DNA from: a virus
Taxonomy: Duplodnaviria > Caudoviricetes
Direction: 5' to 3' (one strand)
Virus record (IMG/VR): IMGVR_UViG_3300007535_000007
Location: 1 to 53,072 of that record
DNA length: 53,072 nucleotides
The notes under the pieces were generated by a model that was given only the letters and a program-made list of their open reading frames with translations, was not told the origin of the DNA and made no database searches. The position numbers were made by a program, and so were the translations under genes. Positions 1-53,072 of this stretch are shown here, piece by piece (within the stretch, counting starts at the first letter, position 1; each line of letters starts with the position of its first letter).

Positions 1-152
1 CTATTAGCGTTTCGAAGATCCGAAAGTTCGGCTGCCTGCTCCTGCATTTTTTCCTGGGTGTGATTATAATAAAGATAAAACAAGCCGCCCATTGCAAGAA
101 TAATTACACTGGCGCCGGCGGCAACCTTACCAGTCAAACCAAAACTAAGCAT
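1..152 (-). CDS. Partial ORF with N-terminal TM helix followed by coiled coil, possible i-spanin (Rz-like)
   Basis: Manual translation MLSFGLTGKVAAGASVIILAMGGLFYLYYNHTQEKMQEQAAEL...; runs off the window edge. Confidence 0.45.
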   Translation of the reverse strand, partial: MLSFGLTGKVAAGASVIILAMGGLFYLYYNHTQEKMQEQAAELSDLRNAN

Positions 153-877
153 TACTTTCTCCCTACGACAACCGACCTATTGTCGTCATTGTGTGTGATG
201 AAATAGTATCTGTCAATAGCAGAAACATCCCATCCTTCACCGAGCATAGAACGAAGAATAGTCAAGGCGGATGACGTAGCCATCACATCAAGGTACGATT
301 CTGTAAGCTGCAATTTTTCAGTAAGCTCTTCAGCATCTCCGAAATCTATAAAATCGAGAATAACCTTTTGCCCAGATCGTTCGAACGTAATCACACCTTC
401 TTCAATTGTTAGCCCGGACAGGTCGCTATTTTGAAAATATTCTTCGGTGGTGAGACTAAATTCGGACCGCGGAACATAATTTTCTTGTCTTGTAATAACA
501 AGCTCTTGAACTTCTTTAGATTTGAGAGGATATTTCTTATCAGACAGATATGGCTTAACACGCCAATCCATCTCACCGGTGACTCTTTCAACATCGTCGA
601 CCAGCTTATAAAGTCTTGTCCAGAAATTAGGTTGGCGCTTAAACTCTACAAAAACAACATAGTTGCCATGACGATCGGGATTAGGGCTTACTTCACTATC
701 TAAAAACTCGACAACGCCTTTATCGATAAAATCGTCGAGATCATAAGCAGGAAGTTCGTCGCGACAATAAAAAGCCACAACAATTACTTCTTCCACAGTA
801 CCAATCTTAGGTTCAAACTCATCAATACTGATAAGCGGAAGTACCAAGTTCTTCAGATCTTTATTTTTAATGCCCAT
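152..877 (-). CDS. Hypothetical phage protein
   Basis: 241-aa ORF in tight operon with neighbours. Confidence 0.75.
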   Translation of the reverse strand: MGIKNKDLKNLVLPLISIDEFEPKIGTVEEVIVVAFYCRDELPAYDLDDFIDKGVVEFLDSEVSPNPDRHGNYVVFVEFKRQPNFWTRLYKLVDDVERVTGEMDWRVKPYLSDKKYPLKSKEVQELVITRQENYVPRSEFSLTTEEYFQNSDLSGLTIEEGVITFERSGQKVILDFIDFGDAEELTEKLQLTESYLDVMATSSALTILRSMLGEGWDVSAIDRYYFITHNDDNRSVVVGRK

Positions 878-880
878 AGT

Positions 881-1456
881 TTATAGCATTCCTTCATTAT
901 TTTCTTCGTCGTCGGTACCAAGATCTTCGCCGCCGGCGTCCTCATCTTCAGTTTCTTCTACTCCGGTCATTTCCGAATCCCAAGCCGCAGTAATATCCTC
1001 GATATCAACTTCTTCATCTTCAAATTCTAGAATGCCATCATAGGCATCGTCGATGAATTTACGTGGCATGTTGATTGTTACCAACCAGACTGGTATACGC
1101 TTATGCTTTGCTTTCTTTGGTTGTGAAGTCTCATCGCCCTCAGTCTGAGATGGGTCGAGAACACGCTGGGTCTCAATGAACACATCTTCTCCAAAGTATA
1201 CCTTACAGCCGTATTTGACAAGACGAAGAGCACCTTGAGGGTCTGGCATGTTCTTTTTCGGATACATCCACGTTGTCTTGAACCAATATCTATCAATATC
1301 TGGACCTTCGACCAATTCTCCAGTTATCCAATTTTCGTAGGCATAAAGACTAACATGGTCCAGAATTTTTTCAAACTCTAATAGCATATCAAGAGCAGTG
1401 GTTTTTCCACTGATTCTGCGTATCAAAGCAAGGACATCATTTACACGTTTTGGCAT
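881..1456 (-). CDS. Hypothetical phage protein with acidic tail
   Basis: 191-aa ORF, GGAG SD and GATAAATA late-type promoter upstream. Confidence 0.75.
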   Translation of the reverse strand: MPKRVNDVLALIRRISGKTTALDMLLEFEKILDHVSLYAYENWITGELVEGPDIDRYWFKTTWMYPKKNMPDPQGALRLVKYGCKVYFGEDVFIETQRVLDPSQTEGDETSQPKKAKHKRIPVWLVTINMPRKFIDDAYDGILEFEDEEVDIEDITAAWDSEMTGVEETEDEDAGGEDLGTDDEENNEGML

Positions 1457-1521
1457 GGGTTACTCCATCTTTATACTATTTATCTAAGATGATGTAATTT
1501 ATAGATTATCTTCTTTCGGTA

Positions 1522-3069
1522 CTACTTGGTACCGCGGATTACGGCGCCCGCGCCGGGGTAATCGTCCGTAACGTCGGAAACTTCATCAGCCCAACCTGGG
1601 GCCGTACCTACAGTAATATCACCTATTTGATTCATTGCGACCGACCAACCAAATGTTCGACCACTGTCATACTCAAATACATAAGTTGCTCCGTCTCGTG
1701 CTTCGATAGGATTAGGAATTACCTCTGTTTCCGTCCATGTACCACCTATATTCTTAATAATATATAACACCCCTCGAACAGATCCCGATACTCCGGGTTG
1801 CGGATCAACAGGGTCGGTTTTGTTTGCATAGGCGATGACTTCACCAGATCCACATATGGCGCAACCATGGTATTCGCCATTGGTCTCACTAGCTATTGTG
1901 GTCCTTGTAAATGTGCCATTGTCATTATCTTCCCATACATAAACTGCTGGAGTTCCCGCAGCCCATTTAGTTCCGACAATTGTTCTTCCATCGTCGCTAA
2001 TAGCAACATCAACATATTGCCAATATCCACCAGGAAATGGAAGTTGCGCATATCTTTCCATTTTTTCTGTCCCCGCATTCCAACGATAAACAATAAACGT
2101 GGTCTGATTACTAATCTCATCTGTGTCAATAAACCAGAGAGCCGTTACCAGTGTGTCACCATCACGAGATATTGCCATCGTATGACCTTCACCGAACGCA
2201 TCAGTCTGGGTGGGTAGGGCAGTATTATTTAATACCTGTACATGCGTCCAGGTTCCTGCAACATTTTTAAATGAGTGAACGAATCCCTGTGTCACAACCG
2301 ATGCTTGATACGGTTCATTAGGTGAGCCTATAAATAGGAATGATCCTGGGCCGCCATCTCCACGAAGTGCTACCGAATGTCCGAATCCTTCATTATTTGA
2401 GCCGGCATCTGCCCAACCAACGCCGCCGTTAACCGGTTCCGTGGCGGCGGTTGTAATCTTGCCAACCTGCACATAGTTATCCCCCACCTTTTCAAAAAGG
2501 AAAACGGCACCGCTGGTAATTCCGGTTTCTACGAAATCCGGAGCACCAACCGCAATAAATGTCCCATTAGAGTTGGGTGCGAGCAGACGTGTGTGATACT
2601 GAACGAAATTGGAGCCTCCTCCATACCGCACACCGCCAAAGTTTGCGTCTTTTGTTCCTTGGGTAACGTCTACATGCGAGAATGTTGTAAGAAGTGTATA
2701 TTCATCGTTGGCTCGTTGCCATACGGTAACGTGCCCGTCGTAATTGGTCCCGGGAGCCGGTGTTGGGTCATTATCCACAGCACTACCATCTGGCACACCG
2801 ACGAACAACAAACTACCGTCGTCTGTCATTGCGGTTGTCCACCCTGATGAATTTCCAAAATTAGCATCCAGAGGATGTTGTTCAAAGTATATACTACTCT
2901 CTGCGTCCCATGTGGTAAGGTCACCGCACCCAATGCTTTCTTCTGGTGTTTTAATACCTAATATAGGTTGTCGGAATGGTTCTGGCTCTATTGCGCCTGT
3001 ACTTGTTGTTATTTTTCCAGTACGATCATCAATAATGATTCGAACCCCAGGGGAGTTTAATTTTTTCAT
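1522..3069 (-). CDS. FG-GAP-like beta-propeller protein, probably virion-associated
   Basis: Repeated FG-x-S-V-A, VGAP/IGSP and GAVFLF motifs; GATAAATA upstream. Confidence 0.7.
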   Translation of the reverse strand: MKKLNSPGVRIIIDDRTGKITTSTGAIEPEPFRQPILGIKTPEESIGCGDLTTWDAESSIYFEQHPLDANFGNSSGWTTAMTDDGSLLFVGVPDGSAVDNDPTPAPGTNYDGHVTVWQRANDEYTLLTTFSHVDVTQGTKDANFGGVRYGGGSNFVQYHTRLLAPNSNGTFIAVGAPDFVETGITSGAVFLFEKVGDNYVQVGKITTAATEPVNGGVGWADAGSNNEGFGHSVALRGDGGPGSFLFIGSPNEPYQASVVTQGFVHSFKNVAGTWTHVQVLNNTALPTQTDAFGEGHTMAISRDGDTLVTALWFIDTDEISNQTTFIVYRWNAGTEKMERYAQLPFPGGYWQYVDVAISDDGRTIVGTKWAAGTPAVYVWEDNDNGTFTRTTIASETNGEYHGCAICGSGEVIAYANKTDPVDPQPGVSGSVRGVLYIIKNIGGTWTETEVIPNPIEARDGATYVFEYDSGRTFGWSVAMNQIGDITVGTAPGWADEVSDVTDDYPGAGAVIRGTK

Positions 3070-3151
3070 TTCTAGTCTTTCCTATCTCTCTCTTATTTAT
3101 CTTAGATAATGAAATTTATAGACTACTCCAAAGAAGAGGATAAATAATGTT

Positions 3152-3844
3152 ATGCTTAAATCCTATGTTACAACAGATTGGACTAAGGAAGTTTTGAAAG
3201 AAATGTCCGACAAAAACACCCTTCCAATTGACCATGTAAATTATCTAGCATATTTGGCCAACAATAATATAAAACCTAATGTAATTTATGACATAGGATC
3301 AGCGGTCAAACATTGGACTAATGTCGCTCGACAAATATGGCCAACGGCTCAATATTACTTATTCGAAGGCACACGGGCAATGGAATGTCTTTATGAGAAC
3401 GAGAATTATAATATAGATGTGTTGTCTAATGAAGAAAAAATTGTTGACTTTTACGAACACCCATATAATCCTGGAGGTAATTCTTTATATAAAGAAAATG
3501 TCGAGTATTGTATCATTACCAATGAAATTTATACACCGGCTTATACCTTTCAAAGGCATACAAAAAGACTAGATCGAGTAGTTGCAGAGCGCATGTTTCC
3601 TACTCCCGACTTTATGAAGATTGATGTGCAAGGCGCAGAACTGGAGATACTAAGGGGAGCAGGTGACCTTTTAAAGACCCTAGATCATCTTATCGTTGAG
3701 ATATCGAAAGTGGAATATAATTTAGGTTCTCCGAAACCTGAAACAGTAATAGCAGGTTTAGAAGAATTGGGATTTGTTCCGAAAAAAATGTTCTTCGCCG
3801 AGAATGAGATTGATGGCGATTGCCACTTCGTTCGAAAGACCTAG
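3152..3844 (+). CDS. FkbM-family SAM-dependent methyltransferase
   Basis: IYDIGS motif and DFMKIDVQGAELEILRGA motif. Confidence 0.85.
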   Translation: MLKSYVTTDWTKEVLKEMSDKNTLPIDHVNYLAYLANNNIKPNVIYDIGSAVKHWTNVARQIWPTAQYYLFEGTRAMECLYENENYNIDVLSNEEKIVDFYEHPYNPGGNSLYKENVEYCIITNEIYTPAYTFQRHTKRLDRVVAERMFPTPDFMKIDVQGAELEILRGAGDLLKTLDHLIVEISKVEYNLGSPKPETVIAGLEELGFVPKKMFFAENEIDGDCHFVRKT

Positions 3845-4701
3845 CCCTTATCAGTCCATTTGTCTTTAAGATAGGAAACGAACTCTTCAATATGCTTTAG
3901 CTTCTCTTTGCGCATGATCTTAATAATGTGGGCTACGCCTGTCTCGGGCTGTGTTTTATTATTATGAATATCGTTAGCAAGTCGTTTCCAAGAATCGCCA
4001 CGGTAGTCTTGATGCACAATCAAATCTCTAGTCTGTTTGGCCTCCTTACTGAGCTGTGATAGATCATCCTTGTAATACAGCTCTAGCCACGGTCGCAGCC
4101 ATCTTTTCCTATCCGTCAGATACGGTCGAGAAACCGCCGTAGATTTTGCCTGCATCGTATACGCCGAGAGCGGTTCCGCCTTCTTCTTATTCTGTAGCAG
4201 CCACGCCTTATAGTCAGTGTAGAAATAGAACGGTATCCCGCGTGCCTTACATGCCAATGCTAGTTTACGATAACGGACCGCTCGCGGCCCTTCTGGATTA
4301 GATTGAGAGAAGCGGTCCGTGTGAAAAGTGTGGACCTCTTTGATATAACGGCTCGCTGGCTCGATATATGGCGTCTCAGAATAGATGCGGTCCTCAGCCT
4401 CGTAGGAATCATGCCCCCACTGCCAGTAATCTACCGCCTTGCCAGAATAGGTGTGGGAAAGCGCCTGACCATCGAGGACGAAGACCGTGCCTTCCATCGT
4501 CATCTTCTCCGTATATTTTCCCACCTTGCTTCTCGTCACCGAAAAGAAATAGGGCTTGGTCTGCATCGTGCGCTCATGATCTGTGCCGACAGAGGTTGCG
4601 AGCTTGAAGCGGTTCTGCTTCACTATCTCCAGCGCCGCGAAGGTGCTCGTGGCATGATACACCTCGCTAGTAATGCCTTCAAATAATTCATTTGCTTTCA
4701 C
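3841..4701 (-). CDS. Putative packaged head protein with ADP-ribosyltransferase-like motifs
   Basis: GTG start 5 nt after GATAAATA gives MKANELFEG; YHAT, FSVTRS and EAEDRI motifs. Confidence 0.5.
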   Translation of the reverse strand: MKANELFEGITSEVYHATSTFAALEIVKQNRFKLATSVGTDHERTMQTKPYFFSVTRSKVGKYTEKMTMEGTVFVLDGQALSHTYSGKAVDYWQWGHDSYEAEDRIYSETPYIEPASRYIKEVHTFHTDRFSQSNPEGPRAVRYRKLALACKARGIPFYFYTDYKAWLLQNKKKAEPLSAYTMQAKSTAVSRPYLTDRKRWLRPWLELYYKDDLSQLSKEAKQTRDLIVHQDYRGDSWKRLANDIHNNKTQPETGVAHIIKIMRKEKLKHIEEFVSYLKDKWTDKG

Positions 4702-4887
4702 AATAGTATTTATCATGGAGAGTTATCAATGCTGTTATCTATATTTCTTGAATATACTAAATATCTTTGTATATGGAAAAAGAATTTCTCGCTCATATAC
4801 GAAGGGTAACTGTAATCCTTATGCGACTGCATAGTTCGGGTTCAGTAATACATTTATCTAAAAACCACAACCTTAAAGGGAATATAA

Positions 4888-5613
4888 ATGGCACGAGTAA
4901 ATAAGAAGCGTGGTGCTTCACCACGAATTGTTCATATTCAAGAGTCCACACCTCAAACAGATAGAAAAACAAAGGTGGAACTTATTCCAAGAAATGTATC
5001 TCAAGAAGAGTATGTTACTAATCTATATAATTTTAATAAAAGGATTGTCTTTGCAATAGGCCCAGCTGGAACAGGTAAGACCTACCTTGCAGTCCAAAAA
5101 GCAATTCAAGATTATAAGAATAAACGAATCAATAAGATTGTGATTACTCGTCCGGCGGTTTCAAATGGAGAAAGCCACGGTTACTTACCTGGAGACTTGA
5201 ACCAGAAAATGGAACCCTGGACCCGCCCAGTGTTCGATGTCTTTGAAGAATACTACAGCCCTAAAGAAGTAAAACAGATGCTAGACGAGGGCATTATTGA
5301 GATTGCCCCGCTTGCGTATATGCGTGGTAGAACCTTCAAAAATTGTATGGTAATCTTAGACGAAAGCCAAAATACAACACCTGCTCAAATGAAAATGGTG
5401 CTAACAAGAATAGGCGAAGGTAGTCGTCTGCTTGTCACTGGCGACCTTCGCCAGTCCGACTACAAGGATAGCAAGAACGGACTATATGATTTCTTTATGC
5501 GAATGGAACAATCGACCTCTGATATGATTGCTGTTACAAGGTTTAGCACCAATGACATTGAGCGAGATGAGATTGTGACCGAAGTGTTGCGGTTGTATGG
5601 TGAGGATGATTAG
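4888..5613 (+). CDS. phoH: PhoH-family ATPase
   Basis: GPAGTGKT Walker A, GYLPGDL, YMRGRTF, ILDESQN, GDLRQSD. Confidence 0.95.
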   Translation: MARVNKKRGASPRIVHIQESTPQTDRKTKVELIPRNVSQEEYVTNLYNFNKRIVFAIGPAGTGKTYLAVQKAIQDYKNKRINKIVITRPAVSNGESHGYLPGDLNQKMEPWTRPVFDVFEEYYSPKEVKQMLDEGIIEIAPLAYMRGRTFKNCMVILDESQNTTPAQMKMVLTRIGEGSRLLVTGDLRQSDYKDSKNGLYDFFMRMEQSTSDMIAVTRFSTNDIERDEIVTEVLRLYGEDD

Positions 5614-5942
5614 AAGTTAGAAGGATAACGCCAACTTTTGTTCCAATCAAACTGAATTGTTTCTCCACATAGTTGGCAAGGCATTGTGTTAGGTGGGAAT
5701 ACGAGTCTGCGTGTGTTCATTTCGACTTCGTGTAGGCCATGATGCGATTTTTCGCATCTCCCGTCGAGAATGACAAAGATATTCTCATTGAGCCCTATAC
5801 GATAGTCGTCATCACCGTGCTTCACTATCCAGGCGATGTCTTCATTGGCTTCATCACCAAGATCGGCGTGTTCAAGAATATACCTAGCACGAGCATGTGG
5901 CCCAGCCAACTCAAAGAGAAATTTTTGTTTATCATTCGGCAT
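5610..5942 (-). CDS. Hypothetical protein, possible Zn-binding
   Basis: 110-aa ORF with CQLCG; KQKFLFELAG motif. Confidence 0.6.
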   Translation of the reverse strand: MPNDKQKFLFELAGPHARARYILEHADLGDEANEDIAWIVKHGDDDYRIGLNENIFVILDGRCEKSHHGLHEVEMNTRRLVFPPNTMPCQLCGETIQFDWNKSWRYPSNF

Positions 5943-5944
5943 AG

Positions 5945-7063
5945 TTATTGGTTAGTTTCATAAACTGACAAAGATTCATTTGTCTGGCGGTGTGTCATTA
6001 TAAAAGTTGTGCGCCTTGATAGCTCTTTCAGCTTGCGACTCCCAGTATAGGTGCATGCCGACCTTACGCCGCCGAGAATATCCTGCAGGGTACCGGCGAC
6101 TGGACCACGATAAGGAACAAGAACTCGCTTACCTTCACTGGCACGATACTCTGCGAGCTCGCCGCTGTGTTTTTCCTGGGCGATCTTCGATGACATGCCG
6201 TAGAATTCCATATACTTCCGCTCCGCGTCTAGTGTGTCGAGAGCAACCCCGTTATTACGAATAACCTCAGATGTCTTATGCCACTCGCTAATAATCTCAC
6301 CACCGCACTCGTCATGTCCAGCCAACATGCCACCGAGCATGACGAAGTCGGCACCAGCACCAAACGCTTTCGCAACGTCGCCGGGGTTGGTGCAACCACC
6401 ATCAGCGATGATGTGACCGCCCAGCCCGTGTGCTGCATCCGCACATTCGATCACCGCCGATAGCTGCGGGTAACCCACACCAGCCTTCTTGCGGGTAGTA
6501 CAAACGCTTCCAGGACCAATCCCAATCTTAATCATATCTGCACCAGCTAGTATCAGCGCCTCGGTCATGTCTGCTGTCACTACGTTGCCTGCAATAAGGA
6601 CTCGATCCACTCCAATTATTTCTCGAAGCTTTTTTACAGATTCTACGAAATTTTCTGTATAACCGTTCGCCACATCGAGACATACATAAGAGACGATCGG
6701 GACGCGATCTAGAATCTTCTGAAGGTTTTCAAAGTCAGATTTAGAGGATCCAGTTGATACGGCAACATCTCCAATCCAATCCGTTGCCGTAAATCCGTTT
6801 GTTGCATTTCCCCATTCCTCTACTGAATAATGTTTATGTATGCAGGTAAACATGCGGTTCTTATGTAATGCCTTTGCCATTTCAAACGTGCCGACGGTGT
6901 CCATGTTTGCTGCCATGATAGGGATTCCGTTGTAGACGGTTGTTGAATGTCGAAATCGAAATTCGCGAAACAGATCAACTTCCTTACGAGATACTAATGT
7001 GCTGCGCTTTGGACGAATGAGCACATCAGTATAATCTAGTTTTGGGTCGTTGTCAATTCGCAT
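5945..7063 (-). CDS. guaC: GMP reductase
   Basis: [21 protein letters not shown] start, [11 protein letters not shown] catalytic loop, YRASEGK; start moved to 7063 after GGAGGA SD. Confidence 0.95.
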
Positions 7064-7449
7064 TGTTCCTCCTGAATCTTCTGCCAAAATTCCTGCCATG
7101 ATGATATGTAATAGCTATTTCCTACCAACAACGAAGTGTATAGGCTTTGACCATAATATGTCAATGGGGTAGGTAGCGTATATTGTATTTTAGAAAGGTC
7201 ATTGCTGATTGCATCGTCATGTTCGATGAGTCGAGAATGAATATAAATAGATCTGCCGCCGTCGGCATAAATCGCTTGAGCATTATAGACGAGCGTCTTA
7301 CCAATGGCTTCGAATAGGTTATCGAAATCGAGTTGTGTAATCAAATAATAACTTGCGTGTTTAGACCATCCACACATCCAATCATAGAATTTTTGATTCA
7401 TTTGACCATTTGTAATAAGAGCAACATCAGCATCAATCAGATAGTTCAT
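7036..7449 (-). CDS. Degenerate HAD/phosphomannomutase-like protein
   Basis: YLIDAD N-terminal DxD-like motif, YLIT; short. Confidence 0.4.
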
Positions 7450-8047
7450 ATGCCTCCATTATCAATTCATAAATTTCTTCCCACGGAGATTCTTCGCTCA
7501 CTCGCGCATAAATCTCTTCTTCAATAGTAGGACCCACATGCGTATTATGTGCCGCGGTCACGAGAACTGATCGAAGACCGAGATTAGCACCATCCAACGC
7601 ATTGCGCACATGGTCTTCGATCCAGAAGAGATCGCTGCCTTCCCATCGCTTTAATGTTTTCGCTTTTGATGCCCCTGTATCAAGACAGATTAGCTCCTCA
7701 ATGGCGTCGCCAAAAAGATTTTCAAGATTCTTTTTGCGGAATTCATAGGCATCGGGGTGATCACTAAGACTAGTGATAGCAATAAATCGAAATCCCTGAG
7801 ATTGTAGCTTAGAGACATATTTTCGAGAATCGGCCAAAGGCTTTAAACGAGCAATGGCATCGGAACTGTTGAACTCTTTGGCAACTCGATAAACTTCGAG
7901 TTGATCAATATGATGTCTTAGAGCAAGTTCATACATGTGACCATTGTCTGGGTCAGCATAGTAACCGGCTTTAGACATAAACGTATCGAAGCCGGTGAGC
8001 CAATCTAAGAGCACACCATCGCAATCAGTTAGAATCAGTTTCTGCAT
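7433..8047 (-). CDS. HAD-superfamily phosphatase (T4 gp30.2-like)
   Basis: ILTDCDGVLLDW, ITS, WIEDH motifs. Confidence 0.8.
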   Translation of the reverse strand: MQKLILTDCDGVLLDWLTGFDTFMSKAGYYADPDNGHMYELALRHHIDQLEVYRVAKEFNSSDAIARLKPLADSRKYVSKLQSQGFRFIAITSLSDHPDAYEFRKKNLENLFGDAIEELICLDTGASKAKTLKRWEGSDLFWIEDHVRNALDGANLGLRSVLVTAAHNTHVGPTIEEEIYARVSEESPWEEIYELIMEAYELSD

Positions 8048-8387
8048 CTTCTTCGCTGCTCTCCTCAACTGTCTCTTCTTCTTTCTTTTTGCTAATCATT
8101 TTCTCAGGAACCTCAGCCCCAACTAGATCAAGAAACTGTCTATACTTTAGGCTATACCCTTTGATAATATGATCTTCTAAATTATCAAATGTTGCGCCAC
8201 TATCCTTCACACGATTCTTCAGAAGCTTGCGTGACTTGACATCCATGATGGCAGTAGAATTACTGTAGTGTTTGTTCTTCAAAGAGTTTACAAACTCTAC
8301 CATCTCATGCACCTGAAACTTTCCTTTATGTTGGCCCTCATTCACCATAACGTGCGTGTGTGATATGACCACAAATGCTCCTCTCAT
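8025..8387 (-). CDS. Hypothetical protein
   Basis: 120-aa ORF coupled to neighbours. Confidence 0.65.
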   Translation of the reverse strand: MRGAFVVISHTHVMVNEGQHKGKFQVHEMVEFVNSLKNKHYSNSTAIMDVKSRKLLKNRVKDSGATFDNLEDHIIKGYSLKYRQFLDLVGAEVPEKMISKKKEEETVEESSEEDAETDSN

Positions 8388-8608
8388 TCTTTTTCTCCTT
8401 TTTCGTCTAATACGATTGTGATTTGTATTCCGTCGTTACAGGTTACTTCTAGCCTGTCTGTAATCTTTTTAAGCTTCTCAAGACCGTCAAATGTTTCACA
8501 CTTTTCTTCTGCCTTGACAATCTCTTCCTTGTAGAGAGTAGGGTGAGGTGTTGTGAAAATTAGAAACAGAATAATCATCCACATCACTAATAATAAAAAT
8601 ATATTCAT
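8384..8608 (-). CDS. Small membrane-anchored protein
   Basis: Hydrophobic N-terminus MNIFLLLVMWMIILFLIF; two Cys. Confidence 0.55.
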   Translation of the reverse strand: MNIFLLLVMWMIILFLIFTTPHPTLYKEEIVKAEEKCETFDGLEKLKKITDRLEVTCNDGIQITIVLDEKGEKE

Positions 8609-8609
8609 T

Positions 8610-8852
8610 CTACACCCGCTCGTATGTTGATTCAAAAATGTCCGGCTTGCAAGGATGTAATTCACCTTGCATACCAGCAATAATATAGTCGTCTTTGTCT
8701 GCTCTCATAACGCCGTCTAGTGTGCGAATATAGATTGCACCATTGAGAATTTCAATGTCACCATTTCGTCCCTTGCAGAACAGAATAATCTCCGTAGGGT
8801 TGTTACCTGTCCACCGAACAGCTTCTACCACACCCTTTTTCCTATACTTCAT
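8610..8852 (-). CDS. Conserved phage protein (PGDYG-like family)
   Basis: KYRKKGVVEAVRWTG...TLDGVMRA..DDYII...GELHPCKPDIFESTYE; GGAGG SD. Confidence 0.8.
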   Translation of the reverse strand: MKYRKKGVVEAVRWTGNNPTEIILFCKGRNGDIEILNGAIYIRTLDGVMRADKDDYIIAGMQGELHPCKPDIFESTYERV

Positions 8853-8877
8853 ACACACCTCCAAGAATACTATAACA

Positions 8878-9528
8878 TCATTTCTCGCCCCAGTCAATGG
8901 GCGTTTCATTTTTCTGACGTAAAAAATCGTTCGTCTTGCTGAATGGACGACTACCGAAGAATCCACGGTAGGCGGAGAGTGGTGATGGGTGCGCAGCCTT
9001 TAAGACACAGTGGCGGGCGCTGTCTATCATCGTCTCATACCGCTGCGCCTTCTTGCCCCATAGGATGAAGACGATGCCGTCGCGGTCGTTTAGAGTTTCA
9101 ATCACCTCCTTCGTTAGCTCGTCCCACCCTAGATCAAGATGCGATCCAGATCTGCCTTCTATGACGGTAAGACAGGTGTTGAGGAGGAGGACGCCTTGTT
9201 CCGCCCAGTCAGTAAGGTCGCCGTTACTTCTAGTTACTCCGACGTCTGTTTCAAGTTCTATGAAAATGTTTTGTAGAGACTTAGGTAACGGCGACACGTT
9301 CTTTTCAACTGAGAAGGCTAATCCGTTCGCGTGTCCTTTTGTTGGATAAGGGTCTTGTCCTAAAATACAAACCTTTACATTGTTCAACGGCGTTTTATCA
9401 AAAGCGGACATAATATTACTTACCGCTGGTAAGATACTTTCACCATTATTCATGTCTTTCACGAGATGTTCGACGATATCCTTTTTATAGATATCACTCT
9501 TAAAGAATGGCAAGTCAGTCCAGTTCAA
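8878..9528 (-). CDS. ung: Uracil-DNA glycosylase (family 1)
   Basis: GQDPY, GLAFS, GVLLLN, HPSPLS motifs; TTG start. Confidence 0.95.
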   Translation of the reverse strand: MNWTDLPFFKSDIYKKDIVEHLVKDMNNGESILPAVSNIMSAFDKTPLNNVKVCILGQDPYPTKGHANGLAFSVEKNVSPLPKSLQNIFIELETDVGVTRSNGDLTDWAEQGVLLLNTCLTVIEGRSGSHLDLGWDELTKEVIETLNDRDGIVFILWGKKAQRYETMIDSARHCVLKAAHPSPLSAYRGFFGSRPFSKTNDFLRQKNETPIDWGEK

Positions 9529-9532
9529 AAGA

Positions 9533-9925
9533 TTAGTCCATTGACCATGCGCAATCTATCACTCGAAGATCATCTGGGTCAACTTCATAGTGATTATAAA
9601 ACACGGTGCTATAGTCTCGAAATTTCCACCCGTTTTCTTCTGTATAGCCCTCTGATATCAAATGTTGATAAACATCATCGGGCGTGACGTATGTTCTTCC
9701 TCCAAGAGATTGAATAAACGTCATCTTGTTTTTTAGATATTTACATGCCAATTCTTCTTGGAAAATCTGACAGAGCAAAGATAGTTTTTCATCTGATGAT
9801 AAACTGTCGACCTTGTCAAAAAGATCCGTTCTATCTTGAAACCCGGCTTTTTTCCAAGCTAGTTGAGTTCCGATAGCTTTCAGTTGACTGTCAGGAATAA
9901 AGCATTTCTTCTTGGTATTACTCAT
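9533..9925 (-). CDS. Hypothetical protein
   Basis: ORF coupled to clamp loader stop; contains KMTFIQSLGG. Confidence 0.6.
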   Translation of the reverse strand: MSNTKKKCFIPDSQLKAIGTQLAWKKAGFQDRTDLFDKVDSLSSDEKLSLLCQIFQEELACKYLKNKMTFIQSLGGRTYVTPDDVYQHLISEGYTEENGWKFRDYSTVFYNHYEVDPDDLRVIDCAWSMD

Positions 9926-10844
9926 TTGACAGCAATTCCAACTCACATAGACATGCAGACAGATTAATCTCTGGGTCGGCAACCATTGTATGATTGACTA
10001 GTGCATTTCGAATAATGAGAATAGATTTCATCTGCTTCTCGTCACTATCGCCCCAGTATTCGAGGTGCTCGTAGAAGTGGCGATATACATCCTCATATTC
10101 TTCCATCGGCACCTGTTTGCATATCAGCTGCCTTGCTTCTTTAATTTTTCCTTCACGAAAGAGCGCAACCATTTGTAGTTTATATTCGCTGTCGCCCAAT
10201 TCTTCCGTATGAGGTTTCTCTAAATGCCCTGTCTGAGAATTTTGTTGGCTAAGACCGATGCATTTTCTCATATCAGGATAAGTAGACTCTACATATAAAT
10301 CAAGCGTATCGAGATCAAACTCTACACCTTCCTCAATGAGGATGTTGGCAACTCTTGCTGTGAATTCGGTACGGTCAAGCTTCTCGATATGAAAACCTTG
10401 GCACCTGCTATGAATAGCTGGGATAATCTTATGAGGATAATTGCAAGTTAGAATAAAGCGGCAACTATTGCTGAACCGTTCCATAACACCGCGTAAAGCA
10501 GCCTGAGCATTAGGACTGAGATAATCGGCCTCATCTAATAGCACATACCGAAAGTCACTAAATGCCATTAATGATGCGAAGTTGGTAATACGATTACGAA
10601 CTTCTTCCACACCGTTTTCTGTCGAGCCGTTGATGAACATAATATCACCGGGATCAACACCCAATTCATTCAGTAGCACTTTGGCGAGTGTGGTCTTACC
10701 TGTTCCGGCGGCACCGCTAAATAGAAGATGCGGAATGGCACCTGATTGTAACCAACTTCCAACTTGGTTCTTTTGTTCGTCATCTCTAAAGACATAGTCT
10801 CCCATCTTTTGTGGTCTATGCTTCTCTACCCAAAGTTCTCTCAT
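9918..10844 (-). CDS. Clamp loader AAA+ subunit (T4 gp44 / RFC-small-like)
   Basis: LWVEKHRP, GAAGTGKTT, LLDEAD, SRC motif. Confidence 0.93.
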   Translation of the reverse strand: MRELWVEKHRPQKMGDYVFRDDEQKNQVGSWLQSGAIPHLLFSGAAGTGKTTLAKVLLNELGVDPGDIMFINGSTENGVEEVRNRITNFASLMAFSDFRYVLLDEADYLSPNAQAALRGVMERFSNSCRFILTCNYPHKIIPAIHSRCQGFHIEKLDRTEFTARVANILIEEGVEFDLDTLDLYVESTYPDMRKCIGLSQQNSQTGHLEKPHTEELGDSEYKLQMVALFREGKIKEARQLICKQVPMEEYEDVYRHFYEHLEYWGDSDEKQMKSILIIRNALVNHTMVADPEINLSACLCELELLSNE

Positions 10845-10856
10845 TGTGCGCTCCGC

Positions 10857-11201
10857 TTAAAGTTTAACATTAAATTTTGTTTCTTGGTTGATGATCATTT
10901 TGCCAAATGCATGCCATAATGGCTCGGTGTCTTCAGAAGAACAGTACCCAACATCTATATAATCTCCACAAATCTGCAAATCTATATATACTCGATTTTC
11001 TGCTTTATCAATCGGTATACTAACCGACACAGGGTATCGAGGGCGAAGGTTCTTGAGCGCTTCTATTTCTTCTTCGGTATATCGAAGTCGAACTAAAAAT
11101 TCTAATTTTTGAAGATGCTTCTGAAGTTCTTCGTCCTCCTTTGCAGATAATAAGGAGATAAGTTCTTCAATTGATAGATTGTCTTCTGTGTCGTTACTCA
11201 T
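10857..11201 (-). CDS. Hypothetical protein
   Basis: 114-aa ORF downstream of a sigma70-like promoter. Confidence 0.6.
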   Translation of the reverse strand: MSNDTEDNLSIEELISLLSAKEDEELQKHLQKLEFLVRLRYTEEEIEALKNLRPRYPVSVSIPIDKAENRVYIDLQICGDYIDVGYCSSEDTEPLWHAFGKMIINQETKFNVKL

Positions 11202-11229
11202 GAAATATGGTTATAGTTACTATAACCAT

Positions 11230-11258
11230 ATATTATTGGATTTGAGGCTAAATGTCAA
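11230..11258 (-). promoter_or_regulatory. Sigma70-like promoter TTGACA-N17-TAATAT, adjoining a 12-bp palindrome
   Basis: Consensus -35, 17-nt spacer; ATATGGTTATAG-TTA-CTATAACCATAT overlaps the start region. Confidence 0.6.
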
Positions 11259-11259
11259 A

Positions 11260-11595
11260 TCAAGAGTAACGCGCAGCAAACTCTACTGGGCATTCGTCTG
11301 CAACCATAATGAAAGGGTCTGGCCACTCAACTCCCCATAGGGTTACTTCTTCACCGTCAGAATTTAAAATTGTCATACCACGAGTCCAACGCCCGTGTTC
11401 TACCAAAACCCACTTACCCGGTGCTAGCTCATCGTCATGTACATCAGGACCAATGGCATAAATTTGTGCCCATCGAGGACGAACGCCCTCGCTCTTTCTG
11501 TTGTCGTCTGTCAGAACAATACCGCCTTTAGTGAGCCGCTCGCCCTTCTCCATATTCCAAATCAAAATCTTATTGTTTATTGCTTTCGCTTTCAT
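11260..11595 (-). CDS. GroES-like co-chaperonin (frame open further upstream to an ATG at 11787)
   Basis: KAINNKILI...TKGGIVL...AIGPDV...PGKWVLV; GAGGA SD before 11595. Confidence 0.75.
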   Translation of the reverse strand: MKAKAINNKILIWNMEKGERLTKGGIVLTDDNRKSEGVRPRWAQIYAIGPDVHDDELAPGKWVLVEHGRWTRGMTILNSDGEEVTLWGVEWPDPFIMVADECPVEFAARYS

Positions 11596-11779
11596 CTGTG
11601 CGTGTTCCTCTAGTAAGTATGATAATAGTTCGGGATTAATTTCAGGATCTTTAAGGATCGCATGACACATTGTCGCTTCCCGTTTTTCGGGCGGTAATGA
11701 TTGAAGATCTTTACATAACTGAGTAGTCTTTTCTTTAGATCTATTTTGGGTCTCTAATAGACTGACTATGTATTCTAGA

Positions 11780-12025
11780 CTATTCATTAAAATATCGACG
11801 TGGTATATCTTGTAACCCATCCAAAACCTGTGCAATCGTCTTTTTAGGTAGCTTGGTGCTGTTATGCAACAAAACGACAATTGCTTCGTATTGCAGCCCC
11901 GATGCCATTAACCCTTCCAGCACGGCCTGCATCTTCTTCACATCATCGTGCAAGCGGACAATCGACTCATATTTTTCAAATGTGCCGTCTAGACGCTTTA
12001 CGAATTCTGTCTTCGGTTCAATCAT
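11780..12025 (-). CDS. Hypothetical protein
   Basis: 81-aa ORF in operon. Confidence 0.6.
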   Translation of the reverse strand: MIEPKTEFVKRLDGTFEKYESIVRLHDDVKKMQAVLEGLMASGLQYEAIVVLLHNSTKLPKKTIAQVLDGLQDIPRRYFNE

Positions 12026-12384
12026 TAATCGCTCTTCTTCTTTCTTGATGAGGTTTTCTTGACCTCGATAGAACCGTCTTCCATCGTAACTTCTTCATAG
12101 CTCGTTCCATCTTCACGAGTTTTGATTTTGCCTTCAACCTTGCCAGCAGGCTCTTCTCGGTCTACAGTTGGCTTTGGACGGACCGAGCCTTTTGTTACCT
12201 GCTTGGTGGCTTTATGATAAGGCGCCACACGCTCGGAAACCGGTTGAACAATGCGACCGCCGCGGACCTTATCTCCACGAGCATTGACACCCATGTTACC
12301 AGATGCAATAGTCTTATCATTTTCCATTCGTATCTCGTCCATGTTAACGAGTTGCCCTTTGGCTGTTCTATATGTTTTTCCCAT
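12025..12384 (-). CDS. Hypothetical phage protein
   Basis: YRTAKG..VNM, GNMGVNARGD; GGAG SD. Confidence 0.7.
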   Translation of the reverse strand: MGKTYRTAKGQLVNMDEIRMENDKTIASGNMGVNARGDKVRGGRIVQPVSERVAPYHKATKQVTKGSVRPKPTVDREEPAGKVEGKIKTREDGTSYEEVTMEDGSIEVKKTSSRKKKSD

Positions 12385-12547
12385 TTCTATTCTCCAATTC
12401 CTTTATCTCATCTTTTAGTAAAAGACGTTTATGCTTCATCGTATTTAGTTCATCATCAGATGCGTAGTTATTATAAGCTTCGGATATTTCTTTATCTAAC
12501 TCTGCATGTTGCCTCTTTAATTCTCCCAAATACTCGACGGTATGCAT
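12368..12547 (-). CDS. DUF465/YdcH-like small coiled-coil protein (59 aa, absent from ORF track)
   Basis: Manual translation MHTVEYLGELKRQHAELDKEISEAYNNYASDDELNTMKHKRLLLKDEIKELENRNGKNI; GGAG SD. Confidence 0.75.
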   Translation of the reverse strand: MHTVEYLGELKRQHAELDKEISEAYNNYASDDELNTMKHKRLLLKDEIKELENRNGKNI

Positions 12548-12556
12548 AATGTTCTC

Positions 12557-13087
12557 CTATTTTAAAAATTCCTCAATCGGAAGTTCGTATTTTAAACTAT
12601 TGATTTTATGTACGCCCAACAGATATAGCGTATACGATGCAACGCTGGACCCACGCCCAACGCCCCATATAATATCTTTCTCCCTCATATAATCGACCAG
12701 GTAGGCCAGAAACTGAAGGACTGGAATGAGCTGTCGTTCTTCGAAAAGCAACATTTCAGCCTCCACTCGTTGCCTCTCATCGTCTGTCTTGCAGCGACTA
12801 AGAACCAGGTCACGAATGTCCATCGCCTTATATCTTTCTGGGATCCGCCAATCACCAGCCCGGTCTGCATGGTAGGTCTCGGCGTCCAGGCCATCCTCGA
12901 CCGGTGACCGCACCCTGGTGTCACGACCGAGCACCTTCTCCGACCATCTGTTGAATCTCGCCCTTTCATCTTCATCTACCACAACACAACCATCAAGGCG
13001 ATGCCCTCGGAGACAGGCGTCAACACCCTCCGCGACCCCAATCAGAGCATTCCCATACTGATCGATTTTTACTTTTCGGGCTTCCAT
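12557..13087 (-). CDS. Stand-alone fragment of DNA polymerase III alpha (DnaE-like)
   Basis: WGVGRGSSVASYTLYLLGVHKINSLKYELPIEEFLK matches the DnaE GRGS region; only 176 aa. Confidence 0.8.
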   Translation of the reverse strand: MEARKVKIDQYGNALIGVAEGVDACLRGHRLDGCVVVDEDERARFNRWSEKVLGRDTRVRSPVEDGLDAETYHADRAGDWRIPERYKAMDIRDLVLSRCKTDDERQRVEAEMLLFEERQLIPVLQFLAYLVDYMREKDIIWGVGRGSSVASYTLYLLGVHKINSLKYELPIEEFLK

Positions 13088-13722
13088 GTATCCATTGTAA
13101 TGATGTCTGCTTCATTTGTCAAGAACGCCTTTTCAATCTCTTTCAAAGGGTCGCCTGCGACTAACTCAGCAAAATATTCATCCTTGCTATCTTCTTTTGT
13201 GAAGTCAACCGTTTCAATCGTCTCTCGTTCCCACCAGGGCTTTTTATAGGCTGCTTCTACACCCAGATATTCAATGCCAGGGAGCAATCCATCTAAATCA
13301 CCGGCGACCATCCGCTTGATGTTTCCTGTATCGCTGCTCCAAAGGGTGACATTTACAATTAGCAGATTGTTTCCGACAATTGCTCGTATTTTTGAAAGAA
13401 TTAATGATGCTACTAGAACATCGTCTGGCTCCCCTGGAGACTTAAAGAGGACGTTGTCTACTTCTTCTTCAAGAAGGTGAACAATGTCTGAATCATTATT
13501 AATGAGGATGGTATCATTTAATGCAATTTCCATCCATGCCTTAATCTTGCCAAAACCAAGAGCCGCAGATTCTACAGATTTTTCCGTATGCGGCTTAGGT
13601 GCCACAACAACCTCAAGATTAAATTCACATGGTGTAATATGAGTATTGATAATACGAGTAGCAGGAAATGTGTGTGGCAAAGTTACAATTGTATGAAACG
13701 GTCCAAGATCATGACTCGTCAT
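13069..13722 (-). CDS. Hypothetical protein
   Basis: 217-aa ORF. Confidence 0.7.
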   Translation of the reverse strand: MTSHDLGPFHTIVTLPHTFPATRIINTHITPCEFNLEVVVAPKPHTEKSVESAALGFGKIKAWMEIALNDTILINNDSDIVHLLEEEVDNVLFKSPGEPDDVLVASLILSKIRAIVGNNLLIVNVTLWSSDTGNIKRMVAGDLDGLLPGIEYLGVEAAYKKPWWERETIETVDFTKEDSKDEYFAELVAGDPLKEIEKAFLTNEADIITMDTWKPEK

Positions 13723-13987
13723 CGGGCTTCCTTAGATTCGAGATATCTCTGACTTCCCCGATTTCAATGGCTCCGTCGGGACTCTTTTCTAAATATTCTT
13801 CATGTTTATGTTTTGCAATTCGAGTTTGGTACTCGTCTTGATATGTCTCATACTGAAGCATTGCGCTTTCGTACATGGTTGTCTGCCCTACACCTAGAGC
13901 GTAGGCAGCAACTTCGTGACATCTATTCATTTTTTTCAACAGGTCTTCGTCCGTCAATGACGAAGCATTGATAAAAGGATGATCCAT
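13709..13987 (-). CDS. Hypothetical protein
   Basis: 92-aa ORF with AGGA SD. Confidence 0.65.
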   Translation of the reverse strand: MDHPFINASSLTDEDLLKKMNRCHEVAAYALGVGQTTMYESAMLQYETYQDEYQTRIAKHKHEEYLEKSPDGAIEIGEVRDISNLRKPDDES

Positions 13988-14005
13988 ATATATGTGTCCT
14001 ATGTG

Positions 14006-14032
14006 TAAAGCAGGGGGTCCGAAGACCCCCGC
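14006..14032 (-). terminator. Intrinsic terminator with cUUCGg tetraloop
   Basis: GGGGGTC-TTCG-GACCCCC followed by TGCTTT on the minus strand. Confidence 0.75.
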
Positions 14033-14035
14033 TCA

Positions 14036-14179
14036 TTAACGCTCTTGTTGATTGTCGTCGTTGCCAGGAAGCCCACCGCCGTTTCCGCCGGTGCTATCCT
14101 TTTTGGCCGTTACCTTCTTATACATAAAGTAAACGATGCCTAGAGCAACAATAATTCCTAATACTGCTTGAATTTCCAT
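14036..14179 (-). CDS. 47-aa single-TM protein (absent from ORF track)
   Basis: MEIQAVLGIIVALGIVYFMYKKVTAKKDSTGGNGGGLPGNDDNQQER; GGAGG SD, GATAAATA promoter, own terminator. Confidence 0.8.
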   Translation of the reverse strand: MEIQAVLGIIVALGIVYFMYKKVTAKKDSTGGNGGGLPGNDDNQQER

Positions 14180-14208
14180 AGTATTCCTCCATTGTTGTTA
14201 GTTATTTA

Positions 14209-14616
14209 TCAGAGTTTGTAATCTGTGCCCCATCGTTGTTTTAGCTTTTTCAGATTTTCTTCTTGTTCCATCAGGTCCATATATGTACCAGAATCGATCG
14301 TGTAGGTGCCAACTTCCGGAGTTGTAGAAGGTCCTGTCGTAGTCCACTGTGGGCCCGTTTGCCTTTGATATTTATCAAAGGTGCCAAGAGTGCTGATAAT
14401 CTCTTCTAAGAGGTTAATTCGTCTGTGAAGAGCCTCTTGACTTGCTGCTGCTTTTGCTGTTTTTCTAAAAGGCCCATCACAACAATCATCTGATGTCTCA
14501 GTCATCGAGACCACAAAGAGAAATTTCTTTAATGCTTTCTTTATTCTAGGATCGTCCGACATTAGAGCACGATCCAATGTATCTATTAGCTGTTCATATA
14601 GCTCTTCTTCTTCCAT
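14209..14616 (-). CDS. Hypothetical protein
   Basis: 135-aa ORF. Confidence 0.6.
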   Translation of the reverse strand: MEEEELYEQLIDTLDRALMSDDPRIKKALKKFLFVVSMTETSDDCCDGPFRKTAKAAASQEALHRRINLLEEIISTLGTFDKYQRQTGPQWTTTGPSTTPEVGTYTIDSGTYMDLMEQEENLKKLKQRWGTDYKL

Positions 14617-14618
14617 TA

Positions 14619-14849
14619 TTAATATTCCTCGGTCAAGTCTTCGTCATCATCTATATCTTCGTTGTGAATATCATACCTATCACAAATATTCTTCACTTCG
14701 TCAGCCAGTTCGAGATCACCTTTATAAGTACCAGTGACATAGAACATTGGAGCAAGCCCTGCATCAACATCGTCCGGGTCCATTGCTGGAACAAAAGAAA
14801 GAAGAAATCGGATGTCTTTCTGAATCTGTTTTGGTAAACTGTCTTTCAT
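14619..14849 (-). CDS. Hypothetical protein
   Basis: 76-aa acidic ORF. Confidence 0.6.
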   Translation of the reverse strand: MKDSLPKQIQKDIRFLLSFVPAMDPDDVDAGLAPMFYVTGTYKGDLELADEVKNICDRYDIHNEDIDDDEDLTEEY

Positions 14850-14880
14850 ATCATTGCCTTAATGATTATTAATACTAAGT

Positions 14881-15252
14881 TTAACGCATTATGGTCGAGA
14901 TGTCAAGAAGTTCTTCGGCTTCATCAAATAGGTAACGATAGAACATTGAACCGGACAGCGATTCTCGAATCGAGCGGCGCAGTAAGAGTAACTTTGTACC
15001 ATCTTCTTGAAAAGCTGCCACCATAATTTCTCCAGGTTCTAAATAGTGTCTGATGTCATCACCTTTGAGCGAAAAAGATTTTTCTACACCGTATATAATT
15101 GCTTGAGTAAAAAATTCCTTCTCAAAAGTACCGGAAAGAACAGGACTAGGAAAAATATATTCTAAAAGACTTAACGCACGAACAATTTTAAATGTTTTTA
15201 ATGGAATCGGTTGTCCTAGCTCCACGCAAAAGACAATTTTCGACATATCCAT
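14881..15252 (-). CDS. Hypothetical protein
   Basis: 123-aa ORF. Confidence 0.55.
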   Translation of the reverse strand: MDMSKIVFCVELGQPIPLKTFKIVRALSLLEYIFPSPVLSGTFEKEFFTQAIIYGVEKSFSLKGDDIRHYLEPGEIMVAAFQEDGTKLLLLRRSIRESLSGSMFYRYLFDEAEELLDISTIMR

Positions 15253-15256
15253 CGAA

Positions 15257-15583
15257 CTATACGAGCCCGTCCGAATCTAGCCAGCGAACGAATTCCGTCC
15301 TACCTGCTTCGGTTAGCGACAAACGAACAACTTCTCCAGATTTGATTTCTAATATCTCGTCAATAACAAACATGCGAAAATTCTTTTTCGGTCGAAGAAA
15401 GAACATTTTTTCTTTATGTCCTAGATAGGTAAATAAACCTACTTCTACAAGCTCACGAAGAGTATAGTGATCGTCGTAAATACTTTCATCAGAATATTGA
15501 CTGCCCGATCTCTCCGAAACAACTGGAAGAGGTACATCAGTGCGTAACAAATAATGTAATTCCTCAATTCGTTCTTGATTCAT
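15257..15583 (-). CDS. Hypothetical protein
   Basis: 108-aa ORF. Confidence 0.55.
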   Translation of the reverse strand: MNQERIEELHYLLRTDVPLPVVSERSGSQYSDESIYDDHYTLRELVEVGLFTYLGHKEKMFFLRPKKNFRMFVIDEILEIKSGEVVRLSLTEAGRTEFVRWLDSDGLV

Positions 15584-15631
15584 AACGTACCCCTTGTTGG
15601 TCTTCTATTTATTTAGTACGAAAGACAGATT

Positions 15632-15922
15632 TTACTGTATTTGCTTTGCGATTTCTTTCTGTGTTGCTCGACGCTGTTTATTGAGGAAAATTCGAGTCTC
15701 TCGATTTATACTTTCTCGCATATACCAACCAGCATCGATTGATTGAGAGACAGTTCCGCCAAAGATTGCAGCTCCTACTACCGTGCCGATTGCATTAGGA
15801 ATGGAAGAAACGATATCTGAGCCCGTGTCTCCCACATGCTGCGCCCCATGTCTAGCATCATTTGAAACGGTAGCGCAACCGGACATTGCGATGATCGCTA
15901 TTAATAACAGTTTATTTCTCAT
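15632..15922 (-). CDS. Putative lipoprotein
   Basis: MRNKLLLIAIIAMSG|C lipobox-like signal. Confidence 0.6.
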   Translation of the reverse strand: MRNKLLLIAIIAMSGCATVSNDARHGAQHVGDTGSDIVSSIPNAIGTVVGAAIFGGTVSQSIDAGWYMRESINRETRIFLNKQRRATQKEIAKQIQ

Positions 15923-16379
15923 CATATAACCATAGCGTGACATTGATGTTTGCATCGGAGAAGCTGTTTTTCATCATGTTTATAATCGTGTCTCGATTGC
16001 CGCCACCGAGTCCGCCGCCAACGAGCGGCATATGAAGATCGGCACAAGATACGATGCCTGATTGTGCTATCGCGGCGCTCTCGTTGAACACCTTCTGAAG
16101 TGCGTTGTAGTCCACATAGATATTATCGTCTCTGCCAAATAGGTGTTGCGTGATCCCGTTCAATATGACCAGATTATCAGTTACTGGTGCTACTACCACT
16201 TCGCCAAGATTCAAACCGTGTCGATTGTGCTGGTTGCGGTAGATGGCATACGCCTCTGGGTATTGCATGGCGATAATACGAGCAACGCCGCTACCCATGA
16301 CACCTTGCGCATTACAGCCATGTAGAATATATCCTTCCTTTGCTGTGAACAGATCGCCATTCTGTATTTGAAAACTCAC
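15912..16379 (-). CDS. Macro-domain protein (T4 Tk.4-like ADP-ribose processing)
   Basis: GDLF, HGCNAQGVMGSGVA, MPLVGGGLGGG. Confidence 0.9.
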   Translation of the reverse strand: MSFQIQNGDLFTAKEGYILHGCNAQGVMGSGVARIIAMQYPEAYAIYRNQHNRHGLNLGEVVVAPVTDNLVILNGITQHLFGRDDNIYVDYNALQKVFNESAAIAQSGIVSCADLHMPLVGGGLGGGNRDTIINMMKNSFSDANINVTLWLYDEK

Positions 16380-16573
16380 GAGTCAAACACCATTCTAAAG
16401 TTAAAACATGTTGGGCACATGTACATCAGTGTCGCTCTTTGATGCATTGGTGTTCCAGATTCCCAGGCTTCCATGACACTACCGCATACATTACAAGGCC
16501 CGCCCATTTCCTCAATTCGACGTTCGTGTTCTTTTTGCTTCCTTTTTTCTTCAAAATCTATAATATTACTCAT
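16376..16573 (-). CDS. Small Zn-ribbon protein
   Basis: CNVC...CPTC. Confidence 0.6.
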   Translation of the reverse strand: MSNIIDFEEKRKQKEHERRIEEMGGPCNVCGSVMEAWESGTPMHQRATLMYMCPTCFNFRMVFDS

Positions 16574-16590
16574 AATTACTATTTACCGTA

Positions 16591-17016
16591 TTACGAAACG
16601 CCTTTTGGATCTTCATATAGATCTTTGTTCGGATAAAAGGGTATTGGGTCTTTTTTAAAAATACATACTGTGAACTTTTGAAAACTATCGAAGATTCTAA
16701 CACGGCCTCCTAGTGGAAACTTTAAGCTAAATTTAAAAGCATCCTTTGGGTCTCGGTAACCGAGATAGAAACAATTATATGCAAAAGAACCTACAGCAGT
16801 GGATACCATGTAATGTCTTATTAAAGCTTGCCAATCATATCTAAGATGCGAGTCTTGCGCAATGCCGTAGTGGTCGGCTATTGTTTCGGTAAGCTCTATG
16901 CTGTTGTTGATATGATATAGATAAAAACCATCTTGGGCATAGATCGTTGTATCTAGATAGACTTTGGCGGGCCTATAAGACAAGATCGGCAATCGCCTAT
17001 TGCTATAGTCCATCAC
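16591..17016 (-). CDS. Hypothetical protein
   Basis: 141-aa ORF; DPKDAFKFSLKF. Confidence 0.6.
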   Translation of the reverse strand: MMDYSNRRLPILSYRPAKVYLDTTIYAQDGFYLYHINNSIELTETIADHYGIAQDSHLRYDWQALIRHYMVSTAVGSFAYNCFYLGYRDPKDAFKFSLKFPLGGRVRIFDSFQKFTVCIFKKDPIPFYPNKDLYEDPKGVS

Positions 17017-17738
17017 ACCTTTTCCCTAAGGGCTAGTTTAAAATATTCTTTTTTCATTCTGTTGTCAGATATATTGTCTGTAATATAGAAGGTTATAACT
17101 GCGCCGCCCTGCTTGAGCATGTTCTTTTTAGACTTAGGGCTCATCTTAAAATCTCTATACATGAGGATAAAAAAAGAAGACGTTGAAAAAACGCGCGGCA
17201 TAATACGCGACCCGGCAGGTTTCTCGAGGATTGCTTGGCGATAATATCTTACTTTTTTTCTGGCGTTTTTTTCGACGGCCCAACTGTCATTCCCAAAAAG
17301 TGTATCCATCCTTGCACAGAACCTCTGAAAGGTTTTTTCATTCACGAAGCATAGATCTACCGATTTGGAAAATTTCTTTGGTGAATCTTCTTTATGAACC
17401 GGAATATGAACAACCGTGTTACAATGCTTCTCAAGCTCACTAACGATGTCAACTCCTAGATCTGAAAATCGAAGCCGGCGGCGAAACTCCTTGCTATATG
17501 CAAGCTTGATAGAAAATTGAATAGACTGATCGCATCCGTTTTTTGCCGTTACCGTGTTGTAATCTTGCAATCCTTTAATAGATTGAATGATTGGCGGGCC
17601 AGTCTTTCTGCCCGCCCATTTCTTAACGTACCTAGGACTCATGGTTCCAAGGAACTGGTTCAATGCGCGGAGTTCTGCCAGATTCCCATTAAAAGTAAAA
17701 ACTAAACTACTGCGATTGAGTAATTGATCCCTGTCCAT
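17013..17738 (-). CDS. Hypothetical basic protein
   Basis: 241-aa ORF ending KKEYFKLALREKV. Confidence 0.6.
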   Translation of the reverse strand: MDRDQLLNRSSLVFTFNGNLAELRALNQFLGTMSPRYVKKWAGRKTGPPIIQSIKGLQDYNTVTAKNGCDQSIQFSIKLAYSKEFRRRLRFSDLGVDIVSELEKHCNTVVHIPVHKEDSPKKFSKSVDLCFVNEKTFQRFCARMDTLFGNDSWAVEKNARKKVRYYRQAILEKPAGSRIMPRVFSTSSFFILMYRDFKMSPKSKKNMLKQGGAVITFYITDNISDNRMKKEYFKLALREKV

Positions 17739-17739
17739 T

Positions 17740-18249
17740 TTAGATTCGTAGCCCCATACCTTTCATTGCCAATAGGACTTCTGCGTTACCTTTTGCATCA
17801 TTTACTGGGTGATGATCATGTTTTGTCTTACGAAGATGCTTGAAACTCGAATACATGTCTTTTTGCATGCCTTTCCAAATATCGTTGATATTTCTGCTGC
17901 TCCAACCGAACGGGTTTTTGCCAAGATACCGATGAAAATAATAGTTGATAAAACTCCAATCATAGCCGTTATTATCGGAGAAGAATATCAATCGACCTTT
18001 TCGATTCTCTTCTAACCAGTCTGCGAATCTCTGCATGGTCACCGCAGGGTCATCGAAGGCAAGGTGCTCTTCTCGACTAAACCCACTAACTGCCAATGCC
18101 TGCGGTACCCATTCTGTACTAATTGGTGCGGTCGTACCATAGAAGGTGCGCACAATTGGGTCTTCCACAATGACCGCACCAAAACATACCATACTATATA
18201 GCCCGGGGACTTGCCCATCGCTTTCAACATCTACTACTATACCAGTCAT
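17740..18249 (-). CDS. DEDDh 3'-5' exonuclease (Rv2179c / RNase AS-like)
   Basis: VDVESDG, NGYDWSF, HHPVNDA. Confidence 0.85.
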   Translation of the reverse strand: MTGIVVDVESDGQVPGLYSMVCFGAVIVEDPIVRTFYGTTAPISTEWVPQALAVSGFSREEHLAFDDPAVTMQRFADWLEENRKGRLIFFSDNNGYDWSFINYYFHRYLGKNPFGWSSRNINDIWKGMQKDMYSSFKHLRKTKHDHHPVNDAKGNAEVLLAMKGMGLRI

Positions 18250-18255
18250 ATTTCT

Positions 18256-18630
18256 TTACCTTTTAATTGTTCCTTTTAATTGTTGTATAAAAAGAACTCT
18301 TTGTCTTTGTCTACGAACAGGGATTGCTATTATTCCAACAACGATGGCAAGGGTTGCTACTAGTGGCCACAGGAGCAAGAAAAGTGCCGGAATAAACATG
18401 CCAAATGGTATTACCACTATAACTTCAAGAACATGGGGTTTGGCTATTGCACTAAAAAATCCATCTGAGTCAGAAATTGAATCTAGTATTTTGCCTGTCT
18501 CAATATAGGTTTTGATTATATTCCTAATTGCCAATATACCATAAAAAAAGCCGAATATAGCACTGGCAATGATTATCGGACCAACCCAAAAATCTACCAC
18601 AGATGTATATATTTCATTCATCAGTTCCAT
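18256..18630 (-). CDS. Membrane protein
   Basis: 2-3 hydrophobic segments; C-terminal VLFIQQLKG. Confidence 0.6.
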   Translation of the reverse strand: MELMNEIYTSVVDFWVGPIIIASAIFGFFYGILAIRNIIKTYIETGKILDSISDSDGFFSAIAKPHVLEVIVVIPFGMFIPALFLLLWPLVATLAIVVGIIAIPVRRQRQRVLFIQQLKGTIKR

Positions 18631-19049
18631 TACTTCTTCCTTCCGGCATCTTGGGCCTGGTCAATTGAACCTACATATTGAACTGCGCCCTTATTGTAAG
18701 CAGGCGCAAGGCATTTGCCTTTGCGAATAATCTCCGATGCTACATCTGGTGCTTCTTTACCTGATAACGCAACCTCCATCATGCTTGATCTGGCTGTTGC
18801 ATCTTTTCCGCTGCCCGTATCCAATGATGGGATATCTCGGGTCCGGTCCATCTTTGTGCGCCATGTATAGTCAGGTAATTTATTTGTTGTCGAAGAGGTC
18901 GTTCTCTTTGGTGTCGCCAAGGTGTCAACAGGCGGCAGGCCTTGACTAGCCCTTTGACGATTATACTCCCTCAATCTCGCCTGTTGAACCTTTGTCATCT
19001 TTTTCTTACGTCGAATCGACGGCGTCGAATTTAGATATATCGTTGTCAT
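18630..19049 (-). CDS. Conserved T4-like phage protein
   Basis: C-terminal LAPAYNKGAVQYV motif. Confidence 0.65.
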   Translation of the reverse strand: MTTIYLNSTPSIRRKKKMTKVQQARLREYNRQRASQGLPPVDTLATPKRTTSSTTNKLPDYTWRTKMDRTRDIPSLDTGSGKDATARSSMMEVALSGKEAPDVASEIIRKGKCLAPAYNKGAVQYVGSIDQAQDAGRKK

Positions 19050-19845
19050 GCTCTAATTCTACACTCTTATTGCTGCTGTTGTCAACAGAAGAAGTTCTGA
19101 GTCCAATCTCAAAATCCTTAAACGCCTTCATGTTACGACCCTTTTTCAATTTAGTCTTAAAGATGCCTTTCCACAGCCAAGGGCCAGTATCAACCGGAAA
19201 ATAGATTCGTTCGGGAGGGCGTATGCTAGTAATAATTCGTGCCCATGTTGGCGGATCTATTGGCGATTCATCCATCATGCTGAGAGTTTGTTTCTGCATT
19301 ATCCATGGAAAACGAACTATTAGAGCTCGAAGATGCGACTGATTTCTGACTTTTGAGCAATCGAGAAGACGTATGAATCGGCGAGCAACGAGAGAACTGC
19401 GCTTAACTCTAAACGAAGCAAGTTTATTACTTATCACAAGCGGATATCTATGAAGCAAAATAGCAAGATTATTATCATCGATCATATCAAGAAATATGTC
19501 GAACATTTCTTTCTTGTGAATATCTTCAAGGACACCCTTGTTATCGATTGGTGTGGTCTTATTAGGTTCGTATGAGTTCTTGAAAAATTCTTTATTGTGA
19601 GTAATAAGATAGGCTCTAGCTCTAGACGATAGTTGATCGACATTAAGATATTTTCGAATGCCGGGAATGTTCTTCCAAAGGAAGACCGTATCGTTATCGT
19701 GAAGAACTTTCCCCGGGCTCGCTTTTATCGCCTCCATCACTAAGCGTTTGGTTTCTTTCGAACCAAGCAAAGCTGCGAGGACCTCGCCGCCACGCTCTGA
19801 ATCCCAGTCTTTCCAAGCTTTCGTAGCTATAAACCAACCTGGCAT
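19006..19845 (-). CDS. Hypothetical protein
   Basis: 279-aa ORF. Confidence 0.6.
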   Translation of the reverse strand: MPGWFIATKAWKDWDSERGGEVLAALLGSKETKRLVMEAIKASPGKVLHDNDTVFLWKNIPGIRKYLNVDQLSSRARAYLITHNKEFFKNSYEPNKTTPIDNKGVLEDIHKKEMFDIFLDMIDDNNLAILLHRYPLVISNKLASFRVKRSSLVARRFIRLLDCSKVRNQSHLRALIVRFPWIMQKQTLSMMDESPIDPPTWARIITSIRPPERIYFPVDTGPWLWKGIFKTKLKKGRNMKAFKDFEIGLRTSSVDNSSNKSVELEHDNDISKFDAVDST

Positions 19846-19849
19846 CAGA

Positions 19850-20365
19850 TCACCTCGCCAATGCCGATGCGTTCATGCGCCGCATGAGCTCAAATTCCCA
19901 TTCGCTGAAGGTTTCAATCTCAGGAGGAACGATTCCGGGCGGTGTCATCTGAACTCGGTGGACGCCCATCATCGGGTCGTGCCTGACAACGGAGTCACGA
20001 ACCGAAGAGGACGAACGAATAACCCCAGCCGCCTCGTAGATACGAGCAGGAAGAACAATCGCTACGCTCGTCGTGATGCTCGCCAGGAAGTCCTCGTCCT
20101 CAACGAACGGTGCCCAAGGATACGGATTCTCATCCGAGTCCAGGAATTGGACCAGGTCGAGAACATCCGCCACCTGACCACCATTGAGGCAGACCATCGT
20201 CTTGTGGTTTCTAGCCCAGTCGCGCACCATCTCGCCGGGCAAGGTGCCAAGGTTATGCTTCGTACAGAGCTCAATCGCTGCGTGGCCAGCCTGAATGCCC
20301 TGTTGAATGGGCGACAGCTGGAAGATTGTGAAGGTGTAGCACCTCAGTTCACTCTTCTTCATCAT
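19850..20365 (-). CDS. Phage peptidyl-tRNA hydrolase 2 (PTH2)-like protein
   Basis: QLSPIQQGIQAGHA, W...HKTMVCL, APFVEDE..TTSVAIV. Confidence 0.6.
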   Translation of the reverse strand: MMKKSELRCYTFTIFQLSPIQQGIQAGHAAIELCTKHNLGTLPGEMVRDWARNHKTMVCLNGGQVADVLDLVQFLDSDENPYPWAPFVEDEDFLASITTSVAIVLPARIYEAAGVIRSSSSVRDSVVRHDPMMGVHRVQMTPPGIVPPEIETFSEWEFELMRRMNASALAR

Positions 20366-20370
20366 CTCTC

Positions 20371-20553
20371 CTAAAATTCCATTGCGTAAGCGAATGCGTA
20401 GGCCTTCAATAGCTCTTCGTCACTCATGTTTTTCAGATTTTCGTAATCGCCCAACTCTGCGACGAACTCTCGAAACTCTGGGTAGGATCGCAGTTTCGAT
20501 TCGCTCGCAGTTTCGATGACCTTCTTCAGTTCATCTATGACCAATTCGCGCAT
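20371..20553 (-). CDS. Small hypothetical protein
   Basis: GGAG SD; coupled ORF. Confidence 0.55.
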   Translation of the reverse strand: MRELVIDELKKVIETASESKLRSYPEFREFVAELGDYENLKNMSDEELLKAYAFAYAMEF

Positions 20554-20725
20554 CATCGCTCTCCAAAATCTCCACATCGTCTAGGCAAACCCAGACCTTC
20601 GTAATACCTTCTTCGTATGCGACGCCTAGCTGGTCAAAATCACCACCCAAGCGCCGTACCGTGCCACGGCGAACCTTCCCATCATCGAGACGGAACTCCA
20701 CCTCGTCGCCGTGTCGGTAGTCCAC
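20531..20725 (-). CDS. Small SH3-like protein, paralog of 21819..22055
   Basis: Shared YEEG(I/P)TKVW(V/I)C(L/I)(D/E)D(V/I)EIL. Confidence 0.6.
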   Translation of the reverse strand: MDYRHGDEVEFRLDDGKVRRGTVRRLGGDFDQLGVAYEEGITKVWVCLDDVEILESDDARIGHR

Positions 20726-20728
20726 CGT

Positions 20729-20932
20729 TTAGCTCTTGCTAACGCTCGTGTTATTGAACAGCAGAGCACAGAGCATGTAGAGTCCCCAGGACTGCCAAAA
20801 AGTCAGCGCCGAGAGCGCGAACACATCTACCATCACCCAGTTCCACAGTAGCATCACCAGGAATGCGAATGGGACCGAAAGTAATAGAATAACACCAAAA
20901 ATCAAAACAATCGCAGCCAAAATCTGCATCAC
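20729..20932 (-). CDS. Small membrane protein
   Basis: LWNWVMVDVFAL..LTFWQSWGL hydrophobic pattern. Confidence 0.7.
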   Translation of the reverse strand: MMQILAAIVLIFGVILLLSVPFAFLVMLLWNWVMVDVFALSALTFWQSWGLYMLCALLFNNTSVSKS

Positions 20933-21312
20933 ACCGTCTCCTTTGCGGCAGCATGCCGCTTCTGAATCTCACGAATCTTGCTCCAAGACAAACCCTGCTT
21001 CCAGAGGAAGTGCTCCATATCGGGCTCATCCTCCGCATCCATCAACCACCGAAGGGCGGTCACCCAGCTCACGCGGTGCTCGACCATCAGGTTGCGAAGC
21101 GTGGCGCGGAACTTGTCCAGGCTGATCTGTTCGACCATCAACCGTTCGGTCTCGGCCTCTTCCATCTCGTTGATGAGACCTTGCCAAATGACCTGCTTCA
21201 TCTCAGGAGACGAGGCGCTCCATGATTGCCAAAAACCTTCCCGCGGACGGAACCCACGCGCATCCTTGTGAAGGTCGCTAATGAGTTCGTCGGAGTATGT
21301 GTATTTGCTCAT
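20929..21312 (-). CDS. Conserved early phage protein
   Basis: SDLHKDARGFRPR motif; AAGGA SD; consensus promoter upstream. Confidence 0.75.
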   Translation of the reverse strand: MSKYTYSDELISDLHKDARGFRPREGFWQSWSASSPEMKQVIWQGLINEMEEAETERLMVEQISLDKFRATLRNLMVEHRVSWVTALRWLMDAEDEPDMEHFLWKQGLSWSKIREIQKRHAAAKETV

Positions 21313-21340
21313 TGGGTTATCCTTTGCTCTCAGTATGTAT

Positions 21341-21400
21341 ATTATACGATAATGATGAAAAGAAGTCAAGATCTAAATTACCTTGAAAATCAAGAACTTA
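21341..21400 (-). promoter_or_regulatory. Early sigma70 promoter TTGACT-N17-TATAAT with upstream IHF-like box
   Basis: -10 at 21341-46, -35 at 21364-69, AATCAAGAACTTA at 21388-400. Confidence 0.8.
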
Positions 21401-21402
21401 TG

Positions 21403-21813
21403 TTACTTATACCAGATAGCGAGACTGTAGCGGTCATCATTTCCTTTGATTACGCCGTGCATAACATGGTGAGGAACGTGATTTGGCACACCTACCTTCT
21501 CATTCGTGTTTTCGTCGTTGATGATGAAGCGAGGGTCGCCTTCGTTGAGACGCACGATAATGGTCTCAACGCCTTCGTAGACCGTGTCGATGTGAGAGTC
21601 CATCTGGTCTTCCGCCTTCATGAAATGCACCCGAGCCTTTTCGATGAGACGATGCGGCGGCATGATTGATTGAACAAGCGCGTTGAACCTTAGGTCTTGA
21701 TCTATCTCATCGCAGATCCAGACTCGATTGTTGCTGTGATTGTGTGCCACTCGCCAATGTAGCGTCTCGGCGGTCTCTATGATATAGGCACACTCGTTGG
21801 GAGACAATCTCAT
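21403..21813 (-). CDS. 2OG-Fe(II) oxygenase-like protein
   Basis: HID...MHGV...RYS pattern (HxD..H..RxS). Confidence 0.6.
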   Translation of the reverse strand: MRLSPNECAYIIETAETLHWRVAHNHSNNRVWICDEIDQDLRFNALVQSIMPPHRLIEKARVHFMKAEDQMDSHIDTVYEGVETIIVRLNEGDPRFIINDENTNEKVGVPNHVPHHVMHGVIKGNDDRYSLAIWYK

Positions 21814-21818
21814 GATGT

Positions 21819-22055
21819 CTAAGGGAGAATCTCGATATCCTCGATGCATATCCAGACCTTAGTGGGTCCTTCTTCATACGAAATGCCCGTTTGCTCCGAA
21901 CCATGATACAAAGGCTCAGTGAGACCGGTTCTTATCTTGTCACTACCGCGCTCACGGAACCGCACCATCGTCCAACCGCTTGCGCCCGCCGCGACCTCGT
22001 CGAGATCCTCGGGGTCGAACTTGCGGATCCAGTCCTCGTCAATCAGCAGCTTCAT
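21819..22055 (-). CDS. Small protein, paralog of 20531..20725
   Basis: YEEGPTKVWICIEDIEIL. Confidence 0.6.
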   Translation of the reverse strand: MKLLIDEDWIRKFDPEDLDEVAAGASGWTMVRFRERGSDKIRTGLTEPLYHGSEQTGISYEEGPTKVWICIEDIEILP

Positions 22056-22204
22056 TCTTCGATGCCTTTGTTGCGGAACCGGTTGCGATCATACTTCTTA
22101 CGATCAGGCACGACACGCGGCTTGAGATCGCCATTTTGCCGCAGGGCCTTCGCGATTGGGTTGCGCTTCATCTTGCGCAGAAAACCAATATCTTCGTCTT
22201 TCAT
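22052..22204 (-). CDS. ArfA-like small basic protein
   Basis: RNPIAKALRQNGDLKPRVVPDRKKYDR resembles the ArfA N-terminal region. Confidence 0.5.
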   Translation of the reverse strand: MKDEDIGFLRKMKRNPIAKALRQNGDLKPRVVPDRKKYDRNRFRNKGIEE

Positions 22205-22353
22205 TACTCTGCCACCATTCCGGCACCCCAACCTCGACGGCAAGCACGACCAATCGTCTTGTCACGGGCAGGGGAAGTCTCCGCCTCTGCCGCCCGCTTC
22301 TCCATGCGGCGAATGCGACGACGGTCCATCTGAAAATTCTTACGCTTGCTCAC
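22204..22353 (-). CDS. 49-aa Arg-rich protein (absent from ORF track)
   Basis: GTG start after GGAG; MSKRKNFQMDRRRIRRMEKRAAEAETSPARDKTIGRACRRGWGAGMVAE; TAATG coupling to next gene. Confidence 0.6.
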   Translation of the reverse strand: MSKRKNFQMDRRRIRRMEKRAAEAETSPARDKTIGRACRRGWGAGMVAE

Positions 22354-22356
22354 TTC

Positions 22357-22626
22357 TTACTCCGTAGGATTCCAAATCCACAACATGCGCTTCTTGCTCG
22401 CTTTCAGTTCAGTCCATCCTGTAGGAATAGGACCTGTTCGACCAGCGCGCCGAGCTTCTGAGGTTGACGGGAACACGCCCATCTCCTTCATGAGATTCGG
22501 TATGTCCTGCATCTCAGTGAAATGCACCTCTTCGACCTCACCGTCGAGCCCACCGAAATGTAGCTCAATATCACGGTCAGTCCAGGAAGAGGACTTCACT
22601 ATCACATTATTTATCTGCTTCCCCAT
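22357..22626 (-). CDS. S4-like RNA-binding domain protein
   Basis: LMKEMGVFPSTSEARR resembles the S4 alpha-L motif. Confidence 0.55.
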   Translation of the reverse strand: MGKQINNVIVKSSSWTDRDIELHFGGLDGEVEEVHFTEMQDIPNLMKEMGVFPSTSEARRAGRTGPIPTGWTELKASKKRMLWIWNPTE

Positions 22627-22633
22627 TATGTAT

Positions 22634-22693
22634 ATGATACAATCAAGATGGAGAAAAGTCAAGATCTAAATATAACTGATAATCAACAACTTA
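22634..22693 (-). promoter_or_regulatory. Early sigma70 promoter TTGACT-N17-TATCAT with upstream IHF-like box
   Basis: Near copy of the 21341-21400 element; AATCAACAACTTA at 22681-93. Confidence 0.75.
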
Positions 22694-23020
22694 CATCACA
22701 TATGAAGGTTCGGCTATTTTTCCCGAGGCACTAAGCCAATATCTCTCTACCATCGAGACACCGTAGGTTTCACTTACATAATGGGTGAGACTTCGATTGA
22801 CGGCAAATGGTGTTAGTGACCGACCTTGTAACTTATATTTGAACACAGACTTATCCTCAATTGTGATAGAAATGAGTTCGGTATTTTTAACTTGTTGCTT
22901 GTCAATAATCTTTTCCGGTGTATATGTACCAAAGGTGATGCCGGGAAAGTTTGGCTCGACTTTCTCCTTCAAAAACTCGAGCCATTCGTCGGCCATATAA
23001 CCTGTTCTATATGTCGCCAT
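22691..23020 (-). CDS. Hypothetical protein, paralog 3 of tandem trio
   Basis: LEFLKEKVEPNFPGITF...DKSVFKYKLQG. Confidence 0.7.
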   Translation of the reverse strand: MATYRTGYMADEWLEFLKEKVEPNFPGITFGTYTPEKIIDKQQVKNTELISITIEDKSVFKYKLQGRSLTPFAVNRSLTHYVSETYGVSMVERYWLSASGKIAEPSYVM

Positions 23021-23089
23021 CTGCTCTATTCTCCGAACGGTTGATGCTGAACTTGCCGCATTTATCTGCTTTTTCTTGACTCTTAGTGA

Positions 23090-23362
23090 TTAATAATCAC
23101 TAAGAGTAATCTTATGTATATTATAAGCATACGTCTTAAGACTACTTATGACATGCCAATTGGTCGTTGAAATGCCCTTAAGCTTGTACTTAAACACAGT
23201 CTTATCATCGATAATAATAAGGACACGGGCGGCATATCTTTTCACCGGGGTGTCAGGTCCTGGTTTATAAGTTTCAAACCGAATGCCAGGAAACTTCGGC
23301 TCCACCTTCTCTTTCAAAAATTCTAGACACTCTTCTGCAAGAAAGTTGGTCATGATTTCCAT
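23090..23362 (-). CDS. Hypothetical protein, paralog 2 of tandem trio
   Basis: LEFLKEKVEPKFPGIRF...DKTVFKYKLKG. Confidence 0.7.
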   Translation of the reverse strand: MEIMTNFLAEECLEFLKEKVEPKFPGIRFETYKPGPDTPVKRYAARVLIIIDDKTVFKYKLKGISTTNWHVISSLKTYAYNIHKITLSDY

Positions 23363-23646
23363 TAGATTCTATGTCCTATTCTTCCTCGAACAAAATTCTT
23401 TAGCGATGTTTCGAGAACACCCCGTTTCAGAATATCTATACCCTGGAGGCGCGCCAGAAATTCTTTTTTAGGATCTAGGCATTCAAGGCAAATGAGAACA
23501 TACGGGACCATCTCATCAGAATTTGCGAATCGTTTTTCATAGTACGTGGAGAAGGTTATTCCTTCCAATAATGGCTCAACCTCTTCCGTTAAAGTATCTA
23601 GCCAAAAGCCAGGTATGCGTGATTGAATCTTATACGTCTCCGACAT
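23362..23646 (-). CDS. Hypothetical protein, paralog 1 of tandem trio
   Basis: WLDTLTEEVEPLLEGITF...PKKEFLARLQG. Confidence 0.65.
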   Translation of the reverse strand: MSETYKIQSRIPGFWLDTLTEEVEPLLEGITFSTYYEKRFANSDEMVPYVLICLECLDPKKEFLARLQGIDILKRGVLETSLKNFVRGRIGHRI

Positions 23647-24034
23647 CGCGAATCTCCGAGCGGTTGATGCTGAACTTGCCGCCAGGGTAACGACTCTCTA
23701 GCTTGCTGATGTTCTTCTCAATCACATCAATAGGATCGACACCGAGCGCGATACAGCCCTGCATCCAGTACCAGAGAACATCTCCTAGCTCACTCTTCAG
23801 ATGGTCTGTGTTTGCTTCGTCATATGGTTTGCCGTGAAACATGATCTTTTTCACTAGCCCGGCGAATTCTCCTGCCTCGTCGGCCATGCCAATCGCCGCG
23901 GTGAGCAACCTCGAAACATCGCAGTCATCGCCTTGTAGCTGTCGAATACGGCATAGCCATGTTTCGGTATATTTGCTGTCGTCGGAAGTAACCCCGTCTA
24001 CAAACTTGCGATATTGATCTAATTCATTCTTCAT
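23630..24034 (-). CDS. mazG: MazG-like nucleotide pyrophosphohydrolase
   Basis: GMADEAGEF..VKK..FHGK, ELGDVLWY, NISKLESRYPGG. Confidence 0.9.
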   Translation of the reverse strand: MKNELDQYRKFVDGVTSDDSKYTETWLCRIRQLQGDDCDVSRLLTAAIGMADEAGEFAGLVKKIMFHGKPYDEANTDHLKSELGDVLWYWMQGCIALGVDPIDVIEKNISKLESRYPGGKFSINRSEIRDVGDV

Positions 24035-24194
24035 CTGTGTCTCCTGTTTGTTCACTACCAAATTCTTTTTGTAGAAGTTCTTTGATTTCGTCGAGAGCAT
24101 CTACGCCGTGTATCTCTTTCAGATCACGAATATGCGCTTCGTCGATTGTAACATCAACCTTCTCTTGCCACTTCATGTGTCGTTTTTCAGTCAT
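24024..24194 (-). CDS. 56-aa protein resembling an internal segment of T4-like major capsid protein gp23 (absent from ORF track)
   Basis: MTEKRHMKWQEKVDVTIDEAHIRDLKEIHGVDALDEIKELLQKEFGSEQTGDTDEE; AGGAG SD, ATGA overlap with dCMP deaminase. Confidence 0.65.
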   Translation of the reverse strand: MTEKRHMKWQEKVDVTIDEAHIRDLKEIHGVDALDEIKELLQKEFGSEQTGDTDEE

Positions 24195-24802
24195 CCATTC
24201 TCTCCTATATCTACGGTTCTGACACGCACGCCAGCCTCTTTCAGCATCTCCCTGCTGATTTCGCTAACGTGGTAGTGTGTGCCTGCGCCGTGACCGCCGA
24301 ATGGGATATTGGGCCCGACAATCTCGACAATGCCAGCCTGTATAAGAGCACGAGTACAATCCGAGCAAGGAATAGGCTCCCAGTTCAAGTAGGCAATTCC
24401 GCCTTCCAAACGAATGCCTTTGCGGGCCGCATTAAAGACGGCGTTTCGTTCGGCATGTTCCACCCACTGATATTTTTCTGGTCGCTTGTGCCAGCGGTCG
24501 GGGTCAATGTCATCGGTTAATTTCTTTCCCGTGGCGTTGCATACTAGACAGTCACGATATTCTTCACGAGGCGTGGTTGGGACGATGTCACATCCAAGAG
24601 ACCGCTTTCGACCGACGCCGTGACACCAGTTACACGTTTCAAATGTTGTCTCTCGAACGCCGCGAGGGAAACCGTTGTAACCCATACTTAAAACGGTGTG
24701 GTCCGGGGATACGATCACACAACCTACCTTTGTGCTGTCATCTTTAGATTTTGAAGCCACGAGCGTGGACATCTGGATAAAATAATTATCCCAGTTTTGC
24801 AT
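24191..24802 (-). CDS. dCMP deaminase with Zn-finger insertion
   Basis: KVGCVI, GYNGFPRG, HAERNA, PCSDC. Confidence 0.9.
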   Translation of the reverse strand: MQNWDNYFIQMSTLVASKSKDDSTKVGCVIVSPDHTVLSMGYNGFPRGVRETTFETCNWCHGVGRKRSLGCDIVPTTPREEYRDCLVCNATGKKLTDDIDPDRWHKRPEKYQWVEHAERNAVFNAARKGIRLEGGIAYLNWEPIPCSDCTRALIQAGIVEIVGPNIPFGGHGAGTHYHVSEISREMLKEAGVRVRTVDIGENG

Positions 24803-24811
24803 ACCAATCTC

Positions 24812-25063
24812 CTATTCTGTGTCTGTTTTGTTTTCGTTCAGCTCTTCTTCGATCAAATAATCTTCCATTGCTCGACCACACTTTCTTGAAAAGAAGCATA
24901 GTGAAGCGTTGAATAAAAGTAACAACCCAGCCAATAGTATGTATGCACACTTCTCCATCTCGATTGCGATAATCGTTAGAACAGTTATATATTCTATAAT
25001 CGTCACAATCGAAAAGAAGCCAATGCCTAATATGTTGCACTGGTTTTCTCGACTTTTGAACAC
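24812..25063 (-). CDS. Small two-TM membrane protein
   Basis: GTG start with AAGGAG SD; two hydrophobic segments. Confidence 0.6.
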   Translation of the reverse strand: MFKSRENQCNILGIGFFSIVTIIEYITVLTIIAIEMEKCAYILLAGLLLLFNASLCFFSRKCGRAMEDYLIEEELNENKTDTE

Positions 25064-25205
25064 GGTGTCTCCTTGAGTCGGCTGAGGAAGAATTCCAACT
25101 CTTTTCTTCTGTGTCCTAGTATCCTTCCCACGGTATTTATTAAATAATCAATAAAAAAATACAAACTTTTAATATGGTCCGGTGTTAGACTATGCGTAGC
25201 CTTCA

Positions 25206-25847
25206 TTATTTCTGTTCCATTTCCTTGCGAGTGGTGATAATCTTGTCGGCGAGTCCAAGGTCAACTGCTTCTTTGGCAGAAAGGAAAGTATCGTGTCGCA
25301 TCAGATCTAGTAGTTCGTCGTAGGTCTTTCCCTTGCTGTTATGCTTCTCATACAATCTCGTCAATCTCTCATTTACTCTCTTTCCTTCTTCCATGTGCCG
25401 ACGATTATCTTCGAACTCTAACTCCGTGACATACATGCTGCCGCGAGTGGGAGGGATACCGTGACTGATACGATGAATCATTGTGCGAGATTCAGCGAGG
25501 ACATAACGATGTCCTGGCTCACCCGCTTGGGCGATAAAGGAGCCCATGCTTGCGGCTTGCCCCATCGCCATCGTATGGACTGGACAAGAGATGAACTGCA
25601 TCGTGTCGTATACTGCCAACCCTGCTTCTACATGACCGCCTGGGCTGTGAACATAGAGACTGATTGGCTTTTCTGGATTTTCAGATTCTAGATAAAGAAG
25701 CTGCCCGCACACAACATCAGCCATCTCGCTTGTCACTTCGCCCCGAAAGAACACTACTCTCTCTTTTAGCAATCTACTAAAGAGATCATAAGACCGCTCG
25801 CCATTTGAGGACTTTTCGACAACCATCGGGATTAGGTAGTTCTGCAT
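25206..25847 (-). CDS. clpP: ClpP protease
   Basis: [28 protein letters not shown] (Ser), MIH (His), DTFLSA (Asp). Confidence 0.95.
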
Positions 25848-25876
25848 TCTTATCTCCTTTATTGATAAATACTATT

Positions 25877-26215
25877 ATGAAAATGCGTGATATTATTACT
25901 GAATCTGTTGATATGAGCTTCTGGCGAGAACTGGACGCAAAGTTCAATCCAGATGCTTTGAAATATATCAACAAGGAAGAAGAGCGCCAAAAAAAGATGC
26001 AGGAAGTTCCTGGCACCCCTGTCTATACGGACGCTACCAAAGAAAAGCCTTCCTTTAACACCAAACCGAGCAAGGATGATATTAAAAGTTCTGGCTATAG
26101 GGGTCTTGTTGATACTCATGTTAAATCCGGTCATATAAGTAGAAAGAAAGGCCGAAAACTAGCTGGCGCCCGCTCTCCTATTGATCCTCAAAAATCTTTT
26201 CTACCGCATAGATAA
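25877..26215 (+). CDS. Late hypothetical protein, candidate internal head protein
   Basis: GATAAATA then ATG 5 nt later; N-terminus MKMRDIITES. Confidence 0.65.
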   Translation: MKMRDIITESVDMSFWRELDAKFNPDALKYINKEEERQKKMQEVPGTPVYTDATKEKPSFNTKPSKDDIKSSGYRGLVDTHVKSGHISRKKGRKLAGARSPIDPQKSFLPHR

Positions 26216-26951
26216 CCGAAGCTGAAAAGTCTCGGTCAAACTCGGGCAGATCTTCCTGTAAGCTATTCATATTCTCTAATGCCCATTGCCAATAGCTTAA
26301 AGGCACGTCTTGCATTTTCTGTCCCTTGTGCTTACCGAAAGGCATTGTATGAATGATAATTGGCTCTTCTAACCAACCAATAATCTGTTCACCAATATTC
26401 TCGTCGGCCTTGACATGCCATTGTTCGATTGCATATTTTACAAGGTGTTCGAACAGAATGCTTGTTACATAAGCATCTTGATCGGCGCGATGAGCAATAA
26501 CATCGTCATCAATCGGCAAATCTAGTGCATAACGCAGATAGCTGAGATTATATGCTTTGATGTTCGGATCGCTCTCGTAAAGCTTCTTCGCCATTCGCAT
26601 CGTGCAGATAATGGGTGAATGATTTACACGGTGCTCCTTCAAAACCCTTTCGTCATAGAAAGCGTTATGAGCAACCAGAAACGGTTTTTCATTCAATAGC
26701 CGCTCGATAGTTTCAAAATCATCTTCAAAGGATGGTTTATTCGACACCATACGATTAGAGATGTAGGTGACTGCAGAAACCTCCGGCGGAATAGGTTGCG
26801 GAGGTCGATAGAGTTGATTGTATGAGACTTCCCATTTATTGTCGTAATCGCAGGTAGCAAACTGAATCATTTGCGCGTCGCGAAAATCTAACGAAGTAGT
26901 TTCGGTATCGAATACTCGAAAGTCTTTTAAGGTCTGTGTAAGTTGTTCCAT
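26178..26951 (-). CDS. DnaQ/ExoX-like DEDDh 3'-5' exonuclease with C-terminal MPFGKHKG domain
   Basis: FDTETT, AHNAFYD, AHRADQDA, MPFGKHKG. Confidence 0.9.
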   Translation of the reverse strand: MEQLTQTLKDFRVFDTETTSLDFRDAQMIQFATCDYDNKWEVSYNQLYRPPQPIPPEVSAVTYISNRMVSNKPSFEDDFETIERLLNEKPFLVAHNAFYDERVLKEHRVNHSPIICTMRMAKKLYESDPNIKAYNLSYLRYALDLPIDDDVIAHRADQDAYVTSILFEHLVKYAIEQWHVKADENIGEQIIGWLEEPIIIHTMPFGKHKGQKMQDVPLSYWQWALENMNSLQEDLPEFDRDFSASVIYAVEKIFEDQ

Positions 26952-26997
26952 GTCATAAGTTTATGACATTCTACAAAAGAAAGCAAATCAAGATGAA

Positions 26998-27180
26998 CTA
27001 GTATTGTCCACTAGTTTTGAACCAGCCTTCTCCTTTTAGAACAAAGTTGCCCGATGTTATTAGTCTTACAAGGTCATCCTTGCTACACGCTGGGCATGTT
27101 ATAAGAGGTTGCTCGGAAATTTTCTGATATTGATCGAAGCGATGATTACAGTGATTACACTTATATGTATAGCTAATCAT
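26998..27180 (-). CDS. FmdB-family Zn-ribbon protein
   Basis: YTYKCNHC...CPAC...FVLKGEGW. Confidence 0.85.
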   Translation of the reverse strand: MISYTYKCNHCNHRFDQYQKISEQPLITCPACSKDDLVRLITSGNFVLKGEGWFKTSGQY

Positions 27181-27189
27181 TGTGTCTCC

Positions 27190-28299
27190 TTATTTACCAA
27201 CACCTACATATAAATCTTTGCCTTTCTTCTTTAGTCCCTTTGGAAGGTTATTTTCTGACACTAGGACGATGCGACGACCACCTTCGCCGCGAGCGTAAAA
27301 GATATTTGGGAATCCATACTGATCTACAGAACTGAAGTCTAAGACCTGTGATGCTCTGCGTCTACGAATGCGCAACCACAGGCTCCCTATATGATCTATA
27401 AAATCTGAGACCTTTATAAATTCGCCGCTGACTGTAATCGTATCTGTTCTGCCGCCGACGGCTTCCACTTCTACTTCCATAGGACCGACATACATGTAAT
27501 CAATAGGCCCGCCCATCTTCTTTGTTCCTCGAAGAATCTGATCTAAATACTTATCTGGTACCTTGACAAAAACCTCAATGGCCTTGGATGGTGGGAACTT
27601 CTTGCCTTCTTGGTCTCCGAAGTTATCCTTATAAAACTTATAGGCTCGCTTAATGGCATTGCCTACAATATTAGGATCAATATTGAACAACCCGGCAATG
27701 CCGCCGCCAGCGATGGACGGTGCGCTTTCGCCTTTAGCACTTATAAGGTGAGTTTTACCACCTTTGGTATGTATAGCAAGATCGGCGTATGGTTCTTTAC
27801 CTATCTCACTTACGCCTTCTACTTTGTTTGCTGAGATAATATTACGAAGATTTGCCTTACTGGTTTTAATGGTAACGGGTTGATGATTATTTTCAGCAAC
27901 GGCATTGTTGATGGCATCAACTAGTCCTGCTTCTTGTCTCTCGCTTTCGGCTTTTCCGCCGCGCCTACCAAACTCTTTCGTTTTCTGTAGCTGTGTGAGT
28001 TTTATAGAATCTCCATCAACGGTTGGTAAGATGACGCTTTTTCGTTCGTTGCGGAATTTATCTAAGACCGTACGCGGTTCACCGCCAGCTAACTTACGAA
28101 GAAATGCTCGATGTTCTTTTGGGTCTTCATAGCCTATAATGACTGTTTCTGATTCTGTGCCTTCCGGTGCTCGAGGATCTGGCACCAACTCAAACGGTTC
28201 TTGATTTTTGACTTTCTGAACGAATACTGACCAGTTGTCGCGTTTTGCTAACTGTTCAGGACTAAGAGCAACCTCTATTAGAAACTCTTGTAATCTCAT
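27190..28299 (-). CDS. PD-(D/E)XK nuclease-like protein, candidate packaged protein
   Basis: ERQE...PYADL...LISAK; N-terminus MRLQEFLIE. Confidence 0.5.
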   Translation of the reverse strand: MRLQEFLIEVALSPEQLAKRDNWSVFVQKVKNQEPFELVPDPRAPEGTESETVIIGYEDPKEHRAFLRKLAGGEPRTVLDKFRNERKSVILPTVDGDSIKLTQLQKTKEFGRRGGKAESERQEAGLVDAINNAVAENNHQPVTIKTSKANLRNIISANKVEGVSEIGKEPYADLAIHTKGGKTHLISAKGESAPSIAGGGIAGLFNIDPNIVGNAIKRAYKFYKDNFGDQEGKKFPPSKAIEVFVKVPDKYLDQILRGTKKMGGPIDYMYVGPMEVEVEAVGGRTDTITVSGEFIKVSDFIDHIGSLWLRIRRRRASQVLDFSSVDQYGFPNIFYARGEGGRRIVLVSENNLPKGLKKKGKDLYVGVGK

Positions 28300-28301
28300 T
28301 C

Positions 28302-29780
28302 TTAGTAGTCCTCAAGATCAATATTAATGCCAAGCTCGTCAAAATCGAAGCTATCATCTTCATAGTCTTCGATATCTTCGATGTCTACCATCTTGTCTTC
28401 ATCGTCATCGTCGCTTTCAAAAATCTCGCCTTCCCCGTGACATTCTTCGCAACCCTCTCCCTCGCAAGATGGGCAGATGTTGCCAGCCGGTTCTTTCTCG
28501 TCATCGTCATCATCTAATCCCAGTCCGAAGCCGCCAAGAGGGTCGGTCTTTCGTAGATAATCTTCGTAGGCGCCTTCTCCTAGTAGCTCTTTGGTAACGT
28601 CATTGAGGGAGATGCTTTCCATTGGAATGCTGTCATACTCATCTACCAAATCATCCTCATCTTCGCGCATACGATCCATCTCTATCTCAGCGTCCCATTC
28701 ATTATCGAATGGTTCGGATACTTGATCATAATCTCTATTCAACCAATGAATGATGTCCTCACGGGACAGGTAGCTCATATATCGCTTACCGCCCATGCCG
28801 TATAGCTCGTCACCCATAACGGTAGATTCGTGCCAGTAGCTGCCGTCCTTCTCTAGACCAATGACAGCATATTCGTTGCCATTACCGATCGCTACGAAGA
28901 ACTGCTCGGGAGCATCGTCATCGGCTTCTGTAAGACCTTCTTCGTGCAAATCAAAAATCTCTGCCCAACTGGTTTCGCCGGCGTCAATAACGGATTCGAG
29001 TTCTTGCGCTAATGCTGCTGGATTGTGGGTATCAAATACAACGACAAGGTCACCGTCTTGAGATTCGAAACCAACATCTGTTCCACGAAAGCCGCCCTGG
29101 TTGAGATGACTACTAACAATTTCTCTCTCCTCGGGACTAATTACGGCTTTGAGGACTCGCGATTCAACATTCTCTCCGATTGGCTCGCCCTTCATGAGCT
29201 TCTTATGTTGTTCAGCAACATCTTTGCCCGGCTTAATGCCGTAGCGTCGTTTTAGCTCCTGCTTGATTAACCTCATTTGCAAACCACGCGCACTACCACG
29301 GGCGCCTTCTGGTTCGCCAGCGCCCTTGGCTAGGTTCTGAAGCTCTTGGTCGCTCATGTTTCTAACTCTTTTCTTCATCCCCTCAGGACCACCTGGACTC
29401 GAATCTTTATTCCAAGTCATAGCTTTATGAAACTTCTTTGCTACTTTGTCACCAAAATCTTCCGAGACCTGCTGTGCTTCGCCCTGAGAGTAAAGATTCT
29501 TATATGTTAGTGGATCGTGCTGCTTTAGCCAATCGATAACATAAGGGCGTGCATCGAGATTAGGGTTCTCGTCTTCAAGTTTTTCGAGCATATCAAAAAG
29601 ATCATCATCACCATAAATGTGATAAATGTTATCTTTCATGTCCGCAGGACTAAGCTTTTCACCTCGTCCGAATAACAGACTGGCGAGTGCCTTGTAATCG
29701 CTTTCTTGCTCTGGTAGTGCCCAGGTTCCTTCAGTGATCTGAATGAACTTCTTCATTTCATGTAGTGTTTCTTTCGACAT
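28302..29780 (-). CDS. Acidic late protein, candidate processed head protein
   Basis: GATAAATA promoter; many (I/L/V)-x-E sites; CPSCEGEGCEECHGEG. Confidence 0.6.
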   Translation of the reverse strand: MSKETLHEMKKFIQITEGTWALPEQESDYKALASLLFGRGEKLSPADMKDNIYHIYGDDDLFDMLEKLEDENPNLDARPYVIDWLKQHDPLTYKNLYSQGEAQQVSEDFGDKVAKKFHKAMTWNKDSSPGGPEGMKKRVRNMSDQELQNLAKGAGEPEGARGSARGLQMRLIKQELKRRYGIKPGKDVAEQHKKLMKGEPIGENVESRVLKAVISPEEREIVSSHLNQGGFRGTDVGFESQDGDLVVVFDTHNPAALAQELESVIDAGETSWAEIFDLHEEGLTEADDDAPEQFFVAIGNGNEYAVIGLEKDGSYWHESTVMGDELYGMGGKRYMSYLSREDIIHWLNRDYDQVSEPFDNEWDAEIEMDRMREDEDDLVDEYDSIPMESISLNDVTKELLGEGAYEDYLRKTDPLGGFGLGLDDDDDEKEPAGNICPSCEGEGCEECHGEGEIFESDDDDEDKMVDIEDIEDYEDDSFDFDELGINIDLEDY

Positions 29781-29828
29781 CTGTAACTCCTACTGACAGT
29801 ATATTATCAGTATTTATCAAATGCCTAA

Positions 29829-30125
29829 CTAATGAACGGTTTTAGGTATATGGTACTTGATTGTAAGGTAGGAGGTATCGCCATCCATTGCTTTTTCGAT
29901 CAGCATTTGAAGACGTTGCTGGGTCTGCTCCGGAGAACCACTTGTCCATTCGGTCAAGTCAGCAGCCACTAAATAATGCGCCTCATCTTCGAAGGCCTCC
30001 ATCAGTTCATCTTTTGTAAAGGTTTCGTCGGGCTCGGTGACTAAAGCACCGCAGAAGTCATCGTTGTGATCATAAGCGAAAATAATACCTTGTTCTCTAA
30101 ACGAGTACTCGTTGCTTCCTCTCAT
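29829..30125 (-). CDS. Hypothetical protein
   Basis: 98-aa ORF, GGAGG SD. Confidence 0.6.
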   Translation of the reverse strand: MRGSNEYSFREQGIIFAYDHNDDFCGALVTEPDETFTKDELMEAFEDEAHYLVAADLTEWTSGSPEQTQQRLQMLIEKAMDGDTSYLTIKYHIPKTVH

Positions 30126-30306
30126 TCTTCCTCCCCTTGGGCTTTTTAGTGGCTTTTTGATAGGCCTTTTGATGGCATTCCTTGCAGTAAGCGCGGCCCT
30201 CTACCACAGGTTTGCCACATTCAGGCGCCGTATTCGACCCTGGCGGATCTTTCCACTCGCAGGCACGAGCACGCCACAGTCCGAAAATTGCGTCGAAATC
30301 ATTCAT
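30097..30306 (-). CDS. GcrA C-terminal-domain-like protein
   Basis: CEW..PP...CGKP..G.AYCKECHQKAY resembles GcrA CRWP.GDP..FCG...PYC..H..AY. Confidence 0.65.
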   Translation of the reverse strand: MNDFDAIFGLWRARACEWKDPPGSNTAPECGKPVVEGRAYCKECHQKAYQKATKKPKGRKNERKQRVLV

Positions 30307-30339
30307 CTAGTTGACCTTCTTCATTGGGAGTGAGCACAT

Positions 30340-30368
30340 ATTATACTATCTTTTGTAGCCTGTGTCAA
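30340..30368 (-). promoter_or_regulatory. Consensus sigma70 promoter TTGACA-N17-TATAAT
   Basis: Perfect consensus upstream of the gcrA-like gene. Confidence 0.85.
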
Positions 30369-30693
30369 GCTCTTCTGACGGATCTGGTAAAATTTCTACG
30401 ATAACGATGCTGTTACCCTCGGCATCCGCCTTGATTATAGCTTCAGACAGCTCAAATTTATCTTTTGTTGATGCATACCAGGTTATTTCATATGGACTTT
30501 GAATAAATCCTTGGAATCCTCTTAGAAGAACTTCTATATGCTTGGATAAATTGCTGTAATCTGTACCAACAAATTCACCAATAAGTGATTGAAGATCTGC
30601 ATAATCAATAATTCTTACCTGTGTTGTTTCTTTGGTTTGTCGATTTAGGACGGTATACTTGGTACCAATCTCTTTTAAATTAATTTTATTCAT
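30346..30693 (-). CDS. Late hypothetical protein
   Basis: GATAAATA then ATG (MNKINLKE) 5 nt later. Confidence 0.6.
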   Translation of the reverse strand: MNKINLKEIGTKYTVLNRQTKETTQVRIIDYADLQSLIGEFVGTDYSNLSKHIEVLLRGFQGFIQSPYEITWYASTKDKFELSEAIIKADAEGNSIVIVEILPDPSEELDTGYKR

Positions 30694-30694
30694 C

Positions 30695-30988
30695 TTAATA
30701 TTTATCGTAAAAAGACACCGTGTACCCATTCTCAACTACATAATCGACGCCAAAAAACTCAGGACACAATGCTAGGTCGGTTGCCCAATCTTCAGGACCT
30801 TTCTCCCAAATGATTTGGGCGTCTGCTTTGCTGAATCCGTCTCTTACGATGCGTTTTTTATTCTTGATCACAATGTTTTTTTGATACCCTTTCTGTTTGG
30901 CAACCTCTTCTAGTTCAACAAATAATCTCTTGGCTGCGTGGTATGATGGTGAGAGAGAATATCTCTCTGAATGATTTTTAAAGCACAT
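30695..30988 (-). CDS. Hypothetical protein
   Basis: AGGAG SD; IIWEKGPEDWA. Confidence 0.6.
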   Translation of the reverse strand: MCFKNHSERYSLSPSYHAAKRLFVELEEVAKQKGYQKNIVIKNKKRIVRDGFSKADAQIIWEKGPEDWATDLALCPEFFGVDYVVENGYTVSFYDKY

Positions 30989-31106
30989 GGCGACACTCCT
31001 GGCGTTAAGGTGAATTTTAGCATTTACCTAGGCTAGGAGTATGTGTATGAGTTGTTATTATAAGGTAAATGCGTCTACAACAATATTTACCGTTTTTGAC
31101 AGAAAA

Positions 31107-31460
31107 TTAGGTATCTTCTTCAATTATTAGTCGAAGCGGAAAACCTTCAGCACGAGCAGTTCTAATACATGTATTCATCTTCTCTTCAGCAATCTCGAAT
31201 TGGTAGATACCAACCACGGCGCTGCCATCTGCATGAATCTTTAGCATAGTTTCAAATGCTTGGTCGTGATCCATATGAAAGACTAGGACTAATAGACCCA
31301 CAACGAAGTCCATCGTTGTCTTATCATCATTTAACATTATCACACGCCAAAGATTTGGCTCGGTTACTTCAACGTCTTCTAATTCTTCTACCGCAACGTC
31401 GCTATCTGGGGAGATGTCTTTCATCTCATTCATAATGTTTTCTAATTCTGCTTCATTCAT
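31107..31460 (-). CDS. clpS: ClpS adaptor
   Basis: WRVIMLNDDKTTMDFVV, MLKIHADGSAVVGIY..EIAE, GFPL. Confidence 0.92.
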   Translation of the reverse strand: MNEAELENIMNEMKDISPDSDVAVEELEDVEVTEPNLWRVIMLNDDKTTMDFVVGLLVLVFHMDHDQAFETMLKIHADGSAVVGIYQFEIAEEKMNTCIRTARAEGFPLRLIIEEDT

Positions 31461-31470
31461 GGTCGCTCCG

Positions 31471-31520
31471 AAAATGCTAGAGTGTGCTAACATTGTAGCA
31501 CACCCTAGCACCTCTGTCAA
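31471..31520 (-). terminator. Terminator-like hairpin after sHSP overlapping a TTGACA-N17-TACAAT promoter for clpS
   Basis: TGCTAGGGTGTGCTA...TAGCACACTCTAGCA followed by TTTT. Confidence 0.65.
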
Positions 31521-31524
31521 AGAA

Positions 31525-31959
31525 TCACGAAGATTTAATTTCGATCTTTCTTGGCAGATTCTCTTCTGGAACATAATGTTCTAGTGAGACAACCAAAAGA
31601 CCATCTCGAAACTTCGCATCCTTCACCTCCCAGTGTTCTGGCAGATAGAAAGACTTTGAAAAGCTTCGTGTAGAGATACCTCGATAGGTATATGTCTTCT
31701 CGTCTTCTTCAGTCTTGTCTGACATCTCTGCGGAAATGGTCAAATGACTTCCTTCTACAGTAATATCAATATCGTCAGGACTAAAGCCGGCAACGGCGAG
31801 CTCAATATCTGAGGAAGTCTCAGATCGCTTCACAATATTATGTGGTGGATAGTTAGTCGTTGCGCGAGAATATCCATCAAAGACTCGATCAAAGTCCACA
31901 AAGTGACGATCGATCCATTCGGCTAGATTGGATGTGGTTATCTTAGGTAGGTTAGTCAT
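31525..31959 (-). CDS. Small heat shock protein (IbpA/Hsp20 family)
   Basis: NYPPHNI, IELAVAGF, YRGISTRSF, DGLLVV. Confidence 0.95.
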   Translation of the reverse strand: MTNLPKITTSNLAEWIDRHFVDFDRVFDGYSRATTNYPPHNIVKRSETSSDIELAVAGFSPDDIDITVEGSHLTISAEMSDKTEEDEKTYTYRGISTRSFSKSFYLPEHWEVKDAKFRDGLLVVSLEHYVPEENLPRKIEIKSS

Positions 31960-31964
31960 AATAG

Positions 31965-32034
31965 TTACTCCTTATTAAGCAAGTAAAGTGGGCACCATGC
32001 CCAATGTAGAGGGAGACCATTCTCCCTCTACATT
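31965..32034 (-). promoter_or_regulatory. ROSE-like RNA thermometer in the sHSP 5' UTR
   Basis: Three hairpins; the last is UUACUUGCUU-AAU-AAGGAGUAA with UUGCU and a bulged G opposite the SD. Confidence 0.75.
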
Positions 32035-32049
32035 TTTATTTAGCATCTA

Positions 32050-33513
32050 TTATAGGAATAGAAGCGCAAAAGCTTTAACAACCAAAAGCGGTGTCATAAC
32101 TTTTCGAGACTGTTCCGACAGATTCGATGTAAACGACTGGCTACGAACATACTCTTCAGCATCATTCACAAGCTGATATGCCTGATTCATTAGCTCAGTG
32201 CGCTGCATAGAAGCCTGATTATACGCCTCTACCAACACAGCGTACTCTTCCATAGCGGCCTGATTCTGACGGAAGCAAGAGATTGTTGCTTGCTTCTGTA
32301 GATCCGTATCAGCACGGGAGCCTTTTGTGTAATCAGGAACATTGCCTGTGCAATCAGAAACCACTGGAGGTTCTGGCGGAACCAACACGATGGTCTGAGA
32401 CTGTGCAAAACGAGCATCTGCCAACTGAAGAAGCTTGCAGTAATACTCCGCATCACCGACAGAAACACCTAGCTCTCTTGCCTGAAAGCTCATTCCACCT
32501 GAACATGCATTCGAGAAAACAGGCGCAACGCTGGCAACCGGCGCTCCACGGAAGTCTGTGCTAGCATCAACCTGAACATTTGTGGTTGAGCCTTCAACAA
32601 CCTGTGTCGAACCTTCAACATTCTGTGTTGAGAGGGCACCTGTGCCTTCTTCACCACCGAAGTTGTTATTGACAGTGACATCGCCTGTAGAAGCGGAAGA
32701 TGTATTATCTACAGCACCTTCTTCTACATTTAGAGAACCACCAGTTGCGGACGAATCACCACCGACCATGCTGTTTGTGTTTGCAACAGCACCTTCATCA
32801 ATAGATGCATTTCCACCCTGTGCAGTTACAGCACCTTCAGCGACATTTAGCGTATTGGTGCCAGTGTTGCTATTCTGTACTGCGCCTTCTGAAATAGTTG
32901 CATTGCCACCTGCTACCGTGTTGGTGTTGCTATTCTGTACTGCGCCTTCTGAAATAGTTGCATTGCCACCTGCGCCACCAGCTCCACCTTCCGCGGTGTT
33001 TGTATTCTGGACTGCACCCTCTGAGACAGAGAAGTTATTGGTGTTGGTGTTTGTGGCTGAATTTTGGACTGCACCCTCTGAGACGGTTAGCGTGTTGGTA
33101 CCTGTTACCGCTCCACTCTCCACGGTCACCGCACCACCCGTTGCAGATGATGTGCTTGGTCCTGTTGATAGTGTTGTATCACCAACATTTACCGAGCCTC
33201 CCGTAGCGTTGGCATTGCCGCCTGTTGCTGTTTGGGTTTGGTTCTGCTGCTGCTGTTGCTGGTTAGTTAGCGTGTTGGTATTGTCAACCGTTGCAGTGGC
33301 ATTTGCAGTTGCTTCGGCAATTCCAATTCCGACACCGTTGCCGCCGCCCTCGCCTTCGCCGCCGTTGCCATTTCCACCTGGTCCACAGGTGCTACCTTGA
33401 CAAACTTCAACTTTTTCGCCGTCAACAAATGTTGTACCGGCTGATACGATCTGAGATGATGTTACCGCAAGAACAACAAGAACTGCTGCTGCGACTTTAA
33501 TAAGAACCTTCAT
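32050..33513 (-). CDS. Secreted low-complexity G/T/N/A-rich repeat protein with Cys-containing C-terminal domain
   Basis: Signal peptide MKVLIKVAAAVLVVLAVTSSQIVSA; imperfect (V/I)xEGAV(Q/T/A/D)N repeats; poly-Q. Confidence 0.8.
   Translation of the reverse strand: MKVLIKVAAAVLVVLAVTSSQIVSAGTTFVDGEKVEVCQGSTCGPGGNGNGGEGEGGGNGVGIGIAEATANATATVDNTNTLTNQQQQQQNQTQTATGGNANATGGSVNVGDTTLSTGPSTSSATGGAVTVESGAVTGTNTLTVSEGAVQNSATNTNTNNFSVSEGAVQNTNTAEGGAGGAGGNATISEGAVQNSNTNTVAGGNATISEGAVQNSNTGTNTLNVAEGAVTAQGGNASIDEGAVANTNSMVGGDSSATGGSLNVEEGAVDNTSSASTGDVTVNNNFGGEEGTGALSTQNVEGSTQVVEGSTTNVQVDASTDFRGAPVASVAPVFSNACSGGMSFQARELGVSVGDAEYYCKLLQLADARFAQSQTIVLVPPEPPVVSDCTGNVPDYTKGSRADTDLQKQATISCFRQNQAAMEEYAVLVEAYNQASMQRTELMNQAYQLVNDAEEYVRSQSFTSNLSEQSRKVMTPLLVVKAFALLFL
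32864..32973. repeat. 50-bp identical tandem repeat with 60-bp period inside the repeat-protein gene
   Basis: 32864-32913 equals 32924-32973 (encodes AGGNATISEGAVQNSNT). Confidence 0.9.
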
Positions 33514-33538
33514 ATATTTAACTCCTTATATGATAATA

Positions 33539-33640
33539 AGAAGTTACCAGGCAGAATTTACAACCATATGACATGCACTTAGGTTAATTCTTTGCGACCC
33601 TCATCTTTCGATAAAGTTAGCCGTTTAACAAGTATCTTCT
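33539..33640 (-). ncRNA. c-di-GMP-I (GEMM-I) riboswitch
   Basis: GGCUAAC-UUUAUC-GAAA-GAUGAG-GGUCGCAAAG-AAUU..CCUAAG..UAUGG..AAUUCUGCC: GAAA tetraloop, canonical CCUAAG/UAUGG receptor, GCAAAG junction. Confidence 0.88.
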
Positions 33641-33692
33641 ATAGTTTCTCCAATAATAGACTACATAAAATAAAAAGACAAAGTAGTCCTTC

Positions 33693-33734
33693 TATTTATA
33701 CTTTATTGTATAATATAAAAAGGACTACTGTCAA
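33693..33734 (-). promoter_or_regulatory. Tandem promoters upstream of the riboswitch: T4-type late TATAAATA and TTGACA-N18-TACAAT
   Basis: TATTTATA at 33693-700; TGTCAA at 33729-34; ATTGTA at 33705-10. Confidence 0.6.
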
Positions 33735-33750
33735 GAGCTGTGTTTCGTCT

Positions 33751-34035
33751 TTAGTACAGGCGTTTACTTTTCTGTTGCTCTTCTAAAGTCTTAAGCCATC
33801 GCTTACGAGCAATCGCCTTCTCCTTCTTTCTGCGCACAGATGGCTTTTCATAAAACTCTCTTTCTCGCAGTTCACGAAGAATGCCAGAATCTTGGACCTT
33901 CTTGTTAAAAATCTTCATAGCCTTTTCAAAACCAAATGGGCGATCCTGAACTTCAACCTTAAGCCCTGGCACTAGATCACGAGGATTAAATTCATTCTTG
34001 CCTCGGTGTGTGTATCTTTCTTTTCTACTCATCAT
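33751..34035 (-). CDS. rpsU: Phage ribosomal protein bS21
   Basis: [12 protein letters not shown]...[20 protein letters not shown]. Confidence 0.9.
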
Positions 34036-35215
34036 TCATCCTTTTCTTTTCGTAATGGTAATCTAATCTTCCGTTCTCTCCAATAACAACTCTCTCTAAT
34101 CCTTCCTTACGAAGTCGAGGAAGCCGAAATTGAACATGCAACAATACCTTTTCAAGTATAGTCTGCAATCCTCTTGCTCCTGTCTTTTCTTTAGAAGACT
34201 GATGAGCAACGCCGCGCACAAATTCAGGTAAGAATTCGAGGTCCACATTGTCTAGTGAAAAGAGTCCTCGATACTGGTCAATTAAACAATTCTTAGGTGT
34301 AGTTAGTACCTTAACCAGCATATCCTCAGTAAGATCATGCGTAGCGACAACAATCGGAAAACGACCAACAAATTCTGGAATCAAACCAAAGCTCATTAAG
34401 TTCTCTGATGTCGCCTCTGATAATAACATAGCTTCGGATGATTTGTCAAGTACCGCCCCAAATCCGATTGTGGAATGTTCGCGCTTACTTTCCTTGATAA
34501 TGTCAGCCAATCCCACAAAAGCTCCGCCGGCGATAAACAAGATGTCTTTTGTTTCGAAATCTTCTCCGGACGAAAGTTTGATTTTTGTTCCTTCTACAAG
34601 TTTGAGTAATGCCTGTTGAACACCTTCTCCCGAAACATCTCGATTGACTGTTGCGCTCTCGCTCTTACGCGATTTCTTATCGATCTCATCAATGTATATA
34701 ATGCCTTTCTGCGCCAATTCGATGTCTCCATCGGCGGCGTGAACTAGTCTGTCAATCATATTTTCAACGTCTTCACCGACATAACCAGATTCAGTAAGAC
34801 TAGTGGCATCGGTTTGAACAAACGGAAGATTAAGAGTTTTCGCCACTGTGCTAACAAGTAGCGTCTTACCAGTTCCACTCGGTCCAATAAGAAGAACATT
34901 CGATTTCTTTAGTTCTGTATCTGAGACAACTGGATTGTTGATGCGCTTGTAATGATTATAGATTGCTACGGATAATGTCTCTTTTGCGAGTGATTGCTCG
35001 ATAATATACTGATCGAGATACTCTTTGATTTCTTCAGGGGTTGGCAGGTCATCAATTTTTTTGATGTTTTTCTTGTTATTATGAATAACATTATATCCGA
35101 GTTCAATGCATTCATCACAAATATATACCGTAGCCGGACCTTGATCTGGGCCTGCTAATACCTTTTTAACTTCTTTTCTGCCCTTGCTACAAAAATTGCA
35201 AGTGATATTATTCAT
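34025..35215 (-). CDS. clpX: ClpX ATPase
   Basis: CNFC..ICDEC Zn domain, [25 protein letters not shown] loop, TGARGL. Confidence 0.95.
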
Positions 35216-35225
35216 CTATCTCTCT

Positions 35226-36194
35226 TTATCCGCGATTGTCTGTTGCTGATAGTCGGTGCCGGTCAGGTGCCTTAGGTTTCGTAACTAACTCGGCAGTTGA
35301 GTTTGGATTAATTTTTACTTGTTTCATTGTAGCGGTTTCTGAAGGCATTTGCAAATCTTGAATAATTTCTTCATCCGTAGATTCGACATCAGTTGATGGA
35401 CCTTTCGATGAAGGAGGCGGATCGGTCTTCGTGGGAGGCGACTTTTTCTTAGAAGCCCTATTCATTAGAGAATAGTTTGCAGCCATGAGGAGGAGAATTG
35501 CCATCGGATCAAAAACGAATATAAATGCAATGATAGCCCATCGAACAGCATCTTCTAGATTATCTTCAGAATTTCCATAAACAATCTCAGCGATATATTT
35601 GATAGGACCAACTTCCATTTCAAGAGACCGAAGCTCGTTGCCGAGTTGAAGTTTCTCATCTTCATACTGGTCAATGCGATTCTGTGCCTCATCGATCGTC
35701 GTTGCCAACAGGTCTCTCTGCTCTTGTTGTCCTTCTCGTACTGCCCTAGCTCCGTCATCACCACTAATCTTGTCATATTCGATTAGCGTCTGAACCGTTT
35801 CATCGAGTTGAGCAATAACCGTTTCTGCATCTGCAATTCGAGCTTCTTCTCTATTAATTCTCTGATCTAGTCTTTCGATCTGTGCTGTGTTGTTTGTGAC
35901 CGGGGCTGTTTGTTCTATGTGTGCTTTTGATAGCAGTCCAAAGATACCCATACTGGTGAGCAGCATCGCAATCAATACCAGAGGCAGCATCGCATATTTG
36001 ATTTTCGTGGGCTCTGTCCAGTTGCGGTAGATCCAGCTTACGCCGACAACTTTACCGAGTTCGATAACAGAACCCATTACAAGAGCATGGATCGGCAATC
36101 CTGAGAAGATTGCCACAATACCAAAGATGGCAAAGACTGCGGCTGTTCCAGCCATAGCCAATGCGGTCAATAGAGTGATGATTCCAAATAGCAT
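35226..36194 (-). CDS. Multi-TM coiled-coil membrane protein of T4-like phages
   Basis: LTSMGIFGLLSKAH, EVGPIKYIAE, IFVFDPMAILLL. Confidence 0.75.
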   Translation of the reverse strand: MLFGIITLLTALAMAGTAAVFAIFGIVAIFSGLPIHALVMGSVIELGKVVGVSWIYRNWTEPTKIKYAMLPLVLIAMLLTSMGIFGLLSKAHIEQTAPVTNNTAQIERLDQRINREEARIADAETVIAQLDETVQTLIEYDKISGDDGARAVREGQQEQRDLLATTIDEAQNRIDQYEDEKLQLGNELRSLEMEVGPIKYIAEIVYGNSEDNLEDAVRWAIIAFIFVFDPMAILLLMAANYSLMNRASKKKSPPTKTDPPPSSKGPSTDVESTDEEIIQDLQMPSETATMKQVKINPNSTAELVTKPKAPDRHRLSATDNRG

Positions 36195-36201
36195 ATATAA
36201 G

Positions 36202-36501
36202 CTATTTATCAATAGTTGTGATGCAATGGTTCTGTCTTAATTCCGTGTAGAATGCTTGTTTAGGAGTAATATACGCGAATTGAAGATCTTGATTTCCGAT
36301 GATAATATAATGATTCGGTAGCTTCTCACGAAAGGCATCTCGAATTTTATTCAGGTAAGCCCTCTGAGATTCAGTTGTAAAATCCCGGTCCAGTTTACAG
36401 TTGATATATAGAACTGGCAGGTTTCCCTCTTGAGGGAATTCTGTAATCTCGATCGGTATCTCTTCTCTTTCTTCGTTATCAAATTTTTTCATCTTCATCA
36501 C
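36202..36501 (-). CDS. Hypothetical protein
   Basis: 99-aa ORF; PKQAFYTELRQ. Confidence 0.55.
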   Translation of the reverse strand: MMKMKKFDNEEREEIPIEITEFPQEGNLPVLYINCKLDRDFTTESQRAYLNKIRDAFREKLPNHYIIIGNQDLQFAYITPKQAFYTELRQNHCITTIDK

Positions 36502-36631
36502 TAAGATAGGTTATTTCTACGCTACTGGCAGAGAAGTTTAAATTCTCGTAGATAAACTCCTCGCAGGCTTCGATCATTTCTTCCTCATTATCGTAGCCGT
36601 CCAACCAAAGTTCTACTAGAAACTTAGCCAT
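36479..36631 (-). CDS. 50-aa acidic protein (absent from ORF track)
   Basis: MAKFLVELWLDGYDNEEEMIEACEEFIYENLNFSASSVEITYLSDEDEKI fills the gap after queD. Confidence 0.65.
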   Translation of the reverse strand: MAKFLVELWLDGYDNEEEMIEACEEFIYENLNFSASSVEITYLSDEDEKI

Positions 36632-36638
36632 TAAAAGC

Positions 36639-37220
36639 TCATTCGCTCATCAATCGTATCGCACGATTCGGACGACTATAACGAGCGCAGCTCTTCTTCG
36701 TCTCCCACCATTCGACCTCGCCAACCTTCACACCGATGCGCGCCATCTTCGGAGTCACCAGGTCATACACCCACTTCGAGAGATTCTCGGAGGTGGGTAT
36801 AAAGTCAACAACGAAGAAGCTTTCGTAATACTCGTACTCTGGGGTACCTACTGGAATACCAGTTTCTTCCATATTAATCAGATAACCTGCGCAATGATCG
36901 GTTTCTGGAACAAAGACCGGTGTAAGACTTTTCGGCAGATGAACCAGTTTTTCAAATAGAGGATCATTCTGATCAAGAATGAACTTGTGGTCAACTGTCT
37001 CGTCGAAGAACTTTTTCAACCAGCTAAGATGCAGGAAATCTGTTACCATTCCTTGCGGATTAAGATTGTCACCTTGAAGGTGAATATGAACTTCTGCTTC
37101 GTGCCCGTGTAGGTGTCGGCATACGCATTGCCTTTCAAGAGCAAATTCCTTCTCTAACTGCTGCACCCAGACGCGATGGCCATATGCAAAGTTAAATTCT
37201 TTACTGATCTTCCAGCTCAT
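36639..37220 (-). CDS. queD: 6-carboxytetrahydropterin synthase (QueD/PTPS)
   Basis: FAYGHR, CRHLHGH, GMVTDF, DHKF, PTSENL, WWET. Confidence 0.88.
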   Translation of the reverse strand: MSWKISKEFNFAYGHRVWVQQLEKEFALERQCVCRHLHGHEAEVHIHLQGDNLNPQGMVTDFLHLSWLKKFFDETVDHKFILDQNDPLFEKLVHLPKSLTPVFVPETDHCAGYLINMEETGIPVGTPEYEYYESFFVVDFIPTSENLSKWVYDLVTPKMARIGVKVGEVEWWETKKSCARYSRPNRAIRLMSE

Positions 37221-37437
37221 CTTCTTCTCCTTCTTCGTGCTCATCTAAGAAATCTTCCAGTAAATAACCGGCTGCAATTTCCTTAAGCGCAAGCACCGTG
37301 TTACCGCTACCTTCTCTAGGAACTAGAGGCACAGCCCCATTTTCCAACATTTTTGCTCGTTGTCCGGCAATCAGAATCATTGCGAACTGATTACTGTCAC
37401 AAGTCTTCAACGCGCCTTCGATAATACCTCTAGCCAT
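37201..37437 (-). CDS. rpoZ: RNA polymerase omega subunit-like protein
   Basis: MAR...NQFAMILIAGQRAKML..G..PLVP....TVLALKEIAAG aligns with RpoZ. Confidence 0.8.
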   Translation of the reverse strand: MARGIIEGALKTCDSNQFAMILIAGQRAKMLENGAVPLVPREGSGNTVLALKEIAAGYLLEDFLDEHEEGEEDELEDQ

Positions 37438-37441
37438 TTCC

Positions 37442-38125
37442 TTAACCTCTCTTTCTTGATAGTGCCATGAATTCTGCTCTTGTTGCGGGATCGTCTTTGA
37501 ACGCCCCGCCCATCTTGCTCGTTACCGTACTGGAATCCATATCTTCGATACCGCGAGCCTTGACGCAATGATGGTCGGCTTCTATCACCACCGCGACATT
37601 TTCTGTATTTAAGATATGTGATAGAGCATGATAAATCTGTGCGGTTAGCCTTTCCTGTACCTGCGGCCTTCGTGAGAAATAATTAACCACTCTATTCAGC
37701 TTACTGAGGCCGACTACCTTACCATTTGGAATATAGCCGACAGTTGCTTTGCCTACGATATTCTGAAAATGATGCTCGCAACAAGACATAACACTAATGT
37801 TCTTTTCTACCAACATCTCATCATAGTTGAACTTATTTTCAACAACAGTGATCTTAGGAAAGTTCTCAGGCTTCAACCCGTAGAAGGTTTCGTTAAGATA
37901 CATCTTTGCCACGCGACCCGGCGTATCATGTAGACTATCATCAGAAAGATCAAGACCGAGAACATTCATAATCTCTCGAAAATGAACCGCAACAGTTTCT
38001 AATTTTTCTTCTACTGCTCTATCGTTGTATTCGTTCCCTACCAACGGTGTTTCAACACCTAAATCTTTCAATTTCTCATGTACTTCTAGACCTAGCCTAG
38101 AATCCGTGTTTCCAATTTTTGCCAT
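37442..38125 (-). CDS. folE: GTP cyclohydrolase I
   Basis: DTPGRVAKMY, CEHH, GLSKLNR, QVQERLT, HHCVKARG. Confidence 0.95.
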   Translation of the reverse strand: MAKIGNTDSRLGLEVHEKLKDLGVETPLVGNEYNDRAVEEKLETVAVHFREIMNVLGLDLSDDSLHDTPGRVAKMYLNETFYGLKPENFPKITVVENKFNYDEMLVEKNISVMSCCEHHFQNIVGKATVGYIPNGKVVGLSKLNRVVNYFSRRPQVQERLTAQIYHALSHILNTENVAVVIEADHHCVKARGIEDMDSSTVTSKMGGAFKDDPATRAEFMALSRKRG

Positions 38126-38508
38126 TAGCCATATACTCCATATTTACTTAATGTTATCTGCATTTGATGCCAGTTATTCTGAATATAGATGGGTCTAGAG
38201 TTTATATCTTCTAGATATTTGTGCATCGCTGTTAGAGAAGTCAACACATTATGAAAATCTGATCGCAGGTCTTCTAATTCTGATGCTAACCTCGATGAAC
38301 GGTCCTTCTCATCTCTATATACACTATAAAGAGTGGAGATAACACCGTTTTGATTTATATCATCGCCTAGTTTCAGTTCTTCGTAAAAAAATTCCTTGTC
38401 GATCTTTTCTTTCATGCTCTCGTCATTCACCAGAATTGAAAGAGCTTTATCAAGACGAGCAAGAAGTTCTTCTATGTTTTGATCTACGGGAGAAGATGAA
38501 TTATTCAT
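38125..38508 (-). CDS. Hypothetical coiled-coil protein
   Basis: GAGGA SD; downstream of consensus promoter. Confidence 0.6.
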   Translation of the reverse strand: MNNSSSPVDQNIEELLARLDKALSILVNDESMKEKIDKEFFYEELKLGDDINQNGVISTLYSVYRDEKDRSSRLASELEDLRSDFHNVLTSLTAMHKYLEDINSRPIYIQNNWHQMQITLSKYGVYG

Positions 38509-38528
38509 ATGTTTCCTCTTATTCAATT

Positions 38529-38557
38529 ATTATAACGCATCTAACGCAATGTGTCAA
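38529..38557 (-). promoter_or_regulatory. Consensus sigma70 promoter TTGACA-N17-TATAAT driving the folE-rpoZ-queD unit
   Basis: Perfect consensus. Confidence 0.85.
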
Positions 38558-38558
38558 G

Positions 38559-39470
38559 CTATACTGCCATGGGCGGTTTGTTCTTAAAGTCTGGATGAGC
38601 TTCGTACCCAATTAATTCTACATCACCATATTCAAGACTTAAAAGGTCTTCAAGTGTATTTAGACTCTTATTAAATTTTAAGGTTGGTAATTTGTATGGA
38701 ATACGCTTAATCTGTTCTTGGACCATAGGAATTTGATTATGATAAATGTGAACATCACCACCGAAGTAAACTAGCTCACCAGGCACAAGATCAAGTAGTT
38801 CGCATAATGCCATATTAATAAATGCATAGCCCATGATATTATAAGGCAGCCCAAACGGTATATCGTTGCTTCTCATTATGAATGATGAATTAAGTTTGCG
38901 ATCGGGCGTTATTTGGTATTGGTGCATAATATGACAAGGTGGAAGCGGGGTCTGATCTACCTGCTGCGGATTCCATGCAGTGACAAGGTGTCTCCGACTA
39001 AATGGATCCTTCTGTAATCCTTCGACTAGTCCCGCAATCTGGTCCACTCCCTCCACGGCTGGCTGAAGGAAGATCTCGCCTTGGAATGGTCCGGGCATCG
39101 GGTCTTCGATCGTCACAGCATCCTCCCCGCCAAAGTTTCTCCACTGGTGGCTGTAGCCGTATCCCATGTCGCCTTCTTCAAGATGTGTCAATCCTCGCTC
39201 GTCGAGAAACTCTCGGGTCGTGTTCCCTTTCCAGATGTTAATCCTTTTCTCTTCAAGCTTCTTGGTATCGCGATCACCGCGCAAGAAGAACATAGTTTCT
39301 TCAAACGCAATGCGGAAAGCAACCTTCCTTGTGGTTATAATTGGGAACCCTTCGGAAAGGTCCCATCGAAGTGATCTGCCAAAAACGGAACGGGAGCCTA
39401 CCCCTGTTCTATCTTCTTTATCGAAACCGTTCTCTAAGATATCAGTCAACAGTTGAATGTAATTTTGCAT
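38559..39470 (-). CDS. thyA: Thymidylate synthase
   Basis: DRTGVG, PFSRRH, LPPCH, RSND.PFGLPYN, DVHIY. Confidence 0.96.
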   Translation of the reverse strand: MQNYIQLLTDILENGFDKEDRTGVGSRSVFGRSLRWDLSEGFPIITTRKVAFRIAFEETMFFLRGDRDTKKLEEKRINIWKGNTTREFLDERGLTHLEEGDMGYGYSHQWRNFGGEDAVTIEDPMPGPFQGEIFLQPAVEGVDQIAGLVEGLQKDPFSRRHLVTAWNPQQVDQTPLPPCHIMHQYQITPDRKLNSSFIMRSNDIPFGLPYNIMGYAFINMALCELLDLVPGELVYFGGDVHIYHNQIPMVQEQIKRIPYKLPTLKFNKSLNTLEDLLSLEYGDVELIGYEAHPDFKNKPPMAV

Positions 39471-39488
39471 ACCGTTTATAATAACGGA

Positions 39489-39911
39489 TTATTGTGTTCG
39501 TGTCAAGAGCAATCTACGATGAAGCAATCGTCCTTCTATATACCCAACCGATACTTTGTCTTTGAAACCTTTCTCCGCCCAAATATATCGAGCATGGGCT
39601 AAAACCTGCTTTCGTAAATAAGTACCTTTATAAAGAAGAAGATGTTCGGCGTGTACTCGGATCTCCATTTTCAGTCGTCGCTTATCTGAGAATTTGGCGA
39701 GAATATTACCAATTATAAAACTGCGATAAAACTGTTCGGCGTATCGAAGTCCCAGAAGTTTCTTCTCACCACAAGAATTGTTTTCTCTTGTCATGACAAT
39801 CGGTCCGAAAACCTTGACACACTCATAGATATTTCTTTCAAAATATTTGTCGTTTACGATATGAAAAACAGGAAAGAATCTTTTAAACCGGTATATCTTT
39901 TTTATTCGCAT
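39489..39911 (-). CDS. Hypothetical basic protein
   Basis: 140-aa ORF coupled to upstream gene. Confidence 0.5.
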   Translation of the reverse strand: MRIKKIYRFKRFFPVFHIVNDKYFERNIYECVKVFGPIVMTRENNSCGEKKLLGLRYAEQFYRSFIIGNILAKFSDKRRLKMEIRVHAEHLLLYKGTYLRKQVLAHARYIWAEKGFKDKVSVGYIEGRLLHRRLLLTRTQ

Positions 39912-40654
39912 GATGTGTCTGTATCTGTGTCCGTGGTTGTTTCTTTAGATGCAACGATTTCGTCAGTGACGACGATCGGCGGTATCAATATAACCTTATT
40001 TATTAATTCGTAGTCTAGTTGATAAAAATTTCGTATTCTTTCTAAAACAACATCAGTTAGTAATTCATCTACCCAAGGCTGAATCATTTTTTTAAAATTG
40101 TCATCTTTACCAACATTCTTTAATGGAAATATACCGACATCATTAAATTCGTGTAACACTTTTGATGATAATAGTTCATCACAATAATAAAATTTGATAT
40201 TATTCCAATCTAGATCAATAATATGATCTGCCTGTCTTACCAAATGTAGATCATAAAACACATCAAAGTTTGTGAATTCCCATTTACGACTTAAAAACCA
40301 TTTGCGAAGATTAGATGTTGGTCGATCAATTGCACATATTTCCGTAACGCATTTTCTCCACCGCTCGACAGGGTCTCGAAGTATAACATGTTTTTTAATC
40401 GTTGCTGCTCCAACAGGGTTTATGATATAATTAGAATCCCTCCAACCCTTATCAAACAAATATTTAGACATGCTGTTCGATGCATTCTTTGGAAGATTGA
40501 TCCAAAATTCTTTTTTATCTACGGATATTAATCCTCTACCTAAATAAATTCGACAGCCTGCACAAACGTCAAATTTTTTAAATGGTCTTGACGTTATGAT
40601 AGAATTTTTGCCCATGGAAACAAACGGGTAAAGATCCTTATAATAAGATTTCAT
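39902..40654 (-). CDS. Sulfotransferase-family-2-like protein
   Basis: LPKNAS (PAPS loop), ILRDPVERW, DLHLVRQ, FYQLDYEL. Confidence 0.65.
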   Translation of the reverse strand: MKSYYKDLYPFVSMGKNSIITSRPFKKFDVCAGCRIYLGRGLISVDKKEFWINLPKNASNSMSKYLFDKGWRDSNYIINPVGAATIKKHVILRDPVERWRKCVTEICAIDRPTSNLRKWFLSRKWEFTNFDVFYDLHLVRQADHIIDLDWNNIKFYYCDELLSSKVLHEFNDVGIFPLKNVGKDDNFKKMIQPWVDELLTDVVLERIRNFYQLDYELINKVILIPPIVVTDEIVASKETTTDTDTDTSCE

Positions 40655-40784
40655 AGATTACTCTCCAATAAAACACATCAACGCGCTCAACCTCACTATC
40701 GTAATGAGAAGTATCATCGTGCGTCTGTGTGCTCTATCGTATAGAGTTGGGCAATGCGTACTTTATTTATCTTCGTATCAAGTA

Positions 40785-41552
40785 TTATATGGCTTCGTGG
40801 CCATGAAGAGTAAGGCTTTCGCCGTCTTTCAACAAGACCGTAAGAGTGAGCGTTCCGTCATCGCTCTTACCACACCCGGTGTCAGTGAAAATGGCTCGCC
40901 CGCCAGTTTGATTGGTCTGTGTGAACGGTCCACGCTTCGACAATGACTCACCACCATATGGCTTGCGATCATGACCAACCACAACGGTGTGATCACCGGG
41001 GATCTCGTCCACCCAGTTGTAGATGCGGACAGGCATGCCATCTGCCTCGCGCTCGCCAGTGACCTCGCCATAGAGGGCGCGATGCTTCGCCTTTCGCGAA
41101 AGTTCGGCTGGTTGGTCCCATACCTCCGCATGTGTGGCTCCATGGGTAAACACCCAGTTCTTATAGCGATATAGATGTGCGCTGTTTCGATGATTTATAA
41201 GATCTATGATCGTAGAAAGAAAAAGCTGTTCCTTTCCTTGTGGCACATCTGTTAAGGTCTTGAGTTGTGCCTTTTTAAGCTCTACCTTATTTCCAATGGC
41301 ATGCCTATAAAATTTATCATCGTGATTTCCAATCACTAAAACGCCTCGGCCCTCATCCAACACCGCTTTCACAGCGATGACCGTCTCCAACGGCTTATCA
41401 TGCCCATCTACTAAATCACCTAGAAACACAATAAACAGGTCGTTCTTGATGGCATAACGAATGCCATCTTTCAGCTTGTCAGCATGAGCATGAACGTCGC
41501 TAAAGGTAACGACGCCCTTATACCCCTTATTGAGATACGGAGTTAAGTCCAT
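40785..41552 (-). CDS. Calcineurin-like metallophosphoesterase (PPP/Pnkp phosphatase-like)
   Basis: DVH, GDLVD, GNHD, THG, GH, DTGC. Confidence 0.85.
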   Translation of the reverse strand: MDLTPYLNKGYKGVVTFSDVHAHADKLKDGIRYAIKNDLFIVFLGDLVDGHDKPLETVIAVKAVLDEGRGVLVIGNHDDKFYRHAIGNKVELKKAQLKTLTDVPQGKEQLFLSTIIDLINHRNSAHLYRYKNWVFTHGATHAEVWDQPAELSRKAKHRALYGEVTGEREADGMPVRIYNWVDEIPGDHTVVVGHDRKPYGGESLSKRGPFTQTNQTGGRAIFTDTGCGKSDDGTLTLTVLLKDGESLTLHGHEAI

Positions 41553-41579
41553 TATGAATCCTCTTTAGCGTATTTATCG

Positions 41580-42362
41580 CTAAAGTTCAAAAGTGAAACG
41601 CGGATTGAACTCGTTATTGATAGCGTGAGGATGGTAGCCGCACGGATTACAAATAATGCGCGTACCATGAATATCAAAATCCACATTGTCGTGTGTATGG
41701 CCATGTACCCAAACGTCGATGTCATTATCGTAAATAAAGTTGTCGAGGTTGGTCATATAGGCTGCATTCAGCGGGCTGGTCCGAAACCTCTGAGGAACAC
41801 AAAGTGGATGCGGTAGGTGATGAGTCATCACAATCGTCTTACCGTCGAATGGCGTCTTCAATCGCTCTTCGATAAACCGCAGAGTCTTTTCATGCTCCCG
41901 TACTGTATCAAGCGGGTGCAGCCGTCTCTTACGATCGCCTTCGATAAACTGAACAATGTCGTAGTCGTTCATTCCTTGGCGGGCTTGGACAATTGCCCAG
42001 TAATCCTGCTTGTCAAAATCAGTCCACAGCGTGCCACCGAGGATGCGATAGCCTTCGTATACGAATTCCGTGTCATCAATCAATTTAAAGTTGTCGGGCA
42101 TGGTGTTGACAAGCTCAGCCCAATCATCGCGAACCTGATTGTAGGTGTGATTATAGAACTCGTGGTTGCCAAGGGTGTAGGCAACAAACAAGAATCGTTC
42201 ACAAAGATGCTCTATAAACTCTCGGGCATGAGTCCCAATGTGAATGTCGCCGGCGAGGAGTAGGATGGTCTTGGCATCGTCATTCATCGCTGGGATATTC
42301 ATGGGGATCGCGCAGTCCGCGCGGAACTCCAAATGTAGGTCGCTTAATACTCTAAATTTCAT
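41580..42362 (-). CDS. Metallophosphoesterase
   Basis: SDLHLE, AGDI, GNHEFY, THH, HGHTH. Confidence 0.9.
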   Translation of the reverse strand: MKFRVLSDLHLEFRADCAIPMNIPAMNDDAKTILLLAGDIHIGTHAREFIEHLCERFLFVAYTLGNHEFYNHTYNQVRDDWAELVNTMPDNFKLIDDTEFVYEGYRILGGTLWTDFDKQDYWAIVQARQGMNDYDIVQFIEGDRKRRLHPLDTVREHEKTLRFIEERLKTPFDGKTIVMTHHLPHPLCVPQRFRTSPLNAAYMTNLDNFIYDNDIDVWVHGHTHDNVDFDIHGTRIICNPCGYHPHAINNEFNPRFTFEL

Positions 42363-42368
42363 ACTGTC

Positions 42369-42428
42369 ATTATACTAGAAACAGACCATTTTGTCAAGAT
42401 AAAGAACCCTAACAAATTCAATGACTTA
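42369..42428 (-). promoter_or_regulatory. Sigma70 promoter TTGACA-N17-TATAAT with IHF-like box; leaderless transcript
   Basis: -10 at 42369-74, -35 at 42392-97, ATTCAATGACTTA at 42416-28; ATG 6 nt after -10. Confidence 0.8.
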
Positions 42429-42446
42429 CAAGATTTCCTAGAGGTG

Positions 42447-42476
42447 AACAAAAACCGCTCTCATTGAGAGCGGTTT
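42447..42476 (-). terminator. Intrinsic terminator
   Basis: AAACCGCTCTC-AAT-GAGAGCGGTTT followed by TTGTT. Confidence 0.75.
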
Positions 42477-42496
42477 CATTCCTTCAAAGTGGATAC

Positions 42497-42694
42497 TTAC
42501 CTTTCGCCCTTTGCAGAGACAAACTCATTCAGCTTTCTAGCTTCTGCTACAACGTCTTCAGTGGTCGGCGCTGTCTTTGCAATCTCCGAATCTTCTACTG
42601 CTGCTTTAGCGGCATGTTGAGAATGAAGAATGCTAAAAGCAAGTTCTAATAAATTTTGTCTAATTTCGTAAGGTGATTTGTGGTTGTGTGCCAT
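42497..42694 (-). CDS. Conserved small T4-like phage protein
   Basis: KSPYEIRQNLLELA...PTTEDVVAEARKLNEFV. Confidence 0.7.
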   Translation of the reverse strand: MAHNHKSPYEIRQNLLELAFSILHSQHAAKAAVEDSEIAKTAPTTEDVVAEARKLNEFVSAKGER

Positions 42695-42762
42695 TACTTA
42701 TGCTCCGTTAATACTTTTCTTTATAGGTGTTTATATTGCACTACAATATTTATCTAATATTT

Positions 42763-43092
42763 TTATTTCTTGGGGATAACTAGCCCTTGCGGCGGAACTT
42801 CAAGCCCACCTGTCGCTGAGCGATAAGCAGATACCAGTTCATCATGCGGTTTCATTCTTGCTACAATATGTACTCGCATGTATGAAACCGGCTTATCCTG
42901 TGCGCACATCATTGATGCAGCCGTAAGACTTAGTCCTTGTTGCGTCATGACCAATGTGCATGGGCTATCAACGAGAATCTCTTCTCGAGTAACTGCATTA
43001 ACCTTACCAATAATCTCTTCTCCGGTTATAAGTTTAAATGCTACTATTTCGTCCTTTTTAAAGGCTGCTTCTGTTTCCTTATCAACAAACAT
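42763..43092 (-). CDS. Sm/LSm-fold-like phage protein
   Basis: IVAFKLITGEEIIGKV...Y...TGGL. Confidence 0.6.
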   Translation of the reverse strand: MFVDKETEAAFKKDEIVAFKLITGEEIIGKVNAVTREEILVDSPCTLVMTQQGLSLTAASMMCAQDKPVSYMRVHIVARMKPHDELVSAYRSATGGLEVPPQGLVIPKK

Positions 43093-43116
43093 CTGTGTCT
43101 CCTTTGTGTTATTAAT

Positions 43117-45747
43117 TTATCCGCACTTTGAACTACCACAAGATCTGCATACAGAGCAGCCTTCCTGGTACACGATTTGCGAACTTCCGCACTCTAAACA
43201 AGTTCCTTCTACCTTTTCTCCATCCTTGATAAAAGTGGATAACCACTTCTTTACCGCAAACAAGAATGTACCTACATACGCATTGTCTAGCTTATCTAAT
43301 GCATATACAATATTCTTGATCAATACGCCATGTCTTAGGCATAGACTAATCATACGAGAAATCTTCGTTGCGTTGTTATCGCTCGCAATCTTCTCCAACA
43401 CGCCTTCGATATGATGCTCTGGAATACCCTTAGTTCTCGCCAGTGTGGTTAGTGCCTCAACCGCACCTTCTGCAACGACGTTCTTTTCATGGTGGTTGGT
43501 GTGAACGAACAGAGCAAATGGCCTACTACCTGTCTCATTCCACACAACCGTCATATACCACTTCTTACCTTCTGCGCGAAGACGCTTCATCGTCGCAGGA
43601 GTGGATTCTGGCATGTCCACATCCTGTAGGATGATTTCCTCATCGTCTGGCTCGGCATCCTTCTCATCCTTGGCGGAGAGAACCGTTGTCATGGTGCCCG
43701 AACGGTAGGTGGTTACGCCCTTGACAAAGCCGCTGGAATAAGCATTGAGGTAAATGTCTTTAAAATTCTCAAAAGGATAATCGTTAGGAACATTTACAGT
43801 CTTGCTCATTGCACTATCGACCCATCGCGCAAACCCGATAAGATCACTGACATGGTCTTGTACATTCATATTCATTGCCGTGGCAGTCCATGTTCGACGA
43901 GCATCCCACTCTCCCTTCCTTCGCATATATCGAACACCATAATCTTCACAGAGCACTTCTTTTGTTAGGCCACGATTTTTGTCAATCTTATAGACTGTTC
44001 CATCAGGCCCTTTGCCGCGAAGGATTTCTTCGTCGCCTTCTTTGACAAACTTAAACATTTTCGTTTCCTTCCACTCGCCTTCGTACCACTTAGGGCAAAC
44101 GTCAGCAATATCATCGGGCATGTAATTGACGATAACTGTACGAATATAGTCATGCATAAACACTGGCTCTAAGCCTCCACTAACTACATTGGCTAAGATA
44201 GATGTATTCCCCGTTGGCTGAATGGACAGAAGCGAGCTATTGCGAACACCTGTGGTAGATAGCTTGTCCATATATTCCTGTGGTAGGTCGAGAGACTTGA
44301 CAAACGGTCCTTCCTTGTGCCACTTCGGATTACACTCGCTAAACATGCCCTTTTCTTCAGCAAGATCAATAGATGCCATGTATGCAGTTCTCGCAATGGT
44401 ACGCATTACATCGTCGCGAAGCTTGTTCGCTTCTTCGCTGGCAAAGCGCGTCTGTAGCATATATAGAGCAGACCCCCAACCGAGAATACCTACACCGATT
44501 CTGCGCTTGTTGCGAATGCTGTACTCGTATTCTGGCAGCGGTGCCTTGGTAAGGTCATTAATATTATCGAGAAAGCGAACTAGATAGCGAGTATACTTTT
44601 CGATGCGCTTGAGGTCAAATCCTGTGCGAGCCTTATTGACGAACTGTGTAAGGTTTAACGATGCAAGGTTACAAACGCCACCAGGTGCCAGCGTTTGCTC
44701 GCCACAAGGGTTAGTGGCAAACACCGTCTCAGCATAGTTCAGTGGCAGGAAATAATTCGCACGATCCAAAAAGAGCACACCAGGCTCCGCACGATTATAT
44801 GTGCTTTCCATAATCAGATTCCACAGCCATAGAGCAGAGATGGTTTGATATTCTTTAGTTGGGTAACCTTTTGCTTCCCATGCCTTCATGTTACCGTCCC
44901 ATTCGTTCTCATACTTAGCGAATGTTGTATCTGGAAAACGCAATGTCCACTTGTCAACTTCGGAGAGTTCTTCTTCACCAGCACCGCCATCCTTCATCTG
45001 CAAAAGCTTGGTGACTAGATCCATAAACTCATCTGTACAGTTGACTGAGACATTGAACTTAGTTAGGCGACCTGGCTGTTGCTTTGCTGTAATAAATTCA
45101 ACAATGTCAGGGTGCCAAACATCCAACACGCCCATCATTGCACCCTTGCGGATCTTGCCCTTTGCCTTCTTGTTGAGGCTCTTCTTACCGGAGCCAGATG
45201 TAATGATCTCGGAGCTCTTGTCGAATAGTTCCATATATTTTACCGCACCAGGTGTCTCCACACCGATGCCGTGGATGAAGGCGCCACGTGGACGAATGTA
45301 GGAAAAATTCTCACCCCAGCCGCCTTCAGATTTGAGCGTATGCGATTGAGCGCGAAGGTGAGCAAGAATGCCGTCGAGGGAGTCCACATCCTTCTTCACT
45401 CGCGGACCGACATAGCAGTTCATCAGTGTCGTACCTTTCCACTCAGTACCGGCATTGGCATAGATGCGGCCGCCTGCCGTTGCCTTGAAATTGGAGAGCA
45501 GATCGTAAAACTTTTCAGTCCACTCGTTGCGAAGGTCTGTTGTAATTTCCATTGATGCCGCTGCTTCAGCAACACGGTAAAGAGTATCGTCAATACTCTT
45601 ATCGTTATGATCTTTATATGTACTCTGCCAAACCTCTTCTGAAAAAACATCTTCAAACTTGGTCTTGTACTTCTTCTGTATCTCTGTTTTTAGTGCGTCC
45701 TTTACTGTGATCTCTGGTGTCTTTTCTGCGAGGGCGGTAGAGTTCAT
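43117..45747 (-). CDS. nrdJ: Class II (B12-dependent) ribonucleotide reductase
   Basis: TLMNC, TNPCGE, CNLAS, QPTG, SKTVN, KGVTTYR; C-terminal Zn ribbon; no NrdB gene adjacent. Confidence 0.88.
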   Translation of the reverse strand: MNSTALAEKTPEITVKDALKTEIQKKYKTKFEDVFSEEVWQSTYKDHNDKSIDDTLYRVAEAAASMEITTDLRNEWTEKFYDLLSNFKATAGGRIYANAGTEWKGTTLMNCYVGPRVKKDVDSLDGILAHLRAQSHTLKSEGGWGENFSYIRPRGAFIHGIGVETPGAVKYMELFDKSSEIITSGSGKKSLNKKAKGKIRKGAMMGVLDVWHPDIVEFITAKQQPGRLTKFNVSVNCTDEFMDLVTKLLQMKDGGAGEEELSEVDKWTLRFPDTTFAKYENEWDGNMKAWEAKGYPTKEYQTISALWLWNLIMESTYNRAEPGVLFLDRANYFLPLNYAETVFATNPCGEQTLAPGGVCNLASLNLTQFVNKARTGFDLKRIEKYTRYLVRFLDNINDLTKAPLPEYEYSIRNKRRIGVGILGWGSALYMLQTRFASEEANKLRDDVMRTIARTAYMASIDLAEEKGMFSECNPKWHKEGPFVKSLDLPQEYMDKLSTTGVRNSSLLSIQPTGNTSILANVVSGGLEPVFMHDYIRTVIVNYMPDDIADVCPKWYEGEWKETKMFKFVKEGDEEILRGKGPDGTVYKIDKNRGLTKEVLCEDYGVRYMRRKGEWDARRTWTATAMNMNVQDHVSDLIGFARWVDSAMSKTVNVPNDYPFENFKDIYLNAYSSGFVKGVTTYRSGTMTTVLSAKDEKDAEPDDEEIILQDVDMPESTPATMKRLRAEGKKWYMTVVWNETGSRPFALFVHTNHHEKNVVAEGAVEALTTLARTKGIPEHHIEGVLEKIASDNNATKISRMISLCLRHGVLIKNIVYALDKLDNAYVGTFLFAVKKWLSTFIKDGEKVEGTCLECGSSQIVYQEGCSVCRSCGSSKCG

Positions 45748-45775
45748 TCCTGTGTTCTCCTTCTTGTTTTATAAA

Positions 45776-46210
45776 TCATTGAATTGTTGGAATTGACTCG
45801 TCTTCAAAACGGTCAATTACTTTAAAAGAAACTTCGTGTATCTTACTTATCTGTCCGAGGATAATATTTAAAATATACTTATTGTTGATTATCGGTGCCA
45901 AATATCTATTCCTATCATCTTCGATCAAAACAATTTCAATCGCTGCTTCTTTTACCACCAACATAAGAGTGTGATACATAAGAAGACTTGCCGCGTTTTC
46001 ACAGAATAATCTATAATGTAAGATTTCCCAAGGAGACGGCCAGCTACTGGGCGTATAGTAATCAATGCAGCGGCTACCAATAGGTAATTCAGCGAAGAAT
46101 ATTGCTACTCTATTTAGCTGTTCTTCCAAAGATAAATCTTGTATCTCTTCGCGAAAGGATCGCCAGTTTGCAATCCTTTCCTCGGGATTTGAATTATTCC
46201 AAAATGACAT
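45776..46210 (-). CDS. Hypothetical phage protein
   Basis: ERIANWRSFR, WPSPWEIL. Confidence 0.7.
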   Translation of the reverse strand: MSFWNNSNPEERIANWRSFREEIQDLSLEEQLNRVAIFFAELPIGSRCIDYYTPSSWPSPWEILHYRLFCENAASLLMYHTLMLVVKEAAIEIVLIEDDRNRYLAPIINNKYILNIILGQISKIHEVSFKVIDRFEDESIPTIQ

Positions 46211-46216
46211 TATATT

Positions 46217-46244
46217 ATTATAGCAGGTTATTCTTGACTGTCAA
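46217..46244 (-). promoter_or_regulatory. Sigma70 promoter TTGACA-N16-TATAAT with extended -10 TG; leaderless transcript
   Basis: TGCTATAAT, ATG 6 nt downstream. Confidence 0.7.
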
Positions 46245-46254
46245 ATGTTTATGA

Positions 46255-46998
46255 TTATACATACCACAGGAAGGCACGAATCTTAATAAGGCGGATTAGC
46301 ATCTCCTCTTCTTCCTTGTGCCAAGATTCCTCAATTTCAAACCGTTCTTTTGAAATTTTACTCCATTCAATCGATGCCGGATGATCTTTGAAATCATCGT
46401 CCATCATCCACCCGAAGGTATTAGGAATATCGCTTGGTCGGTCAGGTAGCGGGTGTGTTTGGTTTAACCTTTCTGCTCGGTTGGGATATTCGTTGACCCA
46501 CCAATCATAAATAGCAGTCATTTCTTTATAGGCGTCAGAATGCAAGTCATCAGATTCCCATTCGATATTGTTAGCGCCTGTCTCATAAAACTTACGCAGC
46601 TCTTCCATCATACCATGTAAGATTCTGGTGTCTGGATCGTAGTATCCCGGAGATAATGTCTTCGGTCTAAGGACGTGATACTGATGCTTCTTCACGAATC
46701 TATGTAGGAACGCACACTTGGCATCTCGAGTACGCCAGGAGATTCTCTTTACCATATTCTGAAAAAACCGGACAAATTTATTATGAAACCAATTACGAAT
46801 TGGAAATTGCTCTTCCATAGCCTCATCCCATTTTCGCCACCCGGTTCTTGTCAATGCACTGGGTCGATATATTCGCCAACGAGATTGGCGAGTCTTTTCA
46901 ATGAAACGATTAAAATATTCATCATCATTGAAATCATTCTTTTCGTTTAATTCATCGAGTTCTGGTATCTGTATTTTTAAACTGTGTGGGACTTTCAT
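46255..46998 (-). CDS. Trp-rich hypothetical phage protein
   Basis: PGYYDPDTRILH, IYDWW, EEMLIRLIKIR..LW. Confidence 0.7.
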   Translation of the reverse strand: MKVPHSLKIQIPELDELNEKNDFNDDEYFNRFIEKTRQSRWRIYRPSALTRTGWRKWDEAMEEQFPIRNWFHNKFVRFFQNMVKRISWRTRDAKCAFLHRFVKKHQYHVLRPKTLSPGYYDPDTRILHGMMEELRKFYETGANNIEWESDDLHSDAYKEMTAIYDWWVNEYPNRAERLNQTHPLPDRPSDIPNTFGWMMDDDFKDHPASIEWSKISKERFEIEESWHKEEEEMLIRLIKIRAFLWYV

Positions 46999-47337
46999 TT
47001 ACTTCTCTTTCCGAATATATCTGCGACTACGATCGCGCTCTGTTCTATTCAACCTTTGTGAACGATCTCGATAATATGGCAAAGATCGAGGCGATGAAGG
47101 GTAATTATAGATGCGACCCCTATATCTATAGTACCTATGCGGTCTTTCGATATACCATCTTGGATACGTCTGATAATAGAAGCGTGTAAATCCATAATGA
47201 TTATGGTGCAGGTCAGAGCTGATTCGAACCTCAGTTCTTACGTGGTCGATATTATATGGGACTGTCGAACAACCGATAAGAATGGTACTAGCAATTATTC
47301 CTACAATAACGATTAATGTCTTTCTAATTGAAAACAT
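46999..47337 (-). CDS. Putative lipoprotein, Arg/Tyr-rich
   Basis: TILIG|C lipobox; AAGGAG SD. Confidence 0.6.
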   Translation of the reverse strand: MFSIRKTLIVIVGIIASTILIGCSTVPYNIDHVRTEVRISSDLHHNHYGFTRFYYQTYPRWYIERPHRYYRYRGRIYNYPSSPRSLPYYRDRSQRLNRTERDRSRRYIRKEK

Positions 47338-47395
47338 ATGATCTCCTTTTATGTACTATAACATATTTATGGAGATTATGCAATTATCTTCAATA

Positions 47396-50300
47396 TTATT
47401 CCAGATTTAATTTCTTAAGTATTCGCCAATTACCAGTAATTGTCTTTCCTGCATCGGCATCATTGAACCAAAGTCTGCCAGAACATGGAAGGATGTTTAC
47501 TTCGCCAGGTCCTGGTGGGGTTACTGCGTCATTCAATAACACCGCCGGAACTCCGTCTAATAATACATTTAAATCTAGAGTAAGAATACGATGAGAGATC
47601 AACCTCGAAAAATTGATATCTTTGGCACCGGTGCTCACTCCATCACCAACCTCCACATATCTTCTATTGACGGCGTAATCAATTTCGCCATCATATAATG
47701 TCCATCCTCCCATATAGCCATTGGAGCTTGTCATGTTATGCCACATTGCAATACCTAGATCTTGCCCAGTCGCCGTCGGGAAGGTATATTCAACAACTCC
47801 GTTGATGAGGAACTCGATAGTTGTTCCTGTTCGCCTAAATGCAAAAATATCATTTTCAGCGCCGTCGGCTTTATTAATTGTTGCAGCCAACGATCCACCC
47901 AGAGCGCCAGTATATACAGTAACCGTATATTCTAGATCTTCAGTCACATTATTTACTCCGGTTCTTTGATATCTAACATGAAATTGATGACCTGCATCAC
48001 CCGTTGTTAGAGCTTTTGGATTAGCCTCAATCGATGCCCAATCTACGAGACCAAGTCGAGGAATGTATCCCGAACCATCCTGAACCATCTTAAAACGAAA
48101 TTCGAAGTCACCTTCTAGTTTGTTTTCCATATAGATTGAATTAGTTAATCCGCGCCCGGCAATAATTTTTCCAGGTTCTCCCCATGCAGGCGGCGTGGTC
48201 AAGCCTTCTTCTGTACTTGTCCAACCAGGAAATGCTAGTGCTAGTGGTTCCGCTACCCTCGCGCCTAGATCTACGGCAGGGACTGTGCCAGGCGTAAAGT
48301 CTGTGCCTGTGCCGGTGGCATGCATATAGTTATATGTTGTCTGAGCAAATGCAGTGGCATCATCTAGTAGAATACCATCATAGACATATACATCATAATA
48401 TTCACCCACTACCAACGGATCAGTGCCACCGTTGTCATCAAATCTGATTTGAAGAGTGTCTAATAGATCTTCGTCAGTGGCATGTGTGATTTTTGAGCCT
48501 GCATGATTTCTTTCCCATCCTGTTCCGTTCCAGCCCCATTGTTCAAACCAAGGGATTGCATTTTCAGATGAGACCGAGCTATTGCCATAGAATGTAAGGA
48601 AATAATAAGGTTGACTATTGCTGCCGGCACATAAGAAGATGCCGTTGCCGACGTGTCCGATCATTGTGTTAGATACGATGTTTCGACCTCTCAAAACTGT
48701 TGTGTGGCCGTGGGTTAGATTCACGCCGCTCGTGTTTTCATATACTTTCGGAACAGCACTATTAAATTGATCCCATGTTCGAATCGAAATCGGTGGCATG
48801 TGAGAACCGGTAGACTGGTTGGTTATACCGGTCAGAGCAGCTCCTGTATAACCAACCATATAGGTTGTATCTGTAGATTCGTCATGGTATGTTAAATTAC
48901 CAACAATACCTAAATTATTCTTTTCTGTATCGCCGGTGGTCACGTTCCCAGCGTTCTCAGAAGAAGCTCCAAATGAGATTCTTCCGTTTCCAAACCAATT
49001 GCTTGTTACCCAAACAAAAGCGGTGCTGGTATCATATATCCCCGAAATGAACCATTCAGTATTACTGAGTGGAGTCGCGCCGTTATGGAAATAATTTCGG
49101 AATTTTAGATGACCGCCAAGCCTAGAGCTAAGATTAATGCGTGTTTGATTTGACGCAGGACTTGCCCCTGCTTCGGACCACCAAAATGCTTGATTGTTGT
49201 TTGATTCAACATCAAACGCATCGGGCGCGACTATCATCAATTGACCATCAACACTATATGGATTAACAATTAGGCCTAATATATTCGAGGGACCTGGCGT
49301 CCCGCTTGTATAATCTGTTAGTAAGAATTGTGGGTCGGTCGTTTCATCATATAATGTCCAAGTAGTACCTTGGTCGGTAGACTTGCCTAAATATGCAACC
49401 GAATCTGTGACATCATGAAATATAGCCCACACATCGCCAGTGGCTCTATTTACAGTCACTCCTCGGCAGGAGTTTGGGTTAGTAATCCCGGCAGGTGTGA
49501 TTTGTGTGATTGCGGTTACGGGTCCTTGAGACGGCCTTTCAATCTTCCATAGGCCTGTATTTTCACACGCCGCAAAAATATCTCCGGTCCTTTCGCCTCC
49601 CGAATACGCAGGTCCTAGCTGAAGCAACCCCGTCGCGGGCAAAGGAATGGCACTGTCAGCGGTAATATTTTCAAATTCGCCATTCACATGCATCACCGTG
49701 ATGCCGTCATCTGCGTATGTTAGAAATTCAGGCCATAGATATTGTTGAAATCTGCGTTCAGCTTGTCCGAACCGTCGAGAATCAGTTCCTTCTGGACCAA
49801 CATAAGTTCCAAAACCCGGTGGTCGCATAGTATTAATCGTCATAGGCACAGGTTGATATTGAGCATAGTTCCATCCTGTCCCGCGTCGCCTCCGAATTTT
49901 ATACTCAGCAGCACCAACTAATCCGCCAGTAGTGATCTCAACTCGATAATGATGAACAAACGGTTCTCTATTTACGGTGTCTGCCCATGTTCCTGGGTCT
50001 GTCACAGTAAGGCTTGCCAGAGAACTTCCCTGATTATCAATATCTAGAAACGGTCTGCGGAAATTGCCTGTATCTGCTTGTCTATGAAATAGATTTTGTA
50101 CAGCCGAACCTGTTCCTTTCGATACGGGCTGCGATGTTATGAAGTTGACCGACCCTCTTTTGACACTAAATGCTCGAAAAGGTAACCCATGATAATTCGT
50201 GACATTTGCAGATGAAGCAGGAATGCCTACAGAATACCGATGCCCGAAGAGCATATTGATGTGTGACGAGTGTGCAGATTGTCTTACTGACCCGCCGCTA

Positions 50301-51043
50301 TAGATAGATGGTGCGTTAAATCGTCCTGACGAATCGCTCTTTGTTCCTTCACAATATAAATGTGTAGGATAATAACTCCAGTCCTCTGGTTCTGATATGG
50401 AACTAGCGGTTGACGGATAAATTGTGGCTTGCTGCCCAAAAGTGTTGGCCATGCTCCGAGACGCATCTACCTTTCCATCCGCGACAGGCGATATATCAAC
50501 AAAGATTCGATAAAAAACATCTAGTAACTCGTCGGTTTCCTGAATACATGGGGTTGTGAGGCTCACAGAAGCCAGGTGCCCTTGCCGCGCGCCTTGGAAG
50601 TCAGCTCCGCTCTGAGAAAGTCCTTCGCTGCTGACAACAACTGATCGTATATATCTTGTAGCCGACGGAACGCTGAATCTAGTTTGTGTGGTCCAAAAAC
50701 CGTTGCCAGGCGGGTCTGTATTAATATCGCCACCTGTCCAAAATGGCTGAGCTTCTTGGAGTCCAGAAACCCACGTCAACGTGCTCGTGCTATTCTCCCC
50801 ATGTATAGTTGTATTTAATATGTTTGAAGTGGGTATGTGACTTACCCACGCCGCAACTGCATAGGTCGCACCGGTAAGAGTTGATGTATTAAGATACCGT
50901 TGATTGAGCATGTGCTTATCATGATACTTGTATTGAATATTATTCTGCTCTTCTTGAACAGATACTATTTCACCCGGGACCCACTCGTTATTTTCATCGA
51001 GTATCGCCTTATATTTAACCAGTGTAAAAATACCTTTGACCAT
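47396..51043 (-). CDS. Large virion structural protein (tail/baseplate-associated, beta-rich)
   Basis: 1215 aa, Thr/Gly/Ser-rich, Asp-box KSTDQGTTW, CTAAATA late-type promoter. Confidence 0.65.
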   Translation of the reverse strand: MVKGIFTLVKYKAILDENNEWVPGEIVSVQEEQNNIQYKYHDKHMLNQRYLNTSTLTGATYAVAAWVSHIPTSNILNTTIHGENSTSTLTWVSGLQEAQPFWTGGDINTDPPGNGFWTTQTRFSVPSATRYIRSVVVSSEGLSQSGADFQGARQGHLASVSLTTPCIQETDELLDVFYRIFVDISPVADGKVDASRSMANTFGQQATIYPSTASSISEPEDWSYYPTHLYCEGTKSDSSGRFNAPSIYSGGSVRQSAHSSHINMLFGHRYSVGIPASSANVTNYHGLPFRAFSVKRGSVNFITSQPVSKGTGSAVQNLFHRQADTGNFRRPFLDIDNQGSSLASLTVTDPGTWADTVNREPFVHHYRVEITTGGLVGAAEYKIRRRRGTGWNYAQYQPVPMTINTMRPPGFGTYVGPEGTDSRRFGQAERRFQQYLWPEFLTYADDGITVMHVNGEFENITADSAIPLPATGLLQLGPAYSGGERTGDIFAACENTGLWKIERPSQGPVTAITQITPAGITNPNSCRGVTVNRATGDVWAIFHDVTDSVAYLGKSTDQGTTWTLYDETTDPQFLLTDYTSGTPGPSNILGLIVNPYSVDGQLMIVAPDAFDVESNNNQAFWWSEAGASPASNQTRINLSSRLGGHLKFRNYFHNGATPLSNTEWFISGIYDTSTAFVWVTSNWFGNGRISFGASSENAGNVTTGDTEKNNLGIVGNLTYHDESTDTTYMVGYTGAALTGITNQSTGSHMPPISIRTWDQFNSAVPKVYENTSGVNLTHGHTTVLRGRNIVSNTMIGHVGNGIFLCAGSNSQPYYFLTFYGNSSVSSENAIPWFEQWGWNGTGWERNHAGSKITHATDEDLLDTLQIRFDDNGGTDPLVVGEYYDVYVYDGILLDDATAFAQTTYNYMHATGTGTDFTPGTVPAVDLGARVAEPLALAFPGWTSTEEGLTTPPAWGEPGKIIAGRGLTNSIYMENKLEGDFEFRFKMVQDGSGYIPRLGLVDWASIEANPKALTTGDAGHQFHVRYQRTGVNNVTEDLEYTVTVYTGALGGSLAATINKADGAENDIFAFRRTGTTIEFLINGVVEYTFPTATGQDLGIAMWHNMTSSNGYMGGWTLYDGEIDYAVNRRYVEVGDGVSTGAKDINFSRLISHRILTLDLNVLLDGVPAVLLNDAVTPPGPGEVNILPCSGRLWFNDADAGKTITGNWRILKKLNLE

Positions 51044-51081
51044 GATACGTTATCCCTTTATAATACTATATTTAGTTAATC

Positions 51082-52107
51082 CTAAAGCTCGCCGATGCTA
51101 ATTCCACCCACGCGAGAGACGAAGATATTTGGATCGATTGTGCCAGACGAACTAGGGGCTGGAGTACAAAATGTTTCGTTGTCTGGGCAAGCCACAAGAC
51201 CCGGAACAAAGGTTGAGAAACTTGTTAATTCTGCGGCGCCGCCAATAGTAATGCCCGGAGTTGCGGTAGATTCAACCTCTTTTGAAATCAATGTTGTAAT
51301 GAAAATCGTAAAACTTGTTAGTTCAGAAGCGCCAGAAGAAGACATTCCTGTTGCGACAGATGTAAAGGCATTTCTTGTATACTTCGATTCTGGTGCTCGG
51401 TAGATCTCACCACTTGTTTCTCTGGAAACAACATTTCGTAAAAGATCATTCCATATTACAACCAGCCGATATGTAACGCCGTTTTCGATATTCCAGTACC
51501 TTCTTTCAGGAATTTGTATGCCCTCGGTCACCCAAACACCATTTACTAATTTCTGTACTTCTATACCTAATAGAATATTATATTTGGAAATTCCAGTAGG
51601 TTGAGTCCACATAATCGAATAAGGTCCGTTCTTACAAGTTCCCGGTGTATATGTCCCATTTTGGTCCGAGTATGATGTAGGAGCAACATCAACAGTCGCC
51701 GGCATACGAACTTCCGAACTATGACGACCAAGTTCGATGACCGTAGGCACATACGATTCGCCTGCTTCTGTGATGGTACTAGATGCTATAGACGTTATTT
51801 CTCTAAAGACATTTACATCACTGAACTTCTCAAAAGGCGTACCCCTATCTATCCAAAGTCGAAAAACTAAATCAGTGGTATTCGGATTTACAAACCACGG
51901 CGTTAACGTATTAGAATCTTCTAATGTGACCGGAGTACCTTCTATTTGTTCCCATTCAAATATGTGATCATTAATGTCACCTACTAAGATCTGTGCATCG
52001 AGTTCTACAATTGATGCACAAATAACATTCTGATCAGAACCTGCGCTAAATGAGATGAACTCCGGCGCTACCTCAGACTGAAGGACTTTAACACTGATAA
52101 ACGGCAT
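51082..52107 (-). CDS. Virion structural protein with PKD/Ig-like domain
   Basis: FEWEQIEGTPVTL..NTLTP.F..P...DLVFRL pattern. Confidence 0.55.
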   Translation of the reverse strand: MPFISVKVLQSEVAPEFISFSAGSDQNVICASIVELDAQILVGDINDHIFEWEQIEGTPVTLEDSNTLTPWFVNPNTTDLVFRLWIDRGTPFEKFSDVNVFREITSIASSTITEAGESYVPTVIELGRHSSEVRMPATVDVAPTSYSDQNGTYTPGTCKNGPYSIMWTQPTGISKYNILLGIEVQKLVNGVWVTEGIQIPERRYWNIENGVTYRLVVIWNDLLRNVVSRETSGEIYRAPESKYTRNAFTSVATGMSSSGASELTSFTIFITTLISKEVESTATPGITIGGAAELTSFSTFVPGLVACPDNETFCTPAPSSSGTIDPNIFVSRVGGISIGEL

Positions 52108-53072
52108 TAGAAGGTTAGCTCCCCGCTTAATGTAATGGCGATGTTACCTATCACACCATCTGGAACACTGGGTCCAACAAGGGTGATGACATCGCCGGGT
52201 GCTACGATCACTTCCGATGGAATCGTGACCGTTCCTAAATTGTTACCTGTTGTGAATTGGATGGTACCAAACTCTACATCGTTCTTCTGTACGCTAAATG
52301 TTTGCGCAAGATTAGATGCCGTTGCAGCATAAGCTTGTGATGCATTACCATCTAAAAAGGTAAATGCATTTGCCACCACATAAGCACCATAAAGATAATC
52401 AGGTGTCGTGGTAGAACCACTAATAAAGAAACCTACTTCGTAAGGTACTGGACCACTAAATCCGCCTCCTGCCCCTGTGCCGATCTCAATATTGAGATTG
52501 GTTGTTACGATGCCTGTTGGCGAGCCGCTAAAAGATGGACTAACGGCGAAAACACGATTGACCAAATTGGCCAATGCTGCTGCCTGCCCCTGAGTGTCAA
52601 GATTTAGAAAACCGTCTTCATCAAAATCGCCACCAAACAGAACTAGATCGCCAACAAGATCTGTAGATATGTGATTAGCTCCTGCAGATGTAGATAGAAC
52701 AATTGATTCGATATTTGCCAGAGTATTATTTGCATCAACGCCTTGATCAGCAGCAACAAAAACAGAATAACCAGTAAATCCATTAGGCGGATTAGTTCTT
52801 AATGTAGAGTCCCAAATAATATCCTCATCTGCCAGAACAACGGTACCCGAGTTCACAAGCGCAGACTTAACATTATTAAATAGCGTACTATTAAAAGCAT
52901 CATCGAATCGTATTTCGAGAATGCTTGTGTCTATGATAGATTGTGCTGTCGCAATATCTTGATCGTTATAAACCAATATGCCTGCAATCATTAATGATGG
53001 ATCGCCACCAATCCAAACCTGCTTCGTGTCGGCTGTGAGTGCTATTTCACCTGGTCGCAATGGTTGTGGAAG
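52107..53072 (-). CDS. Partial tail/baseplate structural protein (start lies outside window)
   Basis: LPQPLRPGEIALTADTKQVWIG motif typical of tail-protein N-termini; frame open to the window edge. Confidence 0.55.
   Translation of the reverse strand, partial: LPQPLRPGEIALTADTKQVWIGGDPSLMIAGILVYNDQDIATAQSIIDTSILEIRFDDAFNSTLFNNVKSALVNSGTVVLADEDIIWDSTLRTNPPNGFTGYSVFVAADQGVDANNTLANIESIVLSTSAGANHISTDLVGDLVLFGGDFDEDGFLNLDTQGQAAALANLVNRVFAVSPSFSGSPTGIVTTNLNIEIGTGAGGGFSGPVPYEVGFFISGSTTTPDYLYGAYVVANAFTFLDGNASQAYAATASNLAQTFSVQKNDVEFGTIQFTTGNNLGTVTIPSEVIVAPGDVITLVGPSVPDGVIGNIAITLSGELTF

Follow-up and report, generated by a model that had tools for sequence, protein, structure and literature searches.

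The leader of a secreted-protein gene in this phage raises the question of whether it holds a working c-di-GMP-I riboswitch and, if so, in which direction the switch acts. The window, that is, the whole stretch of 53,072 nucleotides that was analysed, comes from an IMG/VR record with a completeness estimate of 14%, which marks it as a fragment of a larger viral genome. Extrapolation from this estimate gives a genome of roughly 380 kb, and relatives of the phage recognised on the basis of ClpX measure 328–497 kb; both figures bear out the jumbo-phage origin proposed in an earlier note on this DNA. The sequencing runs for the record (13 are listed, with no RNA holder among them) carry the label soil metagenome. 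Contigs from four runs with a low share were compared with the window; none reaches across 33528–33823, and they thus give no information on variants of the leader. No GGDEF or EAL domain is encoded in the 53 kb, which is uninformative given that the window represents about 14% of the genome. The gene in question (32050–33513, minus strand) encodes a protein of 487 amino acids and has an S21 gene upstream and an hsp20 gene downstream. A GC-rich hairpin of 14 bp lies 3' of its stop codon and before hsp20, at 32003–32034, and is accompanied by a T-run on the plus strand only.

The first line of evidence is a covariance-model match. The Rfam model RF01051 places a c-di-GMP-I (GEMM-I) aptamer on the minus strand at 33547–33632, a full-length match that spans model positions 1–87 of 87 and scores 35.9 bits, 0.9 bit over the gathering score of 35. 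The E-value is 0.002 when the whole window is searched with all 4227 Rfam families and 2.2e-05 for a 601-nt stretch only, and RF01051 is the sole family above threshold in the window, with a second, lower-scoring match from the same clan lying over the aptamer. By covariance model, membership of the leader element in the c-di-GMP-I family is supported. The score is the lowest among the 43 RF01051 matches that we examined, the other 42 ranging from 49.3 to 88.9 bits. Given so thin a margin over the curated threshold, the match could in principle be a product of chance in A-T-rich phage DNA, but we consider this very improbable. The single-family E-value on the record is 4.7e-7, and in 76 related jumbo-phage records (8.23 Mb), which served as a negative control, no RF01051 aptamer and no score above 14 bits was found. 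Moreover, the element lies on the sense strand within the 237-nt intergenic leader, its 3' end 1 nt before a hairpin that sequesters the Shine-Dalgarno (SD) sequence and 34 nt before the ATG, and it aligns closely with L085 and L098, two genuine aptamers from bacteria.

The conserved core of the aptamer bears on whether it is a working sensor. A GAAA tetraloop at 33606–33609 caps a P2 helix of 7 bp, P3 carries a tetraloop receptor (CCUAAG at 33578–33583 and UAUGG at 33564–33568), and the junction GCAAAG is at 33590–33595, all as the first reading of the sequence had described them. Model positions 11, 38, and 83, which we take to be the equivalents of Vc2 G20, A47, and C92, are G, A, and C at 33622, 33593, and 33551. 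In the GEMM-Ib riboswitches that sense 3'3'-cGAMP, an A replaces the G at the G20-equivalent position; here the nucleotide at 33622 is G, as the earlier note had claimed when it favored c-di-GMP over 3'3'-cGAMP. Of the 21 model pairs present in the window, 20 are canonical, including all 10 in lower P3 (8 of them beneath the receptor's two C-G pairs). Upper-case consensus positions are matched at 28 of 36, as counted on the RF01051 alignment. Four of the eight mismatches amount to two compensated pair changes from G-C to A-U, and two more make up a double variant, GGCUAAC together with GGUCGCAAAG (model positions 14 and 34). This double variant recurs in nature: the pattern has 25 bacterial matches, 17 of which were scanned, and in 14 of these 17 a clan aptamer of 49–75 bits lies exactly there. 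The 7-bp P2 and the short apical P3 are likewise shared with high-scoring members, namely L085 (57 bits) and L126 (77 bits).

Other features of the core count against an intact switch. P3 lacks its bulged A, and model A73 is a U; lower P3 consists wholly of A-U pairs, and P3 is absent from the minimum-energy fold of the leader (−32.6 kcal/mol), in which the leader pairs with the 5' strand of P3 instead. Folding of the whole leader was discarded as support, its z-score being only −1.73. When the subfamily with the UAA/GUC internal loop was aligned and folded with MAFFT and RNAalifold, 15 pairs were recovered, with P3 partial. It can be argued from the weak and displaced P3, from the lowest score of the set and from a P1 helix that is not distinctive (see below) that the element is a captured relic, a homolog of c-di-GMP-I aptamers that has lost ligand binding and switching, so that the SD hairpin either damps translation constitutively or answers to temperature or a protein. 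We regard this as unlikely, although it is the most serious of the alternatives. Against it, the tetraloop, the 11-nt receptor, and every one of the three nucleotides at ligand-contact positions are intact, nearly all model pairs are canonical, two conserved G-C pairs have become A-U on both sides instead of being broken, and the departures from the model at positions 14 and 34 recur as a natural variant in 14 bacterial aptamers with high scores.

If the aptamer functions, its output should be sought in the sequence between it and the start codon. The SD hairpin occupies 33519–33546 on the minus strand (11 bp with a 6-nt loop, −10.5 kcal/mol) and holds AAGGAG, at 33522–33527, in its 3' arm. 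None of 200 shuffled sequences was as stable (z −3.21), and the hairpin also appears in the minimum-energy fold of the whole leader, so the buried SD reported by the earlier note stands. It was rejected as an intrinsic terminator, there being no U-run after it. A candidate P1 can be drawn between 33629–33640 (5' strand) and 33539–33550 (3' strand), the latter overlapping the 5' arm of the SD hairpin. The pairing claimed for P1, a 10-mer, is real as far as it goes, since 9 of its 10 positions pair and the helix extends to 10 canonical pairs out of 12, but it is within chance. Complementarity as good, in any of the 32 allowed registers, occurs in 1309 of 20,000 shuffles (6.5%) and in 419 of 7576 natural 43-mers (5.5%), and with about 6% of shuffles doing as well we do not count it as independent evidence.

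The proposed direction of the switch follows from geometry. The SD hairpin begins, with its 5' arm, 4 nt past the C92 equivalent, so that a P1 of more than about 4 bp would run into it. P1 closure would have to use that arm, and the arrangement is most naturally read as a translational ON switch. In this form the earlier proposal of two mutually exclusive folds holds, as the SD hairpin and any P1 share the hairpin 5' arm; the element at 33519–33546 is an SD-containing helix that excludes the one that a ligand would stabilise, as in a translational expression platform. The aptamer combined with the SD hairpin is calculated at −20.8 kcal/mol and the aptamer combined with P1 at −15.5 kcal/mol, and the gap of about 5 kcal/mol in favor of the SD hairpin suggests that the default state is OFF. 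The energy of nanomolar ligand binding exceeds such a gap. We infer the ON direction from this geometry, the P1 partner not being statistically distinctive. A functional aptamer with another output, be it an OFF switch, an effect on mRNA stability or processing, or the sensing of another dinucleotide, seems to us quite improbable. The expression platform is deduced from a single sequence, an alternative pairing between leader and P3 exists, the clan includes variant specificities, and a lower-scoring match from this clan overlaps the aptamer. Against these points, the absence of a U-run speaks against transcription termination, the spacing from the C92 equivalent implies direct competition between P1 and the hairpin, and 3'3'-cGAMP is disfavored by the G, in place of A, at model position 11.

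How the leader would be transcribed can be read from the region upstream. A long hairpin followed by a U-rich run (33677–33732, minus strand) lies 3' of the S21 gene and resembles a terminator; the region 33650–33750 folds at −24.9 kcal/mol (z −4.28), and again no shuffle of 200 is as stable. The hexamers of the sigma70-like promoter that had been claimed (33705–33734, minus strand; TTGACA, 18 nt, TACAAT) sit inside this hairpin and match the consensus at 11 of 12 positions, and the pattern is found 14 times on the coding strand vs once on the other. The T4-type late promoter that had also been suggested fares less well. A possible late-type box, TATAAATA, is present at 33693–33700 on the minus strand, but as an 8-mer it is not enriched (3 found vs 3.19 expected), and we rejected it as an enriched late promoter. 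The shorter ATAAATA is strand biased (17 copies on the coding strand vs 5 on the other), and several copies lie 25–37 nt upstream of start codons when their positions are compared with ORF starts, which lends the idea weak support.

The regulated gene itself encodes a protein with a signal-peptide-like N-terminus (residues 1–25), as the earlier note had recognised, a repeat region and a C-terminal domain. Residues 26–300 are acidic and rich in Gly, Thr, Asn, and Ala, with seven repeats centered on EGAV, and the C-terminus comprises a conserved helical domain with four Cys followed by a hydrophobic tail. The family has 7 members; six close homologs (P0002–P0007) are 69–81% identical in the C-terminal domain. 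Searches of Pfam, PHROGs, and the ESM Atlas gave no match for the protein. Its AlphaFold model has a mean pLDDT of 41.9, with only residues ~350–460 reaching 66–85, and a fold search of the PDB with this model returned nothing at E ≤ 0.001. The matrix-like role once suggested for the protein therefore finds no backing in Pfam, PHROG, Atlas, or fold matches.

The collections that were searched yielded no relative with an aptamer, and the syntenic relatives among them, which are distant, are without one. Three of the 76 related records (L053, L010, and L011) share the slot in which an S21 gene is followed by a repeat-protein gene, and none has the aptamer; L010 and L011 gave an identical tblastn match, and reading frames were inspected for L011 only. 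The intergenic regions between the two genes are shorter in these aptamer-free relatives, at 163 and 104 nt. This absence in syntenic relatives is one more observation on the side of a relic. Among isolated phages, megablast and tblastn returned nothing, and blastn with the leader gave no match; records very near the window are possibly absent from the collections. A search with the 487-aa protein returned only matches at the level of the signal peptide (L002–L005), none with an Rfam match. Searching with the family alignment found no relative among viral contigs and, among metagenome contigs, only the distant relative L006, in which no aptamer could be seen by eye. The pattern for the UAA/GUC variant had 0 matches in viral contigs. 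A first aptamer pattern led to one true but unrelated aptamer (L084) and to L083, which was dismissed as it falls within a frame of 564 aa and matches no Rfam family.

Taken together, we moderately favor the hypothesis that the leader is a diverged but intact c-di-GMP-I riboswitch acting as a translational ON switch for the exported 487-aa protein; we infer ligand binding, switch direction, and the role of the protein from sequence. Under this hypothesis the mRNA would start at a host-type promoter set within the S21 terminator hairpin. Without ligand, the 11-bp hairpin would hide AAGGAG and translation would be poor. At high levels of host c-di-GMP, the aptamer would bind its ligand and P1 would close, drawing its 3' strand from the nucleotides just past the C92 equivalent, the very ones that make up the SD hairpin's 5' arm. 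That hairpin would then open, the ribosome site would be free, and the product would be exported via the Sec pathway. If the switch works, this giant phage would tie the synthesis of an exported protein to its host's signal for sessile versus motile life.

More tentatively, and with rather less confidence than we place in the switch itself, we suggest that large, probably virulent phages sense host c-di-GMP via captured GEMM-I aptamers to time exported envelope or matrix proteins. The present aptamer would be a recent insertion before the gene of an S21–hsp20 slot that is kept group-wide, and the Gly/Thr/Asn-rich, polymer-like protein would be deployed only in hosts in the sessile, biofilm state. 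The main texts that were searched report no c-di-GMP-I riboswitch in a jumbo or virulent phage, and supplementary files might list some. A narrow pattern scan of IMG/VR yielded 28 loci, 26 of which are solid c-di-GMP-I aptamers, and those of L113, L114, L120, and L124 lie on contigs of 145–237 kb; many of the 26 contigs may be prophage or host-flank DNA. With 26 such contigs, four of them this large, the wider phenomenon looks under-reported. The class of switch is already known, and what the window adds is an unusual owner with a weak match, one of the weaker instances of phage c-di-GMP-I switches.

The survey of riboswitch distribution by McCown et al. (2017, PMC5473149) describes riboswitches as rare in phage genomes. 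It names only two c-di-GMP-I cases, both carried by prophages of Clostridioides difficile, for which it cites Sudarsan et al. (2008), and the literature searched reports phage c-di-GMP-I switches for these two alone. They share with the window a riboswitch of the same class on a phage genome, but they belong to temperate phages of a Firmicute, whereas the source here is an uncultivated large phage from soil metagenome runs. Compared with Vc2 of Vibrio cholerae (RF01051), the window aptamer has the same three-helix junction, the same GAAA in P2 docking to a P3 receptor, the same GCAAAG, and, by model alignment, the same three ligand-contact nucleotides (G, A, and C). It differs from Vc2 and the consensus in a P2 of 7 rather than 6 bp and an internal loop of UAA/GUC rather than AAA/GAC, and from Vc2 in a P3 bulge on the opposite strand, A-U-rich helices, its phage origin, and its score of only 35.9 bits. 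Its nearest rows in the alignment are L085 and L098, from Nitrospirota MAGs (57 and 53 bits), which share the UAA/GUC double variant, the 7-bp P2, the 11-nt receptor in canonical form, and A-U-rich helices. The L085 aptamer also lies upstream of secreted surface-type protein genes (small secreted proteins, then chaperone- and usher-like ORFs, as judged from translations), but these are bacterial and unrelated to the 487-aa gene. The other aptamers on IMG/VR viral contigs differ from that of the window in their canonical AAA/GAC core and their scores of 58–89 bits. On two of these contigs, L129 and L134, the aptamer nevertheless precedes a hairpin that sequesters the SD, and next comes a protein with a signal peptide and a high content of Gly, Ser, Thr, and Asn. 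Their proteins have no sequence similarity to the 487-aa protein (best blastp E 0.13), and L129 (RF01051, 58 bits), with the same aptamer-then-SD-hairpin layout before a secreted low-complexity protein, is an independent analog of the arrangement in the window.

The Rfam c-di-GMP-I model, RF01051, matches the minus strand at positions 33547-33632 (model positions 1-87) with 35.9 bits against a gathering score of 35, and it is the sole Rfam family above its gathering score across the whole window. Its E-value depends on the search space: 0.002 when the window is run against all 4227 families, 2.2e-05 on the local stretch, and 4.7e-7 for the single family against the record. An aptamer of this class had been proposed from sequence features in an earlier note, and each hallmark named there can be located in the alignment. 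The 7-bp P2 ends in a GAAA loop, lower P3 has ten pairs that are canonical, the receptor in P3 is the canonical 11-nt one (CCUAAG and UAUGG), and the junction reads GCAAAG. G, A, and C occupy model positions 11, 38, and 83, which we equate with residues G20, A47, and C92 of Vc2 from Vibrio. Canonical pairs are present at 20 of 21 model pairs, and by manual count on the alignment the sequence agrees with the consensus at 28 of its 36 strongly conserved (upper-case) positions. Four of the eight mismatches are two G-C pairs turned A-U, with both sides altered; one is the bulged A of P3, which is absent, a one-base bulge standing on the opposite strand instead; and one replaces A by U in the internal loop of P3. 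The last two turn GGCAAAC into GGCUAAC and GACGCAAAG into GUCGCAAAG. The very short apical P3 is also found in high-scoring members, for example, the viral-contig locus L126 (77 bits).

A pattern demanding both GGCUAAC and GUCGCAAAG gave 25 matches in one genome per prokaryote species. Rfam was applied to 17 of these, that is, the 14 that were aptamer-like by eye and 3 that were unlike one, the other 8 (not aptamer-like) being left out. A clan aptamer lies exactly at the pattern in all 14 aptamer-like loci, 13 of them RF01051 (49.3-74.7 bits) and one the GGC variant RF03167 (63.6 bits), and Rfam found none in the three control loci. The carriers include Nitrospirota, Bdellovibrionales, Burkholderiaceae, Desulfovibrio, Acidobacteriota, Oleiphilaceae, and Lachnospiraceae, among others. 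Because 14 aptamer loci in diverse bacteria carry both changes, the double change is a recurrent natural form of the family and poses no problem for the window aptamer. Two Nitrospirota loci, L085 and L098, align closely with the window and share its 7-bp P2, canonical receptor, and A-U-rich helices. In the former (259-2367, a Nitrospiria MAG), whose aptamer is the most window-like, two secreted proteins of ~170 aa come next, and then ORFs that are, from their translations, putatively chaperone-like and usher-like.

As a negative control, RF01051 was run over 76 related jumbo-phage records (50 + 26; 8,230,674 bases; L057 and L058 lie outside this set). None reached the cut-off, and the two records with a match at E <= 1 scored 13.5 and 14 bits, far below the 35.9 bits of the window. 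The window's score is also the lowest of the 43 RF01051 matches compared, the other 42 (49.3-88.9 bits) having been selected by exact core patterns, a bias toward high scores. Since the window fits the double-variant pattern yet scores 13 bits under the weakest of that group, its aptamer has diverged, mainly through A-U-rich helices and small indels.

Adjacent to the aptamer, at 33519-33546 (-), is an 11-bp hairpin of -10.5 kcal/mol that accounts for 73% of the ensemble in a 42-nt context and is equaled in stability by 0 of 200 shuffles (z -3.21). It is included in the minimum-energy fold of the whole leader, and its 3' arm holds the Shine-Dalgarno (SD) sequence AAGGAG (33522-33527), 8 nt upstream of the ATG (33511-33513) of a 487-aa ORF (32050-33513, -). 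Inspection of the sequence downstream of the hairpin found no U-run, so that an intrinsic terminator is ruled out. The central observation of the earlier note, an aptamer together with a hairpin burying the SD of this gene, is thereby confirmed. Its P1 fared less evenly. Nine of ten positions do pair, and lengthening the helix to 10 of 12 pairs (33629-33640 with 33539-33550) brings its start to the base next to the C92 equivalent. Such complementarity is within the range of shuffles and natural 43-mers: in an unconstrained duplex test 378 of 2000 shuffles and 395 of 1234 natural 43-mers were equal or better, and in a position-constrained test over 32 registers 1309 of 20000 and 419 of 7576 were, so we reject it as evidence by itself. 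The proposed mutual exclusivity of the two folds holds on geometry alone. Because the P1 3' strand follows 33551 and the 5' arm of the hairpin starts at 33546, any P1 of more than ~4 pairs would compete with the hairpin, and this exclusion would be independent of the particular P1 partner.

Nearest-neighbor energies, which like all the folding energies here exclude tertiary docking and ligand contributions, are -20.8 kcal/mol for the aptamer helices with the SD hairpin and -15.5 kcal/mol for the same helices with P1, and in these models would be compatible with a default-OFF, ligand-ON design. In the overall minimum-energy fold, at -32.6 kcal/mol, P2 and the SD hairpin are retained but the upstream leader pairs with the P3 5' strand; the z-score for whole-leader folding is only -1.73. 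Even allowing for energies outside the folding models, P3 is weak. The main rival explanation, that the aptamer was captured and has lost its switching ability, could draw on this weak P3 and on the divergence of the sequence; the conserved core sits less easily with it, and we regard it as less likely. The likeliest reading, toward which we lean with modest confidence, is that this c-di-GMP-I riboswitch, though diverged, still works and switches translation of an exported repeat protein ON.

The 487-aa protein is predicted to be exported. A typical Sec signal peptide, its last residues VSA, occupies positions 1-25, and residues 26-300 form a low-complexity region (19% Gly, 16% Thr, 13% Asn, 12% Ala) with 25 acidic residues against 1 basic and seven EGAV-centered repeats, in agreement with its earlier description as a secreted repeat protein. 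A conserved domain spans residues ~300-487; it contains four Cys and is predicted to be helical (pLDDT 66-85), and the C-terminal end is a conserved hydrophobic tail of 16 residues. Searches of Pfam, PHROGs, and Atlas gave no match, nor did a PDB fold search at E <= 0.001; in a collection of 5.8 billion proteins the C-terminal domain occurs only in the window's own protein and six relatives. A matrix-like role is a guess. The window translation and the database entry P0001 share 99.8% identity, differing at one residue in the repeat region.

The IMG/VR record (53,072 bases, class linear) has a completeness estimate of 14%, and the sequencing runs containing this stretch are labeled soil metagenome. 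Since its ClpX is at most 57% identical to IMG/VR relatives, many of them in records of 328-497 kb with terminal repeats, and the top matches in isolated phages are 47-49% identical, the window is a piece of an uncultivated jumbo phage without a cultured close relative, as had been supposed. Near the aptamer every sizeable gene is on the minus strand. Named by Pfam matches, these are a membrane protein (35226-36212), ClpX (34025-35215), and ribosomal protein S21 (33751-34035), then the 237-nt intergenic leader and the 487-aa ORF, followed by Hsp20 (31525-31959) and ClpS (31107-31574). A GC-rich 14-bp hairpin between the repeat-protein gene and hsp20 (32003-32034) has a T-run on the plus strand only, while all neighboring genes are on the minus strand. 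Elsewhere the window encodes a ribonucleotide reductase, a thymidylate synthase, a clamp-loader-like ATPase, and an IMPDH/GMP-reductase-family protein (5945-7099, -; Pfam E 1.3e-67), whose family acts on guanine nucleotides; a tRNA search of all 53,072 bases found none.

In the jumbo-phage record L053 (ClpX 57% identical), a membrane-protein gene, ClpX, and S21 are followed by 163 nt of intergenic sequence and then by the gene for a Gly-, Asn-, and Asp-rich secreted protein of 364 aa, whose C-terminal part matches distant family members; a putative OmpA-C-like ORF, judged from its translation, follows. L011 has ClpX and S21, 104 nt of intergenic sequence, and next the gene for a secreted protein of 391 aa with IADGAVRN repeats; tblastn matched L010 in the same way, reading frames having been examined in L011 only. 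The slot for a secreted repeat protein after S21 is conserved in this jumbo-phage group, within a block of membrane protein, ClpX, S21, secreted low-complexity repeat protein, and then Hsp20 and ClpS (window 31107-36212, -; L053 5006-10787; L011 5965-8730). A check of these relatives for an aptamer ahead of the slot gene, suggested earlier, came out negative in L053, L010, and L011, and in L053 the ribosome site is free in the minimum-energy fold. Because the syntenic relatives lack it, the aptamer was either gained recently by the sub-lineage of the window or lost elsewhere; of the two, the greater length of the window's leader (237 nt) favors gain.

A terminator-like hairpin followed by a U-rich run comes after the S21 stop codon (33677-33732, -; z -4.28, 0 of 200 shuffles). 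It encloses the promoter of the next gene, whose -35 is part of the stem and whose -10 is part of the loop, and so resembles the promoter-in-stem-loop cassettes described for T4-type phages. This is the sigma70-like promoter noted previously, TTGACA and TACAAT with an 18-nt spacer (11 of 12 positions match), and the syntenic gene of L053 has TTGACA-17-TATAAT in the equivalent place. Since the minus (coding) strand of the window has 14 copies of TTGACA-N16-18-TAnnnT and the plus strand has one, the phage plainly uses host-type promoters. For the T4-type late promoter also claimed there, TATAAATA is indeed in the hairpin loop, but this 8-mer is at chance level in the window (3 observed, 3.19 expected). 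The 7-mer ATAAATA is strand-biased (17 coding, 5 other strand), and several copies lie 25-37 nt upstream of start codons when compared with ORF starts. A late-type promoter at the leader is therefore possible, and the motif counts suggest two promoter classes in the window.

A canonical-core pattern search of IMG/VR gave 28 loci, 26 with a clan aptamer of 58-89 bits (14 of 14 in a first batch, 12 of 14 in a second); in the other two, L133 and L135, Rfam found none. Four of the 26 are in contigs of 145-237 kb (L113, L114, L120, and L124), and many of the 26 may be prophages or host flanks. In L113, a 237-kb contig, tandem RF01051 aptamers (2275-2462, +; 60.8 and 65.1 bits), each followed by a stem and a T-run, precede a membrane protein. 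Three viral contigs carry a pemK RNA motif (RF02913, 57-68 bits) 1.4-2.6 kb from the aptamer (L125 3917-3997; L137 4873-4953; L127 4107-4185). By a crude hydrophobicity measure, 9 of the 28 loci have a strongly hydrophobic N-terminus on the next SD-preceded frame of at least 100 aa.

The relevant passages of McCown et al. (2017, PMC5473149) describe riboswitches as seldom identified in phage genomes and limit phage c-di-GMP-I to two C. difficile prophage examples, crediting Sudarsan et al. (2008). Full-text literature searches turned up no report of a c-di-GMP-I riboswitch in a virulent or jumbo phage. Among the viral contigs, L129 (3345-3500, -; 36 kb) and L134 (1044-1128, -; 41 kb) are strikingly like the window in having an aptamer, an SD-sequestering hairpin directly after it, and next the gene for a Gly-, Ser-, Thr-, and Asn-rich protein with a signal peptide, although their proteins are without detectable similarity to the 487-aa protein (best E 0.13). 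The riboswitch class and its mechanism are already known; what is new is the jumbo phage as their owner, and the target gene.

Follow-up and report, generated by a model that had tools for sequence, protein, structure and literature searches.

A putatively exported jumbo-phage protein with a repeat-expanded acidic region, probably a spacer, encoded behind a c-di-GMP-I aptamer match

The locus and the layout of its protein

The window, by which we mean the whole 53,072-nucleotide stretch of viral DNA analysed here, belongs to a virus record rated 14% complete. Its minus strand carries a reading frame for a protein of 487 residues, which we call P0001. Judged from sequence, the gene looks like a self-contained unit, composed of promoter-like sites, an aptamer, a hairpin-buried ribosome-binding site, the reading frame and a terminator. 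From upstream to downstream, the features are:

33734-33705, minus strand: promoter candidate TTGACA-18-TACAAT (sigma-70-like consensus scan, 11/12 matches)
~33697-33668, minus strand: 12-bp hairpin with a U-rich 3' arm, between the promoter candidates (fold)
33681-33653, minus strand: promoter candidate TTGTCT-17-TATTAT (sigma-70-like consensus scan, 9/12 matches)
33547..33632, minus strand: match to the c-di-GMP-I (GEMM-I) aptamer, RF01051 (cmscan, full model, positions 1-87 of 87)
33519..33546, minus strand: predicted 11-bp hairpin (UAACUUCUUAU / AUAAGGAGUUA) burying the Shine–Dalgarno (SD) sequence AAGGAG at 33522-33527 (fold)
32050..33513, minus strand: P0001 reading frame, 487 aa, starting with ATG
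33439..33513, minus strand: putative signal peptide, residues 1-25 (read from the protein sequence)
33139..33438, minus strand: Cys38/Cys43 pair, Gly-rich tract, GVGIGI, N/Q tract and ATGGNANATGGSV, residues 26-125
32674..33138, minus strand: eight [E/S]GAV units in acidic, G/T/N/A-rich low-complexity sequence, residues 126-280
32864..32973, minus strand: exact 50-nt duplication (32864-32913 = 32924-32973), offset by 60 nt and thus in frame
32053..32673, minus strand: conserved C-terminal domain, residues 281-487
31989..32034, minus strand: terminator-like region after the stop codon (14-bp palindrome at 32003-32034, GC hairpin at 32003-31989, partial U tract)

The 74 ORFs scanned in the window include genes for ClpP, ClpX, ClpS, Hsp20, ribosomal protein S21, RNR, ThyA, FolE, QueD and PhoH, and the gene content is of the virulent type, unlike that of a prophage. 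The only named GenBank-phage relatives of a 1215-residue window protein come from Xanthomonas phage XacN1 (384.7 kb) and a Paraglaciecola virus; a megablast search of GenBank phages with 20 kb from the window gave no match. The window sequence recurs in soil metagenomes, in 13 runs that come from 13 studies, and no RNA run is among those listed. The source is best read as a XacN1-like soil jumbo phage, and the P0001 gene as one of its accessory genes. An ORF of 272 aa on the plus strand (32582-33400) overlaps the low-complexity region of P0001; we rejected it as a gene and regard it as an antisense shadow, since every homologue aligns in the minus-strand frame.

The N-terminus of P0001, MKVLIKVAAAVLVVLAVTSSQIVSA|GT, has a basic n-region and a hydrophobic core, with V-S-A ahead of the likely cut, and the protein has no lipobox. 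Signal peptides, both here and in the family described below, were called by a rule-of-thumb heuristic on the sequence, which 114 of the 124 full-length members pass. The Sec-type signal peptide of the initial annotation is well matched by this N-terminus, and P0001 is very probably Sec-exported. Behind it, C38-QGST-C43 is followed by GPGGNGNGGEGEGGGNGVGIGI and then by NQQQQQQNQTQ, and the layout of residues 26-125 recurs family-wide, including in ORF070 of the Ralstonia phage phiRSL1. Four further cysteines (337, 359, 388, 413) lie in the C-terminal part, so that the CQGSTC pair, Gly-rich linker, NQ tract and Cys-bearing C-terminus described earlier are all present. P0001 has six cysteines, and 94/124 full-length members have an even count; disulfides are presumably formed.

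Whole P0001 found 0 matches in PHROGs (E ≤ 1) and among PDB sequences, and tblastn of P0001, of its homologue at the related locus L008 and of the family member P0047 gave no match in GenBank phages. The ESM Atlas returned two viral hypothetical clusters only, at a score of 0.75, under the meaningful level; the wide VIA-align search with the full model reached a best Z of 7.8, to generic long-helix proteins.

The leader and its aptamer

The two promoter candidates (33653..33734), in the intergenic region between the S21 gene and the P0001 gene, are pattern matches only, and the hairpin between them may serve to terminate S21 transcription. The earlier claim of riboswitch control gains substance from the RF01051 match, which covers the full model and ends 34 nt upstream of the reading frame on the same strand; control itself is suggested by this placement. 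The match is marginal, at 35.9 bits against an Rfam gathering score of 35 (E 0.002 in the window, 1.3e-5 in the 351-nt intergenic stretch), that is 0.9 bits above the cut-off, compared with 75-83 bits for five other c-di-GMP-I aptamers in viral contigs. Those five precede CheY-like receiver genes, not genes for exported proteins.

In the cmscan alignment, the first hairpin carries a GAAA tetraloop and the second CCUAAG...UAUGG, which we take to be the 11-nt tetraloop receptor, with CGCAAAG at the junction; the distal stem contains a single non-standard pair. A G immediately precedes the first GC pair on its 5' side, presumably the position that separates c-di-GMP from cGAMP binders; the assignment of ligand contacts to aptamer positions assumes correspondence with the Vc2 structures.

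The SD hairpin begins right after the last aptamer base, and its SD bases have pairing probabilities of 0.86-1.0. No intrinsic terminator was found between aptamer and start codon. The hairpin is predicted with or without the aptamer enforced, and when folds were constrained, no mutually exclusive pairing appeared. Because the SD hairpin forms in every modelled state, no mechanism of switching can be discerned. With an aptamer and a hairpin-buried ribosome-binding site in one self-contained unit, translation of P0001 is probably tied to the c-di-GMP level of the host.

Upstream of related genes, the aptamer was found at 0/12 loci (L002-L013, E ≤ 0.1) and 0/4 loci (L014-L017, E ≤ 1). These counts, like the OmpA counts below, cover distant relatives and leave out the close homologues P0003-P0008: DNA of the latter did not appear in the viral-contig scan, and the metagenome scan gave distant relatives only. 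Riboswitches are reported to be rare in phage genomes. A passage of McCown et al. (2017, PMC5473149) gives only two phage cases of the c-di-GMP-I class, both in Clostridioides difficile prophages. Full-text literature searches on phage riboswitches, those of jumbo phages included, turned up nothing comparable to the one before P0001.

Repeats, C-terminal domain and gene neighbourhood

The roughly eight imperfect EGAV units noted initially are found as eight [E/S]GAV units, which start at residues 133, 146, 165, 189, 209, 226, 240 and 265 and are irregularly spaced (13, 19, 24, 20, 17, 14 and 25 aa). Ten homologues have 5, 5, 4, 2, 2, 2, 0, 1, 0 and 1 units. Residues 26-330 contain 28 Asp/Glu and 2 Lys/Arg, a net charge of about -26 over 305 residues; family-wide, the spacer regions are rich in G/N/S/T, and 81% of them carry a net negative charge.

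The exact 50-bp duplication is likewise there. Its copies are in frame because they lie 60 nt apart, and they encode GGNATISEGAVQNSNT twice, at residues 181-197 and 201-217, in a unit that is absent from 10/10 aligned homologues. The proposal that repeat number is still changing is borne out only in part. Relatives have 0-5 units against 8 here, and the duplicated unit is missing from the ten homologues. Contigs assembled from four soil metagenomic runs (2017, 2021) share the same two-copy junction (unitig 32884-32953 in runs X1, X3 and X5, 32884-32973 in X7), and no repeat-number indel variant or joint was seen in these short-read contigs, which break off where the repeat lies. Depth in the collapsed repeat unitig is 2.2-2.8x that of its flank, compatible with or without a third copy. 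On the sequences compared, the repeat expansion is lineage-specific, and the G/T/N/Q/A stretch as a whole is probably an acidic, fast-evolving, flexible low-complexity spacer, enlarged by unit duplication.

The initial annotation had instead seen in these repeats the core of a beta-solenoid or functional amyloid, with the secreted protein polymerising outside the cell as a matrix, aggregation factor or ice-binding surface. P0001 does share a Sec signal and N/Q/G/T-rich repetitive sequence with curli CsgA/CsgB, Fap and the TxT ice-binding beta-solenoids, its eight units are similar to one another, and bacterial c-di-GMP riboswitches often precede genes for secreted fibres or adhesins. In the AlphaFold2 model, too, most units coincide with a short strand pair (E136-142, E160-163, E168-174, continuing to E229-232), all at pLDDT <40; residues 21-330 are modelled at pLDDT 24-39 with only such short, low-confidence pairs, and the fold test is a weak one because the alignment behind it is shallow (11 sequences). 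Solenoids and curli/Fap repeats have fixed periods, however, whereas the spacing here varies from 13 to 25 aa; the units are few or absent in relatives, and the region is strongly acidic. The single Pfam family at E ≤ 1 is the YdcK repeat (B_solenoid_ydck), non-significant at E 0.33 and 11.5 bits against a cut-off of 30, with no curli, Fap or ice-binding model at that threshold. No curli, ice-binding or solenoid family was matched significantly across Pfam, PHROGs and PDB sequences, and no recognised Pfam family of curli or Fap export occurs among the 74 window ORFs. We consider a solenoid or amyloid core unlikely.

The C-terminal domain opens with a VNNNFGGE...VEGS lead-in, followed by PVASVAPVFSNAC337...C359, which brackets a small beta-hairpin; one helix comes next, then a subfamily-specific insert with C388 and C413, and finally a single, very long helix that runs out into a hydrophobic tail. 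The last 198 residues are modelled at a mean pLDDT of 80.6, with helices at 68-84 and 111-197 (87 residues) of the model. C337 and C359, which flank strands E51-55 and E60-64, are the sole invariant columns in a 130-sequence alignment (A4). Foldseek of this model against PDB and BFVD gave 0 matches at E ≤ 0.001, and nothing specific that bears on function was found for the domain in Pfam, NCBIfam, PDB sequences, Foldseek PDB/BFVD or VIA-align; 2-3 of 69 family members have weak single-TPR or FimV C-terminal matches.

A profile of the domain (A2, of which P0001 itself is a seed) finds 181 cluster representatives at E ≤ 1e-3, and 87 at ≤ 1e-10, among 1.84 billion proteins. The independent close relatives P0004 and P0008 match it at E 3e-29 and 7e-28, distant relatives have 28-41% identity over the domain alignment A2, and the match reaches or nears the protein C-terminus in nearly all of the 150 best of the 181. 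The members are seen almost only in metagenomes, and ten that were looked up by cluster are all singletons with no informative names. Scanning 185,579 species genomes with two peptide patterns gave one locus, on a 9-kb contig of a metagenome-assembled genome labelled Altiarchaeales, where the family gene is again paired with an OmpA gene; absence from other cellular genomes weighs little because the scan used two patterns. The last six residues are hydrophobic in 120/130 members by a heuristic, P0001 included, and a QGQ-type tract occurs in 54/130. The median length of the family is 228 aa, and P0001, its second longest protein, has an extra Cys-containing insert of ~70 residues and a longer hydrophobic tail in its C-terminal domain.

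By these sequence comparisons, the domain defines an unnamed family of putatively exported jumbo-phage proteins (including P0003-P0160). Since the units are few or absent in relatives, the conserved function of the family cannot rest on them; the C-terminal domain, not the repeats, is the conserved part and, because it is conserved, probably the working part. This corrects the amyloid or solenoid reading, which had placed the weight on the repeats.

The neighbourhood of the family genes is also informative. The order membrane protein-ClpX-S21-X-OmpA-Hsp20-ClpS, X being the family gene, is kept at L002, L008 and L016, and the family gene lies between S21/ClpX and Hsp20/ClpS in several phages. 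An OmpA motif follows on the same strand, at most ~520 nt downstream, in 12/13 related loci with at least 800 nt of downstream DNA (the exception is L012, and L006, L007 and L008 are one phage); Pfam confirms OmpA in nine loci, including the two unrelated contexts L017 and L014. In the whole window, which is 14% of the genome, PF00691 (OmpA) has no match at E ≤ 0.1. The gene for an OmpA-type peptidoglycan binder directly behind the family gene in most relatives suggests that P0001 acts in the periplasm or at the cell wall, on an argument borrowed from distant relatives since the OmpA gene is missing from the window. A complex prediction for the C-terminal domain of the L008 homologue with its OmpA neighbour scored 0.00 against a mark of 0.32, no evidence either way.

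A peptidoglycan-binding partner gene in relatives would also suit a spanin-like protein, one that spans the envelope for lysis, with an N-terminal inner-membrane anchor, a long periplasmic part and a cell-wall-bound partner; the N-terminal hydrophobic segment, the periplasmic cysteines, the 87-residue helix and the hydrophobic C-terminal tail would fit such a role as well. We nevertheless hold it to be very improbable. The N-terminus looks cleavable at V-S-A and lacks a lipobox, the h-regions of family members mostly end in A-x-A-like sites, and no holin, endolysin or lipoprotein partner is found among the 74 ORFs. Lysis cassettes, moreover, are not usually arranged as a riboswitch-gated unit of their own among proteostasis genes. 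The least probable reading of all is an ordinary component of the virion, a fibre or decoration protein whose repeats are of low complexity. In its favour are the low-complexity Gly/Thr/Asn repeats common in tail fibres, the one member in 69 that weakly matches tail-fibre PHROGs via its low-complexity part, and large, possibly structural genes (47396-51043 and one for a PKD-domain protein) at a distance of 14 kb. It is opposed by a Sec signal conserved family-wide, whereas tailed-phage virions assemble in the cytoplasm, by the recurring position of the gene between S21/ClpX and Hsp20/ClpS, and by RsoM2USA_147, the homologue in a second Ralstonia jumbo phage, not being among the virion proteins named in the passage of PMC8504454 concerned, where the analysis covered abundant gel bands only.

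Proposed role and comparison with known systems

Taking the observed sequence features, family, synteny, aptamer match and confident helical C-terminal model together, our best explanation, to which we give a probability of about 0.5, is that a XacN1-like jumbo phage makes P0001 as an accessory protein that is exported and acts in the envelope, that carries an enlarged spacer and whose translation is linked to c-di-GMP. P0001 would be Sec-exported and act in the envelope of the infected cell, where the C-terminal domain, with its disulfide-bracketed beta-hairpin, helices and hydrophobic tail, would do the work, and the acidic repeat stretch would serve as a spacer rather than as a solenoid or amyloid core. 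The host c-di-GMP level would control translation via the aptamer. The role of the protein may be to alter the envelope during a long infection, for example in superinfection exclusion or envelope stabilisation.

A bolder version, which we offer tentatively and rate as only possible, is that a jumbo phage of the virulent type reads host c-di-GMP by its own riboswitch and so times the export of an envelope-remodelling protein. P0001 might then, for instance, mask or close off the surface of sessile cells with high c-di-GMP and so keep out superinfecting phages, or strengthen the wall while a long latent period lasts. It would represent a new class of phage periplasmic effector, a conserved Cys-loop/helical head on an expandable acidic spacer, and the usual partner of the head would be an OmpA-type wall anchor encoded by the phage. 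A functional switch would clearly exemplify how a large phage of the lytic type can sense a signal of bacterial lifestyle. Apart from the switch, the analysis defines a sizeable, wholly unstudied family of putatively exported phage proteins, its 181 cluster representatives usually accompanied by a peptidoglycan-binding partner, and its distant members in cultured jumbo phages are where function could be tested.

Those distant relatives are found in PHROG 20531 (function unknown), which includes phiRSL1 ORF070 (YP_001949946.1) and RsoM2USA_147 (AVH85075.1) of Ralstonia jumbo phages. Like P0001, these proteins have a signal peptide, an early Cys pair, a Gly-rich tract, GVGIGIG and Asn-rich and QGQ tracts, followed by a PV..A.AP...C...Q..FG.S...C loop and then helices; ORF070 and P0001 even share the identical 13-residue ATGGNANATGGSV. 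The kinship is indirect, because PHROG 20531 is matched by 13/69 family members (best E 1e-13) while P0001 itself has no match to it (E ≤ 1), with pairwise BLASTP not significant; in hhalign, the C-terminal profile aligns to ORF070 with a probability of 76% (E 2.2e-5, 57 columns). The Ralstonia-phage proteins differ in having extra cysteines and in ending without a hydrophobic TLGLL-type tail. RsoM2USA_147 is followed by an HD_4-domain gene and not by an OmpA gene, and no OmpA annotation is seen downstream of ORF070, as judged from annotation only.

Compared with RF01051, the leader of P0001 has the full-length match, tetraloop, receptor and junction, and it stands 5' of an exported-protein gene on the same strand. 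It departs from the family in a score barely over the cut-off and an SD hairpin whose pairing shows no sign of competing with that of the aptamer, and from the known phage cases in belonging to a jumbo phage of virulent-type content and not to a prophage.

For the protein and its usual partner, the closest analogies are pairs of a small secreted, helical or TPR-like periplasmic protein with an OmpA-type peptidoglycan binder: MotX-MotY of the Vibrio flagellar T-ring, CpoB(YbgF)-Pal and YfiR-YfiB. None of these has a sequence or fold match to the family, the spacer has no counterpart in them, the pair here is phage-encoded, and P0001 itself has no OmpA neighbour in the window. The likeness lies in the architecture of the pair, as the family, too, combines a secreted, Cys-containing helical-hairpin protein with a secreted OmpA-domain protein.

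The P0001 gene and its repeat stretch

The initial annotation described P0001 correctly at the level of sequence, in that its signal-peptide-like start (MKVLIKVAAAVLVVLAVTSSQIVSA followed by G), Cys pair, low-complexity tracts (a Gly-rich one closed by GVGIGI, and NQQQQQQNQTQ), repeat units, duplication and C-terminal Cys are all found. The copies of the duplication lie 60 nt apart, and it is therefore in frame.

32050-33513, minus strand: P0001 ORF, 487 residues
C38-QGST-C43: Cys pair
Residues 133, 146, 165, 189, 209, 226, 240 and 265: first residues of the eight [E/S]GAV units
32864-32913, identical to 32924-32973: exact 50-nt duplication
Residues 337, 359, 388 and 413: the four C-terminal Cys

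All homologues align in the frame of the minus strand, which makes a 272-residue ORF on the other strand a shadow of the low-complexity region.

A word-indexed search with P0001 finds ten unnamed homologues, of which six are close (57-69% identity) and four distant. Conservation among them covers the layout of the N-terminus and the last ~200 residues, not the middle. None of the aligned homologues contains the duplicated unit, and the counts of [ESDG]GAV-like units in the ten are 5, 5, 4, 2, 2, 2, 0, 1, 0 and 1. The repeat stretch had been read as a secreted β-solenoid or functional-amyloid-like polymer, and short strand pairs do appear at most units in the full-length AlphaFold2 model (11-sequence alignment; mean pLDDT 46), although residues 21-330 reach only pLDDT 24-39 in 10-residue blocks, compared with 70-89 for the helical C-terminus. 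Irregular unit spacing, the lack of conservation in relatives, a 28:2 ratio of acidic to basic residues, the low model confidence over the repeats and the absence of a match to any amyloid or solenoid family make a polymer unlikely, and we keep it as a minor possibility because the alignment is shallow. Its behaviour is that of an acidic spacer of low complexity that evolves fast and has been inflated here through unit duplication.

The window stretch is present in 13 soil-metagenome runs from 13 studies. In contigs of four soil runs (2017, 2021) the gene is present with few differences, the aptamer (see below) is identical where covered, and the junction between both repeat copies is seen in all four. 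These contigs, which break at the repeat, give no insertion or deletion variants of the gene; depth over the collapsed repeat unitig is 2.2-2.8-fold that of its flanks, which speaks neither for nor against a third copy, and copy number may vary.

The conserved C-terminal domain

Since it is the C-terminal Cys-loop/helical domain that is conserved, this is probably the working part of P0001. A domain profile made from the window sequence plus nine metagenome loci, searched against 1.84 billion representatives, matches 181 proteins at E ≤ 1e-3 (87 at ≤ 1e-10, 20 at ≤ 1e-30), and in almost all of the best 150 of these the match reaches the C-terminus or nearly so. C337 and C359 are the only invariant columns of a 130-sequence alignment. 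Scored by simple in-house rules, 114 of the 124 full-length members have a signal-peptide-like start and 94 an even Cys count, while the last six residues are hydrophobic, typically TLGLL-like, in 120/130 sequences. Spacer regions are rich in G/N/S/T and carry a net negative charge in 81% of members. The median protein length is 228 residues, P0001 being the second longest.

Modelled with 130 sequences, the C-terminal 198 residues (mean pLDDT 80.6, pTM 0.60) form a small β-hairpin between both invariant Cys, a helix, a loop, and an 87-residue helix running into the hydrophobic tail. VIA-align gives no specific fold match (best Z 7.8, to generic long-helix proteins) and Foldseek none at E ≤ 0.001 against PDB and BFVD. 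No curated family covers the relatives of P0001, with weak single-TPR or FimV C-terminal matches in 2-3 of 69 members; PHROG 20531 (function unknown) is matched by 13 of the 69, and is not reached by P0001 itself. This is the family of the Ralstonia jumbo phage proteins phiRSL1 ORF070 and RsoM2USA_147, which have their whole layout in common with the P0001 family, including an identical ATGGNANATGGSV, and which align to the C-terminal profile with an hhalign probability of 76% (E 2.2e-5). Directly after the distant relative RsoM2USA_147 lies gene 146 (L026:4474-5112, the RsoM2USA locus), whose product has an HD_4 domain (PF13328, E 6e-10), the HD type of (p)ppGpp hydrolases.

Genomic setting and the OmpA-family partner

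The viral record is rated 14% complete, implying a genome of several hundred kilobases, and the only named GenBank-phage relatives of a 1215-residue window protein are in Xanthomonas phage XacN1 (384.7 kb) and a Paraglaciecola virus (~25% identity). The window encodes PhoH, a clamp-loader-like ATPase, MazG, dCMP deaminase, thymidylate synthase and ribonucleotide reductase, along with a proteostasis and translation set of ClpP, ClpS, Hsp20, ribosomal protein S21, ClpX and a Cpn10-like protein (25206-25847, 31107-31959, 33751-35215, 11260-11880); related contigs additionally carry FtsH (L013:3116-4903 and a 598-residue ORF of L002). QueD and GTP cyclohydrolase I are adjacent, with a GMP-reductase/IMPDH-type gene elsewhere (36639-38125 and 5945-7099), a set that hints at the making of 7-deazaguanine precursors, which may serve DNA modification. 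Of the 260 positions in the DNA polymerase III alpha NTPase domain, a 176-residue ORF (12557-13087, minus strand) matches just 19-94, so the polymerase gene may be split or interrupted by an intron or intein. The gene directly upstream of clpX encodes a 328-residue membrane protein with several passes and a long central coiled coil (35226-36212, minus strand), kept in position in L002, L008 and L016, the L008 copy having only a weak DUF4407 match.

Related phage contigs conserve the order membrane protein-ClpX-S21-X-OmpA-Hsp20-ClpS, X being the P0001-family gene. The end of X is known in 14 loci, 13 of them with at least 800 nt downstream, and in 12 of these 13 (all but L012; L006, L007 and L008 are one and the same phage) a same-strand OmpA-type motif follows within ~520 nt; Pfam confirms the domain in nine loci. 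The pairing also occurs in two unrelated contexts (L017 and L014).

X and adjoining secreted OmpA-family (PF00691) gene:
L002:5137-7126, related phage contig
L008:3018-4778, related phage contig
L016:6296-8098, related phage contig
L017:6497-8082, 184-kb viral contig
L014:4976-6503, GC-rich 9-kb contig of a MAG labelled Candidatus Altiarchaeales

The L014 contig also carries a Pup-like protein (PF05639, E 8.8e-12), a combination odd for an archaeal label, so it may be viral or mis-binned. No OmpA domain is found anywhere in the window; the P0001 subfamily instead carries an insert of ~70 residues, with two additional Cys, and its hydrophobic tail is longer. Recurring in three genomic contexts, the pair has the appearance of an envelope module of phages, made of two genes and so far undescribed.

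Judging by the signal peptide, the even Cys counts and the OmpA-type partner that relatives have, P0001 would act in the periplasm or at the cell wall of the infected cell. A virion fibre is unlikely, given the signal peptide and a gene located among proteostasis genes, and a spanin-like role lacks a lipobox and, within the window, a lysis cassette. We believe that P0001 may instead alter the host envelope during a long jumbo-phage infection, with superinfection exclusion or wall stabilisation as candidate roles; Ralstonia jumbo phages are cited in PMC8504454 as having latent periods between 150 and more than 270 min.

The predicted c-di-GMP-I aptamer and known systems

The P0001 gene is framed as a predicted unit of its own by promoter-like sites and terminator-like hairpins.

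33734-33705: promoter-like site, 11/12 matches
33681-33653: second promoter-like site
32034-31989: terminator-like hairpins

Between them, on the gene's strand, the Rfam c-di-GMP-I model (RF01051) matches 33547-33632 over its full length, scoring 35.9 bits where the gathering score is 35 (E = 0.002 in the window, 1.3e-5 in the intergenic stretch), a match that looks real but is weak. The alignment retains the GAAA tetraloop, CCUAAG...UAUGG of the second hairpin, the CGCAAAG junction, and a G immediately 5′ of the first GC pair; going by the Vc2 structures, the last three of these would be, respectively, the tetraloop receptor, the intercalating-adenine region and the c-di-GMP/cGAMP-separating position. 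An 11-bp hairpin starting directly after the last aptamer base buries the AAGGAG ribosome-binding site (pairing probability 0.86-1.0), and no terminator is found between aptamer and start codon. The hairpin is present in every constrained fold, aptamer folded or not, and these folds give neither a mode nor a direction for a ligand effect on translation.

Five other c-di-GMP-I aptamers, from IMG/VR viral contigs (L018, L021, L023, L024, L025), score 75-83 bits and each lie 5′ of a small CheY-like receiver-domain gene, a cargo different from the P0001 type. Parts of McCown et al. (2017, PMC5473149) describe riboswitches as seldom contained in phage genomes and name only two c-di-GMP-I phage cases, both in C. 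difficile prophages. Neither a c-di-GMP riboswitch in a jumbo phage nor the P0001 protein family turned up in our full-text literature search, which covered subscription journals only to a small extent. The gating of an exported protein by a c-di-GMP riboswitch is known; the jumbo phage setting and the unstudied protein family, with both gating and export predicted from sequence, would be new.
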